Assembly (NCBI GenBank): GCA_025059195.1
Contig: JANXDU010000031.1
Coordinates: 91,892 to 155,891 of the forward strand
DNA length: 64,000 nucleotides
Direction: 5' to 3'
Origin: Candidatus Bathyarchaeota archaeon
GTDB taxonomy: Archaea > Thermoproteota > Bathyarchaeia > Bathyarchaeales > Bathycorpusculaceae
Part shown: positions 1 to 64,000 of the stretch, in pieces
Layout: every line of letters starts with the position of its first letter
How positions within the stretch are numbered: the first letter of the stretch is position 1
Program-made: the position numbers and the translations under genes
The notes under the pieces: model-generated
What the model was told of the DNA's origin: nothing
What the model saw: only the letters and a program-made list of their open reading frames with translations
Databases searched by the model: none

Positions 1-90
1 TAAATATTGCGTCTTACGAATCACGATATATCCTAATTCCCAGAATACCCCTTATAAAACAATCCACCCCACTCAAGTTTTGGGAAGAAC

Positions 91-480
91 ATGAACAAGC
101 TCGAAATAATGGAAAAATTCATGTACACCTTTGTTGGAAACGGAATCCATTTGATAATAAAGGAACAGGATAACAGCTACCTTGTGCACACGATAGAAAT
201 CATGCAGAAAGTGGACGAAAGTTGTATCGTGAAAGAAATCCCTGTGGGAGAATACTTCCTCCACTTGGGCGCTGTGGACAAGCATGGTCAGGAGGCCTCT
301 ATCATCTGTAACTGGAGCCCAGAACTGTTGCAAAACCTTCTTGAAAACTCTAAGATGGCAAAGGAGGCGGGCTGCTCAAGCATCATAATGTTTAGAGAAC
401 CGTCCACCAACAACTGGATGATAGTTTTCGCTAAGCTCAATGAACCGTTCGGAAAGACGCAAACCGCTTACGTTGTCTAA
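91..480 (+). CDS. hypothetical protein (129 aa), no recognisable family
   Basis: ATG-initiated ORF with ordinary amino-acid composition. No motif I recognise. The overlapping antisense 86-aa ORF (73..333) is judged spurious. Confidence 0.4.
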   Translation: MNKLEIMEKFMYTFVGNGIHLIIKEQDNSYLVHTIEIMQKVDESCIVKEIPVGEYFLHLGAVDKHGQEASIICNWSPELLQNLLENSKMAKEAGCSSIIMFREPSTNNWMIVFAKLNEPFGKTQTAYVV

Positions 481-549
481 TCCACGTTTCCCGGTTTCTC
501 TTTTTAGGGGCGTAAAGCTTTAGTTTTTAAAGGCATGTAACAACTGTTG

Positions 550-1248
550 ATGCCTATGGTTGTTGCTGGCAAAGTTTTTAGGCTTGCAGAGTCGCTTCCT
601 CTGGATGAAATCGCCTCAAGGCTTGAGGGCTACCATGTTGAGGAGCCTTACGAAGAGGGCGACTACCGTTTTACGCTTGTAACAGAGGTTGTTGGACTTT
701 TTCCAAAACCAGACGCAAACATGTTAAGGGGTGTTTACTCCCACGACTATGTAACCCATATTTTCCATAGAGGCAAGGTTGCGCCTATACCCCGCACAGT
801 GGAAGCCCTCTTCAGTTTTTCCCATATAAAGGACGCAACTTTTCTAACAGTTGTTGAAAAGAAGCGCCTAGCCAATTTCATAGCCAACAAGCTTAGCGAA
901 ATTCTCTTCGATAGAGTCGGCGGCATAATAGAGGCCCGCATCCCGCCCGAAACCCTCCGTGAGTTCCACTTGAAAAATCCAGAGGACACAAAAATCACGT
1001 TTTTCGACAACGTTGACATCCCCAACGTGAACAAGCTTTCACTTTACGGCCCGGACTTAGTGAACACTTCGCTTTTCGAAGATTACTGCAAACACGGCGA
1101 TCTCTGGTACATCGTTGCGAGGGCCAGAGAGTACGGCTATGTGGTTGGCGTCACACGGGATGCGTCTGTAACCATTTTTAACATAACGGATAAGGAGAAA
1201 TACCTCGAATACGTTGTCAAAGAGGTTTACCCGTTAATTCTAAAGTAA
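550..1248 (+). CDS. hypothetical protein (232 aa), no recognisable family
   Basis: Long ORF. ATG at 550 lies one codon after the TTG at 547. Mixed alpha/beta-looking sequence with no signature motif. Same strand as its neighbours. Confidence 0.5.
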   Translation: MPMVVAGKVFRLAESLPLDEIASRLEGYHVEEPYEEGDYRFTLVTEVVGLFPKPDANMLRGVYSHDYVTHIFHRGKVAPIPRTVEALFSFSHIKDATFLTVVEKKRLANFIANKLSEILFDRVGGIIEARIPPETLREFHLKNPEDTKITFFDNVDIPNVNKLSLYGPDLVNTSLFEDYCKHGDLWYIVARAREYGYVVGVTRDASVTIFNITDKEKYLEYVVKEVYPLILK

Positions 1249-1342
1249 ACTAAAAGTCGACTCTGAACCTGCTCATCTTTTATTAAGAGGGCAAAGTTTA
1301 GGTGTGAGTGCGCATACTTCTAAAGCGGTTAGAGGAGTTTGA

Positions 1343-1870
1343 ATGTCTGAGAGAGAAACTATAGAAAAAGTTAAGGATAGGCAAGGGCTTCTCGCGAAGA
1401 TTCAAAACATTTTTGGTCTGGGTTATGCCACGAGGGAGGATTTGCGGGAAATTGACAAGAAGCTCCGCGACCTTTACTATGCGGATTTCAAAAGTTTACG
1501 CCACAAGTGGGAGGAGATCTACCTCGCGGCTTTAAATGCTGGAAAAGCCACCGACGACTTCAAGAAGGTCATCCAAATCATCGACCGTGTAGGCGAGAAG
1601 GTTCACCGCGCTGATTATGGTTATGCTGGTTTAATGGACCGTAAGGGAAGCATCCGCGAAACGGAACTAGCCCGAGTCCTAAACTACGATAAGGCTTTAA
1701 GCGACGAAATTCAAACCATTGTTAAGGCTGTGAACGAATTCTACCATGAGACTCAGAATGGTAATTGGGCAGACGCTGCGACCAAAGCGCGGAACATTAA
1801 ATCCTTAATACTTGGTTTTGAGTCTAAATGGGATGAGCGTGAAAAACACTTTAGACCCTTGGGGGTTTAA
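1343..1870 (+). CDS. hypothetical helical protein (175 aa), coupled to the downstream SPFH gene
   Basis: GGAG-like motif (agaggag) a few nt upstream of the ATG. Charged, helix-prone sequence. The stop is only 5 nt before the next start at 1876. Confidence 0.6.
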   Translation: MSERETIEKVKDRQGLLAKIQNIFGLGYATREDLREIDKKLRDLYYADFKSLRHKWEEIYLAALNAGKATDDFKKVIQIIDRVGEKVHRADYGYAGLMDRKGSIRETELARVLNYDKALSDEIQTIVKAVNEFYHETQNGNWADAATKARNIKSLILGFESKWDEREKHFRPLGV

Positions 1871-1875
1871 GTTAA

Positions 1876-2952
1876 ATGCCCATAATTGAGAGAGTAGCAT
1901 GGGATAATGCTCGACCAGAGGACATTGCCTATCGTTTCCCTAAACTTACGCTTAAGTACGGAAGCCAAGTAATCGTTATGGAGAACCAGTGGGCGGTTTT
2001 CTTCAGAGACGGAAAAGCCTACGACGTTTTAGGTCCTGGAAGACACACCATAACCAGCAATAATATCCCACTTTTGACGGGCGCCTTGAAGGTTTTGGGG
2101 ATTATAGGCGACATCTTTGACTGCGAAGTGGTTTTTGTAAGCAACAGCCAGTTCCGCGCAAACTTCGGCGGAAAAGCCTATTCAGCGCCAAGCGGCGACA
2201 TAAAGTATCAGGCGGAAATAGGTTTTTATGGTTACTTGCTTTACAAGGTTGAAGACCCTAAGCTTTTCGTTGTTGAGTTTTTCGGCAACCGGGGTGCAAG
2301 CACTTCCCGGGACGTGGAAAACTACATTAGAGGCTTCATTAACGAGCGCATAATAAGCGAGTTTGGACGCCATGACATATTCGAAGTTGTGAAAAACGCG
2401 GACGCCACCACGGATAAAGTTTCACTAAAAATCAGCGACGAAGCCGCTAGAGTCGGCTTAAAAGTGATTGACTGTGTTTTCGAAGGCATAAACATTCCAG
2501 AAGAGGCTAGACGCTTCGCTTCTGGATTGGGCGCCCAAGCTATGATGATGCAATACATGAAAGAAACTGCAGGCGAACTGAAGGGAGGCGAAGGCGGAGG
2601 CGCAGCAGCCGCTGGCTTAGGCGCAGGCGTAGGCTTAACGATGCCCTTCCTTATGGCGCAGCAGATGCAGCAAGCCCAAGCCGCTCAAGCTCAGCAGCTT
2701 GTCATCTGCCCGAACTGTGGAGCAAAAAACCCGGTTGGAATGAAGTTCTGTGGGCAGTGCGGTTCAAGCCTATCCCCGCCAGCAAAAGTTAAGTGTCCAA
2801 ATTGCGGCGCTGAAAACCCTGCCGGAATGAAGTTTTGCGGTCAATGTGGTTCACCCCTGACCCAAACCTCAGAAATCACGTGTCCTAACTGCGGCACAAA
2901 GAACCCGCCGGGAATGAAGTTCTGCGGAAACTGTGGAACAAAACTAGGCTAA
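1876..2952 (+). CDS. SPFH/band-7-like protein of the COG4260 (B. subtilis YdjI-like) type with a C-terminal triple zinc ribbon
   Basis: The N-terminal ~230 aa fit the COG4260 pattern (AYRFPK..YGSQVIVMENQWAVFFRDGKAYDVLGPGRHTITSNNIPLL.., EVVFVSNSQFRANFGG). A Gly/Ala/Gln-rich linker follows. The tail carries three copies of CPNCG(A/T)(K/E)NP.GMKFCG.CG. Confidence 0.8.
   Translation: MPIIERVAWDNARPEDIAYRFPKLTLKYGSQVIVMENQWAVFFRDGKAYDVLGPGRHTITSNNIPLLTGALKVLGIIGDIFDCEVVFVSNSQFRANFGGKAYSAPSGDIKYQAEIGFYGYLLYKVEDPKLFVVEFFGNRGASTSRDVENYIRGFINERIISEFGRHDIFEVVKNADATTDKVSLKISDEAARVGLKVIDCVFEGINIPEEARRFASGLGAQAMMMQYMKETAGELKGGEGGGAAAAGLGAGVGLTMPFLMAQQMQQAQAAQAQQLVICPNCGAKNPVGMKFCGQCGSSLSPPAKVKCPNCGAENPAGMKFCGQCGSPLTQTSEITCPNCGTKNPPGMKFCGNCGTKLG
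2707..2940 (+). repeat. three tandem zinc-ribbon coding units (about 84-87 nt period) inside the SPFH gene
   Basis: The units start at 2707, 2794 and 2881. Peptides are near identical, but many synonymous differences separate the units at the DNA level. Confidence 0.85.
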
Positions 2953-3272
2953 AACGCTGTCTTTCCCCTTTTCTTCTTTAACGTTTCCCCCGTTAGTGGA
3001 GATCCGCATTTCCAACAAAACTTCGTACCTAAGGGCATAGCAAAACCACATTTCGAACAACTTACAGGGGATTGTGGATACAGAGCTTCACCGCAGTGCC
3101 AGCAAAACTTGTTTTCAATACTGTTCTTGCCGCCACATTTTAGGCAGACAACCACTTGTCTTTCTGGTTTTTCCGGCGGTCTAAAAAATTGAAACAAACA
3201 CTGCGCCATAGTCATGCCTAAGGCAAAGCCTAAACCAGCCGAGAAAGCTTCACCAACAACAGCCCTAGTCAA
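2949..3272 (-). CDS. small membrane-anchored double zinc-ribbon protein (107 aa)
   Basis: TTG start. Hydrophobic N-terminal helix (AVVGEAFSAGLGFALGMTMAQCLF). Two ribbons follow: CLKCGGKNSIENKFCWHCG and CSKCGFAMPLGTKFCWKCG. The 3' end overlaps the convergent SPFH gene by 4 nt. Confidence 0.6.
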   Translation of the reverse strand: MTRAVVGEAFSAGLGFALGMTMAQCLFQFFRPPEKPERQVVVCLKCGGKNSIENKFCWHCGEALYPQSPVSCSKCGFAMPLGTKFCWKCGSPLTGETLKKKRGKTAF

Positions 3273-3336
3273 AGTGTTTTCACTGTGAGAATTTACATTG
3301 TTGTTTCTCTTAAGTTTTTATCTGTGGTTTAACAGA

Positions 3337-3594
3337 ATGAGGGTAGGGAAAGTTTTGGAAGCCTACGTTCTGATTAATGCTGAGCCGGGCATGATTTGGG
3401 ACGTAGCTGAGGCAGCTTTGAAGATTGAGGGTGTCAAGATGGCGCATGTGGTTACTGGACAGTTTGACGTTGTTGTTTATGTGGAATTCGCCAAGGTTGA
3501 GGAGCTTGGAAGGATAATCGAGAAAATCCAGCAGGTTAAAGGCGTGCGCAGAACCCAAACTTTGATTGCTGTTCCGCCGCCAATAAGGAAATAG
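3337..3594 (+). CDS. stand-alone Lrp/AsnC ligand-binding (RAM) domain protein (85 aa)
   Basis: Matches the small archaeal RAM-domain pattern (AYVLINAEPG...V...L..I.GVK.AHVVTGQFDVVVYVEF..VEELG.II.KIQ.V.GVRRTQTLIAV). ATG at 3337 is preferred over the hydrophobic upstream extension from 3298. Confidence 0.75.
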   Translation: MRVGKVLEAYVLINAEPGMIWDVAEAALKIEGVKMAHVVTGQFDVVVYVEFAKVEELGRIIEKIQQVKGVRRTQTLIAVPPPIRK

Positions 3595-3602
3595 CCTTTA
3601 TT

Positions 3603-4211
3603 TCAGATGAATCCAATCCATCCGCCGAGGGCTTCGCCGAAATACGCGAGAAGCGTGAAAACTGCAAGTCTAGGTGCAAAACTTAAAACCAAAAACGTTT
3701 GGATGCGCGTTTTCAAAAGCCCGCACACCAGCGCGAGAAACTCCACTGGCAGCACCGGAATAATTCCAAACATGACGTAGAGGGGCCAACCCCACCGGTT
3801 CCAGAGAGCGGTTACCGCTTCAAGCTCCCCAGTTTTCATTTTCCTTTCAAGGAAAGGTCTCCCAAGGTGGCAAGCCAGAAAATAGTTTATGGTCATGCCA
3901 ATTGTAAACCCGACGGTGGCGGTCAACGCTAGCAAAACCGGATTGAGCCCAAAAGAGGCGGCGGCCACCACAAGGGCTGGGCTCCCAAGGGGCACTACTG
4001 TTCCAGCCAAAACTGTTGCGAGAAATATTCCAGCGAGACCATATTCCCTAACAAAGCCTTTGACATCCAAAAACAGCTGCGTTTTACTAACTTCAAAAAA
4101 TTTGAAAACAAAAATTAAAAACAAACCAATGACGATAAACACGAACCCAATGATTAGGGACGACTTAACCCAAGAAATTTTAAGCACGCTTAATTTTTGA
4201 TTGCTGTTCAA
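3603..4211 (-). CDS. DedA/VTT (SNARE-associated, YqaA-like) family membrane protein
   Basis: Multi-TM protein with the DedA-like core (GLAGIFLATVLAGTVVPLGSPALVVAAASFGLNP...INYFLACHLGRPFLE). The TTG start overlaps the stop of the upstream adenosyltransferase gene by 4 nt. Confidence 0.7.
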   Translation of the reverse strand: MNSNQKLSVLKISWVKSSLIIGFVFIVIGLFLIFVFKFFEVSKTQLFLDVKGFVREYGLAGIFLATVLAGTVVPLGSPALVVAAASFGLNPVLLALTATVGFTIGMTINYFLACHLGRPFLERKMKTGELEAVTALWNRWGWPLYVMFGIIPVLPVEFLALVCGLLKTRIQTFLVLSFAPRLAVFTLLAYFGEALGGWIGFI

Positions 4212-4738
4212 TAGTCAATCCCCTCCCTAGCTGGAAATCCTTTTCTATACGGGTGTTTAATTTCTCGCATTTCAGTGACTAAGTCGGCTGCCTCTATTAT
4301 CTCGTTCGGCGCATAACGGCCTGTCAAAACGAGCTCCACGTGTTCCGGCTTGTTTTTTATGAGTTCTAGAACTTTTTCTAGGCTTATGAGTTTAAGGCTT
4401 AAAGCCACGTTAATCTCATCTAATATAACCATGTCGTATTTGCCGCTTTCTACAACCTTTTTGGCTAGGTTGAAGGCTTCCTCGGCAAGGGCCACGTCCA
4501 CTTCATCGGGCGGCTTATGGGTTACAAACTGGCCTCTTCCGAAGGCTTTTAATGTGATATTTGGAAGTTTTTCTACGACATATAGTTCGCCGTAGTCGAA
4601 GCCGCCCTTGATAAATTGGACTATGTAAACTTTTAGGCCTCTTCCTATGGCTCTTAATGCAAGCCCAAAGGCGGCTGAGGTTTTGCCTTTTCCGTCTCCC
4701 GTGTAAACCTGCACGAAACCCTTTTCAAGTTTGGGCAT
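4208..4738 (-). CDS. cobO: cob(I)alamin/cob(I)yrinic acid a,c-diamide adenosyltransferase, CobA/CobO/BtuR type
   Basis: Signature N-terminus VQVYTGDGKGKTSAAFGLALRAIGRGLKVYIVQFIKG plus DEINVAL. Sits in the operon with MeaB and the mutase. Confidence 0.85.
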   Translation of the reverse strand: MPKLEKGFVQVYTGDGKGKTSAAFGLALRAIGRGLKVYIVQFIKGGFDYGELYVVEKLPNITLKAFGRGQFVTHKPPDEVDVALAEEAFNLAKKVVESGKYDMVILDEINVALSLKLISLEKVLELIKNKPEHVELVLTGRYAPNEIIEAADLVTEMREIKHPYRKGFPAREGIDY

Positions 4739-4744
4739 CCGCCG

Positions 4745-5695
4745 TCACTCCAGCTGCTCTTGATTTAAGAGTTTTTCCGCCGCTGTAGCGGGGTCTATCT
4801 CTCTATTAACGATTTGTTGAAGAATCTTCTCGAACAGTTTTTCTCTTTTAAGCTTCTCTATTATCGAGCTTGTCACTTTATCCCTTATTGCCTCTATCAG
4901 TTCGGCTTGGGCTTTCTCCCAACTTCTTTCATGCCCTAACTCTTTTTGGAGAAACTGTCTATGCTCCTCTATTTTGTCTAAAAGTTGCTGAACGCCTTCG
5001 CCTGTGATGGCGATGGTCTTAACTATGGGCGGATTCCAAACTTTTTTTCGGTCGTCTAACTGTAGCATTGCCTGAATATCCATAACGGTTTTGTCTGCGT
5101 TTTCTCTGTCCGCCTTGTTTACGACGAATATGTCGGCGATCTCCATTAAGCCGGCTTTAATGGCTTGGATTTCGTCGCCGAGGCCGGGGGCGTGTATGAC
5201 GACTATTGTTTGGGCAACCTTGATTATCTCCACTTCCGATTGTCCAGCGCCAACGGTTTCCACTATTATCACGTCTTTTCCAGCAGCGTCCAAAATCTTA
5301 ACAGCGTCCTTTGTGGCTTTGGCTATACCTCCGGGATTGTTGCGGGTTGCCATGCTCCGTATGAAAACGCCTTCGTCTATGCTTAAATCTTGCATTCGGA
5401 TTCTATCGCCTAAAAACGCTCCACCACTGAAGGGGCTTGTGGGGTCCACGGCTATAACGCCGACAGTTTTGTCCCTCCGCCTGTACTCGCGAACCATCTT
5501 CTCAATAAGGGTGCTTTTTCCAGCCCCACCCGGCCCCGTTAAGCCTATCACGTGAGCTTTTCCAGTATAGGAATAGATTAAGGCGATAAGCTTCTGCGCT
5601 TCTTGAGGGCTGTTTTCCACTATGGTTATGGCTCTGGCTATGCTTCTCTTGTCCCCCGCAAGCACGCCTCTCGCTATTTCTTCAACTTTCGACAA
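4745..5695 (-). CDS. meaB: methylmalonyl-CoA mutase-associated G-protein chaperone MeaB/ArgK
   Basis: P-loop GLTGPGGAGKSTL, switch motifs (IIVETVGAGQSE) and the NKAD guanine-specificity motif. TTG start. Confidence 0.9.
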   Translation of the reverse strand: MSKVEEIARGVLAGDKRSIARAITIVENSPQEAQKLIALIYSYTGKAHVIGLTGPGGAGKSTLIEKMVREYRRRDKTVGVIAVDPTSPFSGGAFLGDRIRMQDLSIDEGVFIRSMATRNNPGGIAKATKDAVKILDAAGKDVIIVETVGAGQSEVEIIKVAQTIVVIHAPGLGDEIQAIKAGLMEIADIFVVNKADRENADKTVMDIQAMLQLDDRKKVWNPPIVKTIAITGEGVQQLLDKIEEHRQFLQKELGHERSWEKAQAELIEAIRDKVTSSIIEKLKREKLFEKILQQIVNREIDPATAAEKLLNQEQLE

Positions 5696-5716
5696 GACAT
5701 CTACTCTTCTTTAGTG

Positions 5717-6133
5717 TTATCTTTTAGGAGCATTTTTCAACACATATTTTATGATCTTCTCTGTGGGGGTTCCGGGCCCGAAAACCTCTTTTATTCCAAT
5801 CTTCTTCAACTCTGAGACGTCTTCTTCTGGGATTATGCCTCCCGCGAACACCAGCACGTCCGTTAAGCCCTTCTCTTTGAGCAGTTCCATTATTCTTGGG
5901 AAAAGCGTCATGTGGGCGCCTGACAGAATGCTTAACCCTATCACGTCCACGTCTTCTTGTAATGCTGCTTCCACAATTTGTTCGGGAGTCTGCCTCAACC
6001 CTGTGTAGATTACCTCCATTCCAGCGTCGCGTAGAGCTCTTGCCACAACCTTCGCGCCCCTGTCGTGGCTGTCCAATCCCGGCTTGGCTATTAGGACTCT
6101 GATTTTTCTTCCGCTTTTACTTTCGTTTTGCAT
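5717..6133 (-). CDS. methylmalonyl-CoA mutase small subunit (B12-binding domain)
   Basis: The DxHxxG cobalamin-binding motif is present ([18 protein letters not shown]), followed by GLS..SG. Confidence 0.9.
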
Positions 6134-6163
6134 GGTTTAGCCTCCACATTCCCTATCAAGATT

Positions 6164-7846
6164 TTAGATTATTATTAGCTCTTTGTATTCTCCGTAAACT
6201 TTTCGAAGCACATCCATTATTTCGCCCAATGTGGCGTAGGCTTTAACCGCCTCAATTATAGTGGGCATGAGATTTTCACCTTTTTCTGCAGTGTAATGAA
6301 GCTTTTCAAGCGCTTCTTTGACCTTTCTGTTGTCCCGTTCCCTTCGCAGTTTCTGGAGCCGTTCAACCTGTTTTTTCTCGACGCTCGGGTTAACCCTTAA
6401 CAGTTTTATTGGAATTTCTTCGCCTTCTATGATGTATTCGTTTACGCCGACAATTATGCGCTTTTTCTCCTCTATTTCCCGCTGGTATCGGTAGGCGCTA
6501 TCAGCTATCTCCCTTTGGAAAAAGCCTTTTTCTATGGCGGGAATTACGCCGCCCATGTCGTCAATCTTTTGTATGTATTCCATGGCTTTCTCTTCCATCT
6601 CGTTCGTCAAGGCCTCCACGTAATAAGAGCCGGCCAACGGGTCAACGGTGTTTGCCACGCCGCTCTCGTAGGCGATTATCTGCTGGGTTCTAAGCGCCAC
6701 TCGCACAGACTCCTCTGTGGGCAAGCATAAAGCCTCGTCAAAAGAGTTTGTGTGAAGCGACTGGGTTCCGCCCAGCACAGCGGCCAAAGCTTGAATCGTT
6801 GTGCGGACAATGTTGTTCAGGGGTTGCTGCGCTGTTAAGGTGCAGCCCGAAGTTTGCACGTGCATGCGCATCCACATGGAACGCGGATTTTTAGCGTGGA
6901 AACGTTCCTTCATTATTTTAGCCCATAAGCGTCTAGCGGCCCTAAACTTGGCTATTTCCTCGAAAAAGTCGTTGTGAGAAGCGAAGAAAAACGACAAACG
7001 ATGTGCAAAATCGTCCACCTTTAAGCCTCGTTTAAGGGTTTCCTCAACGTAGGCTATTCCATCATAAAGCGTGAAAGCCAACTCTTGAACGGCTGTGGCG
7101 CCTGCCTCGCGGATGTGATAACCGCTTATACTAATAGGGTTCCACTTAGGCAAATGTCTAGCACAATACTCTATGATGTCCACGGAAAGCTTCAAGGAAG
7201 GCTTCGGCGGAAAAATGCAAAGCTTCTGGGCGAAAAACTCCTTCAAATTATCATTTTGAGTTGTGCCTCCAAGCTTTTCCCTAGAGACGCCTTGCTTGTC
7301 GCCTACAGCAACATACATAGCCAACAAAACGGAAGCTGGGCCATTAATAGTCATAGATGTAGTAACCCTGTCTAAGGGTATGCCGTCAAAGAGGATTTCC
7401 ATGTCCCGCAATGAGGATACAGCTACCCCGCAGACACCCACCTCGCCCCGCGCCATGGGGTGGTCGGAATCATAACCCATAATTGTTGGGTAGTCGAAAG
7501 CCGTGCTCAGCCCGGTTTCACCCTCGCTCAGCAAGTATTTGAACCGCTTATTAGTGTCTTCCGCAGTGCCGTATCCAGCGAACATCCGCATCGTCCACAA
7601 TCGTCCACGGTACATGGTTGCATGCAAACCCCGCGTGAACGGATACTCGCCTGGAAACCCCAAATCCCGCATGTAATCCAAATCTTTGATGTCTTCAGGC
7701 GTGTACAAGCCCTTAACCGTTATGCCTGAATGGTTTTTGAACTCTTTTTGACGTTCGGGGCACTGTTTAATCCAGTTTGGCAGCGTGGATTTTTCCCAGC
7801 GTTCTCTTTCTTTTGTTATTTCTTCAATTTTCCGATGGTCGAACAT
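6164..7846 (-). CDS. methylmalonyl-CoA mutase large (catalytic, substrate-binding) subunit
   Basis: 560 aa with typical MCM N-terminal barrel motifs ([38 protein letters not shown]). Confidence 0.92.
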
Positions 7847-7953
7847 AAGGCGTTAACCCCGTATTAACTGGTTTTGACTAAAACTATCAGTGTTAAGCCT
7901 AAAAAGTTATTTCCTAAACAACCATGAAACATTCATCAGGAAGGTGCCTCTGA

Positions 7954-9132
7954 ATGGCTTCAAAAGGTTTCGGCTTTTCCACAAAAGCCGTGCGGGGTGG
8001 AGAGAAACCCGACAGTGCAGGCGCGGTTTCCACACCAATTTACGAAACTTCCGTTTTCGCCTTTACAAACACGAAAAGGCTGGTTGAGGTTATAAGCGAA
8101 AAGGCGGAAGGCTACCTTTACACAAGATTTGACAACCCCACCGTTAGGGCTGTAGAGCGGAAAATGGCTGTTTTAGAAGACGCTGAAGACGCGGCAGCCT
8201 TTTCCTCTGGTATGGCAGCCATAACAACCACAGTCTTAACGTTGGTTTCAAAAGGCGACCACATAGTAGCCTCCATGGATCTTTACGGTGGAACCTTAAC
8301 CTTTTTCCAAGAGGTTCTCCCAAGGTTCAGCGTTGAGGTAAGCCTTGTAGACGCTTCAAACCTAAGTGAAGTGGAAAACGCCATACAAGAGAACACACGG
8401 ATTGTCTATGTGGAGACTCCAACAAATCCGACGTTGAAAATAGTTGATTTACACGGATTAGCCGTCACAGCCAAAAAGAGGGGAGTAACCACCGTGGTTG
8501 ACAGCACGTTGGCTTCGCCCTATAATTTGCAGCCTTTAAAGTTCGGCGTAAACGTGGTTGTTCACAGCGCCACCAAATACTTGGGCGGACACAACGACGT
8601 AACCGCGGGAATAGTATGCGGCTCCAAAGAGTTCATCCAAAAACTAAAAAGAATGAGGAAAATATTGGGCGGAACCCTCGACCCAGTGGCGGCTTGGCTT
8701 TTGCTGCGGGGCTTAAAAACCTTAGCCTTGAGGATGGAAAAGCACAATCAAAACGGCATGCAAGTTGCCAAGTTCTTAGCGAGACATCCAAAAGTTGCCA
8801 GAGTTTATTATCCGGGTCTACCAAGCCATCCTCAGCACGCTTTAGCCAAAAAACAAATGCGCGGCTACGGCGGAGTCGTAAGCTTCGAAATAAAGGGAGA
8901 CTTTGAAAAAACAGTGCAGTTCGTGGAAAACCTTAAGCTTTGTTTCTTGGCGGCCAGCCTTGGTGGAACAGAAACGTTGGCCACACAGCCAGCCACGTCA
9001 TCCCACTACTTTATAGCCCCAGAACAACGCCAGAAACTTGGCATAACTGACCAGCTTGTACGTTTAGCTCTCGGAATAGAGGACGCAGAAGACATAATTG
9101 CCGACCTAAAACAAGCCCTAAACAAAATCTAG
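7954..9132 (+). CDS. PLP-dependent Cys/Met-metabolism enzyme (cystathionine gamma-synthase / gamma- or beta-lyase / methionine gamma-lyase family)
   Basis: N-terminus STKAVRGGE...STPIYETSVF and the PLP-lysine motif HSATKYLGGHNDV. Subfamily cannot be resolved by eye. Confidence 0.85.
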   Translation: MASKGFGFSTKAVRGGEKPDSAGAVSTPIYETSVFAFTNTKRLVEVISEKAEGYLYTRFDNPTVRAVERKMAVLEDAEDAAAFSSGMAAITTTVLTLVSKGDHIVASMDLYGGTLTFFQEVLPRFSVEVSLVDASNLSEVENAIQENTRIVYVETPTNPTLKIVDLHGLAVTAKKRGVTTVVDSTLASPYNLQPLKFGVNVVVHSATKYLGGHNDVTAGIVCGSKEFIQKLKRMRKILGGTLDPVAAWLLLRGLKTLALRMEKHNQNGMQVAKFLARHPKVARVYYPGLPSHPQHALAKKQMRGYGGVVSFEIKGDFEKTVQFVENLKLCFLAASLGGTETLATQPATSSHYFIAPEQRQKLGITDQLVRLALGIEDAEDIIADLKQALNKI

Positions 9133-9141
9133 AGGGGCTAT

Positions 9142-9171
9142 CAATCTTGCAGTTCGCCGACGGCAAAATTG
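9142..9171. terminator. imperfect hairpin followed by T-runs between convergent genes
   Basis: Arms CAATCTTGC / GCAAAATTG (8 of 9 pairing) with a 12-nt loop, followed by gttttaaaaggctgtttt. Function not demonstrated. Confidence 0.2.
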
Positions 9172-9216
9172 ATGTTTTAAAAGGCTGTTTTGGGAAAAAT
9201 GGGGATTGAAAAGAGA

Positions 9217-9687
9217 TTAGCGTTCTGCTGGTTTGAAGTAGGCTATGTCGTTTATGGAGGCTTTCCGCTCGTTGGGCGGCTTGAAGACGGCTTCCACTTT
9301 CATTCCAATATAGACTTTTTCTGTTTCACCTATCCGATGGATTAACCCGCCGTGGGCCCCTTCAAACTTTATTAGGGCGTATATCTGCGGTTTCTCCAGT
9401 TTTTTGCCGTCCACGTCTATGGTGGTAATGGTGTACGTGTAGATTTCGCCGCGTTTGCCGACGTCCACCCACTCTTCAAGCTTTGTAAAACATTTTTCAC
9501 AGTAAAGCCTTGGCGGAACAAAAACCACACTGCATTTCGGGCATTTAGCCCCCATTATGCGGGCGTTCTCCTTAATCTCCTTTAAGAAGCGTTCACCCGC
9601 AACACCCAACGTGTAGCGGTAGTCCGTTTCCATGTGGCCTATCCAGTGCCGCGCATTAAGCGGGTTATTTATTTTTTCAAGGCTCAT
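9217..9687 (-). CDS. DUF35 family Zn-ribbon + OB-fold protein
   Basis: CPKCSVVFVPPRLYCEKC rubredoxin-like ribbon followed by an OB-fold-like C-terminus (GLIHRIGE...IGMKVEAVF). Last gene of the thiolase-like operon. Confidence 0.8.
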   Translation of the reverse strand: MSLEKINNPLNARHWIGHMETDYRYTLGVAGERFLKEIKENARIMGAKCPKCSVVFVPPRLYCEKCFTKLEEWVDVGKRGEIYTYTITTIDVDGKKLEKPQIYALIKFEGAHGGLIHRIGETEKVYIGMKVEAVFKPPNERKASINDIAYFKPAER

Positions 9688-9694
9688 AGGCGTT

Positions 9695-10210
9695 TCACTC
9701 CTTTATAGGCTTGAAGTATTTTATGTCGGTGATGGCGCCTACACGCTCTTCTGGAGGCTTCCAGACGGCTTTCACACGCATGCCGATTTTGATTTCCCGC
9801 CAGTCGCCGTACTCGTTCAGCCAATGAACTATCCCCATGCCCTCTGAAGCACCGTCCAAGTTTATAATAGCCACCACAATGGGCTCTTTTAGCCTAGACG
9901 CATCAGCCGCTATAAACGAGACTGAAAATGTGTTGATAGTGCCTGTGTCCTTCACATAAGTCCAGCCATCCGTTGGCTTAAAGCACTTTTCACAGTAGAT
10001 TCGCGGCGGAACCATTATGCGCTTGCACTTGCTGCAAGTGGAAGCCAAAATCCGCCCGTTCTTCAATTCTTCTAGGAAACGGCTTATAGCTATGCCGGCG
10101 CTCCAAGCGTATTTAGCCTTGGGCTTGAAACTTTCGAATAGCACTTTCCCCTCGCGGAAGTCTTGCGTTTCAATTTCCTCGCCCGGATAATGCTTAATCT
10201 TGACACTCAC
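9695..10210 (-). CDS. DUF35 family Zn-ribbon + OB-fold protein
   Basis: CSKCKRIMVPPRIYCEKC ribbon followed by an OB-fold-like C-terminus (IKIGMRVKAVW). Confidence 0.8.
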   Translation of the reverse strand: MSVKIKHYPGEEIETQDFREGKVLFESFKPKAKYAWSAGIAISRFLEELKNGRILASTCSKCKRIMVPPRIYCEKCFKPTDGWTYVKDTGTINTFSVSFIAADASRLKEPIVVAIINLDGASEGMGIVHWLNEYGDWREIKIGMRVKAVWKPPEERVGAITDIKYFKPIKE

Positions 10211-10226
10211 CCTTCAACACCCCCTG

Positions 10227-11393
10227 TTAACGTCTCAACACGATTACCGAGCTGTACTGCATTAAGTCGCCCCAAGCCTGCGCCACGCCAGTGCGTGGGT
10301 CGCCTGGCACTTGCCTTTTGCCAGCCTCCCCTCGTAGTTGCCAGAAGATTTCGCAAACCTTCATCAGTCCAGCCGCTGAAATGGGGTTTCCAACCCCTAA
10401 AAGACCGCCGGACGGGCAAACGGGCAGGTCTCCGTCCCTTTGGGTTACGCCTTCTCTGGTGAGTTTTGGCGCTTCGCCCTTCTTGCACAAGAGTAAGCCT
10501 TCCATGTGGTGAAGCTCCTTGTAGTCAAAGGGGTCGTAGGGTTCAGCAACGTCGATTTCCTTCGGCGGATTCTTTATTCCAGCCATTTTATACGCCATGC
10601 GGGCCGCATACTCTACATAGTCTGGATAGTAGAGGTCACGGTTTGTCCAGTGAGTTGAGTCTATGCACCAGCCAACTCCATCGATCCAAACAGGGTTGTC
10701 CGTAACTTCTTTGGCCACATCCTCCGAAACAAGGACAACAGCGGCCGCGCCGTCACTTGTGGGGCTGACGTCGAGGCGCTGGACAGGCCAAGCCATGATC
10801 TCGGAGTTTAAAACGTCTTCCACGGTTATGTTGGCGGCCAATTGGGCTATGGGGTTGTCTAAGGCGTTTCGCTTGTTCTTAACCGAAACGAGGGCGATGT
10901 CCTCTTTTTTGATGTTGTGCTTGTGCATGTAGCGGTTCATTTCCAAGGCGAAAATCCAAATGAGGTTCATTCCAATGGGCCTTTCAAGAATTGGATCGAA
11001 TATTGTTGTGAAGGCGTATTGTGGGTGCGGATAACAGGAAGACATTTTCTCCTCGCACACGACAAGGCATGTGTCAAATTTTCCAGAGGCAACGTGCCAC
11101 CAACCAGCCAAAGGCGCAAACACGCCGGTCGCGCCGCCCACGAAAACCCTCATATATGGTTTATGGTATGCTCCGGCGCCGTCAGCCAAATACTCGCCCT
11201 TCATATGGACTCCATCAAAGGCGTCCGGCGCCGACCCTACAACCACGCTTTGGATGTCGTGGAGCTCCATTCCAGCCTGTTCGAGAGCCATTTTCGCCGC
11301 GTGGTAGGCCAGCTCTTTACCTGTTTCTTTTAAGTTTCGTCTAAATAGGGTTACACCTGCGCCAACTATGGCTACCCGCTTTTTACCAAACAT
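10227..11393 (-). CDS. thiolase-fold (SCP-x/nsLTP-like) protein lacking the canonical thiolase catalytic residues
   Basis: Aligns along its length with the intact thiolase at 12717..13889. It has G where the nucleophilic Cys sits (FVGGATGV vs EAACSSSG), YDPF instead of HDCF, and GNP instead of GHP. Confidence 0.8.
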   Translation of the reverse strand: MFGKKRVAIVGAGVTLFRRNLKETGKELAYHAAKMALEQAGMELHDIQSVVVGSAPDAFDGVHMKGEYLADGAGAYHKPYMRVFVGGATGVFAPLAGWWHVASGKFDTCLVVCEEKMSSCYPHPQYAFTTIFDPILERPIGMNLIWIFALEMNRYMHKHNIKKEDIALVSVKNKRNALDNPIAQLAANITVEDVLNSEIMAWPVQRLDVSPTSDGAAAVVLVSEDVAKEVTDNPVWIDGVGWCIDSTHWTNRDLYYPDYVEYAARMAYKMAGIKNPPKEIDVAEPYDPFDYKELHHMEGLLLCKKGEAPKLTREGVTQRDGDLPVCPSGGLLGVGNPISAAGLMKVCEIFWQLRGEAGKRQVPGDPRTGVAQAWGDLMQYSSVIVLRR

Positions 11394-11408
11394 GTCAAAA
11401 CACCCCCT

Positions 11409-12566
11409 CTATTTCACTTTGCTTAAGACGGCTACAACGCCGGTTGCTGTTGGAATCCCACGCCAAGTATGGGCTAAGCCCACCTCGGCATCATCAATCT
11501 GTCTTGCGCCGGCTTCACCTCGTAGTTGTATGACAACCTCCAACACCTTTTGTAATCCAGAAGCCTCAAGCCCATAGCCCATTCCGAGCAGACCACCCGA
11601 CGGATTTACTGGAAATTCTCCATTCAAAGATGTTAAGCCGTCCTCCGTCAGTTTTCCTGCCTCGCCGTAATCGCACAGCTTTAGGGCTTCCATGTGCTGC
11701 AGTTCCTTGTAGGCGAACAAGTCATGGATTTCAGCAAAATCTATGTCCCGCCAAGGGTTAGTAATTTTAGCCTCCTTATAGGCCATTTCAGCTGCCAGCC
11801 GTGTGTAGACAGCCCGTGTCCAGTCGCGGGTTTCAAGGCTTGGGGTTTCAGTACACCAGCCGACACCTTTTACCCAGATAGGCTTGTCCGTAAGTTTTTC
11901 TGCGACTTTTTCCGAGGCTAAAACCATAACTATGCAGCCATCAGCTGGTGTGCTTATCTCCAACTTTTTCAGCGGGTGGAAAAGCTTCTCGGAATGCATC
12001 ACTTGGTCTAAGGTTATGTTTGCGCCGTAAGCCGCATGGGGGTTGAGTAGGGCGTTCCTCTTGTTTTTAACCACAACTTGGGCGCACTGTTCCTCTGTTG
12101 TGCAGGTTTCATACAAGTAGCGGGTCATCTCCAACCCGGCAACATAGTAGGGGTGGCCGCCCAAAGGCCTATTAAAGATTGGGTCAAACCCGAACTGAAC
12201 GATATCCGTGTACGTGAGAATGTCTGAGGCTTTGCTGTGGGCTTCTAGGACAACCGTGTCAAACTGGCCGGTCTTTATGAGCATGTAAGCTGCTGCGAGT
12301 CCAAGCATGCCGTCGCCTGTAACCGTGAACAAGTGGCGTAAGGCTGCTCCAAGCTGGTCTGGGACAAACTCGTCAAATATGCTGAAACCCTCTAAATAGT
12401 CTTCAGAACACGCCACAAAAATGTCTACGTCTTCTCTTGGGTTTATTCCGCCGGCATCCTCGTAGGCTTTAACAGCCGCCTCGAACATTAGCTCCTTGTA
12501 AGACAGCTCCGGCGTCATTGGTCTAAAGCCAACACATCCAACACCTATGATTGCAACTTCGCTCAA
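11409..12566 (-). CDS. thiolase-fold (SCP-x/nsLTP-like) protein lacking the canonical thiolase catalytic residues
   Basis: Thiolase-like throughout. It has T/G at the Cys position (TVTGDGML), HDLF instead of HDCF, and GYG instead of GHP. Confidence 0.8.
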   Translation of the reverse strand: MSEVAIIGVGCVGFRPMTPELSYKELMFEAAVKAYEDAGGINPREDVDIFVACSEDYLEGFSIFDEFVPDQLGAALRHLFTVTGDGMLGLAAAYMLIKTGQFDTVVLEAHSKASDILTYTDIVQFGFDPIFNRPLGGHPYYVAGLEMTRYLYETCTTEEQCAQVVVKNKRNALLNPHAAYGANITLDQVMHSEKLFHPLKKLEISTPADGCIVMVLASEKVAEKLTDKPIWVKGVGWCTETPSLETRDWTRAVYTRLAAEMAYKEAKITNPWRDIDFAEIHDLFAYKELQHMEALKLCDYGEAGKLTEDGLTSLNGEFPVNPSGGLLGMGYGLEASGLQKVLEVVIQLRGEAGARQIDDAEVGLAHTWRGIPTATGVVAVLSKVK

Positions 12567-12589
12567 AGTTTTCCACTCTCCTTTCCCAT

Positions 12590-12621
12590 TGTAGAACCTA
12601 TAGTTTTAGGTGCATTCTACA
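12590..12621. promoter_or_regulatory. inverted repeat in the divergent thiolase promoter region (candidate operator)
   Basis: TGTAGAA (12590-12596) and TTCTACA (12615-12621) form 7-bp inverted arms. They enclose a second small palindrome, ACCTA-n6-TAGGT. The site lies between the divergent starts at 12566 and 12717. Confidence 0.25.
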
Positions 12622-12716
12622 TAAAACTTTCCGTTAAAAATGACGGAAAATGTTGAAGAAACTTAAATACTTGTTTTAAACTATGGATTTTCTCGCAAAT
12701 TTAGGAGAAGTGTAGT

Positions 12717-13889
12717 TTGAAGGGCAAACCCCTCGCCTCAATAGTTTCCGCCGGCTTATCCAAATTTGGAAAACTTGAAGGCTTGTATGCCCGTGAAATT
12801 TTCGCCCAGGCCGCTAAAGAGGCTTATGAACGTTGCCCGCGCCTAGACCCCAAAAAAGACATAAAAGCCCTATTCATTGGGCACATGGGGGAATCTTACG
12901 AACATCAAGGACATACCGGTGCCGCGGTGGCGGATTGGGCTGGACTGCTACACATACCAGCAATAAGAACGGAGGCTGCTTGTAGCTCTTCTGGAGTGGC
13001 CCTTAGAGCGGCCATATACGCAGTAGCTTCAGGCTTATGCGACGTTGTTATGGTGGGCGGCGTTGAAAAGATGACTCATCGAAGCACTTCCGAAGTCACG
13101 GAGTTTCTGGCTATGGCTTCGGATTTCCCCTTCGAACAGTGGTATGGCATAACCTTTCCAGGACTTTTTGCGCTCATGGCAACGGCGCACATGCATAAGT
13201 ATGGCACAACAGAAGCACAGATGGCTCACGTTGCCGTAAAAAACCATTATAATGGAAGTTTAAACCCGAAGGCGCACATGCAGAAGGAAATAACCCTTGA
13301 ACAGGCTTTGTCCTCGCGGGTTATCGCTTGGCCCCTGAAGCTCTTTGATTGTTCGCTTATAACTGACGGGGCAAGCTGCCTAATCCTTACACGGCCAGAT
13401 ATAGCCAAAAAATACACAGACACACCAGTTCACATAATTGGCACTGGTCAAGCAAGCGACACCATAGGCTTGTATGAAAGGGAAGACTTCACATCGCTTA
13501 GAGCTGCAAAATTAGCGGCAAAACAGGCCTACGAAATGGCCGACGTAACCCCTGAAGACATAGACGTGGCTGAAGTGCACGACTGCTTCACCATAGCCGA
13601 AATAATAGCCTACGAAGACCTCGGCTTCTGCAAGCCCGGCGAAGGGGGGCGCCTAGCAGAAAACGGCGAAACAACCCTTAGAGGAAGGATTCCCGTGAAC
13701 ACAAGCGGAGGCCTAAAAGCAAAAGGCCACCCAGTAGGCGCCACGGGGACAGCTCAAGCCTACGAAATATACTTGCAACTCACCGGACAAGCCGAGAAAA
13801 GGCAAGTAGATGATGCGGAAATAGGCTTAACTCACAACGTAGGTGGTTCCGGCGCAACGGCAACAGTCCACATATACATAAAAGGGTGA
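12717..13889 (+). CDS. acetyl-CoA C-acyltransferase (thiolase), archaeal SCP-x type, catalytic residues intact
   Basis: Nucleophilic Cys motif RTEAACSSSGVAL, HDCF motif, and NTSGGLKAKGHPVGATG. TTG start preceded by aggag. Confidence 0.85.
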   Translation: MKGKPLASIVSAGLSKFGKLEGLYAREIFAQAAKEAYERCPRLDPKKDIKALFIGHMGESYEHQGHTGAAVADWAGLLHIPAIRTEAACSSSGVALRAAIYAVASGLCDVVMVGGVEKMTHRSTSEVTEFLAMASDFPFEQWYGITFPGLFALMATAHMHKYGTTEAQMAHVAVKNHYNGSLNPKAHMQKEITLEQALSSRVIAWPLKLFDCSLITDGASCLILTRPDIAKKYTDTPVHIIGTGQASDTIGLYEREDFTSLRAAKLAAKQAYEMADVTPEDIDVAEVHDCFTIAEIIAYEDLGFCKPGEGGRLAENGETTLRGRIPVNTSGGLKAKGHPVGATGTAQAYEIYLQLTGQAEKRQVDDAEIGLTHNVGGSGATATVHIYIKG

Positions 13890-14296
13890 AAATCATGACC
13901 GAACCCTTAACCTTCACAATAGAACAGTTCTACAAGAACATAAACCAGAAAAAACTGACCGGCGGAAAATGTCTAACATGTGGAAAAATCCACCTGCCGC
14001 CACGTCCCCTGTGTGATAATTGCCTATCAACGCAATTCAAATGGGTTGAACTACCAAGAAAAGGCACGCTTCTAACATACACGATAATTCACGTTGCGCC
14101 ATCCCAATTCCAAAAAATGACGCCTTACGCGGTTGGCATAATTCAACTGGAACACAACGTAAATCTCCCAGGAATTATAAAAGACACGCCGTTGGACAAG
14201 ATAAAGGTTGGGATGCCTCTAGAAGTAGAGCTTGAAGAAGCACCGCAATCTCAACATTGGCCCCAGTGGCCGAGATACTATTTCAAGCCAGCTTGA
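13886..14296 (+). CDS. DUF35 family Zn-ribbon + OB-fold protein
   Basis: CLTCGKIHLPPRPLCDNC ribbon followed by an OB-fold-like C-terminus. The start overlaps the thiolase stop by 4 nt (GTGA...ATGA type coupling). Confidence 0.8.
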   Translation: MKIMTEPLTFTIEQFYKNINQKKLTGGKCLTCGKIHLPPRPLCDNCLSTQFKWVELPRKGTLLTYTIIHVAPSQFQKMTPYAVGIIQLEHNVNLPGIIKDTPLDKIKVGMPLEVELEEAPQSQHWPQWPRYYFKPA

Positions 14297-14315
14297 ACAA
14301 AGATTTTTGCCCACT

Positions 14316-14996
14316 TTAAATCTTGTTGATTTGTTTTACCAGCGTAGGCAAATCCGTTATTGATGTTATTATGTAGTTTGCTCCCGCGTCTATGAGCTCC
14401 TTTGCCGTCGACGTACCAGTTAAAAATCCCACAGCCACGGCTCCAAGTTCCCTCGCGCATCTCATGTCCGCCACGCTGTCTCCTACAACTAAAGCTTCCT
14501 TTGGAGATATTTGCCCCAAAGACTTTAATGTTGCTTCAAGGTGTTCCGTGTCCGGCTTAATGTTTTTAACGTTCTCCCTTGAGATTACAGCGTCGAAAAG
14601 CCCGCTTATTTTAAATTTTTGAAGGATCTGTTTAACCGAGTTTTCGCTGTTAACCGTACATATGCCAATTTTTAATCCCATGCTTTTCAAGGCTTTCAAC
14701 ACTTCCGTCACGCCGGGTAAGAGACTTGTGGTTTTGGCGGCCTCTAACTCGTATCCTTCAGCTATTTTTAAAGCCTGTTTTCGGATTTTTTCTGCAACAC
14801 TTTCCGGTTTGCCATTGTTTTTCATGAAAATTTCAGTTTTCTTCAGCATATCAAATATGCTTTCGTTTATGGATATAACTGAAGCAGGCACGCCTTGGCT
14901 TATTAAAAAACTTCTAACTTCTGCTCTTACGGCTCTAAAGTCTAAATTGAATCTTGTTAAGGTTCCATCCAAGTCGAAGACTATAGCCCTTATCAT
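14316..14996 (-). CDS. HAD-superfamily hydrolase (phosphoglycolate phosphatase-like)
   Basis: HAD motif I at the new N-terminus (MIRAIVFDLDGTL), motif II TVNS and motif IV VGDSVADM. ATG at 14996 is chosen over the 41-codon upstream extension, which would overlap the divergent gene. Confidence 0.8.
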   Translation of the reverse strand: MIRAIVFDLDGTLTRFNLDFRAVRAEVRSFLISQGVPASVISINESIFDMLKKTEIFMKNNGKPESVAEKIRKQALKIAEGYELEAAKTTSLLPGVTEVLKALKSMGLKIGICTVNSENSVKQILQKFKISGLFDAVISRENVKNIKPDTEHLEATLKSLGQISPKEALVVGDSVADMRCARELGAVAVGFLTGTSTAKELIDAGANYIITSITDLPTLVKQINKI

Positions 14997-15095
14997 TAAG
15001 GGGCCTTCATTGCTTTGAATTTGTAGGCTAACGTTTCGATAAAGATAAAGTTTACCACCGCCTCTTTCCATACATTTATTGTGTGTGGTAGAGAA

Positions 15096-15632
15096 ATGGA
15101 CGTGTTTGAGGCTGTTCAAATAAGACGTTCAATCCGTGCTTATAAACCGACGCCCATACCAAAAGAAACGCTTGAGAAAATTTTGGAGGCAGCTAGGCTT
15201 GCCCCCTCCGCTGGGAACGTTCAACCATGGCACTTCATAGTTGTAACAAACCCTGAAAAGCGGGCAACTCTTGCAAAGGCTCCGTTTGCAAAATTCCTTA
15301 AAAAGGCGCCCGTCGTCATTGTTGGCTGTGGCGATCAGAAGGCTTCTCCGAAATGGTTTATGGTGGATGTAGCTATAGCCATGCAAAACATGGTTTTGAC
15401 AGCCACAAGTATGGGTTTAGGCACGTGCTGGGTTGGAAGCTTCGACGAAGAAAAAGTGCGTGGAATGTTGAAAATTCCAGAAAGATATCGTGTAGTGGCG
15501 CTTCTGGCCCTTGGGTATCCACAAAGGAAAATTGACATTCAAGGAAAAATTCTCCATTTGGTGAGACGGCGAAGAAAACTGGAAACGATGGTTAGTTTCG
15601 AAGAGTTTGGATTTGCGCTGCTAAGTGGATGA
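15096..15632 (+). CDS. nitroreductase-family (FMN) oxidoreductase
   Basis: MDVFEAVQIRRSIRAYKPTPIP...LEAARLAPSAGNVQPWHFIVV, typical of the nitroreductase fold. Confidence 0.85.
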   Translation: MDVFEAVQIRRSIRAYKPTPIPKETLEKILEAARLAPSAGNVQPWHFIVVTNPEKRATLAKAPFAKFLKKAPVVIVGCGDQKASPKWFMVDVAIAMQNMVLTATSMGLGTCWVGSFDEEKVRGMLKIPERYRVVALLALGYPQRKIDIQGKILHLVRRRRKLETMVSFEEFGFALLSG

Positions 15633-15671
15633 AACGCTTTAGTTAAACTGAATAACCTATTCACACTATAT

Positions 15672-15914
15672 ATGTTCAGATCAGCTATGAGTCTTGAAGA
15701 ATATGTCAAGGAGAAGCTTTGGCCGATCCTTGTGGAAACTGTCCACGCCATGGTCATGTTCCCTCATCATAAAGCCTATACAAGGGATGTTTTACTCCAC
15801 GAAAAGCCGGACATAACGCCACAGGAACTAGCTTCAAGGCTCGGTATTCCATTGGGCGAAGCTCTAGTCATCCTCTACGAGCTGAAAAACGAGGCGGGAC
15901 CTAAGGTTCACTGA
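15672..15914 (+). CDS. small hypothetical protein with a possible HTH (80 aa)
   Basis: ORF only. An HTH-like segment is present (ITPQELASRLGIPLGEALVILYEL). It overlaps the 3' end of the convergent TauE gene by 14 nt. Confidence 0.3.
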   Translation: MFRSAMSLEEYVKEKLWPILVETVHAMVMFPHHKAYTRDVLLHEKPDITPQELASRLGIPLGEALVILYELKNEAGPKVH

Positions 15915-16554
15915 CCATTCTCACAGTTGCCAAAATAAGAATTGCGCCAAGCAACACTTTGAGAGCGTCTTTCTCCACAACCCCTGCATAAGAAGCGCCT
16001 ATAAAAGCTCCTATAACCGAGCCAGCACCCATGGCGATTGCGATGATGCCCGCGTTTTTGTTGATGTGTCCCATGTTATGATGCTTTAGAAAACCAGAAG
16101 CCACCGTGGGAATGGAAACAAGAAGGCTTGCTGTCCCAGCTACTACAATGTCGAGGCTGAAGATGTAGATTAACGCCGGGATGCGAAATTCTCCGCCGGC
16201 AACCCCAAGGCTTCCTGAAATTACCCCTATTGCCAAACCAATTATAGCGGCTAGGAAGGCTTCCTCTATAAAACCGAATGTAAAAGTAAAAGCCAAGGGG
16301 ATTTCAATGAAGGGTTCAAGTCCAATTTTCAAACCCACAACTATGAGAAGGACGGCCAAAAGTTTTTTCAATGGTTTTTCTGGAATTTTATCTGTTAAAA
16401 GCGCGCCAAGATAGGCTCCAATAATTGATGTTGTGGACATCATCAAGGCTATGTTAACACTATGCCCATTTAACAAGCCCAACTGGAGACGTCTGAGGAA
16501 CGAGACAACCACCGTTAATAATCCAACGAATAAGTTTACAGCAACTGCTGTCAC
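15901..16554 (-). CDS. TauE/SafE (DUF81) family anion-exporter-like membrane protein; 5' boundary unresolved
   Basis: Polytopic protein carrying the family motif GVAGGEFRIPALIY. The same reading frame stays open up to 16755 and encodes the expected first-half motif GLIGVGGGEFRIPILIY. There is no ATG/GTG/TTG upstream of the GTG at 16554. Confidence 0.7.
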   Translation of the reverse strand: MTAVAVNLFVGLLTVVVSFLRRLQLGLLNGHSVNIALMMSTTSIIGAYLGALLTDKIPEKPLKKLLAVLLIVVGLKIGLEPFIEIPLAFTFTFGFIEEAFLAAIIGLAIGVISGSLGVAGGEFRIPALIYIFSLDIVVAGTASLLVSIPTVASGFLKHHNMGHINKNAGIIAIAMGAGSVIGAFIGASYAGVVEKDALKVLLGAILILATVRMVSEP

Positions 16555-16778
16555 TGGTGGAAATCCAATAATATAAATCAGTATTGGTATTCTAAATTCG
16601 CCTCCGCCAACGCCTATTAGTCCAGCAGCTGTTCCTAGGAAAATGCTGAGAAAGAAGGCTGCTGAGATTTTGCTAAAGGGTGGCAGAGCCTCTTCTTTGA
16701 TGGTGTCTTCCCTCCTCGTTGTGTCTTCGTATTCATATCGAATAAACTTATAAACCTAACGTACAAATACCAAAACGA

Positions 16779-17114
16779 ATGTCTAATCAAACAAAATATA
16801 AACTATCCTTTAAAATATGGCTAGAACACCGTGGAAAACCCTTAATAGGAAAGGGCGGAGCCCAAATTCTGGAGCAAATAGAGAAAGAACGTTCCATATC
16901 AAGAGCTGCTAAAAACCTCGGCATGTCTTACCGCTACGTTTGGAGCTACATAAAAAAGGTTGAAAGGACTTTGGGTAGTCCAATAGTTAAAACTTATAAA
17001 GGAGGTAGAAGAGGTGGAGGCGGCGCAAAGCTCACAAATTTCGGAAAAGAACTTTTGGAAGAGTATAGACGTGTAGAATGCCTATTAAACAAGGCGCTTG
17101 CAGAAACCAAATAA
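16779..17114 (+). CDS. ModE N-terminal-domain-like winged-helix regulator (molybdate-regulator family HTH, no Mop domains)
   Basis: GKGGAQILEQIEKERSISRAAKNLGMSYRYVWSYIKKVE...GGRRGGGGAKLT matches the ModE/COG2005 HTH signature. Divergent from the TauE-like gene. Confidence 0.8.
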   Translation: MSNQTKYKLSFKIWLEHRGKPLIGKGGAQILEQIEKERSISRAAKNLGMSYRYVWSYIKKVERTLGSPIVKTYKGGRRGGGGAKLTNFGKELLEEYRRVECLLNKALAETK

Positions 17115-17142
17115 CAAGAAAATAAACATCTTTACTACTTTA

Positions 17143-17739
17143 CTACTCTACAACATATCTGTAAACAACATGTTCGCCTGCTGTCGGGCTTTTGCGGGTT
17201 ATACGTAAAATATCACCTGGTTTCGCACCTATGGCTTTGGCCGCGGGGTCTGAAGCCTTGATTTGTGGTAGCTGATATGGCTTTACTTTATATTGGGCGA
17301 GAACTTTTTCACGTTCTTCGGGCGTTAAGATTTCATGTTTTGGCACAAGTTTATGTTCAAAGATGTCGAAGACTGGAAAAGTTTTTGGAAGAAGCTCTAT
17401 ATGTTTTTTCTTTGCTGCTTGTTTTGCGGCGTTGGTGTATCGTCCGCTTGCAATGAGTATTCCATGCTCTATTTCTGCCTCTTTCATGGCTTTTGCCATA
17501 CGATTTATGGTTAGTATACCAACCGTATCGTCTGAAACACACCAGATTAAAATTTTCCTTCCTTCATCTTTTTGGGCTTCAACAATGTAACTTGCTATAC
17601 CTTTGGTCTTTTCCTTTTTAATAAACCCGTAGCCCCTGAGCTTGATTAAGATTTTTGCTTTACGTTCTTCCAAAGTTTCTTCTTCAACACTCAAACTGTT
17701 AAACCCCGTTTGTGAATTAGAGTATTCGAACTCTAACAT
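17143..17739 (-). CDS. rpoH: RNA polymerase subunit H (Rpo5) with a long N-terminal extension resembling the eukaryotic Rpb5 N-terminal domain
   Basis: The C-terminal 75 aa are a clear RpoH/Rpb5-C domain ([68 protein letters not shown]). The N-terminal ~120 aa show Rpb5-N / inactivated Mrr-like features ([51 protein letters not shown]). Confidence 0.8.
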
Positions 17740-17807
17740 GGCGTAAACCTTTAAACTTTGCGCTTGCCAAAGCTTAAAAACTTGAGCTTTAATTATCTAA
17801 CTGTTCT

Positions 17808-19277
17808 ATGAAAGTTGGTGGTGTCGAGGTGTCTGTGGATTTTGGAAAATTAGCCTTAAACGAAGCCGCCAAAAGGGGAGCGTCCTACGCTGACATTAGA
17901 ATCAGCGAAATCCTAAACGAAAATCTAACGGTGAAGAACGGCGAGCCAGAAACGGTATCCTATTCGCAATTGAGGGGTTTTGGCGTAAGAGTAATAGTCG
18001 ACGGAGCTTGGGGTTTTGCGGGTTCCGTTGACATAACAAAGGAGGAGATTAAACGCTGCGTTGAGTTAGCTGTAAATATTGCAAAGGCTAGCGCCATGCT
18101 GAAAAAAGGAGAAGTTGTCTTGATAAAGGAAAAAGCTCACCGCGAGAAATATGCAACGAGCTTTAATAAAGACCCCTTCAAAGTTCCGCTGGAAGAAAAG
18201 CTTAAAGTTCTAGTTGAGGCTGGCCGCTTCCTAAAAGAGTTTTCACCGTCAGTGAATGTTTCCTACGCCCATTACCGCGGCTATCGTGAAAACAAGCTTT
18301 TCATGAGTAGTGAGGGCGCTGAGATAAGTCAGCAGATAACATGGTGTGGTGGAGGAATTTCAGCCATAGCTGTTAAAGGCTCAGAAGTTCAAGTGAGGTC
18401 CTATCCATCGGCTTTTCGCGGCGATTTCGCCACGAGCGGCTATGAGTTTTTCGAGTCCCTCGCCTTAATGGATCACGCTCAAACCGTCGGAAAAGAGCTT
18501 CTCCAACTTTTCGAGGCTGAAAAGTGTCCGTCTGGCGAATTGGATTTAATCCTACGTGGCGATCAGCTGGCTTTGCAGATCCATGAAAGCTGCGGGCATC
18601 CAACAGAACTTGACCGGGTTCTTGGGACAGAAGCCGACTATGCTGGCACCAGTTTTCTAACGCCCGAAAAACTTGGAAATTTCCGCTATGGTTCAGAGAA
18701 AGTTAATATTGTGGCAGATGCTACGGCGCCTTTGGGGCTTGGAACTTTCGGTTTCGACGATGAAGGAACAAAAGCGAAGAAGGTTTACCTGATCAAGGAG
18801 GGCGTTTTTGTCGGATATCAAAGCTCAAGAGAAACTGCTGCTCAACTTGGTCTAAAAGAAAGCAGCGGCGGAATGCGGGCAGACTCACCTCTGGCTTTAC
18901 CTATCATAAGGATGACTAATATTAACCTGCTTCCAGGCGATTATAAAGCCGAAGAAATTATTGAGGACACTAAAGAGGGAGTTTTAATGATGACGAACCG
19001 TTCATGGAGCATAGATGACAAAAGGATAAACTTCCAATTCGGCACGGAAATCGGTTGGCTTATAAAGAATGGAAGCCTTGAAAAGATGGTTAAGAATCCA
19101 ACGTATATGGGTATAACTCCGCAGTTCTGGGGCTCATGCGACGCTGTCAGCAAAGACGACTGGAAGATGTGGGGTACACCAAACTGCGGTAAAGGTGTAC
19201 CCGGCCAAGTCATGTATGTTGGGCATGGATGTGGAACCGCCCGGTTCAAGAAGGTTCATGTTGGACTAATAAAATGA
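17808..19277 (+). CDS. tldD: TldD-type metalloprotease (peptidase U62)
   Basis: 489 aa with the HESCGHPTELDR metal-binding motif and a Gly-rich C-terminal core. Confidence 0.9.
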   Translation: MKVGGVEVSVDFGKLALNEAAKRGASYADIRISEILNENLTVKNGEPETVSYSQLRGFGVRVIVDGAWGFAGSVDITKEEIKRCVELAVNIAKASAMLKKGEVVLIKEKAHREKYATSFNKDPFKVPLEEKLKVLVEAGRFLKEFSPSVNVSYAHYRGYRENKLFMSSEGAEISQQITWCGGGISAIAVKGSEVQVRSYPSAFRGDFATSGYEFFESLALMDHAQTVGKELLQLFEAEKCPSGELDLILRGDQLALQIHESCGHPTELDRVLGTEADYAGTSFLTPEKLGNFRYGSEKVNIVADATAPLGLGTFGFDDEGTKAKKVYLIKEGVFVGYQSSRETAAQLGLKESSGGMRADSPLALPIIRMTNINLLPGDYKAEEIIEDTKEGVLMMTNRSWSIDDKRINFQFGTEIGWLIKNGSLEKMVKNPTYMGITPQFWGSCDAVSKDDWKMWGTPNCGKGVPGQVMYVGHGCGTARFKKVHVGLIK

Positions 19278-19292
19278 GGGGGTTGATGGAGA

Positions 19293-20666
19293 ATGGTTGT
19301 GGAAAGGTTGAGGGAAATTGCTGAAAAAACTGTTCAATACGCCCTGCAACAAAAGGTTTCCCAAGCCCAAGCGGTTGCCTTTCTATTAGACAACGCCTTA
19401 ACCCGTTTTGCAAACTCTCGAATCCACCAAAACGTTGACCAGAAAAGTGGCGGAGTGGCCATTAAAGTTGTTTTAGATAAACGGATAAGCACAGTCCAAG
19501 CAGATACCCTTGATGAAAGCGGCGTTAAGGATGCTGTGCAACAAGCCATCAAAATCGCCAAGGCGTCTTCACCCAACAAGGACTTCAAAAACCTTCCGGA
19601 ACCGGAGCCGTGGAAACCTGTGAAAGGAGCGTTTGACAAAGAAACCGCTGAATGCACGCCGATGCTTAGAGCTGAAAAGGTTAAAGAAGCCATAGAAACA
19701 GCCCATGAAAAATCACCTAAAGTTACGGGGGTTGCCGGCTATCTTTGCACTCAATCCGTGGGCTATGCGGTTGCGAACTCGCTGGGAGTTTCAGCTTGGG
19801 CCGAGCTAACATTAGCCTACATGAAAACAACAGTGATTTCGCAGGATGGGGGTTCGGAAGGTTTTGGCACTGCAGAACAATATTCCAGACGCTTTAAAGA
19901 CATTAAGCCGTCCGTTTTGGCCGACGACGCTGCAGAAAAATCTGTGCGGAGCCTTCATCCCGTGAAAATTGAACCAGGCGAATACGAAGTTGTTCTATCA
20001 CCTCTAGCAGTTTCAGTTATTTTGACATATATGGGTATGGTGGGCTTTTCAGCCACAGCCTACCAGGACGGCCAGTCTTTTGTTAAGTACCTTGCAAACC
20101 AGCAAGTTTTTGATAGTAAACTCAATTTAGTTGATAACGCTAGGAATCCGAAGACCCTTTACGCTGTGCCCGTGGACGGTGAAGGGGTTCCCAAGAAACC
20201 TTTGGAGTTAATTGTGGATGGAAAGGTTTCCGAAAAGAGTATATGCTACAACTCTTTCACTGCTGGAAAGGAAGGCAAAAAGAGTACCGGCCATGCCCTT
20301 CCACCGATGGGCGACTTTTATCGCGAGAGGCCCGCGCCCTACAACATGATCTTAGAACCTGGAGATGCAGCAGTGGAAGAAGCCATTGAAGATACGAAAC
20401 ATGGAATATTTGTGACAACGTTCCACTACGTCAACCCAGTTGAGCCTACAAAACTCATATTGACTGGGCTTACAAGAGACGGCACGTTTCTCATAGAAAA
20501 AGGTGAAATAACCAAGCCGATTGTCAATATGCGTTTCACAGACAGCATGCTCTCAGCGTTCAAAGAAGTACCGATGGTTGGTGAGACTTTAGAAATCATT
20601 AGAACCACAACGGTTCCGATGGTTAAATTGAAGAAGATGCGGTTTGTAGGCGTTTCAGCTTATTGA
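19293..20666 (+). CDS. pmbA: PmbA/TldE partner of TldD (peptidase U62)
   Basis: A U62-family paralogue lacking the HExxxH-like motif. It lies immediately downstream of tldD. Confidence 0.85.
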   Translation: MVVERLREIAEKTVQYALQQKVSQAQAVAFLLDNALTRFANSRIHQNVDQKSGGVAIKVVLDKRISTVQADTLDESGVKDAVQQAIKIAKASSPNKDFKNLPEPEPWKPVKGAFDKETAECTPMLRAEKVKEAIETAHEKSPKVTGVAGYLCTQSVGYAVANSLGVSAWAELTLAYMKTTVISQDGGSEGFGTAEQYSRRFKDIKPSVLADDAAEKSVRSLHPVKIEPGEYEVVLSPLAVSVILTYMGMVGFSATAYQDGQSFVKYLANQQVFDSKLNLVDNARNPKTLYAVPVDGEGVPKKPLELIVDGKVSEKSICYNSFTAGKEGKKSTGHALPPMGDFYRERPAPYNMILEPGDAAVEEAIEDTKHGIFVTTFHYVNPVEPTKLILTGLTRDGTFLIEKGEITKPIVNMRFTDSMLSAFKEVPMVGETLEIIRTTTVPMVKLKKMRFVGVSAY

Positions 20667-20671
20667 ACATC

Positions 20672-20686
20672 CTCTTTTTCTTTTTG
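20672..20686 (+). terminator. oligo-T tract (two T5 runs) after pmbA, in the convergent gap with nrdG
   Basis: The sequence cctctttttctttttg directly follows the pmbA stop. Archaeal termination typically uses oligo-T runs. Confidence 0.35.
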
Positions 20687-20717
20687 TAAAGGTTAGGCGA
20701 CAAATTATCCCATAGAC

Positions 20718-21395
20718 TTAAACACGGATTACCACGTTTTCCACGTATTTCTTCATAATTTCAGCGAATTCGTTTATTGTTTCTAGTGTGTAGGGTTTGA
20801 CTGTTTGATAATGCTTGTCTAATGTGTCTTCTGGAATAAATTGTTGAAGAGCGTAGGTACTCGCCCCTTTCACAATCTCGCCCATTATGGTTATGTCTTT
20901 TTCTTCAACTATGTTTGGGACAACAGTTGTTCTGAATTCGTATTCTACTGCGCCCTTTTTTAATATTTCAATAGTCCGTAGGAGTGTTGTCGCATCTCTT
21001 ACTCCTAAAATGGGGTATTTCTCTGGTGAAGTTTTGAAGTCCAAAGCCACATAATCCACGTGGGGGAGACATTCCTCTAAAACTGTCGGGTTTAGGCCGT
21101 TTGTGTCAAGTTTGACGGCGAAACCGCTTTCCTTAAGCCTTTTTAGAAAGCGGGGAAGTTCTTTATGAATTGTTGGCTCTCCTCCCGTTACGACGACGGC
21201 GTCCACATATTTTTTGCGTTCCTCCAGCATATGGAAGGCTGTTTCCTCGTTTAGAAAGGGTGGTTTTGGATCTACAACGATGCGCCAGTTATAGCAGTAT
21301 GGACAGCGCATGTTGCAGCCCGGCGTGAATAGTACGGCTGCCACTCGATCTGGGTAGTCTATTAAGCTGGTTTTTTGCAAGCCGCTGAACTTCAT
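20718..21395 (-). CDS. nrdG: anaerobic ribonucleoside-triphosphate reductase activating protein (radical SAM)
   Basis: CNMRCPYCYN radical-SAM cluster motif and GGEPT. Immediately downstream of nrdD. Confidence 0.85.
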   Translation of the reverse strand: MKFSGLQKTSLIDYPDRVAAVLFTPGCNMRCPYCYNWRIVVDPKPPFLNEETAFHMLEERKKYVDAVVVTGGEPTIHKELPRFLKRLKESGFAVKLDTNGLNPTVLEECLPHVDYVALDFKTSPEKYPILGVRDATTLLRTIEILKKGAVEYEFRTTVVPNIVEEKDITIMGEIVKGASTYALQQFIPEDTLDKHYQTVKPYTLETINEFAEIMKKYVENVVIRV

Positions 21396-21402
21396 TTGGG
21401 GG

Positions 21403-23526
21403 TCACCGAGCTGTCACGGCTTGGGGTGTGATGGCGGTTTTTTCAAAGGTTCTACGTATTGCGAATTCGGCTTGTTTTCCGTCGTTCCACTGGTCTATTG
21501 GGCGGAGGTAACCCACCACTCGTGAATACACTTCGCAACGGGCTCCGCACTTGGGGCATTGTTTGTGTTCGCCGCTTAGATAGCCGTGGGTTGGGCAGAT
21601 GCTGAAGGTCGGCGTCAGCGTGAAGTATGGTATGCGGAAGTTCCATGCTACTTTGCGGATGAGTTCTGCTGCGGATTTCCACGAGTATAGGCGTTCTCCA
21701 AGATATATGTGAAAGACTGTTCCACCAGTGTATAGAGGTTGAAGCTTGTCTTGATGCTCTAAAGCCTCAAAAAGGTCCGCATCATAGTCCACTGGCAGCT
21801 GTGAAGAGTTTGTGTAGAAGGGTTCTGCGCCTTTAGCCAAATATTTCTCGTTTGCTACGATGATGTCTGGGTATTTGCGTTTGTCTATGCGGGCCAAGCG
21901 GTAGCTAGCGCCTTCGGCTGGTGTTGCCTCCAGATTGTAAATGTTGCCTGTTTCCTCCTGAAAGTCTGCGAGTTTTTCCCGCATGAAGTTCAGCACTTTC
22001 ACTGCAAATTCGAGGCCTTCAGGTGTGGCTATACTGTAGCCGAAAAGGTTTTGGACGGCCTCATTCATGCCCACCAAGCCTATGGTTGAAAAGTGGTTTT
22101 TCCAATATTTTCCAAAGGTTTCTTTTACGCCGTGAAGATACCGCTTCGAGTATGGGTATAAGCCTTTCTCAGTGAACTGTTCCAGAACTTTGCGTTTTAT
22201 TTCCAGGCTGTCTTTGGCTAGCTCCATAAGTGCCTCTAGGCGTTCAAAGAATTCGTCTTCATCTTTGGATAAATAGCCAATTCTTGGAAGGTTTATGGTT
22301 ACAACGCCTATGCTGCCCGTAAGCGGGTTAGCCCCGAAGAAGCCTCCGCCACGTTTACGGAGTTCCCTATTGTCTATTCTCAGGCGGCAGCACATGCTCC
22401 GAACGTCTTCGGGTTTCATGTCGCTGTTCACAAAGTTTGAGAAGTATGGCGCCCCATATTTTGCGGCTACTTCAAAGATTTTTTGGGAAACCAGCGAATC
22501 CCAGTCAAAGTCTTTTGTTATACAGTATGTTGGAATCGGAAAAGTGAAAACTCTTCCCTTAGCGTCGCCTTCGCTTAGAACCTTTGCAAAAGCCAAGTTG
22601 AACATTTCCATCTCTTTTTCCATTTCGCCATAAGTGGCGTCCACGACCTTTCCGCCTACTATGGCTGGCTCATCCTTCATAAAGTCTGGAACTTCCATGT
22701 CCAGGGTTACATTCGTGAAGGGTGTTTGAAAGCCTACACGGGTCGGCACATTCATGTTGAAGAAGAATTCTTGGAGGGCTTGTTCCACTTCTCTTTGGTT
22801 TAAGCCATCATAACGTATGAAAGGCGCAAGGTAAGTGTCAAAGTTCGAGAAGGCTTGGGCGCCGGCGGCCTCGCCCTGTAATGTGTAGAAGAAGTTCACC
22901 ACTTGGCCTAAAGCTGTTCTGAAATGTTTGGCTGGGGTGCTTTCAATTTTGCCCGGCACTCCTCCGAAGCCTGTCAATAGCAGGTCTTTTATGTCCCAGC
23001 CCACGCAGTACGGTCCCAGCACGCCTAGGTCGTGGATGTGCATGTCGCCGGAAAAGTGGGCTTCAGCTATGTTGGGCGGGTATATGCGGCCTATCCAGTA
23101 TTTGGCAATAACCGTGGATGAGAGGTAATTGTTTAAGCCTTGGAGTGAATAGCTCATGTTAGAATTTTCTTTAACCCGCCAGTCCTCCATCTCCAGGTAT
23201 TGGTCTACAAGGTCTGCCTGGCTTAGGAGAGCTGCGAGCTCTCTTATGTCTTGGTGCTGTTTACGGTAAAGAATGTAGGCTTTAGCGGTCCTCGCGTGGC
23301 CGTTCTCTATCAAAACCTTTTCTACGACGTCTTGAATTTCCTCAACAGTTGGGACACCGTCTTCGCCGAACCGCTTTTTAAGCTCAGCGACCACTTGGTC
23401 GCTTAATTTTTTGGCTAGTTCACGGTCTTTTCCACCCACAGCCTTGGCGGCTTTCCAAATAGCGTTTGTTATTTTTTCTTGGTCGAAGGGTTCAAGTCTT
23501 CCATCCCGTTTTCTAACAAACTTCAA
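21403..23526 (-). CDS. nrdD: anaerobic (class III) ribonucleoside-triphosphate reductase with N-terminal ATP-cone
   Basis: ATP-cone start (KFVRKRDGRLEPFDQEKI), C-terminal Zn site (CPTHG..CPKCG) and glycyl-radical motif SRVVGY. The TTG start overlaps the nrdR stop (TTGA). Confidence 0.95.
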   Translation of the reverse strand: MKFVRKRDGRLEPFDQEKITNAIWKAAKAVGGKDRELAKKLSDQVVAELKKRFGEDGVPTVEEIQDVVEKVLIENGHARTAKAYILYRKQHQDIRELAALLSQADLVDQYLEMEDWRVKENSNMSYSLQGLNNYLSSTVIAKYWIGRIYPPNIAEAHFSGDMHIHDLGVLGPYCVGWDIKDLLLTGFGGVPGKIESTPAKHFRTALGQVVNFFYTLQGEAAGAQAFSNFDTYLAPFIRYDGLNQREVEQALQEFFFNMNVPTRVGFQTPFTNVTLDMEVPDFMKDEPAIVGGKVVDATYGEMEKEMEMFNLAFAKVLSEGDAKGRVFTFPIPTYCITKDFDWDSLVSQKIFEVAAKYGAPYFSNFVNSDMKPEDVRSMCCRLRIDNRELRKRGGGFFGANPLTGSIGVVTINLPRIGYLSKDEDEFFERLEALMELAKDSLEIKRKVLEQFTEKGLYPYSKRYLHGVKETFGKYWKNHFSTIGLVGMNEAVQNLFGYSIATPEGLEFAVKVLNFMREKLADFQEETGNIYNLEATPAEGASYRLARIDKRKYPDIIVANEKYLAKGAEPFYTNSSQLPVDYDADLFEALEHQDKLQPLYTGGTVFHIYLGERLYSWKSAAELIRKVAWNFRIPYFTLTPTFSICPTHGYLSGEHKQCPKCGARCEVYSRVVGYLRPIDQWNDGKQAEFAIRRTFEKTAITPQAVTAR

Positions 23527-23972
23527 GTTTTATTCACCTCTTTCAGCACGCGACGGAAGTCTTCGGGCTCTTCAAATCTGCGGTATACAGAGGCGAAGCG
23601 CACGTAGGCCACGCGGTCAAGGGTTTTCAAGTGTTTCATTACTAGGTCGCCGATTTCTTGGGAGGACACTTCTTCCTTGCCTAGCTGCATCAACTCCTGC
23701 CTAACTTTTTCGGCTAGGGAGCGAATTTGTTCCATGGTTACAGGTCTTTTTTCGCAGGCTTTCTGTAAGCCTCTAATAATTTTGTTTAGGTCGAAACGTT
23801 CTAGTCTTCCGTCGCGTTTCCGCACCATCAGCTCAATGGCCTCTACATACTCGTATGTTGTGAAGCGTTTTCCGCAGTCACTACATTCCTTTCGCCTTCT
23901 TATGGTGTTGTCTGCGGAGTCGCGGGTTTCGAGGGTTTTGATGTTTTCTGAGCCGCAGTATGGGCATTTCAT
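23523..23972 (-). CDS. nrdR: NrdR transcriptional repressor (Zn ribbon + ATP-cone)
   Basis: MKCPYCGSENIKTLETRDS...RRRKECSDCGKRFTTYEYVE followed by an ATP-cone (VRKRDGRLERFDLNKI). ATG at 23972 is preferred over the 31-codon upstream extension. Confidence 0.9.
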   Translation of the reverse strand: MKCPYCGSENIKTLETRDSADNTIRRRKECSDCGKRFTTYEYVEAIELMVRKRDGRLERFDLNKIIRGLQKACEKRPVTMEQIRSLAEKVRQELMQLGKEEVSSQEIGDLVMKHLKTLDRVAYVRFASVYRRFEEPEDFRRVLKEVNKT

Positions 23973-23993
23973 GAAGGCTTCCCGTCGCGCGCT

Positions 23994-24041
23994 GATCAAT
24001 TTTAGTGTTTTAAAGCTAATTTCATGCACTAAATATAGTGG
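23994..24041 (-). promoter_or_regulatory. candidate nrdR-nrdDG promoter: TATA box flanked by NrdR-box-like palindromes
   Basis: Minus-strand reading: CCACTATATTTAGTGC (13 of 16 to my recollection of the NrdR-box consensus acaCwAtATaTwGtgt). The TATA-like CTTTAAAA follows, then a weaker half-box ACACTAAAATTGATC about 33 nt from the first. The TATA lies about 35 nt upstream of the ATG. Confidence 0.35.
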
Positions 24042-24561
24042 TGCTTTTAACCCTTTGTGCAGCAAAAATTAAAATTGGGCATGAACTTGAAGCCAAAAAT
24101 ATACAAAATCCAGTAGCATCCAACAGAAAATAAAACCGAAAAATCGCTCTAAACTCAAAATTAAAAACGAAATAAAGCCTAAACGCTTGAAAAACCAGCT
24201 TTAAATGATTTTTCACAACAGAAGCGCATAGAGGCTCCGTAGGAAAACGAGAAGTCAATAAAAGTTGAAATATTAGGCTTAAAGGCTTACGTCAAAGTTG
24301 CATTGGTAAATAACATTTATTCCATGAGCATGGGCAAGGTTCTAAGTGGTTTAGGCACTTTGACGCGTGTGGGGCAATCCATATTTACCCAATAGTGCAA
24401 GCGCTACAGACAGTTTTTTGGTCGCTTTCTGTTGGCGTTCTGACAACTTTAAACTACATTTTATTTCTCACAAGGGGAAAAGCTGGTTTTGAATTAGGGA
24501 CTATTTGAAATTGAAAATGTTCTTATCCTTAATTCGTGATATTAACTGTTGGGTTCAAGGA

Positions 24562-26115
24562 ATGATTGTTGAAAATGTTGCTAAAGACGTTATTACAAGT
24601 CGTGAGATGCGGGCTTTAGAGTTAAACGCTGAATACTTCGGTGTTTCTCAGCTTCAACTAATGGAAAACGCTGGGAGGAATATAGCCCAAGAAATAGCCT
24701 CCAGATTTACGCCAGACAAAAAAATTGCGGTTTTCTGTGGTTTAGGCGGCAATGGTGGAGACGGGTTCGTCGCAGCTAGGCACCTTGCAGCGATGGGCTT
24801 TAAGGTAACAGTAATTCTTGCGGGGAGGGCAAGCGAAATCTCCCACAAAGCAGCCCTTGAGAACTGGAAAGCACTACAGTTTCTTAGGGAAAGCATAACA
24901 ATCCATGAAGTTTATGACAGCTCGCTTATGCCTGATATAGACGCAGACATAATCATAGATGCCCTCCTCGGAACTGGAACAAAAGGCAAGCTTAAACCAC
25001 CAATAAAACAATTTGTCGAAAAAATTAATTCATGGAACGCTTTTAAAGTGGCTGTCGATGTGCCAACGGGTATAAACTCTGACACCGGCGAAATTTTGGG
25101 AACCGCTGTAAAAGCGAATTTAACGATAACTTTCTATAAAACCAAAAAGGGGCTGGAAAATTCAAGGGAGTATACTGGAGAGTTAAAAGTTAAAGATATC
25201 GGATTGCCGTCGGAACTTGAAAATTACGCGGGACCTGGAGATGTAAAACTTGTAGTGAAAGCTCGTGTCCCGGAATCCCGTAAAGGAGACTATGGAAGAC
25301 TGCTGGTTATTGGAGGAAGCGAAACCTTTTCTGGGGCTCCAGCCCTGGTGGCGTTTGCAGCCTTAAGGACTGGTGTTGATTTGGCTTATATTGCTGCGCC
25401 ACAAAAAACAGCATATACAATTTCAGCCATGTCGCCGGACTTAATCACCGTAAAGCTTGAAGGAGAACACTTAAACGTTGGTAACGTTCCAACCCTAAAA
25501 ACCTACATTGAAAAATCAGACGCTGTTGTTCTAGGTCCAGGGATTGGGCTTCACACGGAGACAAGAGATGCTGTTAAAGCTTTGATTGAAATTGTGGAGG
25601 AAGCTGGTAAACCACTTTTGCTGGACGCTGACGGCTTGAAGGCCTTTGCAGATTTCAAGAGAAAGCTAAACATACCAGTGGTTTTAACGCCCCACGCTGG
25701 AGAGTATGCTATACTAACTGGAAAAACGCTACCGGAAAGCCTCAAGGAAAAGGCTTTAGAAGTCCAGAAGACGGCTGCTGAGCTGGGCGCTGTAATGCTT
25801 CTCAAAGGCCCAGTGGACGTGATCGCCGATAAAAAACGGTTTAAACTTAATTTTACGGGAAATCCGGGAATGACTGTTGGCGGAACTGGAGATGTGCTTT
25901 CAGGCATTGTGGGCGCTTTCCTAGCGCAAGGCGCCGACCCTTTTGAGGCTGCTGTTGCCGGAGCTTTTGTTAACGGTGCCGCCGGGGATTTCGCCTCTGC
26001 AGAGAAGGGCTACCATATAACTGCCTCTGACCTTCTGGAATGGGTCCCCAAAGTATTGGATGACCCCATGAGCCATTTAAAGGTGCAAAAAACAAGTGGA
26101 GCAAAAACCACTTAA
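24562..26115 (+). CDS. nnr: bifunctional NAD(P)H-hydrate repair enzyme Nnr (YjeF_N epimerase + ADP-dependent dehydratase)
   Basis: The N-domain carries GLGGNGGDGFVAARHL. The C-domain carries a carbohydrate-kinase-like GGTGDVLSGIVGAF. ATG at 24562 is preferred over 24505. Confidence 0.9.
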   Translation: MIVENVAKDVITSREMRALELNAEYFGVSQLQLMENAGRNIAQEIASRFTPDKKIAVFCGLGGNGGDGFVAARHLAAMGFKVTVILAGRASEISHKAALENWKALQFLRESITIHEVYDSSLMPDIDADIIIDALLGTGTKGKLKPPIKQFVEKINSWNAFKVAVDVPTGINSDTGEILGTAVKANLTITFYKTKKGLENSREYTGELKVKDIGLPSELENYAGPGDVKLVVKARVPESRKGDYGRLLVIGGSETFSGAPALVAFAALRTGVDLAYIAAPQKTAYTISAMSPDLITVKLEGEHLNVGNVPTLKTYIEKSDAVVLGPGIGLHTETRDAVKALIEIVEEAGKPLLLDADGLKAFADFKRKLNIPVVLTPHAGEYAILTGKTLPESLKEKALEVQKTAAELGAVMLLKGPVDVIADKKRFKLNFTGNPGMTVGGTGDVLSGIVGAFLAQGADPFEAAVAGAFVNGAAGDFASAEKGYHITASDLLEWVPKVLDDPMSHLKVQKTSGAKTT

Positions 26116-26620
26116 AATAGTTGTTTATCACGCCGAGCAATGCGACCCTAAAAAGTGCACCGCCCTAAAACTTAAACGCCACGGCCTTGTCCGTTTAGTG
26201 CGTCAAATCAAGCTTTTGCCAAGGGGCGCAGTAATACTGAACCCGTTTTCAAAAATTGCCTTTTCACCCGCCGATAGAGAGCGCATAGAAAAACATGGGC
26301 TGGCGGCTTTAGACTTCAGCTGGGAACACGCCGAAAAACCACTAATGAAAAACGTTAGAGGCACATCCAGATGTCTGCCATACCTAGTGGCGGGAAACCC
26401 CGTTAATTTTGCATGCCCAACAAAGCTGAGCACCGCCGAAGCTTTAGCTGCAGCCCTATACATAGCTGGATTCAGAGAAGAAGCACTCAAATTATTGTCC
26501 ATATTCAAGTGGGGACACACATTTATAGAACTAAACAAAGAAAAACTCGAAGAATATGCAAAAGCCAAAGACAGCATCGAAATCGTAGAACTGCAGAAGC
26601 GATTTATAACAAATATTTAA
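26096..26620 (+). CDS. tsr3: Tsr3-type 16S/18S rRNA aminocarboxypropyltransferase
   Basis: N-terminus KIVVYHAEQCDPKKCTALKL plus the DUF367-like core. The GTG start overlaps the nnr 3' end by 20 nt. Confidence 0.8.
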   Translation: MEQKPLKIVVYHAEQCDPKKCTALKLKRHGLVRLVRQIKLLPRGAVILNPFSKIAFSPADRERIEKHGLAALDFSWEHAEKPLMKNVRGTSRCLPYLVAGNPVNFACPTKLSTAEALAAALYIAGFREEALKLLSIFKWGHTFIELNKEKLEEYAKAKDSIEIVELQKRFITNI

Positions 26621-26739
26621 AGTTAGGCGGCGGTCCAACAAAATCTAAACTAGGCGCCATTCTTGTTTGGCAAATCGCCTTCCAATTAAACTTAAATCCA
26701 GACGCGGTTATAACTTTGACCTTAATGGTTGGTGGGTCA

Positions 26740-27897
26740 ATGTTTGAAAGAGAACTCCTCATGATCCCTGGTCCCACAAATGTCGACCCGAGAGTTTTAA
26801 GTGTCATGTGTAAGCCCCCTTTATCTCACACAAGCCCAGAATTCGCCAATATACTCAAAGAAGCCTTAGAAAATTTGAAGAAAGTCTTTATGACCAAAAG
26901 CGATGTTTTCGTGGTGGCTGGTTCTGGAACGTTAGCTTTAGAGATGGCAATAGCCAACATGATTGAACCTGGCGATAAAGTGCTTAACACTGTTTCGGGA
27001 TATTTTGGGCAATATTTCGTTGAAATATCGAAAGTTTATGGAGCAAAGTTCCATGTTTTAGAAGTGCCTTGGGGAAAGTCCGTTAAACCGGAACTTGTCA
27101 AGGAAGCATTGAAAAAGGATGATTATAAGGCAGTAACTGTTACCCATGTAGAAACCTCAACGGGCGTAGCCAACCCCGTTAGAGAGATAGGTGAAGTTGT
27201 TAGAAAACACAGCAACGCCTTCTATATAGTTGACACCGTCTGCTCATTGGGGGGAATGGAGGTCCGCGTTGACGACTGGAACATAGATGTTTGCGTTTCG
27301 GGCTCACAGAAATGCCTCGGCGTCCCACCCGGCCTAGCCCTTGTCGCGATAAGCCCCCGAGCGTTGGAGTACGTGGAAAAACGCAAAGTTCCCGTTGGCT
27401 CGTGGTATGGAAGCTTCAAGAACTGGCTTCCTGTTATGCGTGACCCCACAAAGTACTTTGCTACGCCCGCTGTCAACATGGTTTACGCGCTCAATGAAGC
27501 CTTAAAACTTGTCATTGAAGAGGGGTTGAACAATAGGTTTAGGAGACATTATGTTTTGGCTGAAGCTTTTAGAACCGCCATGGAAGCTTTAAATTTACAA
27601 CTTGTGGCTGAAAGAGAAAGCGCTTCTGATACAGTTTCCGCTGTCCACTACCCAGAAGGTGTGGATGACAATCAATTTAGAAGTGAAATGAAAAAGCATG
27701 GAATAATTGTTGCTGCTATGCTTGGTCCATTAAAGGGTAGAGGCTTCCGGGTGGGCCACATGGGAAATGTAAACCGAAGTGATATACTATCCACAATAGC
27801 GGCCATAGAAGCGACGCTTAAACGGTTAGGATGTAAACTAGAAGCTGGGAACGGGGTGGCGGCTGCCCAAGAAAAACTGCTTTCGCTGACGAAATAG
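26740..27897 (+). CDS. class V aminotransferase (serine-glyoxylate / alanine-glyoxylate / serine-pyruvate type)
   Basis: N-terminus (M)FERELLMIPGPTNVDPRVL and the PLP-lysine motif SGSQKCLGVPPG. ATG at 26740 (alternative 26725). The 109-codon upstream extension from 26413 overlaps tsr3 and is rejected. Confidence 0.85.
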   Translation: MFERELLMIPGPTNVDPRVLSVMCKPPLSHTSPEFANILKEALENLKKVFMTKSDVFVVAGSGTLALEMAIANMIEPGDKVLNTVSGYFGQYFVEISKVYGAKFHVLEVPWGKSVKPELVKEALKKDDYKAVTVTHVETSTGVANPVREIGEVVRKHSNAFYIVDTVCSLGGMEVRVDDWNIDVCVSGSQKCLGVPPGLALVAISPRALEYVEKRKVPVGSWYGSFKNWLPVMRDPTKYFATPAVNMVYALNEALKLVIEEGLNNRFRRHYVLAEAFRTAMEALNLQLVAERESASDTVSAVHYPEGVDDNQFRSEMKKHGIIVAAMLGPLKGRGFRVGHMGNVNRSDILSTIAAIEATLKRLGCKLEAGNGVAAAQEKLLSLTK

Positions 27898-27932
27898 ACT
27901 GTAAGAAGTGTGGATAACCATCCTAGGTCGCG

Positions 27933-28562
27933 ATGGAAATGGAGCCCGTGGCCGATTTACCTTTGTTTTTGGCTTCTGTCGCTTTAATTTCCCTGTCCGG
28001 AGTTATGGCACCAGGGCCTGTTTTCGCAGTAACGGTCGCGAAAGGGTATGAAAGCAAAAAAGCCGGAGCCCTAATAGCCATGGGCCATGGCGCGATAGAG
28101 TTTCCACTGATATTTTTACTGTATCTTGGGCTTTCAGAAATTTTTCGTTCCATTCTTGTTCAGAAAGCTGTAGGCTTTGTTGGTGGTGTAATTCTCATTT
28201 TTCTGGGTTTTGAAATGTTTAGGAAGCGTGGAAGAACAAGCGTTGAGCCGCAGCGTTTGGGGTACACTTCCTTTGTTGCCGGTTTCGTTGCAACTGCTGC
28301 TAATCCCTACTTCTTTCTTTGGTGGGCAACAGTCGGGGCAACGCTCATCCTTAATGCTGCCTTATTTGGCTATATAGGGCTTGCCTTATTTTCAGTTGTC
28401 CACTGGTTTTGTGATTTGGCTTGGGACACCTTCGTGTCTATGACGGTTTTTAAGTCGCGACGCTTTTGGAGCCCAAAAGTTTTCAACATTGTGTTTACGT
28501 TTTGCTTTGCAGTTTTGACGTTTTTTGGCTTGTGGTTTATCGTTTCAGCCTTGCTATGGTAG
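27933..28562 (+). CDS. LysE/RhtB-family amino-acid exporter
   Basis: About 6 TM, 209 aa, with family-like segments (PGPVFAVTV..G, NPYFFLWW). Confidence 0.75.
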   Translation: MEMEPVADLPLFLASVALISLSGVMAPGPVFAVTVAKGYESKKAGALIAMGHGAIEFPLIFLLYLGLSEIFRSILVQKAVGFVGGVILIFLGFEMFRKRGRTSVEPQRLGYTSFVAGFVATAANPYFFLWWATVGATLILNAALFGYIGLALFSVVHWFCDLAWDTFVSMTVFKSRRFWSPKVFNIVFTFCFAVLTFFGLWFIVSALLW

Positions 28563-29942
28563 GCTACTCACTTTCTTAAGCCTATAACGTTCATAAATCA
28601 GCTCAACATTATTGTTTTCCACTTTAAACTCAACGGGAAGTTTGCCGCCCGACTGAAGTGCGTAAAACTTTTTCACGTTGCCTTCGAGGTTTTCTGGAAT
28701 TAGCGGAATCACCATATCCGTATATTTGTCGCAGATTTCTATCTGGAGGATACCTCCTTTGGCCACAACCTTGGCTTCCATGGTCCCTTTATAAGTTTCA
28801 TACATTCCGGTGAGCAACTCGTATGTATTTTCAACCTTGATGAAGGGAAGCTCTTCTGGATTTTTACCTATCAGCATGGCAAGAGTATAAAGGCCCATCT
28901 GCGAAAGAAGATAACCGCTTCCATTCGCCAAGATGGCAACTCCAACTTTTTTCTCTGGAATGTAAGCGATGTAAGCTGTGTAGACAAGCACTGAGCCTCC
29001 ATGTCCGACGAGTTTGTAGCCGAAAAAGCTTGGATTTATGCTTAATCCATAACCGTAGGCTTCTCCGCCGAAAACTTGCAGGGGAAGTTTAACCCTGGGC
29101 TTTTCCATTTCATCAATGGATTTCGGCGATGCTATGACATGCCCGTTGTATTCTCCACGGTTAAGGTACATTTTAATATAGTTGGATAGGTCGACAACGT
29201 TGCTTATGAGCCCTCCGTCGGCAAATATTCCATAAGGATGCCTAGACTTTATGCATTCACCGTTTCTAGTGATAATGTATGGCGTGGCTACATCGGCATC
29301 GGCGTCCACGTCTTCCTTTCGGAAAAAGCTTCGGCGCATCTGCAAGGGTTCAAGAATGTTCTCCTTAACATACTTGTCATAACTTAAGCCGGAAACTTTT
29401 TCAATAATGTGGCCCAGTATCACGTAGCCCTCGTTTAGGTAAAACCATCTTTCGCCAGGTTTGGAAAGAGCCCATTGGTTTGCCCCCCGCATAAAAGTGA
29501 TAAGGTCTTCAGAACTTGCTATTGGAACCCACTTGCCACCAGCTCCAGTAACGTAGCGAATTAAAGCTTCTGCGTAAGCTAGCGCCGGTATACCCGAAGC
29601 GTGGCAAAGCAGATGCCACACTTTTACCGGCTCGCCCTCAGATTTCAAGTTTAACGGAACATACTTGTCCACAGGGTCGTCGAGGCTTAGCTCTCCTTTT
29701 TCGGCGAGTTGCATAATGGATAAGGCTGTGAAAGATTTCGTTACGGAGCCTACACCATAAAGCGTTTGAGGCGTCGCCCTTAAACCATACTCTAAGTCTC
29801 TGAAACAGAAGCCTTTGCTATAGGTTAACGCGCCATCTTCAACTATTGCGATGCTTAGCCCCGGAAGATGGGTTCTTGAAATCTTTTCGAAAATGAAACT
29901 TTCCAGTTTTTCGTAATCCAACACGTTCACCACTATTCCCAT
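28554..29942 (-). CDS. beta-lactamase-fold serine hydrolase (class C / PBP-like esterase-peptidase family) with extra C-terminal domain
   Basis: SxxK nucleophile motif GSVTKSFTA and a YxN-like YLNEGY. An additional beta-rich domain of about 110 aa sits at the C-terminus. Confidence 0.85.
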   Translation of the reverse strand: MGIVVNVLDYEKLESFIFEKISRTHLPGLSIAIVEDGALTYSKGFCFRDLEYGLRATPQTLYGVGSVTKSFTALSIMQLAEKGELSLDDPVDKYVPLNLKSEGEPVKVWHLLCHASGIPALAYAEALIRYVTGAGGKWVPIASSEDLITFMRGANQWALSKPGERWFYLNEGYVILGHIIEKVSGLSYDKYVKENILEPLQMRRSFFRKEDVDADADVATPYIITRNGECIKSRHPYGIFADGGLISNVVDLSNYIKMYLNRGEYNGHVIASPKSIDEMEKPRVKLPLQVFGGEAYGYGLSINPSFFGYKLVGHGGSVLVYTAYIAYIPEKKVGVAILANGSGYLLSQMGLYTLAMLIGKNPEELPFIKVENTYELLTGMYETYKGTMEAKVVAKGGILQIEICDKYTDMVIPLIPENLEGNVKKFYALQSGGKLPVEFKVENNNVELIYERYRLKKVSSLP

Positions 29943-30010
29943 TAATGGCTTTCATTGATAAGCTTAAACTTTTAAAAGATAATTCCGAAGCATAGAAATG
30001 GTGCAGAGGC

Positions 30011-30577
30011 ATGAACGGAAATGTCTGCGAATTCCATGTTGGAAAAGCGAAAATTTGCGTTATGCAAGGCGACATAACCGAAATGGATACAGAAGTCATC
30101 GTCAACGCGGCGAATCCATCCCTTATGGGTGGTGGAGGAGTAGACGGCGCAATCCACCGCAAGGGTGGCCCAAAAATTTTGGAGGAATGTAAACGAATAA
30201 GGGCGACGGAATATCCAAATGGACTTCCAACGGGGAAGGCGGTTATCACCACAGGGGGCAATTTGAAAGCTAAATATGTTATCCACACGGTTGGACCAGT
30301 TTGGCAAGGTGGAAACCATAACGAACCGGAGCTTCTGGCTGAGGCTTATCGCAACTCTTTGAAGCTAGCAGTTTCAAAAGGCTTGAAAACCATATCTTTT
30401 CCATCAATCAGCACCGGAGCGTATGGCTACCCCATAGAAAAAGCTTGCAGAGTGGCTTTAACAACGGTTAAAAAGTTCCTAGAAAACGAGGATAAACTTG
30501 ACAAGGTTGTGTTTGTCTTATTCAGCCAGCGTGACTTCGAAATTTACAAGGAAGCAGCAAGAGAAATTTTAGGCTAG
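30011..30577 (+). CDS. macro-domain protein (ADP-ribose/O-acetyl-ADP-ribose binding or deacetylase, Af1521/YmdB-like)
   Basis: GDITEMDTEVIVNAANPSLMGGGGVDGAIHRKGG and FPSISTGAYGYP. Confidence 0.9.
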   Translation: MNGNVCEFHVGKAKICVMQGDITEMDTEVIVNAANPSLMGGGGVDGAIHRKGGPKILEECKRIRATEYPNGLPTGKAVITTGGNLKAKYVIHTVGPVWQGGNHNEPELLAEAYRNSLKLAVSKGLKTISFPSISTGAYGYPIEKACRVALTTVKKFLENEDKLDKVVFVLFSQRDFEIYKEAAREILG

Positions 30578-30741
30578 TATCTAATGTAGACTTTACCTCC
30601 AAGTTCTTCAATGCTTGATTTGAGCCTTTCCAAAATGTTCTTCATCCTGCTGTTCACAATGTCTTGCCAGCCTTTAGGACCGCTTGGAATACGTATCTCT
30701 ATAATGAAATAATACTGTTCGCCCACCACGAAGCCCCTCAT
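30574..30741 (-). CDS. possible small ORF (55 aa), unknown function
   Basis: Below the ORF-track cutoff. Reads ATG...MRGFVVGEQYYFIIEIRIPSGPKGWQDIVNSRMKNILERLKSSIEELGGKVYIRY. The frame is open a further 23 codons upstream without a start, so it may be a gene remnant. Confidence 0.2.
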   Translation of the reverse strand: MRGFVVGEQYYFIIEIRIPSGPKGWQDIVNSRMKNILERLKSSIEELGGKVYIRY

Positions 30742-30858
30742 GTGCTGTAAGTAAGATTGAAACCCGAAGAACTTAAGCAGTGCGAATTTTAGGTATGAAT
30801 CAAAGTTATTTCAAAATCAGATTTCGAAGATAAAGCGTGCAGCGGCAGACCACTTAAG

Positions 30859-31452
30859 CTAGCCGAAATCAAGAACCAAACATGGAATTAGGCTTACGTA
30901 TAGAGGGTTCTTAATGTCGCTTTTGACCAAAAGCGGGTCAATATACGCCACTAAAGTTTTTCCGTCAGCATCAGCCTTTATTCTCCAGAACCTTTTTAAG
31001 TCCTTTTCGGCAAGCTTTTTTCTGCCTTCCATGTCGGATTTTGCTGCAAGCTCTATGGACTTTATGTAGAAGTCTGTTATGGAGTAATTCACTAGTCTAA
31101 GGTTGAACTTCAAGTCTTTATCGCTAAGAGTTTCCATTGTCTTCAGTTCGGCAATTACAGCCTTTTTGAAATCTTTCAAGCTTTGCTCTTTCAAAACTAT
31201 TAAGGGACAAACGAAGCTGGACGCTTGCAAAAGCGAATCCAAAACGGGGTCATCTTCGATCCTTGGCAGTTTTAAGAGTTTCTTCCACTTTAATTCAAGC
31301 TTTAAACTTTCTGAAACTCCCAGTTCTCTGTATCTAAACCTCCGTTTAAGCCATTCAAGCTCATTTTCTGGAAGGAAAAATTTTGAAAAGTAAATTATCC
31401 CCCTAAGGTTTTTAACGAGGTAAAGATGTAGAGGTTTCGAAATCCCGCTCAT
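30859..31452 (-). CDS. hypothetical protein (197 aa), Lys/Leu-rich, no recognisable family
   Basis: ATG ORF in a locally AT-richer stretch. No motif recognised. Confidence 0.45.
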   Translation of the reverse strand: MSGISKPLHLYLVKNLRGIIYFSKFFLPENELEWLKRRFRYRELGVSESLKLELKWKKLLKLPRIEDDPVLDSLLQASSFVCPLIVLKEQSLKDFKKAVIAELKTMETLSDKDLKFNLRLVNYSITDFYIKSIELAAKSDMEGRKKLAEKDLKRFWRIKADADGKTLVAYIDPLLVKSDIKNPLYVSLIPCLVLDFG

Positions 31453-31479
31453 TAAAAGTATTTCTGCAACTTTGTGGTC

Positions 31480-32406
31480 TTAAGCCTTCCTTAATTGTTT
31501 TACGAGGTTTATTCGCTTACAGAAAGCACAAGTTTCGCTTGATGATGGAAAACCGCAGACCTTGCATTTACCAAGCGAGGGTTTAGGTTTAACGTTTTCC
31601 AACAACGGCATAATCTCTAGGAACCTATTTAGAATTTGATGTTTGAAATATGGGTTGTACCTCGCCAAAGTTTCAAGGATTTCTGCACTTTTTCTCACAC
31701 CAGTGCCTTTGGAAAAAGGGCAGTCAATCTCCCTGAAAGGAACGCCCTCATATAAACAGTAAAGAAGGTTTTCGTTTCCTGGACTGCGAATAAGAGGTTT
31801 AACCTTTGAGGCCATTCCCTCGGCAAGAGGGGGCAAAACCGGCTTAACCCTGACAAACTGTTCCCAGCGTCCATACAAGAAGTTATTAAACATTATGCCC
31901 GCAATGTCCTCCAAATTATGCCCCGTTGCCAAGACTTGGACGCGGGTTTTCATCGCCATCTCCTCAAAAATCCGTCGCTTTATAGTCCCACAGACAGAGC
32001 AAAGCTTTTCTTTGAAGGACGTTTTCTTGAAATCGCCTATTTTTACGCCCAAAGTTTCGTAAAGGTCAAAAACATGTAGTTTGACATGTAGCATATCGGT
32101 TAATTCTTCAATTTTTGTTTGACAATGATCTGAATACCTTGGTATTCCCAAGTTTATATGCAACGCCACAAGCTTGATCCCTGGATAAATCTGTCGCATT
32201 GCATGAAGAAGGGCGGCACTATCCTTTCCTCCCGAAACCGCTACGCCCACCGTAACATTCTCATGGAACATGTTGAACTCTTCTATGGTCTTCTTAACTC
32301 TGGCAACGAAAAAGTCAACGAAACAGGTAGGGCATAGATTCAGTCTGGCATAGGGAATTTGAACTTCAGCTTTGGTTGAACGACATTTCCCGCAAACTAC
32401 TGGCAT
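31480..32406 (-). CDS. TtuA/Ncs6(NcsA)-family PP-loop tRNA 2-thiolation enzyme
   Basis: N-terminal Zn finger (CGKC...CPTC), PP-loop VAVSGGKDSAAL, Fe-S Cys residues (CSVCG, DCPF) and a C-terminal Zn finger (CKVCG...CAFC). Confidence 0.85.
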   Translation of the reverse strand: MPVVCGKCRSTKAEVQIPYARLNLCPTCFVDFFVARVKKTIEEFNMFHENVTVGVAVSGGKDSAALLHAMRQIYPGIKLVALHINLGIPRYSDHCQTKIEELTDMLHVKLHVFDLYETLGVKIGDFKKTSFKEKLCSVCGTIKRRIFEEMAMKTRVQVLATGHNLEDIAGIMFNNFLYGRWEQFVRVKPVLPPLAEGMASKVKPLIRSPGNENLLYCLYEGVPFREIDCPFSKGTGVRKSAEILETLARYNPYFKHQILNRFLEIMPLLENVKPKPSLGKCKVCGFPSSSETCAFCKRINLVKQLRKA

Positions 32407-32534
32407 GAACCATCAACTGCCCATTACGTACCTCAACAAAAATATTTATACTGTTGCTATTTTAACCAAAATGGTTTTATAGCATGTGGACGTTATTTAA
32501 GACCCCCAGCTTGGCTTAAGCTGGAAGTTTGATT

Positions 32535-33905
32535 ATGTTTCCTAAGGATTTGTTGTCCTCTAATCAATTTAAGAAGAAACGTGTAGTTATAATGGGTGCT
32601 GCTGGCAGAGACTTCCATAATTTTAATGTTTATTTTAGAAACAACGACGCCTATGAAGTTGTAGCTTTCACGGCTACACAAATACCCGGAATAGAGGGAA
32701 GAGTATACCCACCGGAGCTTGCCGGCGAAAACTATCCAAGGGGCATACCCATTTATCCTGAAGAGGATCTGGAAAGACTGATAAGGGAATATGACGTTGA
32801 CCAAGTTGTTTTCGCTTACAGCGACGTATCCCACGAACATGTAATGCATAAAGCATCTATCGCGTTAGCTAATGGCGCAGACTTTAGACTGATGGGGGCA
32901 AAGACAACAATGTTGAAAGCTAATGTTCCAGTAGTTTCCGTGGGAGCCGTGAGAACCGGATGTGGCAAAAGTCAAACCTCACGGCAGATTGCAAAAATTT
33001 TGAAAGATAAAGGTTTAAACGTTGTCGTGGTCAGACATCCAATGCCTTATGGGGATCTGCGGAAGCAAATTTGTCAACGTTTCGCCACGTATGAGGATCT
33101 TGATAAGTATAACTGCACAATAGAGGAAAGGGAAGAATACGAGCCTCACTTAGACAACAAGGTGGTTGTTTACGCTGGGGTTGATTACGAGAAAATTTTG
33201 AGAGAGGCTGAAAAAGAGGCTGATGTAATCGTTTGGGATGGGGGCAACAACGACATACCCTTCTATAAACCAGACCTTCACATAGTGGTCGCTGACCCCC
33301 ATAGGGCTGGACATGAAATAACATATCATCCCGGAGAAACCAACATACGAATGGCAAACGTCGTTATAATAAACAAAGTTGACACAGCAACTTCAGAAAG
33401 CATCCACCAAGTTAAAGGAAACGTTAGGAAAGTAAACCCAAACGCTCTAATACTAGAAGCCGCGTCACCGATAACTGCGGACAACCCGGAACTCATCAAA
33501 GGAAAGCGAGTATTAGTGATTGAGGATGGTCCCACATTAACCCACGGAGACATGCCGTATGGCGCCGCAACAATATTAGCTAAAAAATTAGGTGCTAGTG
33601 AAATAGTGGACCCGAGACCTTATGCTGTGGGCTCAATAAAAGAGGCATATAAGGAGTATCCCCACTTAGGAAACGTACTCCCAGCGTTAGGTTATGGTGA
33701 AAAACAAGTAGCAGAGCTCAACGAAACAATCACTCGTATACCATGCGATGTTGTTGTGATAGGAACGCCTGTTGACTTGAGGAGGGTTATGACTATACAC
33801 AAGCCAACTGTTAGGGTGAGATATGAACTTAAAGTTCTTGGACCCGTGTCGTTGGAGCAGGTCCTAGACAATTTCTTGGGAAAAGTGTTAAAACATGGCA
33901 AATAA
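32535..33905 (+). CDS. COG2403-family predicted GTPase (related to cyclic 2,3-diphosphoglycerate synthetase family)
   Basis: P-loop GAVRTGCGKSQT, WDGGNND and NKVD motifs. The N-terminal Rossmann-like VVIMGAAGRDFHNFNV is typical of this family. Confidence 0.7.
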   Translation: MFPKDLLSSNQFKKKRVVIMGAAGRDFHNFNVYFRNNDAYEVVAFTATQIPGIEGRVYPPELAGENYPRGIPIYPEEDLERLIREYDVDQVVFAYSDVSHEHVMHKASIALANGADFRLMGAKTTMLKANVPVVSVGAVRTGCGKSQTSRQIAKILKDKGLNVVVVRHPMPYGDLRKQICQRFATYEDLDKYNCTIEEREEYEPHLDNKVVVYAGVDYEKILREAEKEADVIVWDGGNNDIPFYKPDLHIVVADPHRAGHEITYHPGETNIRMANVVIINKVDTATSESIHQVKGNVRKVNPNALILEAASPITADNPELIKGKRVLVIEDGPTLTHGDMPYGAATILAKKLGASEIVDPRPYAVGSIKEAYKEYPHLGNVLPALGYGEKQVAELNETITRIPCDVVVIGTPVDLRRVMTIHKPTVRVRYELKVLGPVSLEQVLDNFLGKVLKHGK

Positions 33906-34278
33906 TGAAACAGAAATTTCAAGAATAAAAATAAAATTCAAAATCGAAGGTCTAGGTGAGGCTGAGGGCGAGTTAGCTCGTCACTTGGCCCCAAGAACAG
34001 TGGACATAGTTGTTCGGAAACTTCCATTTGAGGGAAGAGCAGCTCTATGGAGGGAAGAAGTCTATTTCGAAATTCCCGTTAAAATGGGTGAGGAAAAAGC
34101 TAAAAGCATCGTTGAAAAGGGCACGATAGCTTTCTGGCCGATAGGAAGTGCCCTTTGCATATTTTATGGCGAATCCAAACCCTACAGCCCCGTAAATGTT
34201 TTGGGAAAAGTAACAAGAAATGTTGAACTCTTCAGTAAAGTGAAAAGCGGTACCGTAATTAGAGTGGAAAAGTTATAG
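33895..34278 (+). CDS. cyclophilin-like family protein (TM1367/PF04126-like)
   Basis: 127 aa with ..AEGEL....AP.TV...V..LPFEG.A..W.EEVYF.IP........IVEKGTIAFWP.G.ALCIFYG. Overlaps the preceding GTPase gene by 11 nt. Confidence 0.55.
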   Translation: MANNETEISRIKIKFKIEGLGEAEGELARHLAPRTVDIVVRKLPFEGRAALWREEVYFEIPVKMGEEKAKSIVEKGTIAFWPIGSALCIFYGESKPYSPVNVLGKVTRNVELFSKVKSGTVIRVEKL

Positions 34279-34782
34279 GTATACACTTTCACTCCATTCT
34301 TTTAAAAGGCGCTCACATTCTTCTTTAATTTCCTTTTTTCGACTCTTCCTTTTCAAGGCTTCAAGAAACTCAGTACGTTTTTTCACGGAACGCCTTTCGG
34401 CACTTCCGCCATAGTATGGTTTGCCTTCAAGATAGTCCTTCATGTGGTTTGCCTTTTGTATGAACAGACTCGCAGCGTCGACGGGATTTGCCACCGCATA
34501 TTTATTTGCCCAAATGGCTGCCTCTGACACGCGGAGTTGTGTGAAGCCATCAATTTCGGCTATCTCCCCGATATAGGTTCTAAGGAAGTTATAGTAACCT
34601 GCCGTTTTAACAAGCTCAATGGCTTTTTTCACTTTTTGCTTAAATTCTGGGCTTCCCTTGACTCTTAAACGGCGTCTATAACATTTCTCAACAAGCTTTT
34701 CGGCTTCCTTAACCTCCCCTTCTGCGTAAGCCTTTTCTGGAAAAGACAAAAAGACCCGCCTCAAAGGGAGGAAATACGTCAA
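34273..34782 (-). CDS. hypothetical protein (169 aa)
   Basis: ORF with TTG start candidates only, beginning 8 nt after the eS25 stop. No motif recognised. Confidence 0.45.
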   Translation of the reverse strand: MTYFLPLRRVFLSFPEKAYAEGEVKEAEKLVEKCYRRRLRVKGSPEFKQKVKKAIELVKTAGYYNFLRTYIGEIAEIDGFTQLRVSEAAIWANKYAVANPVDAASLFIQKANHMKDYLEGKPYYGGSAERRSVKKRTEFLEALKRKSRKKEIKEECERLLKEWSESVYL

Positions 34783-34789
34783 AATTGTT

Positions 34790-35113
34790 TTAATCCATAG
34801 TCTTGTATATCTTGATGTTATGATTTCCAGAGACTAGCTGGATTAGCCCGTCGTTTTCGAGATTCTCCAACAAGTCTTTGGCTGCACTTATTCTTATGTT
34901 GAACCGGGACGCCACTGTATAGGGTGTCAGAACACGCATTTTTTTCAATTCTTCTAACATTTTCCCGCTTCTAATGTCGGGAATTAATATTCCAGCCAGC
35001 TTTTTCTCTTTTAGAGCCGCCTTTTCTTTTTCCTTCTTCTTTTTCTCCTCTTCGCTTTTCCGCATTTGCATGCGTTCCATCTGTTTTAGGCTCAGCTTCT
35101 TTTTTCCACCCAT
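34790..35113 (-). CDS. rps25e: ribosomal protein eS25
   Basis: Lys-rich N-terminus and the winged-helix C-terminus (VLTPYTVASRFNIRISAAKDLLENLENDGLI). Confidence 0.85.
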   Translation of the reverse strand: MGGKKKLSLKQMERMQMRKSEEEKKKKEKEKAALKEKKLAGILIPDIRSGKMLEELKKMRVLTPYTVASRFNIRISAAKDLLENLENDGLIQLVSGNHNIKIYKTMD

Positions 35114-35221
35114 ATTACGACACCGTTCAAGATTCGCTGCGAGTATTTTCCGCTTCGCTCCTTATATCTATTGCGAACATTGAGACCAAGAGCTATTGGG
35201 GAGGGAAGAAAAAGTGGGGGT

Positions 35222-35443
35222 TTATCTACCCATAACTTTTCTTGCAGCAATTTCGATGTCTTCAGCCTTTATTGTCTTTCTTCCAGTGTGCATCGCAAAA
35301 TCTAAGGCTTCTTTTGCTATTTTGATTCCAATCTCTTCTAAAGCTTTGGCGAGCTCTTTTGCAGCTGCCTCACTTACCCTTTCAGCTCCTGCCTTCTTGC
35401 ATATCCTATGCATGGGAGCTATTGCTAATTCCAAATCTGCCAT
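35222..35443 (-). CDS. archaeal histone (HMf-type histone fold, tail-less, 73 aa)
   Basis: [62 protein letters not shown], a canonical archaeal histone pattern. Confidence 0.92.
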
Positions 35444-35600
35444 AAAGACTCCTCGTAGCGTCTTTTTGTATTTGAAGCAATATTTAACGTTTATTGCACT
35501 TTATCTTTTAAAAATAAACTCTAAAACTGATCCTTTCATCATTTAACGGAGGAAATTTATAATAACTTCTAGATTGTAGTGTATGCCAAAGTGAAGGGTT

Positions 35601-36407
35601 ATGAAACCTCTTAGGTATGTTGACGCCCACATACATCTTTCGGATGAGGAATACGCAGGAAAAATTGATGAAATAGTGTCTGAAGCAAAAGAACAAAAAG
35701 TTGTAGCACTAATTTCCAACTCCATGGACCTTAAAACCAGCGCTAAAAGCGTTGAGCTTGCTGCGAAGTATGGAGGAGTTGTTTATGCTGCTTTAGGAAT
35801 CCATCCATGGAACGTAAACACTTTAACAGAAGACGTTTTGCTACAAACTTATGAATACATCTTGAAACAACAGCAGAACAAAGCGGTTGTGGCTATTGGA
35901 GAGGTTGGCTTAGACTACAAGTATGATAAAATATGGAATAAACAGCTCAAGGTTTTTGATGAAATGCTTAAGTTAGCTGAAAAAATGGATCTGCCAGTTA
36001 TAGTTCATTCTCGCGGAACCACCGTAAAGATCGTTGAAATGCTTCCATCCTACCGTTTAAAAAAGGTTCTTCTTCACTGGTTCAGTAACCCAATAAGCGT
36101 GTTAACAAAAGCCATAGATAGAGGATATTATATAAGCGAGGGACCGCCTACTGTTTACTCCAATGGTATACGAGAGGTTGTGAGGCGCGTTCCTCTGGAA
36201 AATCTTTTGACAGAAACCGACGGACCAGTGCGCTATTTCAAGAGTCCCTTTGATGGCAAAATGACGAGCCCAACCTTTATACCAACGGTGATTAATGCAA
36301 TAGCTGAAGTCAAGAGAATGAACGTTGTTGAAGTGGCGGAACAAATATTGAGGAATTCGGAGAAATTTTTTGGGTTAAGGTTGAGTTCAGAGGATGAAAG
36401 CGCGTAA
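35601..36407 (+). CDS. TatD-family metal-dependent hydrolase/DNase
   Basis: YVDAHIHL start motif, GEVGLDY, and HSR..T and TDGP motifs. Confidence 0.85.
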   Translation: MKPLRYVDAHIHLSDEEYAGKIDEIVSEAKEQKVVALISNSMDLKTSAKSVELAAKYGGVVYAALGIHPWNVNTLTEDVLLQTYEYILKQQQNKAVVAIGEVGLDYKYDKIWNKQLKVFDEMLKLAEKMDLPVIVHSRGTTVKIVEMLPSYRLKKVLLHWFSNPISVLTKAIDRGYYISEGPPTVYSNGIREVVRRVPLENLLTETDGPVRYFKSPFDGKMTSPTFIPTVINAIAEVKRMNVVEVAEQILRNSEKFFGLRLSSEDESA

Positions 36408-36502
36408 AGTTAAATTAGGTTTTATGCTTATGAAATGTCGCATCCCACACATTAAAAACGGAAACGAAGTGCCGCTGGGATGGGCACGGGGGAATCAAGC
36501 GA

Positions 36503-36751
36503 TTGGGGAAAGTTCGAACAGAACAGGTTAAACGCATAGCAAAAGAACTCATTAAACGTTTTCCCAAAAAGTTTTCCGGAAACTTTGAAGAAAACAAGCA
36601 CGTGGTCGCCCTGCTTGTGCCGGGAGCAACACCAAGAGTGCGAAACCAAATTGCAGGTTACATAACCCATTTCTATAGCGGTATCAAACCTTCGTCTTCC
36701 GGTGAAGATGAGGAAAAGGGCGAGCAGTTTATTAACGCCTCCGCACTGTAA
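36503..36751 (+). CDS. rps17e: ribosomal protein eS17
   Basis: (M)GKVRTEQVKRIAKELIKRFPKKFSGNFEENK. Only a TTG start is available in frame. Confidence 0.85.
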   Translation: MGKVRTEQVKRIAKELIKRFPKKFSGNFEENKHVVALLVPGATPRVRNQIAGYITHFYSGIKPSSSGEDEEKGEQFINASAL

Positions 36752-36770
36752 AAGCACAGGGACAGCGAGC

Positions 36771-37145
36771 ATGATGGACTACTATAGACGAGGATGGGCC
36801 CTACGATATTTGCGGGAGGCAAAAGCAGAGTTGGAAGCTGCGAGGAAATTACCATACATGGCGCCCAGTTTAATTCTTGAGGCTATAAGAAAGGCTAGAA
36901 ACGCCATATATTACAGTCTAGGAGAGCCAGGCTTCGTTGAGAATATAGTGAGAGAAACTATGGGAAAGGCCAAAGTTGGAAATGACCCCATTCTAAAATG
37001 TCTAGTGGAAATTGAAGAAATTATGCAGAAACTAGCACAAGTAGAGGAGATAGACGAGGAGAAAGCCCTAAAACAAGCGGACAGCCTAATCCAAACAGCC
37101 TCAGAGATTGTTGAAACTCTTATAGGAGAAAAAGTGGAAAGTTGA
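36771..37145 (+). CDS. hypothetical four-helix (HEPN-like?) protein, 124 aa
   Basis: Helical pattern YLREAKAELEAARKL...ILEAIRKARNAIYYSLG resembles HEPN-type folds, but no Rx4-6H motif is present. ATG at 36771 is preferred over 36702, which overlaps eS17. Confidence 0.35.
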   Translation: MMDYYRRGWALRYLREAKAELEAARKLPYMAPSLILEAIRKARNAIYYSLGEPGFVENIVRETMGKAKVGNDPILKCLVEIEEIMQKLAQVEEIDEEKALKQADSLIQTASEIVETLIGEKVES

Positions 37146-37157
37146 GAATAAGAGTCT

Positions 37158-38333
37158 TTAGCGTTTGTTTTTAAGGGCTTTGTCTATTCTTTCAAGGGCC
37201 CTCTTAATGTTTTCAACGGAGTTTGCAAAGGATATACGTAGATACCCTTCGCCATATTTCCCGAAGGATGTTCCTGGTAGAACCGCTACGCCGGCCTCCT
37301 TAAGCAAGTAATCTGAAAGCTCTTTTGAACCTATGCCCGTTCCGGTTATGTTGGGAAAAACGTAGAAAGCTCCTTTAGGTTTTTTACATGTTATGCCATT
37401 AATTTTATTTAGGCCCTCGACTATTATTTCTCTGCGTTTTCTAAATTCTGCTACCATTCGGTTCACTGAATCTTGAGGTCCTTTTAAGGCTTCTACGCCA
37501 GCCATCTGGACGAAGGCGCATGTGCACGAGTTAGAGTTAACCATTAATTGCGCAATTTTTTCAGCTAACTCTTTTCGCATAACACCGTAGCCGAGCCTCC
37601 AGCCGGTCATAGCATAGGTTTTCGAAAAACCATCAAGGATTATGGTCTTCTCTTTCATTCCGGGGAGTGAAGCGATGCTTTCATGAACCCCCTCGTATAT
37701 AATTCGACTGTAAATTTCGTCTGATAGAACAATTACGTCGTCTCTGTTAGCTATGCAGTCTGCTACAACCTTCAAATCTTCTCTCGTCAAAATCCCACCT
37801 GTTGGGTTTTCCGGCGAGTTAAGAATTATCATTTTGGTTTTCTTTGTTATTTTTTCTTTTACATACTCGTGGTCGAGCCGGAAGTCATTTTCCTCTTTAA
37901 GGGGAATAGGAATAGGTTTAGCTCCGACAAAATTTATCATGGACTCGTAAATGGGAAAACCAGGGTTTGGGTATAAAACCTCCTCACCGCTGTTTACACA
38001 TGCCAGTATTGCAAAAAACATTATTGGCTTTGCACCAGGTGTAACAACGACTTCTTCTGGACTAACTGGGATGTTCCTGGTTTTAGAGATGTATTCGGCT
38101 ATGGCCTCGCGAAGCTCGGGGATGCCAGCTGCTGGAACATAATGTGTATAGCCAGAATAAAGAGCTTTAACGGCGGCTTTTTTTATGTTTTCAGGTGTAT
38201 CGAAGTCCGGTTCCCCTATTTCTAGGTGTATAATCTCTTTTCCCTGCCTTTCGAGGGCTTTTGCCTTGGCCAGCACCTCAAAAGCCGTTTCCGTTCCGAG
38301 AGCTGCCATCCTGTCTGCAAGGAGGGAAGGCAT
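37158..38333 (-). CDS. class I PLP aminotransferase (aspartate/aromatic aminotransferase type)
   Basis: GEPDFDTP, NPGFP, NSPENPTG and the PLP-lysine motif FSKTYAMTGWRLGY. Confidence 0.85.
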   Translation of the reverse strand: MPSLLADRMAALGTETAFEVLAKAKALERQGKEIIHLEIGEPDFDTPENIKKAAVKALYSGYTHYVPAAGIPELREAIAEYISKTRNIPVSPEEVVVTPGAKPIMFFAILACVNSGEEVLYPNPGFPIYESMINFVGAKPIPIPLKEENDFRLDHEYVKEKITKKTKMIILNSPENPTGGILTREDLKVVADCIANRDDVIVLSDEIYSRIIYEGVHESIASLPGMKEKTIILDGFSKTYAMTGWRLGYGVMRKELAEKIAQLMVNSNSCTCAFVQMAGVEALKGPQDSVNRMVAEFRKRREIIVEGLNKINGITCKKPKGAFYVFPNITGTGIGSKELSDYLLKEAGVAVLPGTSFGKYGEGYLRISFANSVENIKRALERIDKALKNKR

Positions 38334-38412
38334 AGAATCACCGCTTTTGGGATTGTAGAGGTAATGCCATGGGATATTTAACTGTTACACTTTAACTTGC
38401 CTAATAATTATG

Positions 38413-39420
38413 TCAAAGGAGTTTTGAAGGGGGGCGTATCTTGAGAACATCAGAGTTCACAAGGTTTGGCGGTTGTTTTCCCTCAAAAAAGGCGACAAGG
38501 TTCTCAGCCACCATTTCAGCCATCCTTGAACGAGTTTCATAGCTTGCACTTGATATGTGAGGTGCAACCACAACGTTGTCGAGCTTAAGCAACGGATTGT
38601 CTACGGGGGTGGGTTCTTGTTCAAAAACGTCTAAAGCGGCGCCGGCGATCCACCCCTCTTTTAACGCCTTATATAGGGCTTTCTCGTCTACAACGGGTCC
38701 TCTAGCGTTATTGATTAAGTAGGCTGTTTTCTTCATTAGCCTAAGCTTTTCCTCGTTTACGAGGTGATATGTTTCTTTTGAAAGTGGAACATGGACGCTT
38801 ATGAAGTCTGATTCTCTGAAAAGCGTGTCTAGGTCAACACGTTTTGCGCCAAGCTCTTTCTCTGTTTCGGGTGGCATGGGGACGACATCGTAGTAAATTA
38901 TTTTCATGTTGAAGCCTTTGGCTCTTCTGGCGACAGCTGTTCCAATTCTGCCAGCGCCTAAAATGCCTAAGGTAGCGCCGTAAACGTCTTTACCCAGCAA
39001 CATGCTGGGGTGCCAGCTAATCTTCCACTGGCCTGTCCGCACATACTTATCTGCTTCAACCACGCGTCTTGCAACAGCTAAAAGTAAGGCCCAAGCGAAG
39101 TCCGCTGTTGTTTCAGTTAAAACGCCGGGTGTGTTAGTCACGTATATGCCTCTTTTCGTGGCTTCGGCCACGTCTATGTTGTCGTGGCCGACAGCCATCT
39201 GCGCAACTATCTTAAGCCTCGGAGCTGCATCGAAAACTTCAGCGTCAATCTTGTCTGTCAAAAGTGTGACGAGGGCGTCGACGTCTCTTGCCTTTCTCAT
39301 TATCTCACTTTTTGGCGGTGGCCCGTATTCGGGCCAAACTTCCGCATCGAAACGTTCCACAATTATTTTCATGCCTCTCTCGGGAAGCTCACGGGTTACG
39401 TAAACTTTTGGTTTCGCCAT
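38413..39420 (-). CDS. gyaR: glyoxylate/hydroxypyruvate reductase (D-isomer-specific 2-hydroxyacid dehydrogenase)
   Basis: NAD motif GILGAGRIGTAVARRA and catalytic-domain motifs (NNARGPVVDE, APHISSAS). ATG at 39420 is preferred over the GTG at 39429. Confidence 0.85.
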   Translation of the reverse strand: MAKPKVYVTRELPERGMKIIVERFDAEVWPEYGPPPKSEIMRKARDVDALVTLLTDKIDAEVFDAAPRLKIVAQMAVGHDNIDVAEATKRGIYVTNTPGVLTETTADFAWALLLAVARRVVEADKYVRTGQWKISWHPSMLLGKDVYGATLGILGAGRIGTAVARRAKGFNMKIIYYDVVPMPPETEKELGAKRVDLDTLFRESDFISVHVPLSKETYHLVNEEKLRLMKKTAYLINNARGPVVDEKALYKALKEGWIAGAALDVFEQEPTPVDNPLLKLDNVVVAPHISSASYETRSRMAEMVAENLVAFFEGKQPPNLVNSDVLKIRPPSKLL

Positions 39421-39509
39421 ACAATCCACCAGGCAGTTATCAAACGATTTATTAACGCTGAACTTATTACATTTACTGTCTTATTTCCGTAGACTATGAT
39501 GGGAAGGAC

Positions 39510-40889
39510 ATGACGGTTGTTATCAAGAATTTAGAGCAACTTATCCATAACGGGCAAACCCAAGTAGACAGAAAGGCGAGAGAGCTGGCCTTAAAAAGCC
39601 TTAAAGCCGCCGTTGAGGCGGTGGACCCCAAGAGGTTGATATTGTCGAAGCTTGTGTTGAAAGATTCCATTCTGGAAGTCGGTGGCTACACTTTCGACCT
39701 CCGCCAGTTCAGAAACTTGTACGTCATTGGAGGGGGAAAAGCCAGCGGGTTCATGGCTGAAGCCTTAGAGACGGTTTTAGGCGAAAGAATAACGGAGGGC
39801 ATTGTTAATGTGCCAAAAGGCGGCAGATACAAAACAAGCGTCGTGAAGCCCCACGAAGCGAGCCACCCTATCCCAGATGATTCGGGAGTTGAAGGCGTCA
39901 AACGCATGCTTGAGATTGCGGAAAGGGCGACGGAAAAGGACCTAATAATATGCTTGATATCGGGCGGCGGTTCCAGCTTGATGCCGCTGCCGAGGAAGGG
40001 GATAACCTTGGCGGACAAAAGGAAAATTACTGAAGACCTCCTTAAATGTGGTGCCACAATAAACGAGATAAACGCTGTAAGAAAACACATTTCGGGGTTC
40101 AAAGGCGGATGGTTGGCGAAAAAGGCTTATCCAGCCACCGTTTTAAACCTCATCCTTTCAGACGTGTTGGGTGACCCACTCGATTCTATCGCCTCCGGCC
40201 CCACAGTCCCCGATTCAACAACTTTCAGCGACGCTGTAAAAATCTTGAAAAAATATAACTTGTGGGAAAAAGCTCCAGAGTCTATTAAGAAAGTTTTACT
40301 TGACGGAGAAAAAGGTTTAATCCCTGAAACTCCAAAAGCCAACGATGAAGCTTTCAAAAAAGTCTTTAATGTTGTGATCGGGAACTGCAGAGACGCAAGC
40401 ACCGCGGCGTGCGAAGCCTTAAAATCTGAGGGGTTGAACACTCTGCTTTTGACTTCGCTTCTCGAAGGAGAAGCACGACACGTTGGAACATTTTTGGCTT
40501 CAATAGCGCGGGAAGTTGTTGCCTCCGGAAACCCTGTGCAAAAACCTGCAGCGATAGTGGCTGGGGGAGAAACAACCGTTACAGTTGTCGGCGAAGGTAA
40601 AGGTGGAAGAAATCAAGAGATAGCCTTAGCCGCCGCATTAAAAATTAAGGGTTTAGAAGGATGCGTTGTTGCCTCACTTAGCACTGACGGAGTGGACGGT
40701 CCCACAGATGCTGCGGGAGCGGTGGCTGACGGGAAAACCATAGCAAGGGCGGAGAAAACTGGGCTAAAAGCGGAAGACTTTCTCGCCGAAAACGACTCCT
40801 ACACCTTCTTTTCAAAGCTCGACGACCTAATATACACTGGTCCAACAGGAACAAATGTAAACGATGTGTCAGTAGTCATAACAATATGA
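39510..40889 (+). CDS. glycerate 2-kinase (DUF4147 + MOFRL family; TtuD/hydroxypyruvate-reductase-annotated family)
   Basis: 459 aa with LISGGGSSL, KHIS..KGG and a C-terminal GTDG.DGPTDAAGA... matching MOFRL glycerate kinases. Confidence 0.85.
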   Translation: MTVVIKNLEQLIHNGQTQVDRKARELALKSLKAAVEAVDPKRLILSKLVLKDSILEVGGYTFDLRQFRNLYVIGGGKASGFMAEALETVLGERITEGIVNVPKGGRYKTSVVKPHEASHPIPDDSGVEGVKRMLEIAERATEKDLIICLISGGGSSLMPLPRKGITLADKRKITEDLLKCGATINEINAVRKHISGFKGGWLAKKAYPATVLNLILSDVLGDPLDSIASGPTVPDSTTFSDAVKILKKYNLWEKAPESIKKVLLDGEKGLIPETPKANDEAFKKVFNVVIGNCRDASTAACEALKSEGLNTLLLTSLLEGEARHVGTFLASIAREVVASGNPVQKPAAIVAGGETTVTVVGEGKGGRNQEIALAAALKIKGLEGCVVASLSTDGVDGPTDAAGAVADGKTIARAEKTGLKAEDFLAENDSYTFFSKLDDLIYTGPTGTNVNDVSVVITI

Positions 40890-41194
40890 GGAGGGGTCGG
40901 AATTTGAGCACAAGCATAACTGTAAGGTTTGTTGGTGGCCTACGCAGCACGGTTGGAAAAGATAAGATCAAGCTGAACATTAACGGAGAAAGGACGCTGA
41001 GAGAGCTGATAAACATGATTGTCGAAAGATTTCCAGAGACTAAGAAAACCTTCATAGACCCAGAATTAGGGGATCCGAGACCCAACGCCCTAATCATCGT
41101 GAATGATAGGGAGATAAGCGTTCTGAACGGTTTAGAAACCATAATCAAGGAAGGGGATGAAGTGATCTTTGTCCCAGTTTCTCATGGCGGGTGA
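40886..41194 (+). CDS. MoaD/ThiS-family ubiquitin-like protein ending in Gly-Gly (SAMP / sulfur-carrier type)
   Basis: ITVRFVGGLRS...IIVNDREI...GDEVIFVPVSHGG-stop. The ATG overlaps the glycerate kinase stop (ATGA). Confidence 0.8.
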   Translation: MRRGRNLSTSITVRFVGGLRSTVGKDKIKLNINGERTLRELINMIVERFPETKKTFIDPELGDPRPNALIIVNDREISVLNGLETIIKEGDEVIFVPVSHGG

Positions 41195-41197
41195 ACC

Positions 41198-42001
41198 GTG
41201 AAGCCTCCGATTTCAATAATAACGTTGACAACGGACTTTGGATTGGCAGATCCTTACGTTGCCGAAATGAAAGCCGTTATTTTGGGGATAAACCCCACCG
41301 CGAAAATAGTGGACGTAACTCATCAAGTGGAGAAATTCAACATCAGACATGGCGCGTTTATACTCGCCGCCGCAGCTCCATATTTTCCAAAGAACACGAT
41401 ACACGTGGCTGTTGTTGACCCGGGAGTGGGAACAAAACGGAAGCCTATATTGATTGAAACTGAAAAATACTTCTTCGTGGGTCCGGACAATGGCGTGTTG
41501 ACTTTGGCGGCGCGAAAACAAGGAATAAGACACATTTATGAGATCGTAAACCCGAAGGTTATGCTTCCAAGGATATCTCAAACGTTTCATGGAAGAGACA
41601 TTTTCGCTCCAGCGGCAGCCTATCTTTCGAGAGGTGTGAAACCGTTGGAATTTGGACCTAAAATCCGCAGAATAGTTATGCCAAGATTTGCAAGAGTTAT
41701 TGGGAAAGGCAGCACATTGATGGGCGAAGTTATTCACGTTGACAGTTTTGGGAACATTATTACAAACTTCACGGCAAAAAACCTTGAGGATTTAGGCATT
41801 CAGGATTTTGTGCGCATAAAGCTGAAGGACAAAGAGTTAACGTTAAAGCTCTGCAAAGCCTATGCGGAAGTGGAAACTGGAAAACCTCTCGCCATAATTG
41901 GGAGCCATGATTTTCTGGAAGTATCTGTAAACATGGGTAATGCTGCTCAGGCTTTCGGAGTAAAGATTGGAGACACTGTTAAACTTTGTCGGTCTTCATG
42001 A
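41198..42001 (+). CDS. SAM hydroxide adenosyltransferase / SAM hydrolase (DUF62, fluorinase-chlorinase-like fold)
   Basis: IITLTTDFGLADPYVAEMKAVIL, VVDPGVGT and FHGRDIFAP motifs. The GTG start lies 4 nt after the Ubl stop. Confidence 0.85.
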   Translation: MKPPISIITLTTDFGLADPYVAEMKAVILGINPTAKIVDVTHQVEKFNIRHGAFILAAAAPYFPKNTIHVAVVDPGVGTKRKPILIETEKYFFVGPDNGVLTLAARKQGIRHIYEIVNPKVMLPRISQTFHGRDIFAPAAAYLSRGVKPLEFGPKIRRIVMPRFARVIGKGSTLMGEVIHVDSFGNIITNFTAKNLEDLGIQDFVRIKLKDKELTLKLCKAYAEVETGKPLAIIGSHDFLEVSVNMGNAAQAFGVKIGDTVKLCRSS

Positions 42002-42503
42002 GGTCCCTGAGTCTTTCAACACCGCCGATTTCTTTTATGAATTCCGCCACACTTCTGGGGACAAGTTCCTCCCAGTTTTCGCCATCCAACATTCTTTTCC
42101 TTATCTCAGTAGCCGAGTAAACCTCACGCTTATGGAAACGGATGGACTTAACTTCGTAGCCGGCTTCTATGAAAAGCCTTCTTGTGAGCGGTTCATTGGA
42201 GTAAACCACATCAAAACGCGGAGCGTAGCCTTCGACGACTGACACCCAAACCATGTGGATGTGCACGTCGGGCACGGGCACAATCCATACACGGTTCAAG
42301 TCTACCTTCGCCTCTTCTAAGGCTTTCTTTATCATCACAAGCCTCTCGCCGGTTGTGAACGGGTTATCAATGCGGTGGCTGTACTGGGCGCTGCCAACCA
42401 CGATTACAAGCTCATCCACTTCACCTAAAAGATCTTCAATCACTTGGAGGTGGCCCTTATGAAAGGGTTGAAACCTGCCAACAAAAAGCCCGCGTTTAAC
42501 CAT
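41979..42503 (-). CDS. nadM: nicotinamide-nucleotide adenylyltransferase, archaeal type
   Basis: RGLFVGRFQPFHKGHL and the SATEIR-like motif YSATEIRKRM. Confidence 0.9.
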   Translation of the reverse strand: MVKRGLFVGRFQPFHKGHLQVIEDLLGEVDELVIVVGSAQYSHRIDNPFTTGERLVMIKKALEEAKVDLNRVWIVPVPDVHIHMVWVSVVEGYAPRFDVVYSNEPLTRRLFIEAGYEVKSIRFHKREVYSATEIRKRMLDGENWEELVPRSVAEFIKEIGGVERLRDLMKTDKV

Positions 42504-42539
42504 GACTATCCCTCCACAGATTTAGGCGTTAAGCTTTTA

Positions 42540-43142
42540 TTATTTGTGTTGCTCCTTTAAACGCCTTAAAACGAATTCCACTGGGAAAACTTTCAAAACA
42601 CCGTCGTTCACTTTAATTTCCATGGTTGAAGTGTAACCCTTCTCTTCGCGTTTCAGAATTTCCAGTTTGACGTGTACGCCTCCGCCGTAGCCACCTAAGG
42701 AAAAATCTGAGGCCACAACCCTATGGCATGGAATAATCAGCGGAAAAGGGTTTGAAGCCATAACCCATCCCACAGCTCTTGGACCGCCGCCAGCAGCTTT
42801 CGCCACAGAGCCATAAGAAGCTACGTAACCCACGGGGACTAAGGAAACGGTTCTAAGAACCTTTTGTGCATAGTCTGATAGGCGACCCATGGCAAGAGAA
42901 AACTTTTCATCGCAGCCTTGACCATCATAAATGTTTTTCAACGAAGAAACCACTTTATCAGCGAATTCCGTTGGCTTTTCTAAATGTTGGAAAGGAATAT
43001 CATAGGGGATGCTTTTAAGCAAGCTTTGCAGGGCCCGCTTTCTATCAAAAGCAAAGGACGTAGCGAAAACGTTTTCGTTTTCATACGCAACTCCAAACCA
43101 TACGCCTTTAACAGCTTTCACATGAAGTGTCAACATTCTCAT
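42540..43142 (-). CDS. ogt: methylated-DNA-protein-cysteine S-methyltransferase
   Basis: Active-site IIPCHRVV and the upstream YGSVAKAAGGGPRAVG. Start ambiguous (ATG at 43142 or 43136, TTG at 43169). Confidence 0.85.
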   Translation of the reverse strand: MRMLTLHVKAVKGVWFGVAYENENVFATSFAFDRKRALQSLLKSIPYDIPFQHLEKPTEFADKVVSSLKNIYDGQGCDEKFSLAMGRLSDYAQKVLRTVSLVPVGYVASYGSVAKAAGGGPRAVGWVMASNPFPLIIPCHRVVASDFSLGGYGGGVHVKLEILKREEKGYTSTMEIKVNDGVLKVFPVEFVLRRLKEQHK

Positions 43143-43371
43143 GCCTCGTTGAAGCGTTATAAGCCGCAAGTGTTTTTAGATCTTATGCGGCGAGACCCTT
43201 GAAGGTTAAAGAAAAACCATTATGCCACGTCAAGGGGCTCTGGAAATTTAATATGAAAACTTGGAAAGGCCTCTTGGAAGGTTATTACTTACAGCTTGAG
43301 AGACACTAAGTTTAATAGGTTGCGCTCGTATATCACGTGAAAGGTGAGATGCTTTGGAAAGGGAAGGACAA

Positions 43372-43974
43372 ATGCCCCAGTACTTGTGGGTTCCAGGCGC
43401 AACAACGGTTGGCATTGTCTGCAGAGACGGCGTTATACTGGCTTCTGAAAAACGCGTTTCTTATGGGTATTTAGTTGTTAGCAGAGGAGGAAAAAAAGTC
43501 TTCAAAATAACAGACCATATAGGCGCGGCTTGTGCTGGCCTTGTTTCGGACATGCAGATTCTGGTTCGCGAGGTAGAAGCTTACGCAAACCTTTACAGCA
43601 TGGATGTTGGCAGACCCATATCGGTTAGGTCTGCAGCAAAACTTATGTCTAACTTGCTTTTTGCTAATAGGCTTGCTCCTTTGATAACTCAGACTATTGT
43701 GGGAGGCATAGACGACGAGGGCGCCTCGCTATACGTTTTAGACGTTTTGGGTTCAGTGATACCAGATAAATATGCTGTTGTCGGCTCGGGAACCGAAATC
43801 GCCATGGGAGTGCTTGAAGAGGGCTACCGTGAAGGTTTAAGCATGGAAGAAGGCAGAGACCTAGTTGTCAGAGCCATAAAATCCGCCATCAGCCGGGACA
43901 TCATGAGCGGCGACGGCATAGACTTCCTATTCATTACAAAAGAAGGTGCCCGCGAGGAATCCATAAAGTTCTAG
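43372..43974 (+). CDS. psmB: proteasome subunit beta
   Basis: Short propeptide followed by the catalytic Thr (GATTVGIVCRDGVILASEKR). Alternative TTG start at 43354. Confidence 0.92.
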   Translation: MPQYLWVPGATTVGIVCRDGVILASEKRVSYGYLVVSRGGKKVFKITDHIGAACAGLVSDMQILVREVEAYANLYSMDVGRPISVRSAAKLMSNLLFANRLAPLITQTIVGGIDDEGASLYVLDVLGSVIPDKYAVVGSGTEIAMGVLEEGYREGLSMEEGRDLVVRAIKSAISRDIMSGDGIDFLFITKEGAREESIKF

Positions 43975-43989
43975 GAAGGACTGCGCACG

Positions 43990-44610
43990 TTGCATTTTGA
44001 CCTCAGCCTAGAAGAAGGAAAACTGTTGGTTAGGCTTGCAAGAACCGCTGTAGAAGAGTATTTAAAAACCAGAAAACGCATCCGCGTGCCAGAGGGGCTT
44101 CCAAAGAAGCTCATGCAGTCTTGCGGAGTTTTCGTTACAATAAATAGCATCCAAAACGGAGAAAAAGAGTTGCGGGGATGCATTGGGCTGCCATATCCGA
44201 CGACGCCCTTGGCTGAAGCTGTTATAGAGTCGGCCATAAGCTCGGCGACTCGAGACCCAAGGTTTTATCCCATGTCCCTAGAGGAGTTGAGTAGCGTAGT
44301 TTTCGAGGTCAGCGTGCTCACGCCTCCACAATTGATAGAAGTGGAGGATCCCCGTGAATACCCGTCAAAAATAAAAGTTGGTGTTGACGGGCTAATCGTA
44401 GAGAGAAGCTTTTACAAGGGGTTGTTGCTTCCCCAAGTGCCAGTAGAATGGAATTGGGACGAAGAAGAGTTTCTGTGCCAATGCTGTTTGAAGGCTGGGC
44501 TTCCGCCAGACTGTTGGCTTATGAAGGGCACAAAAGTTTACAAGTTTCAGGCCATTATATTTGAGGAAGAAAAACCAAAAGGCGAAGTTAGGCGCAAAAT
44601 CCTCCCTTAG
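43990..44610 (+). CDS. AMMECR1-domain protein
   Basis: LRGCIGLPYP motif and DPRF. Family length is right at ~200 aa. TTG start. Confidence 0.85.
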   Translation: MHFDLSLEEGKLLVRLARTAVEEYLKTRKRIRVPEGLPKKLMQSCGVFVTINSIQNGEKELRGCIGLPYPTTPLAEAVIESAISSATRDPRFYPMSLEELSSVVFEVSVLTPPQLIEVEDPREYPSKIKVGVDGLIVERSFYKGLLLPQVPVEWNWDEEEFLCQCCLKAGLPPDCWLMKGTKVYKFQAIIFEEEKPKGEVRRKILP

Positions 44611-45760
44611 CCTCCAAGTTTTCTTGTGCAACCTCTTCAATTATTTCTACGGTTCTGTCGACGCCTTTAAATCCGTTGGCGTATTGACTTAATTTCTGCA
44701 CATTTCTCCTATAAACGTCTATGTTCTTCTCCATCTCGCGAAGAGCTTGCATCAATTGATCCGCGTTTTTGGCAATTATAGAGCAGCGCATATCTTGTAG
44801 TTTTTTAGCGTTTGCAAACTGCTCAGGCTGGGTTGGGATACAAATGCATGGTTTCGCATACTTCACAACTTCGAAGCACGTGTTGTGTCCTCCGCTGAAA
44901 ATCACCAGTTTGGCGTTTGCCATGAGATCACTCCTTTCCTGCGGTGAGAGCCACGTGTGTAAAGTGCATTTTCCGATTTTTGCTACTTTTTTATCACCGT
45001 ATTCTCCGAGGCTGACTATACTTTTGGTTTCAAGGCGGCTTAATACGGGAATAACAAGCTTTTTTAATCTAAACCTCGTTCCAATAGGCCCGCTTATGGA
45101 GGCAAAGATATAATTTTTGCTTCCTTTAGTTGAAGCGGCGTCAATGAAGCTCCCGACAAATTCAACTTTTTCTGCAACTTTTATGTCTTCTAAGTTTCCC
45201 AAGTTGTATTCACAAATAGTGTATGGCGGCGGGAGATCCGGAACAACTATTTTTGAACAACTTCTCACATAGCGCTCAGCGAACCTCTCACCTGGAACAA
45301 GCAATGCGGGAAAACTGTAGCTTGGGCGGATAACATTTGTTATGTAAACTGATGGAAAACGCCACCTGTGAGCTAAGCGCACTGCATGTAGATCACTGTC
45401 TGAAACAATGACATCGGGCTTAATTTTCAAGATATTTTTCCTTAGGTCGTAATACCGGCGTATTGTTTCTATGCCGCTGGGAAGCTTGAAATCAAGCACT
45501 TCCCTTTCCGGGTTAACTCGCGGTAAAGGAAAGAGGATGTTTAGAATAGATGCGGAAACAATTATTCCATGGGCATTCTCGTACCAACCCACTGGTGTGC
45601 AGTGGTGGACATTTCTAAACTCTTTTTTCAAAAGTTTGTAGGCGTTTCCTCCAGAGAAGAAGAAAAGCTGGTTTCCCTTGGCTTCTAGCCTCTTCCCTAA
45701 AACCGTAAGCCTAGAAACATGTCCCAAACCGAGTTCCGAGCAGCTAAGCATTAACCGCAT
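44588..45760 (-). CDS. GT-B fold glycosyltransferase (GT1/GT28, MurG/UDP-glycosyltransferase-like)
   Basis: N-terminus SELGLGHVSRLTVLGKRL and a C-terminal SGGHNT..E motif. Substrate unknown. Confidence 0.6.
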   Translation of the reverse strand: MRLMLSCSELGLGHVSRLTVLGKRLEAKGNQLFFFSGGNAYKLLKKEFRNVHHCTPVGWYENAHGIIVSASILNILFPLPRVNPEREVLDFKLPSGIETIRRYYDLRKNILKIKPDVIVSDSDLHAVRLAHRWRFPSVYITNVIRPSYSFPALLVPGERFAERYVRSCSKIVVPDLPPPYTICEYNLGNLEDIKVAEKVEFVGSFIDAASTKGSKNYIFASISGPIGTRFRLKKLVIPVLSRLETKSIVSLGEYGDKKVAKIGKCTLHTWLSPQERSDLMANAKLVIFSGGHNTCFEVVKYAKPCICIPTQPEQFANAKKLQDMRCSIIAKNADQLMQALREMEKNIDVYRRNVQKLSQYANGFKGVDRTVEIIEEVAQENLEAKGGFCA

Positions 45761-45845
45761 AATTCAAAGGAAGGCTACTGCCATTTATTTCAGTTGCTCC
45801 ACAAAACTGTTAAATACGGAGTAATGAATGGTGAAGTGGTAAAAC

Positions 45846-46715
45846 ATGTTCCTGCCTAAGAAGATTTTGGAAGAAAAGCTCCGGCAAATGCTCGCAGAAG
45901 ACCTTGGACAAGGCGACATAACGACAGCCATTTTAATTCCAGAGGGCTGCACGGCAGAAGCAGAAATAATAGCCAAAGAGGCAGGTATAGTTGCAGGAAT
46001 GGATGAAGCAAAGACGCTTCTCGAAAGTGTAGGCTTAAAGTTTGAAACCTATGTAGTAGACGGAGACAAAATAGAACCCAAACAAGTTCTAATGAAAATC
46101 TTCGGAGATGCAAGAATTATACTATCCGTTGAGCGAACTTTATTAAACATTATATCACGAATGAGCGGCATAGCAACCATCACGAGAGAGCTTGTCGACA
46201 AAGTCCAAAAAGCAGGATACAAAACAAAAGTTGCATGCACAAGAAAAACGGCGCCTGGACTGCTTTACTTTGACAAAAAAGCCGTCTTTATAGGCGGAGG
46301 AGACCCGCATAGGTTCCACTTAGACGACATGATCTTGGTGAAAGATAATCACATCGCAGTAGTGGGAGGCGTTGAGCAAGCCATTGAAGCAGTCAGGAAA
46401 AAGGCCTCTTTCAGCAAGAAAATTGAGGTCGAGATAGCTAAAGTTGAAGACGTCTTGAGGGCGGCTGAAGCGGGAGCAGACGTGATAATGTTGGACAATT
46501 TTTCACCTAAACAAGTGGAAGAGGCTGTTAAAATTCTGAAAAAAGCTGGATACTACGGGAAAGTCGTGTTGGAAGCCAGTGGTGGAATAACCGCTGGTAA
46601 CATTATTGATTACGCTGCAAAAGGAGTTGACATAATAAGTCTGGGTGAAATAACCCACAGTGTAAAAGCCTTAGACATAAGCTTGGAGATTACAAAGGTC
46701 AAGAGGGCTAAGTGA
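45846..46715 (+). CDS. nadC: nicotinate-nucleotide pyrophosphorylase (quinolinate phosphoribosyltransferase)
   Basis: LAEDLGQGDITT, ERTLLN, TRKT.PG, HR..L.D and MLDN motifs. Confidence 0.92.
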   Translation: MFLPKKILEEKLRQMLAEDLGQGDITTAILIPEGCTAEAEIIAKEAGIVAGMDEAKTLLESVGLKFETYVVDGDKIEPKQVLMKIFGDARIILSVERTLLNIISRMSGIATITRELVDKVQKAGYKTKVACTRKTAPGLLYFDKKAVFIGGGDPHRFHLDDMILVKDNHIAVVGGVEQAIEAVRKKASFSKKIEVEIAKVEDVLRAAEAGADVIMLDNFSPKQVEEAVKILKKAGYYGKVVLEASGGITAGNIIDYAAKGVDIISLGEITHSVKALDISLEITKVKRAK

Positions 46716-47286
46716 AGGCCTTTATTATTGCCATCTCGATGAAGGCCGCCATTAACAGCATCACTGCACATATAGAAACCATGATACACGCGTTCACAAG
46801 CTCCCTTTTCCAGTTACGCTTAACGATACGCCAGCTTAACCAAGCGCTTTCAGCAAAGGCGATAGAGTATGATAAAAACTCAAGCCATGTGAATGGAAAA
46901 ATGAACAACGACAAAAACGTCCAGTGTGGGTTTATGCCGCTGTCAATGCTTTGTGCCGCTATTACAACCCCGGTGCTGTAAAGCACATAAAATCCAAAGA
47001 CCGGCCCCGCAAATGGCGCAAAGAAGGATAGGCACAAAAAGAAATTATTGCCAAAAATTAGCGTGGACCCACGAAAAATGTCGACTTTTAAAACATATTC
47101 ACGCAACTCTTTCATTTCCTCGTTTATACTGGAAACTTCTTCACGGGTTAGAGGCGTTGAAACACCAGCTACGGTGGCAGCTATTGAAAGAAGGAAAAAC
47201 ATTAGGATTGCAATTATACGCTTCACCTTTGTCGGCAACCCTTTCCAAAAGTTTGACATAAGTGTCTTAGCTCCCTTACGGCTCAT
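46708..47286 (-). CDS. SpoIIM-like (DUF95) integral membrane protein
   Basis: About 5 TM with a family-like core (FGNNFFLCLSFFAPFAGPVFGFYVLYSTGVVIA, FPFTWLEFLSYSIA). The start overlaps the upstream gene stop (ATGA). Confidence 0.5.
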   Translation of the reverse strand: MSRKGAKTLMSNFWKGLPTKVKRIIAILMFFLLSIAATVAGVSTPLTREEVSSINEEMKELREYVLKVDIFRGSTLIFGNNFFLCLSFFAPFAGPVFGFYVLYSTGVVIAAQSIDSGINPHWTFLSLFIFPFTWLEFLSYSIAFAESAWLSWRIVKRNWKRELVNACIMVSICAVMLLMAAFIEMAIIKAFT

Positions 47287-47996
47287 GTCATGCTTTTGGG
47301 GCTTATTTTCAACACCCTAAAACCCCTTGCACAAGGGTTTAGCATTTCCGCGATATCAATTTTTTCCAAAACTTTATTGCCGTCTTTTGCATAGCCTAAG
47401 ACATCGTGCTCCGCCGCCATTAAAGAGTGTAAATAAACTTTGTCTCCTATAATCCTCGGCTGACATTTTGAGGGTAGCCCAAGGATTAAAGGCTCTTTCT
47501 GTTCTAAAGCTCTTTCTGAAGCGTATATTACGGCGTGAGCCCCCGCCGTCAACTCAGCGATTCTTACGGGAATGCTCTCTTTCCCGATGGCTAGAATTTC
47601 TATGCCATATTTTTGCGAGATTTCTCCGGCAATCTTTCTTAACTTTGGAAGAATTTTTATAAGATTGCTTCTAGCCCTGCCGGAAAGTTTCATGTTTGAA
47701 AACTGTATGGGGGAAAGCTCTTCTAGGGAAACTGCTCCAAGAGACATGTCAACGTGAATGACATCTGCCTCTGCTTTTGCAAGCAACTGTCTACACAACT
47801 CAGCTTCTTGGACTATGGCCTCGTGGCTATTTATAGCGTCTGCGTAAATTGGCTTAGCTAGATATTCACTAGGCTCCCGGTAGGGCGGCTTAACTAAAAC
47901 GGCGGCCGCTGCGACGATAACCGTTGGCTCAAATTTCTTGTTTAAAATGGCCGACGCAGAATCCGCAGCAATTACCCTCAAAGGTTTCACCCTCAT
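47283..47996 (-). CDS. conserved-looking hypothetical protein (237 aa), family not recognised
   Basis: ATG ORF translationally coupled to the SpoIIM-like gene. Acidic clusters (VIAADSAS, VIHVDMSLG) might indicate a metal-dependent hydrolase or nuclease fold, but that is speculation. Confidence 0.45.
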   Translation of the reverse strand: MRVKPLRVIAADSASAILNKKFEPTVIVAAAAVLVKPPYREPSEYLAKPIYADAINSHEAIVQEAELCRQLLAKAEADVIHVDMSLGAVSLEELSPIQFSNMKLSGRARSNLIKILPKLRKIAGEISQKYGIEILAIGKESIPVRIAELTAGAHAVIYASERALEQKEPLILGLPSKCQPRIIGDKVYLHSLMAAEHDVLGYAKDGNKVLEKIDIAEMLNPCARGFRVLKISPKSMT

Positions 47997-48040
47997 TTAC
48001 TAAGATTTAAGGTTGAAAGAATTTAGCTCTACCGCTCACT

Positions 48041-48721
48041 TTAACTGTTGTGTGAAATCTCAGCTTGCAGGCCAAGACCTAAAACAAAAAGTTCAGAACT
48101 TTTTGCTCTGCTGGCTTTTGGCTTTATAACTTTCACGTCTTTAAAGTGCTTTTTAACTTTGCTTACGAAATCGTTTAGCATGTCCCCTTGGAAAACTTTT
48201 ACAAAAAAGTTTCCGTTTGGCTTTAGTATTTCAAGGGCTATTTCTAAAGCTTTCTGAGCAAGATCTATTTGGCGAGCATGGTCCAACTCCCAAATTCCGG
48301 AGATGTTCGGCGAGACGTCTGAAACAACTACGTCGGCTTTTCTCGGAAGCATTTCCAAAATCTGCTTTCTCGTGTCCTCTTCTGTTATATCACCGACGAT
48401 TGTTCGTACATTGCGTTCTGGAAATGGCTCCATGGGCTTCAGGTCAACTCCTAAAACGAAACCTTTAGCTCCAACAATCTTCCTTGAGGCTTGCGTCCAA
48501 CCTCCTGGTGCTGCACCTAAATCCACAACGACGTCGCCTTCATCAATGAAATGGTACTTTTCCACTGCTTGAAGTAGTTTGTAGGCTGCTCTTGAACGGT
48601 AACTCTCTTCTTTCGCTCTTTTATAGTAATAGTCTCTTTTACGTTCCTGAATCCAAGCTTTAGGCAAAACTAGCTGTCCCCTAAAATGTTGTATGTAGAT
48701 TCTGCGATGCGGAAAAGCCAT
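48041..48721 (-). CDS. rlmE: 23S rRNA (uridine-2'-O)-methyltransferase RlmE/FtsJ
   Basis: W(I/L)QE...YRSRAAYKLLQ and the SAM motif VVDLGAAPGGW, followed by DVVVSD. An alternative TTG start at 48667 would remove the 52-nt overlap with the upstream gene. Confidence 0.88.
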   Translation of the reverse strand: MAFPHRRIYIQHFRGQLVLPKAWIQERKRDYYYKRAKEESYRSRAAYKLLQAVEKYHFIDEGDVVVDLGAAPGGWTQASRKIVGAKGFVLGVDLKPMEPFPERNVRTIVGDITEEDTRKQILEMLPRKADVVVSDVSPNISGIWELDHARQIDLAQKALEIALEILKPNGNFFVKVFQGDMLNDFVSKVKKHFKDVKVIKPKASRAKSSELFVLGLGLQAEISHNS

Positions 48722-49047
48722 TCAGAAAGCTTTCCACAGTCTTGAGGTGTAATGTTGCCAGAAGGCCCACATCTTGGGCTGTCAGGGCACATCATACATG
48801 GGCAGTCGGCTATAGAGTCTATGGAGGCTGGAAGCCTTTTCGGGTAAAGCCTATATGTCCATCTGCCGTCGCGGAGTTCTCTCTCCCGCCGTATGAGTCC
48901 TTTGCTTTCAAGTTTAAGGGCTATTCGGGAGCCTTCCCTGCTGCTTGCTCCAAGCTTTCGCCATAATTCAGATTGAAGCAAACCCTCGTTTCCAGCGTTC
49001 ATTATTATTTGTAGTGCTTTTTGCTCTAAATCGTTGGGTTTCGGCAT
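48670..49047 (-). CDS. winged-helix protein with C-terminal Cys cluster (possibly TFE-beta/RPC34-like)
   Basis: N-terminal wHTH (LLQSELWRKLGASSREGSRIALKLESKGLIRRE). The C-terminal CPCMMCPDSPRC-x10-C cluster would suit an Fe-S or Zn site. Confidence 0.55.
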   Translation of the reverse strand: MPKPNDLEQKALQIIMNAGNEGLLQSELWRKLGASSREGSRIALKLESKGLIRRERELRDGRWTYRLYPKRLPASIDSIADCPCMMCPDSPRCGPSGNITPQDCGKLSEWLFRIAESTYNILGDS

Positions 49048-49140
49048 CTTCTCCCTTCAGTCTCCACGCAGATATATAGGCGTTCACATTAAAATATGTT
49101 TAATCAAACATAAAATGATTTAGGTTGAAAGGCGAGCTAA

Positions 49141-50163
49141 ATGGAAAAGGGAAAAACAAGGGATGGCTACTGTCTTGGCATTGAAAGCACAGCAGACGAC
49201 TTTAGCGTTGGAATTGCAACTTTCAAAGGCGAAATTCTAGCCAACGTTATAAGCGCCTACATACCGCCCGAAGGGGGGATCCATCCCAGAGAAGCTTCAC
49301 GTCACCATGCGGAAGTGGCAAGCAAAGTTTTAGAAGAGGCTTTCCGAAAAGCCTGCATAAAACCAAGGGACTTGGCCGTCATTGCTTTTTCTCAAGGTCC
49401 TGGACTTGGGCCGTGTCTTAGAACTGGTGCTGCGGTGGCGAGGGCGTTAGCCTCGTATCTGCATGTTCCGCTTGTTGGAGTTAATCACTGCGTGGCTCAC
49501 ATTGAGATAGGGAAACTGAAAGCTGGTGCAAAAGACCCAGTTACGCTTTATGTTTCTGGTGGAAACACTATAGTGGCGGCTTTTGACGCTGGACGGTACA
49601 GAGTTTTTGGTGAAACATTAGACATCGCCTTGGGGAACTGTTTAGACGTTTTTGCAAGAGAAGCCGGATTAAAACAAAAGCCCGGAGAACCCTTCGGAGC
49701 TATCGTTGAGAAACTCGCGAAAAGTGGAAAACGTCTTGTACCGTTGCCTTATGCAGTTAGGGGAATGGACATGTCCTTCAGTGGACTTTTGACGGCAGCT
49801 ATAAAAGCCCTTCAAAAAGGGGATTATAAGCTGGAAGACTTGTGTTACAGCCTCCAAGAAACGGCGTTTTCAATGGTTGTCGAGGTTACTGAAAGAGCCC
49901 TAGCTCACACAGAGAAAAAGGAAGTCTTGTTAACGGGGGGTGTTGCCGCAAATAGAAGGCTTCAAGAAATGGTTCGCTTTATTGCCGAGGAGCATAACGC
50001 AAAGTTCTGCACAGTTCCAAGTGAATACGCCATTGACAATGGAGCCATGATTGCATGGACTGGCGTTTTAGCTTTCACTCACGGCATCACAACCCCTATT
50101 GAGAAGAGTTATGTGCGGTTGAAGTGGCGTCTTGAAGAGGTTGAAGTTCCTTGGATGAAATAA
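49141..50163 (+). CDS. kae1: Kae1 (tRNA N6-adenosine threonylcarbamoyltransferase, KEOPS catalytic subunit)
   Basis: LGIESTADD, GPGLGPCLR, NHCVAHIE, SGGNT, GGVAAN and DNGAMIA motifs. Confidence 0.93.
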   Translation: MEKGKTRDGYCLGIESTADDFSVGIATFKGEILANVISAYIPPEGGIHPREASRHHAEVASKVLEEAFRKACIKPRDLAVIAFSQGPGLGPCLRTGAAVARALASYLHVPLVGVNHCVAHIEIGKLKAGAKDPVTLYVSGGNTIVAAFDAGRYRVFGETLDIALGNCLDVFAREAGLKQKPGEPFGAIVEKLAKSGKRLVPLPYAVRGMDMSFSGLLTAAIKALQKGDYKLEDLCYSLQETAFSMVVEVTERALAHTEKKEVLLTGGVAANRRLQEMVRFIAEEHNAKFCTVPSEYAIDNGAMIAWTGVLAFTHGITTPIEKSYVRLKWRLEEVEVPWMK

Positions 50164-50810
50164 AACAGCCACTCCTCATCAAAAAGGGCGCAGAGGCCCA
50201 TTTGTTCCTCGCTGAATGGCATAATAAAATAGTTATATTGAAGAGGCGTTTGCCCAAAAAGTACAGAGTCGCAGCCTTAGACGACCAAATTAAAACGTAT
50301 AGAACCATTCACGAGTCCCGGTTAATGCACGAAGCCAAAAAAGCCGGAGTGCCAACACCAACGATATTTTTTGTAGACGTAAAAAACTCCACCATAATAA
50401 TGGAGTTTATCAAAGGAAAACAGCTGAAACAGTTGTGTAACGAGGTTTCAGAAAAAAAGAGAATACAACTATTTAGGGAAGTCGGTAGGTTGATTGGGAA
50501 ACTCCATAAATATGGAATAGTTCACGGTGACTTAACAACTTCAAACATGATCCAAGCTTCGGATGGGAAAATTTTCTTCGTAGACTTTGGATTAAGCGAA
50601 AAAACAAGAGAGCTTGAAGCGAGAGGTGTGGATCTACACCTCATGAAAAGGGCGTTACAGAGCACCCATTTTCGGTATGCGGAAAAATGTTTCGACGCTA
50701 TAATTGAGGGCTACTCAAATGTTTTAGGGGCTGGTGAAGTGAGAAACGTTCTAGACAAAATAAGGGAGATAGAGAGTAGAGGACGATACATAGCTGAAAG
50801 GAGGCGGTGA
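50151..50810 (+). CDS. bud32: Bud32 (Kae1-associated atypical kinase/ATPase, KEOPS)
   Basis: IKKGAEAHLF...ILKRRLPKKYR, HGDLTTSNM and DFGLS. The TTG start overlaps the kae1 3' end by 13 nt in another frame. Confidence 0.88.
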   Translation: MDEIKQPLLIKKGAEAHLFLAEWHNKIVILKRRLPKKYRVAALDDQIKTYRTIHESRLMHEAKKAGVPTPTIFFVDVKNSTIIMEFIKGKQLKQLCNEVSEKKRIQLFREVGRLIGKLHKYGIVHGDLTTSNMIQASDGKIFFVDFGLSEKTRELEARGVDLHLMKRALQSTHFRYAEKCFDAIIEGYSNVLGAGEVRNVLDKIREIESRGRYIAERRR

Positions 50811-50820
50811 GGAAACCACA

Positions 50821-51213
50821 ATGAAAACCGTTTGGTGCATAACATTTTATGTGGGAATCTTTGGTTTGGAAAAGAAATATGAGCATGGAAGCTATTTTGG
50901 TTTCGAGTGCAGCGGGGTCGAAATAGGTTTAATTCCAAAACTTAAGGGAGGAGAACGAATCGCTCCAATCTCACCGTCTATAAATTTTCTAGGGTATGAC
51001 GCTGAAGAGTTCTATAATGGATTAGAGAGTAAGGGCGTAAAGTTTGTTGAGGAGATGTGTGAAGAACCGTGGGGTGTAAAACATGCCACTTTTACAGATC
51101 TCGACGGAAACCTTTTAGAAATTGTGCAGATTAACTGGGAAAATACTTTAGCGGGTCTTCCGAAGGAGCTTAAAAGAAACGTGAATCGACATGAGCTTCC
51201 AATTAAAGGGTAA
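50821..51213 (+). CDS. VOC/glyoxalase-fold family protein
   Basis: FYVGIFGLE...EPWGVKHATFTDLDGNLLEIVQ. The N-terminus looks about 8-10 residues shorter than typical VOC modules. Confidence 0.65.
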   Translation: MKTVWCITFYVGIFGLEKKYEHGSYFGFECSGVEIGLIPKLKGGERIAPISPSINFLGYDAEEFYNGLESKGVKFVEEMCEEPWGVKHATFTDLDGNLLEIVQINWENTLAGLPKELKRNVNRHELPIKG

Positions 51214-51778
51214 AGTTATATTCTTTGCTACAAACAACATTAACAAGTTCAATGAAGCCCGTAGAGTTTTAAGCCGCTATGGAATAGCCGTAGGCATGTT
51301 AAAGGTTAAAACGCTGGAAATTCAAAGCGAAAGTCTGGAAGAGATTGCAAGGACGAGTGCCATCCATGCTTTCCAACAGTGCCGGCTCCCAGTCATAGTT
51401 GAGGACGCGGGCGTATTCATAGAAGCCCTAAACGGTTTTCCTGGACCATACGCCTCCTTTGTCTATAAAACCATCGGAAACGAAGGCTTACTAAAGCTTA
51501 TGAAAAAAGTTGCTAATAGAAAAGCCCGTTTCCAGTCTGTAGTTGCTTACTTATCTGAAGAATTAGACATGCCTATCTGTTTTAAGGGAGAGGTTCTCGG
51601 AGAAATAACAGAGGAAGTTCGAAAAGGGCGCTCTGGTTTCGGTTTCGACCCGATTTTCAAACCTTACGGTAGCGAGAAAACCTTTGCCGAGATGAATTTA
51701 GACGAAAAGAACAAGTATTCGCATAGAGCTAAAGCTCTCCGAAAATTTGCCAAATGGTATAAGGGCTTAAAAGTTTAA
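51191..51778 (+). CDS. non-canonical purine NTP pyrophosphatase (ITPase, RdgB/HAM1 family)
   Basis: IFFATNNINKFNEA, EDAGVFIEALNGFPG, GFGFDPIF, and SHR.KA motifs. Confidence 0.9.
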   Translation: MSFQLKGKVIFFATNNINKFNEARRVLSRYGIAVGMLKVKTLEIQSESLEEIARTSAIHAFQQCRLPVIVEDAGVFIEALNGFPGPYASFVYKTIGNEGLLKLMKKVANRKARFQSVVAYLSEELDMPICFKGEVLGEITEEVRKGRSGFGFDPIFKPYGSEKTFAEMNLDEKNKYSHRAKALRKFAKWYKGLKV

Positions 51779-52180
51779 AAGTAAACTCTGAATCGTGAAG
51801 GTTTTCTGTTGATTGAAAAACAAGCCAACACCCCAAAGGAGGTTCTGCCAACTGTGGTTTACGGGTTGACTATATTTATGTTAGGGGACACCGCTCCATT
51901 CTAACTGAAAAACGCATTGTTTTATTTTAAAAAATTCATTGCCGTGTCTGTTAGGGAACTTATGTACAGCGAAATAACCAAACATGATTATAAATCAATT
52001 CCATACCCTATTTTAAAGGCCTTCTTACACGAGAGTCGAGTTGAAAGATGTTAGCGATCCATTGAAAATCGCGAGCGAACTGTTCAATTTAATGCGCGTT
52101 CACAGTTTGAGCTGAAAGTTTAAATCGAAGGTCTTAAATATCCGTCTATCCTCGCTCTTTACAAACTAGACGGGGTAAGC

Positions 52181-52621
52181 ATGCCTAAGCGGGAAAAAGG
52201 TAAATCCCATTCCACAAGACCCGTTAGCAAACGTCCTCCGAGCTGGTGTAAATACCAGCCTGAAGAAGTGGAAGCACTGGTTATTAAACTGGCTAAGGAA
52301 GGGCACCCTCCGAGCCGTATAGGAGCGATCCTAAGAGACCAATATGCTGTCCCGCTTGTTAAGCCATTAACTGGAAAGACCATAACCCAAATTCTTAAGG
52401 AGGCTGGACTTGCTTCGTCTATACCCGAGGATCTTGGAAACCTTCTAAAAAGAGCCGCTAGGCTTTCCGCCCACCTTGAAAAGCATAAAAAAGACGTGCA
52501 TAACAAGAGGGCTTTGCAACTTGTTGAAGCAAAAATTCACAGGCTTGCAGAATATTATAAGCAAGAGGGAGTATTGCCTCCCGACTGGAAATATGAGCCG
52601 AAAGCAGCCTCTATAGTGTAA
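52181..52621 (+). CDS. rps15: ribosomal protein uS15 (S13e type)
   Basis: GKSHSTRP...PSW...EEVEALVIKLAKEGHPPSRIGAILRDQYAVP and a C-terminal S15 helix bundle. Confidence 0.92.
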   Translation: MPKREKGKSHSTRPVSKRPPSWCKYQPEEVEALVIKLAKEGHPPSRIGAILRDQYAVPLVKPLTGKTITQILKEAGLASSIPEDLGNLLKRAARLSAHLEKHKKDVHNKRALQLVEAKIHRLAEYYKQEGVLPPDWKYEPKAASIV

Positions 52622-52689
52622 AATGAGAATTTTCCCTTCCTAGTTTTGAACTTTTAAGTAGGGAAATCCTAAAATTACTGTGATAAGGA

Positions 52690-54138
52690 ATGGGGCTAAG
52701 TTATAAACAAACCGCAAGTTTTTTCGAAAGTGTTTCAAAAGTAGCTGAAACTATACGGAAAGCTGCAAAAGAGGATCTTTCCATCTGTATTTTCTCGCAT
52801 CTAGACGCAGATGGTATAGCTGCCGCCGGCATTGTTGGTAAGGCTCTGTATCGAATTGACGCAAGATTTAGAATTAGGATAACCCAATGGGTTGACGAGA
52901 AACTCGTAAATGAGATAGTAGAAGAAAAGCCTCAGATGGTTATTTTCACAGACCTAGGAAGTGATCATGCCCTTCTGCTAGGACAGAAAGCTCCAGAAAT
53001 CATAACTGCTGTCTTAGATCATCACCAAGTCGGTGGGGCTGTTGAGGATTTTCTGGGCGTGAACCCCCACACTTATGGCATCGACGGAGCTATAGACATA
53101 AGCAGTTCAGGAATAGCCTACTTTGTGGCTAAAGCCATTGATAGGGCAAACATGGATTTGGCGCCCATCGCTGTCGTCGGCGCCCTTGGAGACTTGCAAG
53201 ACAAATATGACCAGCGGAGGCTCGGAGGCTTAAACGAGAAAATAGTTGAAGACGCGAAAAGCCAAGGACTGTTAACGGTTGAAAAAGATTTGATATTGTT
53301 TGGAAGAGAAACGCGCCCTATCTACAAAGCCTTAGCTTCCACAACGAACCCCTTTATCCCAGGCATAAGCGGAGATGAAAGCAAAAGTTTTGCTTTCCTA
53401 AATAGCCTTGGTATAAAAACGAAAGTGGATGATAAATGGCGAGCTTTAAGGGATTTAACAGAAGAAGAGAAAAAAAGACTATGCTCAGCCCTTGCAGAGT
53501 ATCTACTTTCAAAGGGGCTCCACTATGAAGTCTCAAACCTTATAGGCCACGTTTATACGTTGACCCGAGAGGATTCATGGACGCCGCTTCGAGATGCAAG
53601 AGAATTTGCTGTTCTACTAAACGCAACTGGACGAATGAACAGGCCAGGAGCAGGTATTGCAGTATGTATGGGTGACAGAAGCGCGGCTCTTGAAGAGGCA
53701 AATAGAGTTTTGGAAGAATACCGGCGAACCATTAATAGGTATTTGAGCTGGATCATGGAAAACCCCGAAAGGATGAAGGAGTTTGAGAACATTTATGTTG
53801 TTTATGGCGAGGACTTTATAGACGACAAAATTGTTGGCGCCATATCTTCCATCCTTTCGACTTCCCTGCCAAACCCTGAAAAACCATTAATAGCCTATGC
53901 AGATGTTAAAGGGGAAGGTCTAGTAAAGGTGTCTGCCAGAACGGTGGACGCTGTTGTCTCGAGAGGCATTAATCTTGGAGAGATTATGAAAATAGCAGCT
54001 GAGAAATGCCTTGGAAAAGGTGGAGGCCACGATATAGCGGCAGGCGCACAAATACCCGCCGAAAATGTAGAAACTTTCATTAGGCTTGTCAACGAGTTGG
54101 TGGGTAAAAAGTTTAGTGGAGAAAAAATTGGAAGCTGA
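52690..54138 (+). CDS. RecJ-like DHH/DHHA1 phosphoesterase (archaeal GAN/Cdc45-like)
   Basis: DHH motifs (SHLDADGIAAAG, FTDLG, LDHHQ) and the DHHA1 motif GGGHDIAAG. Confidence 0.85.
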   Translation: MGLSYKQTASFFESVSKVAETIRKAAKEDLSICIFSHLDADGIAAAGIVGKALYRIDARFRIRITQWVDEKLVNEIVEEKPQMVIFTDLGSDHALLLGQKAPEIITAVLDHHQVGGAVEDFLGVNPHTYGIDGAIDISSSGIAYFVAKAIDRANMDLAPIAVVGALGDLQDKYDQRRLGGLNEKIVEDAKSQGLLTVEKDLILFGRETRPIYKALASTTNPFIPGISGDESKSFAFLNSLGIKTKVDDKWRALRDLTEEEKKRLCSALAEYLLSKGLHYEVSNLIGHVYTLTREDSWTPLRDAREFAVLLNATGRMNRPGAGIAVCMGDRSAALEEANRVLEEYRRTINRYLSWIMENPERMKEFENIYVVYGEDFIDDKIVGAISSILSTSLPNPEKPLIAYADVKGEGLVKVSARTVDAVVSRGINLGEIMKIAAEKCLGKGGGHDIAAGAQIPAENVETFIRLVNELVGKKFSGEKIGS

Positions 54139-54139
54139 A

Positions 54140-54376
54140 ATGACAATTCTTTATGAAGATGAACAAACTGCAAAAGCGGTTGCAGAGGCCGTTTCCCCAG
54201 ACAATTTAAAGGTGCCTGCGGGCTTATATGTAAGAACCGAGAAGAGAAACAATGGCGTTTGGACACGTATAAAATGTGAAAAAGGCTTTAAAACATTCAT
54301 TGCAACCATTGATGACATACTTTCTGCTATTTCAACGGCGGAGAAAACCCTAAAAACCGCGCGGAAACTTGAATAG
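54140..54376 (+). CDS. pcc1: KEOPS subunit Pcc1-like (78 aa)
   Basis: Small protein with a Pcc1-like pattern (A.AV..A..PDN......L......N.....I.......F.ATIDD.L..I..AE). ATG at 54140 lies 2 nt after the recJ-like stop. The upstream extension from 54086 is rejected. Confidence 0.65.
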   Translation: MTILYEDEQTAKAVAEAVSPDNLKVPAGLYVRTEKRNNGVWTRIKCEKGFKTFIATIDDILSAISTAEKTLKTARKLE

Positions 54377-54413
54377 AAACGTATGCGTTTCTCTATACGG
54401 CGAGTGAAATAAA

Positions 54414-55703
54414 ATGTTGGACATAAAACTCATCAGAGAAAACCCTAAGCTTGTAAGGGAGAACCTCGCGAGAAGAGGGGATTCTGAAAACCTAAGAATG
54501 TTGGATGAGCTTATCGAATACGACAAACTCTGGCGGCAAAATTTAACAAAACTTAATGAGCTACGACGTGAAAGAAATAGGATAACCGCCGAAATTGCAG
54601 CAGCGAAAAGGAAGGGAGAAGATGTTTCAGCTTTTGTTGCAAAAGCCAAAACCATAGATGAGGAAATAACAAAACTTGAGAAACTAGTCGCCGAATACGA
54701 AGCTAAAGTGCATAACTATCTCATGTTGCTGCCCAATCTTTTGCATGAATCGGTTCCTATGGGCAAGGATGAAGCAGACAACGTCGTTGTTAGAACTTGG
54801 GGTGAACCGTCAAAATTCGGTTTTCCACCTAAAGACCACATCGATTTGGGCTTAAGTCTAGACATAATGGACATTGAAAGGGCTGGAAAAATTGCGGGGG
54901 CCAGATTTTTCTATTTGAAAAAGGAAGGTGTACTTTTGGATATGGCTTTAATTAACTTCGCCTTAGAAGAAATGGTTAAAAAGGGTTTCACACCCATTGA
55001 GCCGCCTTTGCTCATGAGACGCAAACCCTACGAGGGAGTAATAGCCCTCAGCGACTTTGAAAACGACTTGTACAAGGTTGAGGGCGAAGACTTGTATTTA
55101 ATTGCAACCTCGGAGCATCCGATGGCGGCCATGTTCATGAATGAAGTTCTGAAGGCTGAAGACCTCCCCATAAAGTTTGTTGGGATAAGCACAAACTTCA
55201 GGAAGGAGGCTGGCGCCCACGGCAAAGACACTCGGGGGATTTTCCGCACTCATCAGTTTAATAAGGTTGAACAATTCGTTTTTTGCAAACCCGAAGACTC
55301 GTGGGAAATTCACGAAGAGCTGATAAGAAACGCTGAAGAGCTTGTGCAAAAGCTTGGTCTGCCATACCGTGTTGTAAACGTTTGCACGGGCGACATTGGA
55401 AAAGTTGCCGCCAAAAAATATGATATCGAAGTTTGGATGCCAGCCCAAAACGCTTACAGAGAAATAATATCATGTAGCAACTGCACTGAGTACCAGTCGA
55501 GGAGACTTAACATTCGCTACCGAGAGAAGGAGGGTGAACCGCCAAAAGGCTTCGTGCACACTTTAAACTCCACGGCGTTGGCCACGGGAAGAACAATTGT
55601 AGCCATACTGGAAAACTATCAGCAGGAAGACGGATCAGTGATTATTCCAGAAGTTTTGAGAAAATACATGATGGGTATAGAAAAAATATCCCCAAAAAAG
55701 TAA
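54414..55703 (+). CDS. serS: seryl-tRNA synthetase
   Basis: N-terminal coiled coil (MLDIKLIREN) and class II motifs (ATSEHP, FRKEAG..GKDTRGIFR.HQF.KVEQF, TLNSTA.A..R). Confidence 0.95.
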   Translation: MLDIKLIRENPKLVRENLARRGDSENLRMLDELIEYDKLWRQNLTKLNELRRERNRITAEIAAAKRKGEDVSAFVAKAKTIDEEITKLEKLVAEYEAKVHNYLMLLPNLLHESVPMGKDEADNVVVRTWGEPSKFGFPPKDHIDLGLSLDIMDIERAGKIAGARFFYLKKEGVLLDMALINFALEEMVKKGFTPIEPPLLMRRKPYEGVIALSDFENDLYKVEGEDLYLIATSEHPMAAMFMNEVLKAEDLPIKFVGISTNFRKEAGAHGKDTRGIFRTHQFNKVEQFVFCKPEDSWEIHEELIRNAEELVQKLGLPYRVVNVCTGDIGKVAAKKYDIEVWMPAQNAYREIISCSNCTEYQSRRLNIRYREKEGEPPKGFVHTLNSTALATGRTIVAILENYQQEDGSVIIPEVLRKYMMGIEKISPKK

Positions 55704-55754
55704 AAGTTTAATACTTTACAATGAGACTTTTCTCCGCTAAAATGGAGGGCTATT

Positions 55755-56363
55755 GTGTCAGCTAAAAAGGTTCGAGACAAATGGCGCAGCAAAGCATGGT
55801 ACACTGTAATAGCTCCGTCTTATTTTGGAAACGTGGAATTGGGATCAATTCCGGCAGATGAGCCGGAAAAACTTATAGGAAGAGTTGTTGAGGCAACCCT
55901 TTACGATATCACCGGGGACTTTGCCCACCAATACTTAAAAATCTACTTTCAAATAACAAATATTGAAGGGAAAACGGCCCATACAATGTTTAAAGGACAT
56001 GAATACTCAAGGGATTATCTGCGGAGCTTAGTGCGTCGAAGAACGACAAAAGTTGATGGTATATTCAACATATTAACTAAAGATGGATACAAGCTCAGGG
56101 TTGCCGTTTGCGCTTTCACCCTTTCAAGGATTAAAACTTCACAAGAAGAAGCTATACGCAAGGTTATGGCGAAGATTGTTGAGGAGAAAAGTAAAACCTT
56201 AACGTTGGATCAGTTTGTTCAAGAAATGGTGCTTGGAAAAATCGCTTCCGACGTTTATAACGAGGCTAAAAAGGTTGTCCCGTTGCGCCACGTGGGCGTT
56301 AGAAAATCTAAGCTTTTAATGTCAGTAGCCAAGCCTCAAATGCCTTTGCAAAAGGCGGAGTAA
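55755..56363 (+). CDS. rps3ae: ribosomal protein eS1 (S3Ae)
   Basis: KVRDKWRSKAWYTVIAPSYFG...IGRVVEATLYD. GTG start. Confidence 0.92.
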   Translation: MSAKKVRDKWRSKAWYTVIAPSYFGNVELGSIPADEPEKLIGRVVEATLYDITGDFAHQYLKIYFQITNIEGKTAHTMFKGHEYSRDYLRSLVRRRTTKVDGIFNILTKDGYKLRVAVCAFTLSRIKTSQEEAIRKVMAKIVEEKSKTLTLDQFVQEMVLGKIASDVYNEAKKVVPLRHVGVRKSKLLMSVAKPQMPLQKAE

Positions 56364-56365
56364 AG

Positions 56366-56911
56366 TTAACCTTCAACAAGTTTTTTGCCGTATTCATAAC
56401 CCCTTTCAAATGCTTTTAAATTTAACTCTTCAGTCCCTTTTGGAACATTGGCTTTGATAGCCTCTTTTAGGGCTTCCTTGTCCACTACTCCGGTTATGGC
56501 GGTGAGGGCGCCAAGCATAACAACATTTGCAACGATTGTTCTTCCAAGTTCTTCTGCTATTCGCGTAGCTGGCACTCGGAAAATTTTAACGCCCTCAAGC
56601 TTCTTCTCATTGGGGATCATGTCTGGATCAAGGATTATTGTGCCGCCCTTTTTTACATCTTCAGCGTATTCGTTATAGGCATGCTGGGACATTAACACCA
56701 AAATGTCTGGCTCCGTTATCTTTGGAAAGTCAATTTCGCTATATGAAATTACGACTTCTGATTTACAAGCCCCCCCACGTGACTCCGGACCATAAGACTG
56801 GGTTTGCACTGCATGTTTTCCACCATAGATACACGCTGCCATGGCTGTCATAATCCCAGACTTTATTATCCCTTGTCCGCCGAAACCTGCAAATCTGATT
56901 TCTATTCGCAT
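56366..56911 (-). CDS. 2-oxoacid:ferredoxin oxidoreductase, gamma subunit
   Basis: IRFAGFGGQGI...SYGPESRGG motif. Last gene of the delta-alpha-beta-gamma operon. Confidence 0.88.
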   Translation of the reverse strand: MRIEIRFAGFGGQGIIKSGIMTAMAACIYGGKHAVQTQSYGPESRGGACKSEVVISYSEIDFPKITEPDILVLMSQHAYNEYAEDVKKGGTIILDPDMIPNEKKLEGVKIFRVPATRIAEELGRTIVANVVMLGALTAITGVVDKEALKEAIKANVPKGTEELNLKAFERGYEYGKKLVEG

Positions 56912-56924
56912 TTTCCTTCGCCCC

Positions 56925-57755
56925 TCATTCTTTTTTCACGATTTTGGCTATTTTACCATAAAGCAGCTGCTCATATGTCGGTTTTTCTATATCCACAAAC
57001 TCTCCAACAACGATTTTTTCTGGTGTGATTTCGGCCTTTGCTGGATCTGAAAAGTTTGCTATTACAGAGGCTTTTCTGAACCATTCCATCATTTCAAGTC
57101 CCGTTCGCATGTTGTTTCGGCGCCCGTATATTTCTGGGCAAGGGGATACAACTTCTATAAAAGAGAATCCCTTTCGCTGCAGCAACTTCTTTATTGACAT
57201 TGTTAACATGCGTACGTGAAGCGTTGTCCATCTAGCTACGTAGGTTGCTCCAGAGGCTGTTGCAAGATGGACGAGGTTAAAGGGATGTTCTACGTTGCCA
57301 TAGGGCGTCGTAGTTGTTAAGGCTTCCAAAGGTGTGGTCGGCCCCACCTGTCCTCCGGTCATTCCATAATTGAAGTTGTTGGCGCAAATCACCTTTATGC
57401 CGATGTTTCTTCTCGCCGCGTGGATAAAATGATTTCCACCTATGGCAAAAAGGTCGCCGTCGCCGCTTATAACAACCACTTCCAGCTCCGGTTTGGCAAG
57501 TTTGACGCCGGTGGCAAAGGGTATTGCGCGGCCATGGGTTGTGTGAAATGAATCTACGTTTGTATATCCGGCTGTCCTTCCTATGCAGCCTATTCCGGAA
57601 ACCACTACAAACTTGTCCAAGTCCATTCGCAGCTCGTCTAACGCATGTATGAAGGCGTTTAGGATTACTCCGTTTCCGCACCCAGAACACCATATATGTG
57701 GAATCATGGCGGCTCTGAGATACACTGCAAATGGGTGTTCAAAAGCCCCAGCCAT
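56925..57755 (-). CDS. 2-oxoacid:ferredoxin oxidoreductase, beta (TPP-binding) subunit
   Basis: WCSGCGNG, SGIGC and GDGD.FAIGGNH motifs. The start overlaps the alpha-subunit stop (TAATG). Confidence 0.9.
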   Translation of the reverse strand: MAGAFEHPFAVYLRAAMIPHIWCSGCGNGVILNAFIHALDELRMDLDKFVVVSGIGCIGRTAGYTNVDSFHTTHGRAIPFATGVKLAKPELEVVVISGDGDLFAIGGNHFIHAARRNIGIKVICANNFNYGMTGGQVGPTTPLEALTTTTPYGNVEHPFNLVHLATASGATYVARWTTLHVRMLTMSIKKLLQRKGFSFIEVVSPCPEIYGRRNNMRTGLEMMEWFRKASVIANFSDPAKAEITPEKIVVGEFVDIEKPTYEQLLYGKIAKIVKKE

Positions 57756-58906
57756 TAACCATGCCTCCTTATGGCAGCAAAGATTTCCATCGGCGTGTGG
57801 GGGTTTTCTCCAAGCTTTGGAACGTGATATGCCGGCGTTGTTTTCGCGGCTCTTTCAACTTCTCGTACTATTTGGCCGCAGTTCATTTCTGGAACGATTA
57901 TGGCTTTTGCTTTTTCAGCAGCTTTTGCCACGTGCTTTCCCGGGAAAGGCCATAGGGTGATCAAGCGGAGAAGACCCGCTTTGACGCCTTGTTCTCTGGC
58001 CCTTCTTACAGCGCTCAGCGCCGACCTTGCTACTATTCCATAGGCAACAACCACCACGTCCGCGTCGTCCAGCATCACTTCTTCAACGCGAACTATTTTG
58101 TCAGCGTTTTTCCTTATTTTGTCGCACAATCTTTGGACAAGTCTTGTTTGAACTTCTGAATCTTGTGTCCGCGGATAACCACGCTCGTCGTGGGTTAAAC
58201 CCGTAGCATGAAAGCGGTAACCCTCGCCGAAGCATGCCATTGGCGGAACCAAATCGTCGTCGGGCATAAAGGGCATATAATCATCTCGAGATACGCTTGG
58301 CTTTTTGCGATTAACAATCCGTATATTCTCGGGAGGCGGTATAACCACCCTTTCCCACATGTGAGCCACAATCTCGTCAGCCATTACAAATGTTGGAACA
58401 CGATATGTTTCAGCCAGATTGAAGGCTTCAACCGTAAAGTCAAACATTTCCTGAACAGAAGAAGGCGCCAAGGCTATAATTTCATAATCTCCGTGAGAAC
58501 CCCACTTAACCTGCATAACATCTTGCTGTCCTGGGAGAGTTGGCTGACCAGTACTAGGGCCTCCACGCATAACGTCAACAATCACGCATGGAGCTTCTGT
58601 CATGACCGCCAAGCCGATGTTCTCTTGCATTAGGCTAAAGCCCGGTCCAGAGGTTGCGGTCATAGCCTTTAAACCAGCATAGGAGGCGCCTATGACAGCT
58701 GCTATTGAGGCGATTTCATCTTCCATTTGAATGTAGATTCCGCCAACCTCCGGCATTCTAGCGGCCATATGCTCAGCTATTTCTGTTGCTGGCGTTATTG
58801 GATATCCCGCGAAAAATCGACATCCGGCAGCTATGGCACCTTCCGCACATGCGATGTCGCCACTCATGAAGTGTACGCCTGTTAAAACCGCCTTATCACC
58901 GCCCAT
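57755..58906 (-). CDS. 2-oxoacid:ferredoxin oxidoreductase, alpha subunit
   Basis: GDIACAEGAIAAGCRFFAGYPITPATEI..., typical of OFOR alpha subunits. Confidence 0.9.
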   Translation of the reverse strand: MGGDKAVLTGVHFMSGDIACAEGAIAAGCRFFAGYPITPATEIAEHMAARMPEVGGIYIQMEDEIASIAAVIGASYAGLKAMTATSGPGFSLMQENIGLAVMTEAPCVIVDVMRGGPSTGQPTLPGQQDVMQVKWGSHGDYEIIALAPSSVQEMFDFTVEAFNLAETYRVPTFVMADEIVAHMWERVVIPPPENIRIVNRKKPSVSRDDYMPFMPDDDLVPPMACFGEGYRFHATGLTHDERGYPRTQDSEVQTRLVQRLCDKIRKNADKIVRVEEVMLDDADVVVVAYGIVARSALSAVRRAREQGVKAGLLRLITLWPFPGKHVAKAAEKAKAIIVPEMNCGQIVREVERAAKTTPAYHVPKLGENPHTPMEIFAAIRRHG

Positions 58907-59158
58907 TTAACATCCATCCATACACTGTTTTCCCCTAACAAAAATTGCGAAGTCCGGGCATACTGCTGTGCAGAAACTGCATAATATACAGTTTTTTTCA
59001 TCAACAACTCTTGGGGGGTGAACCCCCCTGGCATTAATTTCGTCGGATTCCTCTAAAACTTTTTTGGGGCAATAATGTATGCAGAAACCGCAACCTTTAC
59101 ACTGGTCTTTTAATATGTGAATTTCGGCTTTTAGCTTCAATACCTTTTTCTCATTCAT
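58907..59158 (-). CDS. 2-oxoacid:ferredoxin oxidoreductase, delta (2x[4Fe-4S] ferredoxin) subunit
   Basis: CKGCGFCIHYCP and CILCSFCTAVCP motifs. ATG at 59158 is preferred over the 13-codon extension. Confidence 0.85.
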   Translation of the reverse strand: MNEKKVLKLKAEIHILKDQCKGCGFCIHYCPKKVLEESDEINARGVHPPRVVDEKNCILCSFCTAVCPDFAIFVRGKQCMDGC

Positions 59159-59408
59159 CGGAGCTCTTAAAAAATTCGCCACCATCAAACCCACCATCTC
59201 GAAGCGTCATCATCGCTTGACTTTCTCTGTTTTTCTCCCCTTGAAAGTCAGTCATTTTAGCTCCTTTTAAGAGTCCCATGCTGATCTTTCTTAGAGAGAA
59301 GGTATTGTTCAAGGATATAAACTTTTACAAATGTAAAGGTTTTAACCACGAACCAAATCCCTTATAGCCCCAAGATAATAACAAACCATAGTGAGAGGGT
59401 TACTTTAA

Positions 59409-60440
59409 ATGGAGGAGATTAAAGTCGTCTTGTACGGGGTTGGCGCTGTTGGAAGTTTAATAGCGAAGTTTCTCCTTGAAAAGAGCGGCGTAAGGATAGT
59501 TGGCGCAATTGACGTGGCTAGGGATAAGGTTGGCAGGGATCTTGGCGAAGTTTTAGGCGCAGTCAAAAAGTTAGGCGTAATAATTTCAGATGACGTTGAC
59601 GCCGTGTTTTCAAAAACGAAGCCAGACATAGCTATCCACACAACGTCATCCTATCTTGCAGAAACTTACTCCCAGATAGCCTCCATTATTAAACATGGTG
59701 TAAATGTAATATCAACATGCGAAGAGCTATCATACCCATATTATTCAGAGCCGGATCTTGCAAAGAAGTTGGACGGACTAGCTAAAAAACATGATGTTTC
59801 AGTTCTTGGCACTGGCATAAATCCGGGTTTCTTAATGGACACGCTTGTGATTACTTTGACCGCGGCTTGTCAAAGGATAGAAAGGATTGAAGCGGTTAGA
59901 GTTATGAACGCCGCAACGAGGCGTTTACCCTTCCAGAAAAAAATAGGTGCAGGCTTAACTATGGAGGAATTTAGACAAAAGATTGATATGGGCGAGATAA
60001 CTGGACACGTGGGACTTGAACAATCCATTGCAATGATCGCAGATGCTATAGCATGGAGGCTTGATAAAATAGAGGCGGAGCCAGCTGAACCGGTAATAGC
60101 TAAAAAACCAGTGAAAAGCGACTTTATAAAGGTGGAGGCTGGAAAAGTTGCAGGTTTAAGACAAAGGGCAAAAGGGGTTATGAGAAACAGGGAAGTTATA
60201 GTCCTAGATTTTCAGGCCTATATCGGTGCGAATGAAGAATATGACGCTATAACAATAGAGGGTGTTCCAACCATCAAACAGAAAATACAGCCGTGCATTC
60301 ATGGGGACGTTGGCACCGTTGCGATGGTTGTTAATGCCATTCCGAAAGTGTTAAACGCGCCAGCGGGACTACTTACCATGAAGGATTTGCCAGTCCCCTC
60401 TGCTGCATTGGAGGATATGCGGAAATATTTGAAAGCTTAA
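59409..60440 (+). CDS. DapB-N-like NAD(P)-dependent dehydrogenase (2,4-diaminopentanoate dehydrogenase / native amine dehydrogenase family)
   Basis: Rossmann N-terminus KVVLYGVGAVGSLIAKFLL plus VRIVGAIDV..DKVGRDLGE. The length and C-terminal domain resemble DapB-like amine dehydrogenases. Substrate unknown. Confidence 0.6.
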   Translation: MEEIKVVLYGVGAVGSLIAKFLLEKSGVRIVGAIDVARDKVGRDLGEVLGAVKKLGVIISDDVDAVFSKTKPDIAIHTTSSYLAETYSQIASIIKHGVNVISTCEELSYPYYSEPDLAKKLDGLAKKHDVSVLGTGINPGFLMDTLVITLTAACQRIERIEAVRVMNAATRRLPFQKKIGAGLTMEEFRQKIDMGEITGHVGLEQSIAMIADAIAWRLDKIEAEPAEPVIAKKPVKSDFIKVEAGKVAGLRQRAKGVMRNREVIVLDFQAYIGANEEYDAITIEGVPTIKQKIQPCIHGDVGTVAMVVNAIPKVLNAPAGLLTMKDLPVPSAALEDMRKYLKA

Positions 60441-60457
60441 CTTGTTGGTGTCATACC

Positions 60458-61231
60458 TTGGCGTTTCAGGTTGACGTGAACTGCGACTTGGGAGAAAGTT
60501 ACGGAAGCTTCAAAGTTGGAAATGACGCCGAAATAATGCCATGCGTAACTTCTGTAAACATTGCGTGCGGCTTCCACGCTGGAGACCCCTTAACAATTGC
60601 GCATACCATAGCCCTTGCAAAAAAGCATAGGGTAGCTGTCGGCGCTCACCCTGGATATCCAGACCTCATGGGTTTTGGAAGGCGAGAAATGCAAATAACA
60701 TACGAAGAGGCAAAAAGCTACATTATCTATCAAGTTGGCGCTCTTCAAGGCTTCGCAAAAGTTTTCGGCATCACCCTTCAACATGTAAAGCCTCACGGCG
60801 CCATGTACAACAAAGCCCTAAAAAACGAGGAACTCGCCGAAGCAATAGCCGAAGCCATATTGGAGTTAAACTCAAACCTAATAGTTTTTGCACCGCCAAA
60901 ATCCGTTATGGCGAAAAGGGCTACTAAAGCTGGATTACGTGTCGCCTACGAATTTTTCGCAGACAGAGCATACAACCCCGATGGAAGTTTGGTTCCAAGG
61001 AAAATGGCCGGCTCTGTAATTGAGAAGCCGGGAGAAGTCGTTGAAAGGACTTTAAAAGCTATAACGGAAGGTGTAGTGGAAGCCGTCAACGGCGAAATCG
61101 TAGAGCTGGGTACCATACACACCATTTGCGTTCACAGCGACACCCCCACAGCCCCAAAAATTGCTCAAGCCTTGAGAAGCGGACTTATAAAGGCAGGCAT
61201 AGAGGTTAAATCGGTAGGCCAGTTTATCTAA
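60458..61231 (+). CDS. pxpA: 5-oxoprolinase subunit A (LamB/YcsF family)
   Basis: VDVNCDLGESYG, NIACGFHAGDP and VKPHGAMYN motifs. TTG start. Confidence 0.9.
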   Translation: MAFQVDVNCDLGESYGSFKVGNDAEIMPCVTSVNIACGFHAGDPLTIAHTIALAKKHRVAVGAHPGYPDLMGFGRREMQITYEEAKSYIIYQVGALQGFAKVFGITLQHVKPHGAMYNKALKNEELAEAIAEAILELNSNLIVFAPPKSVMAKRATKAGLRVAYEFFADRAYNPDGSLVPRKMAGSVIEKPGEVVERTLKAITEGVVEAVNGEIVELGTIHTICVHSDTPTAPKIAQALRSGLIKAGIEVKSVGQFI

Positions 61232-61241
61232 CTAGACCGCT

Positions 61242-61973
61242 ATGAACGGAGTTTATTTATCTGCCCGGTACCTACCTTTCGGCGACGCCGCCTTGACAGT
61301 TGAGTTTGGCACTGTAATCAATTTGGCTGTGAATCACAAAGTTATAGCGTTAAACGAAGCGCTTATGAAGGCAAGCATACCGGGAATTGAAGAACTTGTT
61401 CCAACCTATAGGTCGCTTCTCATCCGTTATGATCCGGCAAAAATAACTTATGAACGGTTAGTGGCGCAAATTAGAGAAGTCGAGGAAAAATTAAAGGAAA
61501 CACCAAGAGAGAAAAAAAGAAAGCTCACTGTGCCGGTTGTTTACGGCGGCGTTTACGGGCCAGATTTGGGTTTTGTGGCAGATTATCATGGTTCAACAGA
61601 AAGCCAAGTGGTTAAGTTTCATTCCGGGAAAGAGTATAGAGTTTACATGATCGGCTTTGTAGCTGGTTTCCCTTATCTGGGCGATGTTCCAGACGAAATT
61701 GCAACTCCACGCCTTGAAACACCCCGCCTCAGGGTTCCAGCAGGCTCTGTTGGGATCGCAGAAAAGCAGACGGGTATTTATCCATGTGAGGCCCCCGGCG
61801 GATGGCGCATCATAGGCAGAACCCCCATCAAACTTTTTGACCCCCAATGGCAACCTCCAGCATTGCTGAAGCCCGGAGATACTGTAAAGTTCAAACCAAT
61901 CTCGGAAGGGGAGTTTCAAAGAATAGAAAGGCTTGTTGCAATAGGCGCCTATAAGCCACAGTTTGAGGAGTAA
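61242..61973 (+). CDS. pxpB: 5-oxoprolinase subunit B (KipI / allophanate hydrolase subunit 1 family)
   Basis: GDAALTVEFG...VPTYRSLLIRYDP, GF.AGFPYLG, and GGW.IIGRTP motifs. Confidence 0.88.
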   Translation: MNGVYLSARYLPFGDAALTVEFGTVINLAVNHKVIALNEALMKASIPGIEELVPTYRSLLIRYDPAKITYERLVAQIREVEEKLKETPREKKRKLTVPVVYGGVYGPDLGFVADYHGSTESQVVKFHSGKEYRVYMIGFVAGFPYLGDVPDEIATPRLETPRLRVPAGSVGIAEKQTGIYPCEAPGGWRIIGRTPIKLFDPQWQPPALLKPGDTVKFKPISEGEFQRIERLVAIGAYKPQFEE

Positions 61974-61974
61974 A

Positions 61975-62925
61975 ATGAACGTTTTTCAAGTGTTAAAACC
62001 CGGGTTTTTAACAACGGTGCAAGATTTGGGAAGATATGGCTACCTTAAATTTGGAGTGCCCGTTTCCGGCGCCATGGACACATTTTCAATGGTGGCAGGA
62101 AACTTGCTTGTCGCAAACAACCCCAACGATGCTTGTTTGGAGATAACCCTTCTAGGCATTGAAATGCAAGCGTTAACAGACACGCAAATCGCCGTTACCG
62201 GTGGGTTGATCCCCGTGAAAATTAACGGCGAAAATGCGCCTATGTGGCAAACGTTAACTGTGCGTAAGGGCGAAACAGTATCGCTTGGAAAAGTAGCGAA
62301 GGGGTGTAGGAGCTATCTCTCTATTCGGGGAGGAATAAACACGCCAATAGTTCTTGGAAGCCGATCCACGTATGTGCGTGGAAAATTGGGCGGAATTGAA
62401 GGTAGACCATTAAAGGCCGGAGATATAATTCAAGGATTTAGCGTTCCTCCTCTAAGGGATTGTTTTAAAATGCCAGAAAACCTAGTGCCTCAGTTTACTG
62501 GTAATTTTTCGGTTCATGTCGTTCTAGGGCCTCAAGCAGATATGTTCACCGAAAAGGGCATCGAAACCTTCCTTTCAAGCTCATACACGGTTACGATGGA
62601 ATCGGACCGCATGGGATACCGCCTTGAAGGCCCCCAAATAGAACACAGAGATAGAGCAGAAATAGTGTCAGACGCTCTCCTTCCCGGGGCAATTCAAGTC
62701 CCAGGGAACGGAAAGCCAATTATAATAATGAAAGACGCCCAGACAACGGGGGGCTACCCAAAAATTGCAGTTGCTACAACTCCGGACTTAGACATGCTTG
62801 GTCAAGCAAAACCAAACGACACCGTAAGATTTTTTGAAATCACCCTTGAAGAGGCTTATGAAAGGTTCTTAGAATACCGCAGAAAGCTTTCCGGTTTGGC
62901 TGAAAAACTAATCAAGACGAACTAA
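61975..62925 (+). CDS. pxpC: 5-oxoprolinase subunit C (KipA / allophanate hydrolase subunit 2 family)
   Basis: PGFLTTVQDLGRYGY...GVPVSGAMD, SDRMGYRLEG and TTGGYPKIA motifs. ATG at 61975 lies 2 nt after the pxpB stop. Confidence 0.88.
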   Translation: MNVFQVLKPGFLTTVQDLGRYGYLKFGVPVSGAMDTFSMVAGNLLVANNPNDACLEITLLGIEMQALTDTQIAVTGGLIPVKINGENAPMWQTLTVRKGETVSLGKVAKGCRSYLSIRGGINTPIVLGSRSTYVRGKLGGIEGRPLKAGDIIQGFSVPPLRDCFKMPENLVPQFTGNFSVHVVLGPQADMFTEKGIETFLSSSYTVTMESDRMGYRLEGPQIEHRDRAEIVSDALLPGAIQVPGNGKPIIIMKDAQTTGGYPKIAVATTPDLDMLGQAKPNDTVRFFEITLEEAYERFLEYRRKLSGLAEKLIKTN

Positions 62926-62967
62926 TTTAAACAAGTCCACCATTAACCTTGCGTAGTTGCGCAGGTG

Positions 62968-63429
62968 ATGTGCATGTGCGCCACACACGTTCACAAAAAG
63001 GGTGCGTTATCCCTTGAAAAATTGATTGAGGAGACGAAAAACAAACCGAATTTTCAAAGAGCTGGGGCCATAGCCGTTTTCATAGGTGTTGTCCGCGGAG
63101 AAAACCCGCATAAAGAGAAAGTTCAAAAGCTAGAGATAGAGGCTTACGAAGAGAAGGCGGATGAAGTTTTGTCAGAAATATGTCAAGACTTAAAGAAAAG
63201 ACCTGGAATAGTGGACGTTCAGATACACCATTTTCTCGGAGAGTTTAATGTAGGGGAAGACTTGGTCTACGTCTTAGTCGCTGGCTCCCATAGGAAAAAC
63301 GTCTTTCCAGTTTTGAAGGCGGCTGTTAAAAGATACAAGAAAGAAGCTCCAATATTCAAAAAGGAGTACGTCATCACAGAAAATGGCAATGTTAAAGCCT
63401 ACTGGGTTGCCGAGAGGGAGGAAGGTTAA
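62968..63429 (+). CDS. moaE: molybdopterin synthase catalytic subunit MoaE
   Basis: GAIAVFIGVVRGE..., LEIEAYEE.A, IHHFLGEF.VGE, GSHRK..F, and APIFKKE motifs. Confidence 0.88.
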   Translation: MCMCATHVHKKGALSLEKLIEETKNKPNFQRAGAIAVFIGVVRGENPHKEKVQKLEIEAYEEKADEVLSEICQDLKKRPGIVDVQIHHFLGEFNVGEDLVYVLVAGSHRKNVFPVLKAAVKRYKKEAPIFKKEYVITENGNVKAYWVAEREEG

Positions 63430-63484
63430 TCTTTGAAAAGTGTTATTAAGCATTCCACAAAATTATTTGAAGGGATGAAAGGTC

Positions 63485-64000
63485 TTGGAAAGTAAGAGCT
63501 ACACGTGGTTTGAAAGGCGGCGGAGGACGAAAGCCCTTGATTTAGCGCAAGAACAGATAACTAAGGCCCTTGACACTGTGACGCTTCTCCATCAAGCCAC
63601 AAAGAAAATGGCTGAAAACAAAAGGAAAGAGGCCATGCAATACATAGAGAACATCTTCAAGGTTGAGAAGGAAGTGGACAAGCTACGCACGGAAGTTTTT
63701 AAAGAATTATCAAAGGGCGTCGCGCTTTTTGCAGAGTACCGTGAGGATTTAATGCACCTTGTAAAAAGGCTTGACACGTTGGCGGATCACGTGAAGGACG
63801 CTGCAAGATGCATAAAAATGCTTGGAGACGCGGAAATTCCCAAAGAGTTTTGGGAAAATACCGTCCACACTACCTCCTTCCTCGTGGACTGCGCCCACGC
63901 TTTAAGAGGAAGTATTGAAAAAATAGCGGTTGACTCCGTTGCAGCCATAGAGGGAGCGAAAAAAGTTGAAGATATCGAGAGAAAAATAGATGATGAATAC
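63485..64000 (+). CDS. DUF47/PhoU-like protein (COG1392, phosphate-transport-regulator-related), 3' partial at the window end
   Basis: Not in the ORF track because no stop falls inside the window. The frame is open from TTG 63485 to 64000. Helical repeats EKEVDKLR...LF...REDLMHLVKRLDTLADHVKDAA are typical of DUF47. Confidence 0.65.
   Translation, partial: MESKSYTWFERRRRTKALDLAQEQITKALDTVTLLHQATKKMAENKRKEAMQYIENIFKVEKEVDKLRTEVFKELSKGVALFAEYREDLMHLVKRLDTLADHVKDAARCIKMLGDAEIPKEFWENTVHTTSFLVDCAHALRGSIEKIAVDSVAAIEGAKKVEDIERKIDDEY

Follow-up and report, generated by a model that had tools for sequence, protein, structure and literature searches.

A conserved gene module pairing two cysteine-less thiolase-fold paralogues with two DUF35 proteins in Bathyarchaeia, a candidate acyl-CoA lyase

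The window analyzed is a 64,000-nt stretch of DNA from Candidatus Bathyarchaeota archaeon. We found six ORFs whose coordinates and strands agree with the initial annotation, as do their Pfam domains: thiolase N/C domains in all three large proteins, and zf-ChsH2 plus OB_ChsH2_C (DUF35) in all three small ones. The four minus-strand genes are called the module below.

9217..9687, minus strand: DUF35-2, 156 aa, second Zn-ribbon and OB-fold partner protein
9695..10210, minus strand: DUF35-1, 171 aa, Zn-ribbon and OB-fold partner protein
10227..11393, minus strand: TlpB, 388 aa thiolase-fold protein, NCBIfam PRK06065 equivalog
11409..12566, minus strand: TlpA, 385 aa thiolase-fold protein, NCBIfam PRK06066 equivalog
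12567..12716, no strand: divergent intergenic region, 150 nt, common to the module and the intact thiolase operon
12717..13889, plus strand: intact SCP-x/archaeal-type thiolase, 390 aa
13886..14296, plus strand: DUF35 partner of the intact thiolase, 136 aa, overlapping the thiolase gene by 4 nt

The module genes form an operon with intergenic gaps of 15, 16 and 7 nt. Within the divergent spacer the block ACATAAAACTTT-CGTGAAAAA is kept in related Bathyarchaeia loci, while a TGTAGAA-n18-TTCTACA palindrome is not kept in those loci. The plus-strand pair had been described as normal, and its overlapping genes and complete set of catalytic residues, C89 (EAACSSS), H288 and C290 (HDCF) and H338 (GHP), bear this out. 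The intact thiolase passes the NCBIfam PRK06064 model (NF004720, 507.8 bits, cut-off 420) and in our tree lies among the thiolases that have the Cys, close to 6esq and 7yvy. We called its divergent pairing with the module in 16 loci, every one from Bathyarchaeia or close archaea.

With the intact thiolase as reference, the C89 column holds T83 in TlpA and G87 in TlpB; the H288 column keeps His in the window TlpA (IHDLF) and holds Y286 in TlpB (YDPF); the C290 column has Leu in TlpA and Pro in TlpB; and the H338 column has Y331 in TlpA (GYG) and N336 in TlpB (GNP). The nucleophile loop of TlpA is also three residues shorter. HMMER alignments to the solved thiolases 7yvy, 6esq and 7pxp put the same residues in the same catalytic columns, so the residues are truly replaced and not merely shifted. 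This confirms the earlier claim that the nucleophilic Cys and the GHP His are missing from both proteins, and with it the claim that neither is a Cys-dependent thiolase. Each passes its own family profile (TlpA, NF004722, 525.6 bits against a cut-off of 516; TlpB, NF004721, 708.8 bits against 455). In the tree the two fall in a single 114-sequence clade (support 1.0), all but one of whose members lack the nucleophile Cys; it leaves out the 6esq thiolase, 7yvy, BbsB and the window's own thiolase, placing TlpA and TlpB outside the clades of characterised thiolases.

The two paralogues differ in how their former active sites have evolved. Among 24 orthologues, the active-site columns of TlpA drift (C89 to Ser, Ala, Thr or Cys; H288 to Asp, Ser, Glu or Thr; H338 to Val, Tyr, Asn or Trp), and the His and Tyr kept by the window TlpA are not conserved. 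TlpB is invariant in 24 orthologues at G86-G87, Y286-D-P-F-x-Y291, G-N336-P-I and A-W-G-D-L-M-Q, with no Cys in the catalytic columns of any, and those columns read GYPN in every TlpB of the tree. By these alignments TlpB has a rebuilt, invariant, Cys-less site. TlpB is the probable catalytic subunit, and TlpA, given its drift, is probably a degenerate, non-catalytic partner. The initial annotation had called both paralogues catalytically degenerate, which fits TlpA but not TlpB. The AF2 model of TlpB has a pLDDT of 91.9.

The module is widespread and its organization is strict. The species genomes that carry it number at least 583 and span many archaeal and several bacterial phyla, and TlpA-TlpB-DUF35-DUF35 is collinear in about 100 loci; the order TlpA, TlpB, DUF35-1, DUF35-2 is fixed over archaeal and bacterial loci, and DUF35-1 is always the first gene after TlpB. 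A natural 731-aa TlpB-DUF35-DUF35 fusion has a cluster of 27 members, and the TlpA gene lies immediately upstream of it. The identity of TlpB to the window protein is 70–97% in the best 80 genome-contig loci and 63–91% in Thermoproteota loci. TlpA and TlpB are under strong purifying selection; dN/dS is 0.011–0.016 for TlpB, the most constrained of the six genes, 0.03–0.04 for TlpA and 0.05–0.07 for the two DUF35 genes. In DUF35-1 all four Cys of the Zn-ribbon are conserved over 73 orthologues, as is the motif W-x-P...I-T-D-I-x-Y-F at the C-terminus. DUF35-2, whose best solved relative is SSO2064 (3irb, E 2.5e-25), is less conserved overall: of its four Zn-ribbon Cys, three are kept in 95% or more of 73 orthologues and one in 50% or more.

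We examined the neighborhoods of 104 module loci. Genes for acyl-CoA dehydrogenase (ACAD; 35 loci, in three arrangements) and acyl-CoA synthetase (27 loci) are the commonest conserved neighbors, followed by crotonase (11) and 3-hydroxyacyl-CoA dehydrogenase (1); as a rule, no hydratase gene lies alongside. The ACADs beside the module look most like short-chain, butyryl- and isovaleryl-CoA dehydrogenases. Neither ACAD nor synthetase was found next to the module operon in the window. Paralogous sets of A-type, B-type and DUF35 genes adjoin MaoC hydratase, ACAD and CoA ligase, which by analogy is the logic of the steroid side-chain system.

The module had also been placed next to a methylmalonyl-CoA mutase (MCM) operon. 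The genes there are:

4208..4738, minus strand: ATP:corrinoid adenosyltransferase, CobA/CobO/BtuR type (Pfam PF02572, 230.5 bits)
4745..5695, minus strand: MeaB-type G-protein chaperone of the mutase (Pfam MeaB, 311.5 bits)
5717..6133, minus strand: B12-binding small subunit of the mutase (TIGR00640, 188 bits)
6164..7846, minus strand: B12 acyl-CoA mutase large subunit with a Phe/Ala/Gln pocket, isobutyryl-CoA-mutase type

The large subunit scores 674 bits with the MCM equivalog NF006944, under the cut-off of 876, and its best solved relative is HcmA (4r3u, 629 bits, versus 533 for human MCM). The columns of MCM Tyr89 and Arg207 hold Phe and Gln (F/Q) here, and Tyr and Arg in a paralogue on another contig (C8). 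The Phe/Gln pocket and the sub-cut-off score rule out a canonical MCM, and the description must be corrected: the genome's Tyr/Arg mutase lies elsewhere. Eleven further loci have an F/Q-type mutase beside the module. One of them is bacterial locus L096, where the module sits inside an ACAD-adenosyltransferase-mutase(F/Q)-...-MeaB operon. Within the window genome's order, 11 of 15 module-bearing genomes have an F/Q mutase, versus 13 of 56 without the module; one 98%-complete genome of the order has the module and lacks this mutase. The link between mutase and module is facultative.

We put a probability of about 0.5 on the module being a retro-aldol-type lyase of short or branched acyl-CoAs. 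The four genes would encode one hetero-oligomeric, cysteine-independent enzyme. Two distinct DUF35 zinc-ribbon/OB proteins would clamp a TlpA-TlpB thiolase-fold heterodimer in which TlpB is catalytic and TlpA, its site decayed, has a structural role. The enzyme would repeat the alpha-beta-beta-alpha layout of Ltp2-ChsH2(DUF35) and Sal-Shy(DUF35) while giving each subunit its own specialised part. The initial annotation had likewise suggested a heteromer with two dedicated DUF35 subunits, which fits the strict collinearity and the natural fusions. Since TlpB lacks the nucleophilic Cys, an acyl-enzyme cannot form; TlpB Tyr286, at the catalytic-base Tyr position of Sal, Ltp2 and SLP, may deprotonate the beta-hydroxyl of a 3-hydroxyacyl-CoA, with the thiolase oxyanion hole stabilising the departing acyl-CoA enolate. 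Products would be acetyl-CoA (or propionyl-CoA) and an aldehyde or ketone, or the reaction may run in reverse as an aldol addition. The substrate is probably a short (C4–C5), possibly branched, acyl-CoA from a short-chain ACAD; in Bathyarchaeia and one bacterium it might also be supplied by an isobutyryl-CoA-type B12 mutase. The Cys loss, the Gly and the motif Tyr fit the non-thiolase C-C lyase, aldolase or condensing activity suggested in the initial annotation; the aldolase reading itself is an inference. TlpB lacks both known catalytic acids, with Asn for Ltp2 Tyr344 and Pro for the essential Cys304 (YDC) of Sal, so the Ltp2/Sal mechanism cannot simply be copied. A literature search on the TlpA/TlpB family found no paper.

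The lack of either aldolase acid also favors a less probable reading, other enolate chemistry on a CoA thioester through the retained oxyanion hole and Tyr: (de)hydration of 3-hydroxyacyl- or enoyl-CoA, decarboxylation of a carboxylated acyl-CoA, isomerisation or epimerisation. Stabilising a thioester enolate is the main provision of the thiolase fold, and the TbSLP homologue shows weak malonyl-CoA decarboxylase activity only (PMC12329534). Most loci, including the L096 operon (which also has 3-hydroxyacyl-CoA dehydrogenase), have ACAD and no hydratase, so a hydratase role would fill a gap; however, that role would be redundant in the 11 loci with adjacent crotonase, such as Geoglobus L134, where it directly follows ACAD. 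Both His used by decarboxylating KS/CLF-type enzymes are gone, and the characterised Cys-less SCP2-type thiolase homologues with a DUF35 partner are all retro-aldolases.

DUF35 proteins mediate multi-enzyme assemblies (bioRxiv 10.1101/2024.07.05.601840; PMC12329534), and DUF35 nucleates the thiolase/HMG-CoA synthase and Sulfolobus fatty-acid synthase complexes. By this likeness the module could act as a scaffold without catalysis of its own, in which a pseudo-thiolase heterodimer and two DUF35 adaptors organize or regulate thiolase, ACAD, mutase and reductases, as the clear degeneracy of TlpA and the divergent pairing with an intact thiolase/DUF35 operon in Bathyarchaeia would allow. We consider this rather unlikely, as a pure scaffold is expected to keep its surfaces and not a remodelled catalytic pocket, yet the former active site of TlpB is invariant from archaea to bacteria at a dN/dS of about 0.01; moreover, in the neighborhoods of module loci no intact thiolase adjoins the module outside Bathyarchaeia.

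A non-orthologous HMG-CoA lyase of leucine catabolism, yielding acetoacetate and acetyl-CoA, is improbable. It would suit the genuine acetoacetate-CoA ligase beside the module in L052 (808 bits, cut-off 639), its homologues of 57–83% identity in L054, L055, L059, L061 and L109, more distant ones (38–40%) in three Nitrososphaeria loci, and the 2-oxoacid dehydrogenase E1 alpha/beta and ACAD genes directly upstream in some lineages; nor was an HMGL-like gene of lyase size found in the window genome and five ligase-linked genomes. However, this pathway requires methylcrotonyl-CoA carboxylase, and two of the five ligase-linked genomes (99% and 93% complete) have no carboxyltransferase and the others one, while the single one of the window genome sits in a transcarboxylase/MCM cluster; the adjacent synthetases of other lineages are ACS-like or FadD-like. 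Ordinary thiolases with another nucleophile or misaligned residues are scarcely credible despite the fold and the source annotation as acetyl-CoA C-acetyltransferase. MAFFT, HMMER against solved thiolases, and alignments with up to 148 sequences, three independent lines, agree that the catalytic columns hold Gly/Thr, Tyr, Pro/Leu and Asn/Tyr; no TlpB orthologue has a catalytic-column Cys, and both proteins lie outside the thiolase clades.

Among known systems, archaeal-type true thiolases with DUF35 are closest to TlpA and TlpB by sequence and fold (TM 0.91–0.93; TlpB against 7yvy, E 3e-51, TM 0.87–0.94). In these, as in the window's plus-strand pair, the thiolase-fold dimer needs a DUF35 zinc-ribbon/OB protein, but their Cys/His/Cys/His residues, which carry out Claisen chemistry via an acyl-enzyme, are gone from TlpA and TlpB. 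PhlABC and MucABC multicomponent acyltransferases (PDB 5M3K, 9VBO) are heteromeric like the module, with two thiolase-superfamily proteins plus DUF35; PhlABC differs in that its catalytic subunit PhlC keeps Cys88, the partner PhlA is KAS-III-like and not an SCP2-type paralogue, and there is one DUF35 type. By description, the only two-paralogue precedent comes from actinobacterial sterol catabolism, where the neighboring thiolase-like paralogues Ltp3 and Ltp4 are both required and, on genetic evidence, have been proposed to act as an aldol-lyase (Wilbrink et al., 2012, as reported in PMC10398937); their substrates are C24-branched sterol side chains, and models such as PRK07937 give about 100 bits against cut-offs above 400.

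TlpB has the Gly and the motif Tyr in common with the retro-aldolases Sal, Ltp2 and SLP. The thiolase HDCF motif is YDCY in Sal, YDHF in Ltp2 and YDCF in SLP, its Tyr being the essential base, and Sal has Gly at the nucleophile position (PMC12329534); the matching columns of TlpB are G87 and Y286-D-P-F. The likeness to Ltp2-type aldolases noted in the initial annotation holds for this Gly and the Tyr of YDxF and does not extend to family membership: TlpB is nearer archaeal thiolases by sequence and fold than Ltp2 and Sal (E about 1e-20, TM 0.83–0.86) and lacks both acids, which rules it out of either family, so the shared Tyr could be convergent or coincidental. TbSLP (Trypanosoma brucei SCP2-thiolase-like protein, PDB 5AB4-7) is Cys-less and binds acyl-CoA, but is eukaryotic, retains Cys in its motif and is not described with a DUF35 partner. 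The steroid C3 side-chain aldolase Ltp2-ChsH2(DUF35) (PDB 6OK1) has a Cys-less thiolase fold with Y294 of YDHF as base, its dimer is flanked by the DUF35 partner, and it acts after ACAD and hydratase; TlpB lies outside the Ltp2 clade (E 1.4e-20, TMq 0.83), and NCBIfam 'lipid-transfer protein' models score it far under their cut-offs. Sal-Shy(DUF35), the bile-acid C5 side-chain retro-aldolase of Comamonas testosteroni (PDB 9MYR; PMC12329534), is distant (phmmer E 3.6e-22; Foldseek rank 25, TMq 0.86) and differs as a homodimer with one DUF35 type, fused to MaoC hydratase, and steroid substrates. Like TlpB it has an SCP2-type thiolase fold with Gly for Cys and, where the former HDCF motif begins, a Tyr, which in Sal is the catalytic base; it needs its DUF35 partner, as the module has DUF35 genes, and its Gln352 is an amide 50 residues past the motif Tyr, the same spacing as Asn336 at the thiolase GHP His site of TlpB.

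The thiolase-fold and DUF35 genes considered here are arranged in the window as follows.

11409-12566, minus strand: TlpA, 385 aa, Pfam thiolase domains, NCBIfam PRK06066 (NF004722)
10227-11393, minus strand: TlpB, 388 aa, Pfam thiolase domains, NCBIfam PRK06065 (NF004721)
9695-10210, minus strand: DUF35-1, 171 aa, Pfam ChsH2-type zinc ribbon and OB fold
9217-9687, minus strand: DUF35-2, 156 aa, Pfam ChsH2-type zinc ribbon and OB fold
12717-13889, plus strand: intact thiolase, 390 aa, Pfam thiolase domains, NCBIfam PRK06064
13886-14296, plus strand: DUF35 partner of the intact thiolase, 136 aa, Pfam ChsH2-type zinc ribbon and OB fold

The minus-strand genes, here called the module, are separated by 15, 16 and 7 nt from TlpA through DUF35-2; a 150-nt spacer divides TlpA from the divergent intact thiolase, which overlaps its own DUF35 gene by 4 nt. 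TlpA and TlpB carry the thiolase fold (Pfam Thiolase_N and Thiolase_C_1), and all three thiolase-fold proteins score above the cut-off of their own NCBIfam model, an equivalog for TlpA and for TlpB: TlpA at 525.6 bits against 516, TlpB at 708.8 against 455, and the intact thiolase at 507.8 against 420. These models share the sole name "thiolase domain-containing protein," and PRK06065 and PRK06066 come without functional assignment. The source genome, from a member of the Bathyarchaeia, is 92% complete and has five thiolase-fold genes in all. Among 73 orthologues, each of the four zinc-ribbon cysteines of DUF35-1 is kept in at least 95%, as are three of those of DUF35-2, the fourth being kept in at least half. 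The nearest solved relative of DUF35-2 is SSO2064 (3irb), whose structure paper treats DUF35 in general terms only. Our literature search found no paper on the TlpA/TlpB family, and presumed locus tags of the orthologues in Sulfolobus, Archaeoglobus and Thermoplasma led to nothing relevant; work on Sulfolobus fatty-acid synthase concerns a true ketothiolase/DUF35 pair (bioRxiv 10.1101/2024.07.05.601840).

Two further features of the region were noted. A Cys/Met-metabolism PLP enzyme gene (7954-9132, plus strand) lies between the module and the mutase operon described below, convergent with DUF35-2; its product resembles methionine gamma-lyase and cystathionine gamma-synthase, falls under every NCBIfam equivalog cut-off, and does not recur as a module neighbor in other lineages. 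The palindrome TGTAGAA-n18-TTCTACA reported earlier for the divergent promoter region is present at 12590-12621 but is not conserved in 15 related Bathyarchaeia intergenic regions, where the block ACATAAAACTTT-CGTGAAAAA is conserved in its place.

The intact thiolase has all its catalytic residues in place: C89 (EAACSSS), H288 and C290 (HDCF), and H338 (GHP). In the C89 column TlpA has T83 and TlpB G87; at H288 they have H281 and Y286, at C290 leucine and P288, and at H338 Y331 and N336. Columns were assigned by three-way alignment, by HMMER alignment to the solved proteins 7yvy, 4yzo, 7pxp (BbsB) and 6esq, and in larger alignments of 24–148 sequences, all concordant; the loss of thiolase catalytic residues claimed for both paralogues in the initial annotation is thus matched residue for residue. 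A mere shift of the catalytic residues is ruled out, since MAFFT and HMMER alignment to the four solved thiolases give identical columns.

The two paralogues have fared differently among orthologues from 24 loci (Bathyarchaeia, other Thermoproteota, Thermoplasmata, Nitrososphaerota and Baldrarchaeia). In TlpB the nucleophile column is Gly and the GHP-His column Asn (N336) in 24/24, and the motifs V-G-G, Y-D-P-F-x-Y, G-V-G-N-P-I and A-W-G-D-L-M-Q are invariant. In TlpA the nucleophile loop is shorter by three residues and its Cys column holds S, A or T, with C in one of the 24; the first His column, HDLF in the window, is replaced by D, S, E or T in most orthologues, and the second varies among V, Y, N and W. 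The HDCF cysteine is absent from both. Identity to the window protein is 63–91% for TlpB, 33–83% for TlpA and 28–77% for the DUF35 proteins.

dN/dS values against the two closest relatives, rough because dS is about 1 or more, were 0.011–0.016 for TlpB, 0.033–0.043 for TlpA, 0.05–0.07 for the two operon DUF35 genes and 0.02–0.045 for the intact thiolase. Decaying pseudogenes are ruled out by these values (0.01–0.07 over the four operon genes) and by the passing of equivalog models by TlpA and TlpB. Because its replacement residues are invariant and its dN/dS is lowest, TlpB has a rebuilt, strongly constrained pocket; in TlpA, whose pocket columns drift while dN/dS stays low, the pocket has decayed although the protein as a whole is under constraint. 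The earlier description of two degenerate paralogues therefore suits the pocket of TlpA but is too simple for TlpB. Conservation is stronger in TlpB, the predicted catalytic subunit, than in the adjoining housekeeping thiolase, which points to a defined and important reaction.

A FastTree phylogeny (LG+gamma, SH-like supports) covered 148 sequences, namely four solved proteins, the TlpA, TlpB and intact-thiolase orthologues, 50%-identity representatives of the nearest relatives of TlpB among 1.84 billion proteins, and type II thiolases as outgroup. Sampling was by similarity to TlpB, with Ltp2 and Sal left out. The Cys-bearing enzymes form a basal grade that includes the window's thiolase, Methanothermococcus thermolithotrophicus 6esq, Pyrococcus furiosus 7yvy and BbsB. 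The nucleophile Cys is gone from all but one protein, P0230, of a 114-sequence clade (support 1.0), which consists of a small basal group of seven, the TlpB clade, "B-type" relatives and a large "A-type" clade. The four catalytic columns read G/Y/P/N throughout the TlpB clade and mostly G/Y/A-or-P/N among B-type relatives; TlpA nests within the A-type clade, where these residues are variable. Neither window paralogue falls inside a clade of confirmed thiolases, which is the placement that had been proposed as refuting the claim.

At two loci, more distant A-type and B-type pairs occur with a single DUF35 gene. One JGI metagenome contig (L064:3075-11826) has two mirror-image A-type plus B-type Cys-less sets with one DUF35 each, adjoining a MaoC/mesaconyl-CoA-hydratase-like gene, an acyl-CoA dehydrogenase gene, a PaaK-like ligase gene and a BKACE gene; these sets are a module type related to, yet distinct from, the TlpAB module. 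PDB 4yzo (ST0096, a Sulfolobus tokodaii "thiolase-like protein"), apparently uncharacterized, carries Ser in the nucleophile column and Met where the HDCF motif has Cys, keeps both His, and groups with other S/P-H-A-H proteins within the thiolase grade. Its loss of the nucleophile Cys is separate from that of the Cys-less clade.

A pattern scan with one genome per species found TlpB relatives in at least 583 genomes. The best 80 loci, 70–97% identical to the window TlpB, include archaea (Bathyarchaeia; the Asgard groups Promethearchaeota, Hod-, Hermod- and Thorarchaeota; Thermoplasmata; Nitrososphaeria; Geoglobus; Korarchaeota-like and Geoarchaeota MAGs) and bacteria (Anaerolineae, Caldilineae, Symbiobacterium thermophilum, and deltaproteobacterial, actinomycetotal and Fraserbacteria MAGs). 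The gene was found in 61 of 301 Thermoproteota genomes with patchy distribution, some families having it in all searched genomes and others in none; the control genome of Sulfolobus acidocaldarius has the family.

The order TlpA, TlpB, DUF35, DUF35 on a single strand holds almost everywhere. Of the 99 loci with a called TlpB, 73 have two DUF35 ORFs called directly after it, and the exceptions are mostly contig ends, fusions or artefacts of the simple ORF filter. A natural TlpB-DUF35-DUF35 fusion is found in the 731-aa protein P0123 and its cluster of 27 members (715–732 aa); at one locus TlpA is encoded directly upstream of the fusion (L062:1479-4780), in a context that is bacterial, as indicated by a penicillin-binding-protein gene downstream. 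The fixed gene order, the fusions and the conserved DUF35 zinc-ribbon cysteines suggest, indirectly, that the four different chains form a single complex. By analogy with the alpha-beta-beta-alpha complexes of Ltp2 and Sal, TlpA and TlpB would pair as a heterodimer with the two DUF35 proteins on its flanks.

The module's neighbor in the window is a B12 acyl-CoA mutase operon.

3603-7846, minus strand: mutase operon, with the large subunit at 6164-7846

This operon had been read as methylmalonyl-CoA mutase (MCM), an assignment that did not hold. The large subunit fails the MCM equivalog NF006944 (674 against a cut-off of 876), and its best solved relative is the 2-hydroxyisobutyryl-CoA mutase HcmA (4r3u; 629 bits, against 533 for human MCM). 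In the columns of MCM Tyr89 and the carboxylate-binding Arg207 (P. shermanii numbering), occupied by Tyr and Arg in the human, Mycobacterium tuberculosis and P. shermanii enzymes, the window mutase has Phe and Gln. With Ala at the position of HcmA's hydroxyl-binding Asp, the pocket is Phe/Ala/Gln. We take the Phe/Gln pair to be the signature of isobutyryl-CoA (or pivalyl-CoA) mutases of the IcmA/B and IcmF type, and the window mutase is likely isobutyryl-CoA-type. It scores 392 against the IcmF equivalog cut-off of 1500, that model describing the fused protein, and a search of five bacterial genomes for curated IcmF gave none above cut-off. A second paralogue beside a transcarboxylase (C8:40807-42486, on another contig of the source genome) has Tyr/Ala/Arg and is the genome's canonical type. 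The new label bears on how the metabolism of propionate and branched-chain acids is modeled in Bathyarchaeia.

The Phe/Ala/Gln pocket recurs in eleven further mutases near a module; the two with Tyr/Ala/Arg are 5–10 kb away from their modules. The tightest association among the loci seen is in a deltaproteobacterial MAG (L096:2903-13102, JBBIRW010000001.1), where the module lies inside the mutase operon in one co-directional cluster: 4HBT thioesterase, 3-hydroxyacyl-CoA dehydrogenase, TetR, acyl-CoA dehydrogenase, corrinoid adenosyltransferase, mutase large subunit (F/A/Q), mutase small subunit, TlpA, TlpB, DUF35, DUF35 and MeaB. In a survey of 71 genomes of the source organism's order, which are kin rather than independent, an F/Q mutase was found in 11 of 15 module-bearing and 13 of 56 module-less genomes. 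In two of the 11 it is present as contig-end fragments only, and one of these two fragments shares its contig with TlpB. A Y/R mutase alone accompanies the module in one genome that is 98% complete. The survey, the L096 operon and this Y/R-only genome together indicate a link that is real but facultative, and this link assigns the module to the metabolism of C4/C5 branched-chain acyl-CoAs.

We clustered the neighbor genes around 104 loci. Acyl-CoA dehydrogenase genes are near the module at 35 loci under eight lineage labels, in three arrangements (immediately before TlpA, immediately after DUF35-2, or divergently oriented). At 27 loci there are AMP-forming acyl-CoA synthetases, of three subfamilies (acetoacetate-CoA ligase, ACS-like and FadD-like). 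Crotonase occurs at 11, type II thiolase at 8–9, 2-oxoacid dehydrogenase E1 alpha at four (two of them with E1 beta), and 3-hydroxyacyl-CoA dehydrogenase at only one. These recurrent neighbors point to short or branched acyl-CoA metabolism, with a post-dehydrogenase step that does without an NAD-dependent dehydrogenase. The adjoining acyl-CoA dehydrogenases are about as similar to short-chain as to butyryl- and isovaleryl-CoA dehydrogenases, and so do not tell the exact substrate class.

One synthetase (locus L052) is a true acetoacetate-CoA ligase (808 bits, cut-off 639). Five more loci have close homologues of it (57–83% identical), and three Nitrososphaeria loci have more distant ones (38–40%). 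An acetoacetate ligase beside the module would suit its replacing HMG-CoA lyase in the classical leucine pathway; this role is weakened by the carboxyltransferase genes, absent from two of the five ligase-linked genomes and single in the others.

In the window, neither an acyl-CoA dehydrogenase nor a synthetase is found beside the operon, and the beta-oxidation genes of the source genome are on two other contigs. One cluster (C16:10931-18287) has CoA-transferase A/B, acyl-CoA dehydrogenase, 3-hydroxyacyl-CoA dehydrogenase, crotonase and two putative IorA/B (indolepyruvate:ferredoxin oxidoreductase) ORFs; the other (C8:52085-61911) has probable EtfB/A, acyl-CoA dehydrogenase, 3-hydroxyacyl-CoA dehydrogenase, a second acyl-CoA dehydrogenase, crotonase, thiolase with DUF35, and an acyl-CoA ligase-like ORF. 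The acyl-CoA dehydrogenases, crotonases and thiolase were identified by family searches, the other names coming from ORF size and sequence. Together the clusters indicate a complete conventional beta-oxidation-like route besides the Cys-less module.

Our boldest reading is that TlpAB with its two DUF35 proteins is an unrecognized, widespread, central-metabolic Cys-free aldolase derived from thiolase, found in archaea and some anaerobic bacteria, which would join acetyl-CoA to a small carbonyl (acetaldehyde, acetone or acetoacetate) and cooperate with B12 mutases of the isobutyryl-CoA type in the metabolism of branched-chain acids; we give this tentative proposal about one chance in four. If true, it would provide an entry to or exit from C4/C5 acyl-CoAs that bypasses 3-hydroxyacyl-CoA dehydrogenase and the thermodynamically difficult thiolase steps. 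TlpA and TlpB genes are annotated as acetyl-CoA acetyltransferase in hundreds of genomes (Asgard archaea, Bathyarchaeia, Sulfolobales-like Thermoproteota, Archaeoglobi, Thermoplasmata and bacteria), so that metabolic reconstructions credit thiolase steps that these proteins cannot perform. One carrier of the family, Sulfolobus acidocaldarius, can be manipulated genetically, which makes the function of the module directly testable.

The module was compared with the steroid retro-aldolases Sal-Shy(DUF35) and Ltp2-ChsH2(DUF35), and the Trypanosoma brucei SCP2-thiolase-like protein TbSLP. By sequence and fold TlpB is nearer the archaeal DUF35-dependent thiolases than any of these. In phmmer searches it matched 7yvy at 3.4e-51, Ltp2 (6ok1) at 1.4e-20, Sal at about 1e-20 and TbSLP at 1e-10; its AF2 model (pLDDT 91.9) gave TM-scores of 0.87–0.94 to 7yvy, 6et9 and 4yzo against 0.83–0.86 to Sal, Ltp2 and TbSLP, with Ltp2 at Foldseek rank 29. 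Scores to lipid-transfer-protein NCBIfam models were 104–203 bits against cut-offs of 419–469. Membership of the Ltp2 or Sal clades is ruled out by the sequence and fold ranking.

The HDCF motif is YDCY in Sal, YDHF in Ltp2 and YDCF in TbSLP, its Tyr being the essential catalytic base of these retro-aldolases; in Sal the thiolase nucleophile is replaced by Gly, and Gln352 stands at +50 from the motif Tyr, where Ltp2 has its catalytic acid Tyr344, and the Sal variants C304A/S/H abolish activity (PMC12329534). With Gly87, Tyr286 in YDPF, and Asn336 at +50, TlpB shares the base and the Gly with these enzymes. Y286 matches the base Y294 of Ltp2 by motif equivalence in the published alignment (PMC12329534), but invariant Asn336 stands against Ltp2 Tyr344, a column equated from equal spacing. 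Like Sal, TlpB has Gly at the nucleophile position (Gly87) and DUF35 partners, but the Sal Tyr302/Cys304 dyad is incomplete, the Tyr being kept and the Cys304 position being invariant Pro288.

In our reading TlpB would work like the Sal and Ltp2 aldolases while standing outside both families, with proton delivery through a third, undescribed arrangement; the invariant residues Y291, D376 and H123 (in a P-H-P-Q loop) are candidates for this role. The non-thiolase C-C lyase or aldolase proposed in the initial annotation is borne out in part: the thiolase residues are gone and the retro-aldolase Gly and Tyr are present, but neither known acid is, and the protein lies outside the Ltp2 and Sal families. 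We class the module as a predicted DUF35-dependent, Cys-less thiolase-fold lyase. Were it an aldolase of short or branched acyl-CoAs, it would extend Ltp2/Sal-type chemistry from specialized steroid catabolism to general archaeal carbon metabolism, and bring in a heteromeric version of it, in which an active subunit is paired with a pseudo-subunit, with two dedicated DUF35 clamps and a third set of catalytic residues. What sets it apart from the known systems is the probable heterodimer of active and pseudo-subunit, the two dedicated DUF35 proteins, a residue set unlike that of Ltp2 or Sal, and its very wide distribution.

Follow-up and report, generated by a model that had tools for sequence, protein, structure and literature searches.

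A long Rpo5 in Bathyarchaeia with the two-domain architecture of eukaryotic Rpb5 and an N-terminal domain of an apparently inactivated Mrr-like fold

The long rpoH locus

The window, that is, the whole stretch of 64,000 nucleotides of Candidatus Bathyarchaeota archaeon DNA analyzed here, encodes a long form of rpoH/rpo5 that is flanked on one side by a convergent gene for a winged-helix regulator and, on the other side, by the divergently oriented genes for TldD and then PmbA, with a putative promoter in the short region shared with tldD (Table 1). The frame encodes the 198-aa sequence quoted in the first-pass annotation of this DNA, which also had placed the gene between a ModE-like regulator and tldD, and the same reading of the sequence confirms both. 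A homolog of the 111-aa HTH_1 protein is present in 49 of the 57 related long-rpoH loci, so that the adjacency of the two genes is conserved. Neither rpoB nor rpoA occurs within the window, and within 10 kb of the long rpoH, neither rpoB nor rpoA' was found in the window or in any of the 57 related Bathyarchaeia loci, so the initial impression that the gene stands apart from the rpoH-rpoB-rpoA operon holds for the entire set. An Rfam scan of the window produced no match. In a high-GC hot-spring group with a divergent long form (P0154/P0359), the long gene is convergent to a TFB gene and adjoins the genes for Gar1, SRP19, and S8e, a housekeeping neighborhood.

Table 1. Features of the long rpoH locus (positions are those of the window)
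Feature	Position	Strand	Basis
HTH_1 winged-helix (ModE-N-like) regulator, 111 aa, convergent neighbor	16779..17114	+	Pfam HTH_1, E=1.5e-9
Long-form rpoH/rpo5, longest ORF	17143..17739	-	198 aa plus stop; ATG start; best 120 homologs of 176-201 aa with the same Pfam architecture
C-terminal RpoH/Rpb5_C domain, aa 124-198, presumed anchor on Rpo1	17146..17370	-	Pfam, NCBIfam, sequence identity, TM
Interdomain linker, aa 118-123, PKTFPV	17371..17388	-	conserved in alignment
N-terminal domain, aa 23-117, predicted inactivated Mrr-like PD-(D/E)xK fold, apparently homologous to the Rpb5 'jaw' domain	17389..17673	-	Pfam, PDB profiles, hhalign, model, Foldseek, dN/dS
TTG codon 16, probable true start (183-aa product)	17692..17694	-	GGGG 10-13 nt upstream; starts of homologs; assignment inferred
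Divergent intergenic region, 68 bp, shared with tldD	17740..17807		A/T-rich TATA-like boxes TTTTTAAG and TTTAAA upstream of the ORF; putative promoter, read from sequence
TldD	17808..19277	divergent from long rpoH	neighbor gene
PmbA	19293..20666	divergent from long rpoH	neighbor gene, after TldD

The long frame is a real gene

Most of the homologs are 182-184 aa long and, in the alignment, start at the position that corresponds to TTG codon 16; the first ~15 residues of the 198-aa ORF are not conserved, and residues 1-18 are modeled with pLDDT<50 by AlphaFold2. Taken together, these features indicate that the real product is probably the 183-aa protein initiated at the TTG codon rather than the 198-aa one.

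The long layout is encoded in 57 GTDB species-representative genomes, at identities to the window protein from 91% down to 38%, which answers in the affirmative the earlier question whether related archaea share it (still more divergent forms in other archaeal lineages are discussed below). The search with the full-length query recovered the same trio of Pfam domains, Mrr_cat, NA-iREase1, and Rpb5_C, in each of the best 120 protein clusters (176-201 aa). Estimated against the closer relatives, dN/dS is 0.014-0.027 for the C domain and 0.06-0.14 for the N-terminal region, and the latter values imply that the N-terminal region is translated and constrained. The GenBank/PGAP gene calls begin at internal codons and yield products of 81-114 aa in which the N domain is hidden. 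Were these short products the true gene, the long ORF would be an artifact, produced either by chimeric assembly or by reading through an upstream ORF. To this explanation we assign a negligible probability, given that independent assemblies, representing 57 genomes and >120 clusters, all preserve the open frame, that its N-terminal region evolves under purifying selection, and that this region folds confidently in the model described below. An assembly chimera, in particular, is ruled out by the conservation of the same layout across the species genomes and protein clusters, and the concern, raised at the outset, that the fusion might have been created by a chimera or a frameshift can be laid to rest.

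A canonical RpoH domain joined to an Mrr-like domain

That the last ~75 residues comprise an RpoH domain, as originally recognized by eye, is evident from the profile searches: RNA_pol_Rpb5_C (PF01191) matches aa 124-196 with E=5.7e-33 (113 bits against a cut-off of 23.5), and the NCBIfam RpoH equivalog model (NF007129) matches aa 124-198 with 116.7 bits against a cut-off of 83. The C domain is 61-64% identical to RpoH of T. kodakarensis and S. acidocaldarius, up to 72% identical to the operonic RpoH of other Thermoproteota classes, and 49% identical to Arabidopsis Rpb5; in the full-length model, it matches the solved archaeal RpoH structures (PDB 4qiw_H, 7ok0_H, 8cro_H) with a TM of 0.80-0.86 (Foldseek). 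Unlike these archaeal RpoH/Rpo5 proteins, which are single-domain polypeptides of 75-90 aa, the long form comprises 183-198 aa, with ~120 extra N-terminal residues. Model confidence is lowest just past the linker (aa 124-131).

The N-terminal region is matched by two Pfam families, each with 36.9 bits and E~4e-9: Mrr_cat (PF04471; aa 30-117, GA 21) and NA-iREase1 (PF22722; aa 32-114, GA 27), the latter being an 'inactive restriction endonuclease' family. The AlphaFold2 model of the full-length protein, built from a 43-sequence alignment, has an overall pLDDT of 79 and an alpha-beta-beta-beta-alpha-beta-alpha-beta topology in the N domain, which, when modeled alone, reaches pLDDT 92 and pTM 0.85. 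A Foldseek search with the N domain only retrieved EndoMS (5.7e-6) and MspJI (2e-4), AspBHI and AF1548 as well, and Rpb5-N from 2.9e-4 (TMq 0.52-0.68). The models thus predict a PD-(D/E)xK fold, in agreement with the first-pass annotation, and this fold, by itself, does not separate nucleases from Rpb5-N.

The prediction of degenerate catalytic positions likewise stands up to scrutiny. Strand 2 of the N domain reads IASYIVE and strand 3 reads KILIWCV, with IWCV occupying the beta-strand 3 site of (D/E/Q)xK; across the family, the alignments contain no conserved catalytic D...(D/E/Q)xK set and no conserved acidic or lysine column. The sole N-domain residue that is invariant across lineages is the arginine of the RGY motif (R20 of the trimmed sequence, aa 35 of the ORF). 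Judging from these alignments, the N domain is predicted to be catalytically dead, and we rejected the reading of it as an active nuclease on the ground that it is devoid of conserved catalytic residues. The domain is basic (pI ~9.5), as it is in Arabidopsis Rpb5. Thus, the archaeal domain shares with Mrr-type nucleases and NA-iREase1 proteins the predicted fold, Pfam scores above both cut-offs, and the structural matches to MspJI, AspBHI, and AF1548, but it lacks conserved catalytic residues and is found only fused to RpoH. Neither does it come with a methyl-sensing or other defense module or with the NACHT/STAND NTPase conflict systems associated with NA-iREase1; its genomic neighbors are the HTH regulator and TldD/PmbA or, alternatively, TFB, Gar1, and SRP19.

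The N-terminal domain appears to be homologous to the jaw domain of Rpb5

Eukaryotic Rpb5, or RPABC1, is the subunit common to Pol I, II, and III (PDB 1dzf, 7eu0_E, 9mu7_E), and its relationship to the archaeal N domain was addressed with two independent profiles, one of 19 Bathyarchaeia N domains, without the linker or the C domain (A2), and the other of nine non-Bathyarchaeia N domains (A4). When run against the PDB with hmmsearch, A2 retrieved Rpb5 chains only (Drosophila 9mu7_E with 2.5e-6, mammals with ~5e-4, Arabidopsis with 4e-3), and A4, too, had only Rpb5 above the noise (Arabidopsis NRPB5A 7eu0_E with 1.3e-7, Drosophila 9mu7_E with 5.5e-7, human with 3.8e-6), in an alignment that spans Rpb5 residues 1 to ~126 and includes the N-terminal helix. 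With either of these N-only profiles, no nuclease in the PDB was found even at E<=10. In profile-profile comparison by hhalign, with a target that consisted of two eukaryotic Rpb5-N sequences drawn from the outputs of the PDB searches, A4 matched Rpb5-N over 107 columns (96.4% probability, E=1e-9), in an alignment that spans the complete domain, N-terminal helix and RGY motif included, and A2 matched it with 92.6% probability and E=4.4e-7.

Structural comparison of the complete protein points in the same direction. The best 34 PDB matches of the full-length model in Foldseek are full-length eukaryotic or ASFV Rpb5 chains (E 1e-14 to 1e-10, ~150-208 aligned columns), followed by short archaeal RpoH chains and then by the nuclease EndoMS. 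The global TM remains low (~0.4), given that the model does not predict how the two domains are oriented relative to each other. In the joint alignment with Arabidopsis Rpb5, the archaeal protein is colinear over its whole length, and both stretches of similarity that had been noticed by eye, LRGYGF against DRGY(F/L) and the longer segment farther downstream, correspond to shared motifs, namely, R-G-Y, the only invariant or near-invariant N-domain feature in common with Arabidopsis Rpb5, and (F/W/I)P-x-E-x-x-VG(I/V)K. The domain order and the linker leading into the H-x-LVP-x-H motif, for which a likeness to Rpb5 had been claimed from HELVP(K/E)H, are identical in the two proteins. The differences are also consistent: all archaeal sequences lack an insert that eukaryotic Rpb5 carries between strands 2 and 3, which leaves ~15-18 empty columns in the alignment; the archaeal protein is ~20-30 residues shorter; the identity in the N domain is only ~26%; and the archaeal C domain is closer to archaeal RpoH.

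At the level of Pfam, the expected profile match of the N-terminal region was obtained for one of the two families that had been proposed, Mrr_cat, but not for the other: RNA_pol_Rpb5_N (PF03871) does not match the window protein at E<=10, and in the divergent relatives P0139 and P0146, it reaches 17.1 and 18.8 bits against a cut-off of 27. PF03871 covers only residues 4-89 of Arabidopsis Rpb5, which accounts for the absent match. Conversely, Mrr_cat finds no match in Arabidopsis Rpb5, and the archaeal domain, which matches Mrr_cat, accordingly sits between the Mrr nucleases and Rpb5-N.

These Pfam results are what would be expected if an Mrr-like domain had joined RpoH in archaea separately, such that the likeness to Rpb5 reflected nothing beyond common membership in the PD-(D/E)xK superfamily; the lead of nucleases in the N-only Foldseek ranking and the absence, from the archaeal protein, of the extra segments of eukaryotic Rpb5 also are compatible with such a convergent fusion. 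We consider convergence unlikely, in view of the exclusive recovery of Rpb5 by the N-only profiles, the extension of the hhalign match through the N-terminal helix and the RGY motif, and the identical order of the domains with the same linker into H-x-LVP-x-H. Together, these sequence comparisons support homology between the archaeal N domain and the N-terminal domain of eukaryotic Rpb5.

Homology could also have resulted from horizontal transfer of a full-length Rpb5 from a eukaryote or a giant virus, as might be suspected from the name RPABC1 given to one JGI homolog record and from the presence of ASFV Rpb5 among the fold matches. We rejected this scenario, which is improbable in the extreme: the C domain is of the archaeal type (61-64% identity to Thermococcus/Sulfolobus RpoH vs 49% to Arabidopsis), the N domain retains the Mrr_cat similarity that is lost in Arabidopsis Rpb5 and lacks the eukaryotic insert, the family spans deeply divergent archaeal groups, between which N domains are 27-42% identical, and a scan of viral contigs detected no relative of the long form.

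Distribution of the long form

The 57 genomes are labeled Bathyarchaeia or Bathyarchaeota, with the exceptions of one 'uncultured archaeon' (L007), one 'Crenarchaeota archaeon' (L037), and one 5-kb contig binned as Patescibacteria. Beyond these, divergent long forms are found outside Bathyarchaeia (P0154/P0359, P0153/P0169, P0143, P0150, P0129, P0136), and hhalign joins the Bathyarchaeia and non-Bathyarchaeia N domains in a single family (99.8%). Among 1.84 billion representative proteins, a search with the N domain only produced 39 matches, and all complete ones possess the RpoH C domain; the remaining matches are fragments, frameshifted or chimeric ORFs, or one low-complexity false positive. 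The N-domain family, then, appears to exist only as a fusion to RpoH.

Two relatives depart from the common layout: P0139, of 481 aa, contains three tandem N domains, and P0151, of 561 aa, has a Cpn60/TCP1 insert inside the C domain. Both carry MHA-series accessions, the GCA numbers of the P0151 assemblies are adjacent to that of a Sifarchaeia MAG, and the tetranucleotide distance between the P0139 contig and Sifarchaeia-like rpoB loci is 0.19, compared with a within-genome range of 0.125-0.195. By composition, accession series, and neighboring GCA numbers only, both proteins are likely to be of Asgard origin.

Sole Rpo5 or a paralog

A metagenome scan for rpoB, seeded with the rpoB of locus L058, returned 80 loci, in 74 of which a short rpoH lies immediately upstream of rpoB, with longest ORFs of 79-148 aa that lack the N domain, in contrast to the long gene, which is located away from rpoB. 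The named loci in this set come from Methanomethylicia, 'Thermoprotei', and Thermofilum, and a further group with a VKFDI motif may represent ammonia oxidizers. The remaining 6 of the 80 loci have no rpoH upstream of rpoB and are attributed to Sifarchaeia on account of a 94% identity between their RpoB and that of a named record. No Bathyarchaeia rpoB operon was found in the window or the 57 long-rpoH loci, and none could be attributed to Bathyarchaeia within the 80 scanned rpoB loci; the WGS prefixes of the short-rpoH records DXJG01, CAZLZO01, and JBMXXC01 match none of the long-form MAGs.

A short RpoH may coexist with the long form, to judge from the location of the long gene away from rpoB in all 57 Bathyarchaeia loci, the short rpoH that precedes rpoB in 74 of the 80 loci of related archaea, and two further hints. 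First, in the 2026 survey of archaeal polymerase subunits, the accession of a Bathyarchaeota Rpo5 is two away from that of Rpo1 (PMC13257274). Second, the tetranucleotide distance between L055 (Bathyarchaeota bin16) and two rpoB loci with a short rpoH, L100 and L098, is 0.15-0.16, that is, inside the within-genome range of 0.125-0.195, and these two loci are compositionally indistinguishable from the Bathyarchaeota chromosome CP070784, although composition alone assigns no taxon. Under this scenario, the short operonic rpoH would supply the constitutive subunit. The long form would then be a second Rpo5, alternative or accessory, with a regulatory effect exerted either by exchange into the polymerase or by titration of partners. 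We regard such paralogy as a tentative possibility: among the genomes surveyed, none was found to hold both forms; the C domain is conserved the way an ortholog would be, with up to 72% identity to operonic RpoH and dN/dS of ~0.02; every Bathyarchaeota 'RpoH' that we encountered in GenBank is a truncated call of the long gene; the Sifarchaeia-like rpoB loci lack any upstream rpoH; and L098 and L100 cannot be placed in a taxon by composition alone.

Proposed role and origin

In the solved polymerases, the RpoH/Rpb5_C domain binds the largest subunit at the lower jaw. By analogy with these archaeal and eukaryotic structures, the C-terminal ~75 residues of the long form would dock at the same place, whereas the N-terminal ~95 residues, seemingly an Mrr-type PD-(D/E)xK fold that was stripped of its catalytic residues and shares ancestry with Rpb5-N, would serve as a basic structural module rather than a nuclease. 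Open-complex formation requires RpoH, which is located close to the downstream DNA (PMC2847245), and in Rpb5, the N domain forms part of the lining of the downstream DNA channel and interacts with several factors (PMC1802627, PMC13257274). Like its eukaryotic counterpart in Pol I, II, and III, the archaeal N domain might prolong the lower jaw along the downstream DNA, provide a surface on which transcription factors dock, or both, and its most likely role seems to be that of a non-catalytic extension of the jaw in contact with downstream DNA or factors; the specific roles of eukaryotic Rpb5 in the binding of TFIIB, TFIIF, or Bud27 should not be extrapolated to the archaeal form. A parallel could exist in Sulfolobales, where, in the accounts cited by the 2026 survey, Rpo13 is located beside Rpo5, roughly at the site of Rpb5-N, and contacts downstream DNA (PMC2675907, PMC3479171, via PMC13257274). 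Rpo13 would then occupy the same presumed niche as the archaeal N domain but is a small helical protein encoded by a separate gene, and no sequence or fold relationship between the two was found.

Overall, we consider it probable that this gene specifies an RNA polymerase subunit H (Rpo5) of two domains, with the architecture of eukaryotic Rpb5 and a jaw-like role, the product of an old fusion that would have been maintained vertically in Bathyarchaeia and several other archaeal lineages, always outside the rpoH-rpoB-rpoA position. The layout, the fold, the relationship to both Rpb5-N and Mrr_cat, the lost active site, the purifying selection, and the distribution come out of the analyses themselves, whereas assembly into the polymerase, contact with DNA or a place in the jaw, and descent of eukaryotic Rpb5 from the archaeal form are inferences. 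A more far-reaching version of this explanation is conceivable, although we put it forward with considerable reserve: the two-domain Rpb5 could have arisen in archaea, before eukaryotes, through the union of a dead Mrr-like domain with RpoH, and been inherited vertically by eukaryotes, with the long form acting as the sole bona fide Rpo5 in Bathyarchaeia and some Asgard archaea, in which a eukaryote-type lower jaw would already have been in place. The Sifarchaeia-like genomes fit this version because no rpoH precedes their rpoB, and long forms, including the one with multiple N domains, are encoded on contigs of matching composition.

If the relationship of the archaeal N domain to both Mrr nucleases and Rpb5-N is as it seems, this domain bridges the two and provides a concrete prokaryotic origin for the jaw module. 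More generally, a two-domain layout once believed to be confined to eukaryotes has been conserved across several archaeal lineages, where the long Rpo5 joins Rpo8, Rpc34, and the long Rpo6 among the eukaryote-like polymerase features that are scattered among archaea, and could provide a natural system in which to ask what the Rpb5 jaw does without its eukaryote-specific partners.

The long Rpo5 in the literature and in databases

The premise of the first-pass annotation that Rpb5-N is regarded as eukaryote-specific agrees with the literature: archaeal RpoH is described as corresponding to the C-terminal domain of Rpb5 only, with no N-terminal extension (PMC3906176), Rpb5-N is listed as eukaryotic (PMC3424549), and the N-terminal module of Rpb5 is considered a eukaryotic addition (PMC3906176, PMC1802627, PMC3424549). 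No account of a long archaeal Rpo5 turned up in full-text literature searches, and the 2026 survey of archaeal polymerase subunits describes long forms of Rpo6 but not of Rpo5 (PMC13257274). Given that the GenBank gene calls are truncated to 81-114 aa, surveys that use those records, this one included, would miss the long form. Nevertheless, databases already contain the long Rpo5 in latent form: its domain combination can be read from precomputed Pfam annotations, and the RPABC1 label of one JGI record names the eukaryotic counterpart outright.

Gene calls and sequence integrity of the long rpoH

In the GenBank/PGAP records of Bathyarchaeota, the starts of the long rpoH are placed at internal codons (proteins P0165-P0167, P0345 and P0346), and it is for this reason that the N domain is missing from nr proteins. 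The 85-aa product MCS7125101.1/MDW8040284.1 is identical to aa 115-198 of the protein encoded in the window, with M replacing I114, and further versions are 114 aa and 81 aa long. In three long-read (MFD) MAGs, a single frameshift splits the gene; these interruptions are probably consensus errors rather than marks of pseudogenes.

Gene neighbourhoods and divergent variants

In 49 of the 57 related loci, the long rpoH has a small HTH_1 winged-helix regulator as its convergent neighbour; TldD and PmbA are kept nearby in only 13-15 of the 57. In the high-GC hot-spring lineage (P0359 and P0154, divergent relatives from outside Bathyarchaeia), the long rpoH is convergent with a TFB gene, with which its 3' end shares a 4-nt overlap in the P0359 loci, and is adjoined by Gar1, SRP19, S8e and L40e.

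Two other relatives depart from the two-domain plan. P0139 carries three iREase-like N domains in tandem, separated by lysine-rich linkers, on a contig with a composition matching that of Sifarchaeia-like rpoB loci, and in P0151, found in two NCBI MAGs, a Cpn60/TCP1 (thermosome-like) segment interrupts the C domain.

Elsewhere in the window, a 707-aa NrdD, the anaerobic type of ribonucleotide reductase, carries an ATP-cone and adjoins a radical-SAM activase, a pairing consistent with an anaerobic lifestyle.

Coordinates of the long rpoH relatives and other features discussed
Feature	Locus	Positions	Remark
HTH_1 regulator	window	16779-17114	
Bathyarchaeota long rpoH	window	17143-17739	minus strand
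NrdD and activase	window	20718-23526	
P0359 neighbourhood	L149	10001-11490	
P0154 neighbourhood	L059	1206-2715	
P0139	L146	3410-4855	481-aa RpoH relative
P0151	L147	2297-3982	561-aa long-form RpoH
Split long rpoH	L050	10325-10550	single frameshift
Split long rpoH	L051	10334-10559	single frameshift
Split long rpoH	L057	10313-10538	single frameshift
rpoH-rpoB-rpoA' operon	L058	1-6144	
Region upstream of rpoB	L128-L132, L136	about 3100-4000	rpoH absent

rpoB loci with and without a short rpoH

The Sifarchaeia-like (Asgard) loci lack an rpoH upstream of rpoB; a divergent gene of 164 aa is followed there only by a gap of ~870 bp. The RpoB ORF spans 1614-1662 aa in L130, L132 and L136, compared with 1109 aa in L131, a difference possibly caused by an intein. 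The canonical operon occurs in a MAG labelled Nitrososphaerota (L058); this label looks doubtful because its RpoB is 79-81% identical to those of loci with RpoH labelled Methanomethylicia. Finally, L098 and L100, rpoB loci with a short rpoH upstream, lie at a tetranucleotide distance of 0.15-0.16 from the Bathyarchaeota bin16 locus (L055), which is drawn from a different collection, a value as low as among pieces of one genome; judging from this distance, bin16-like Bathyarchaeota could also have a short, operonic rpoH.
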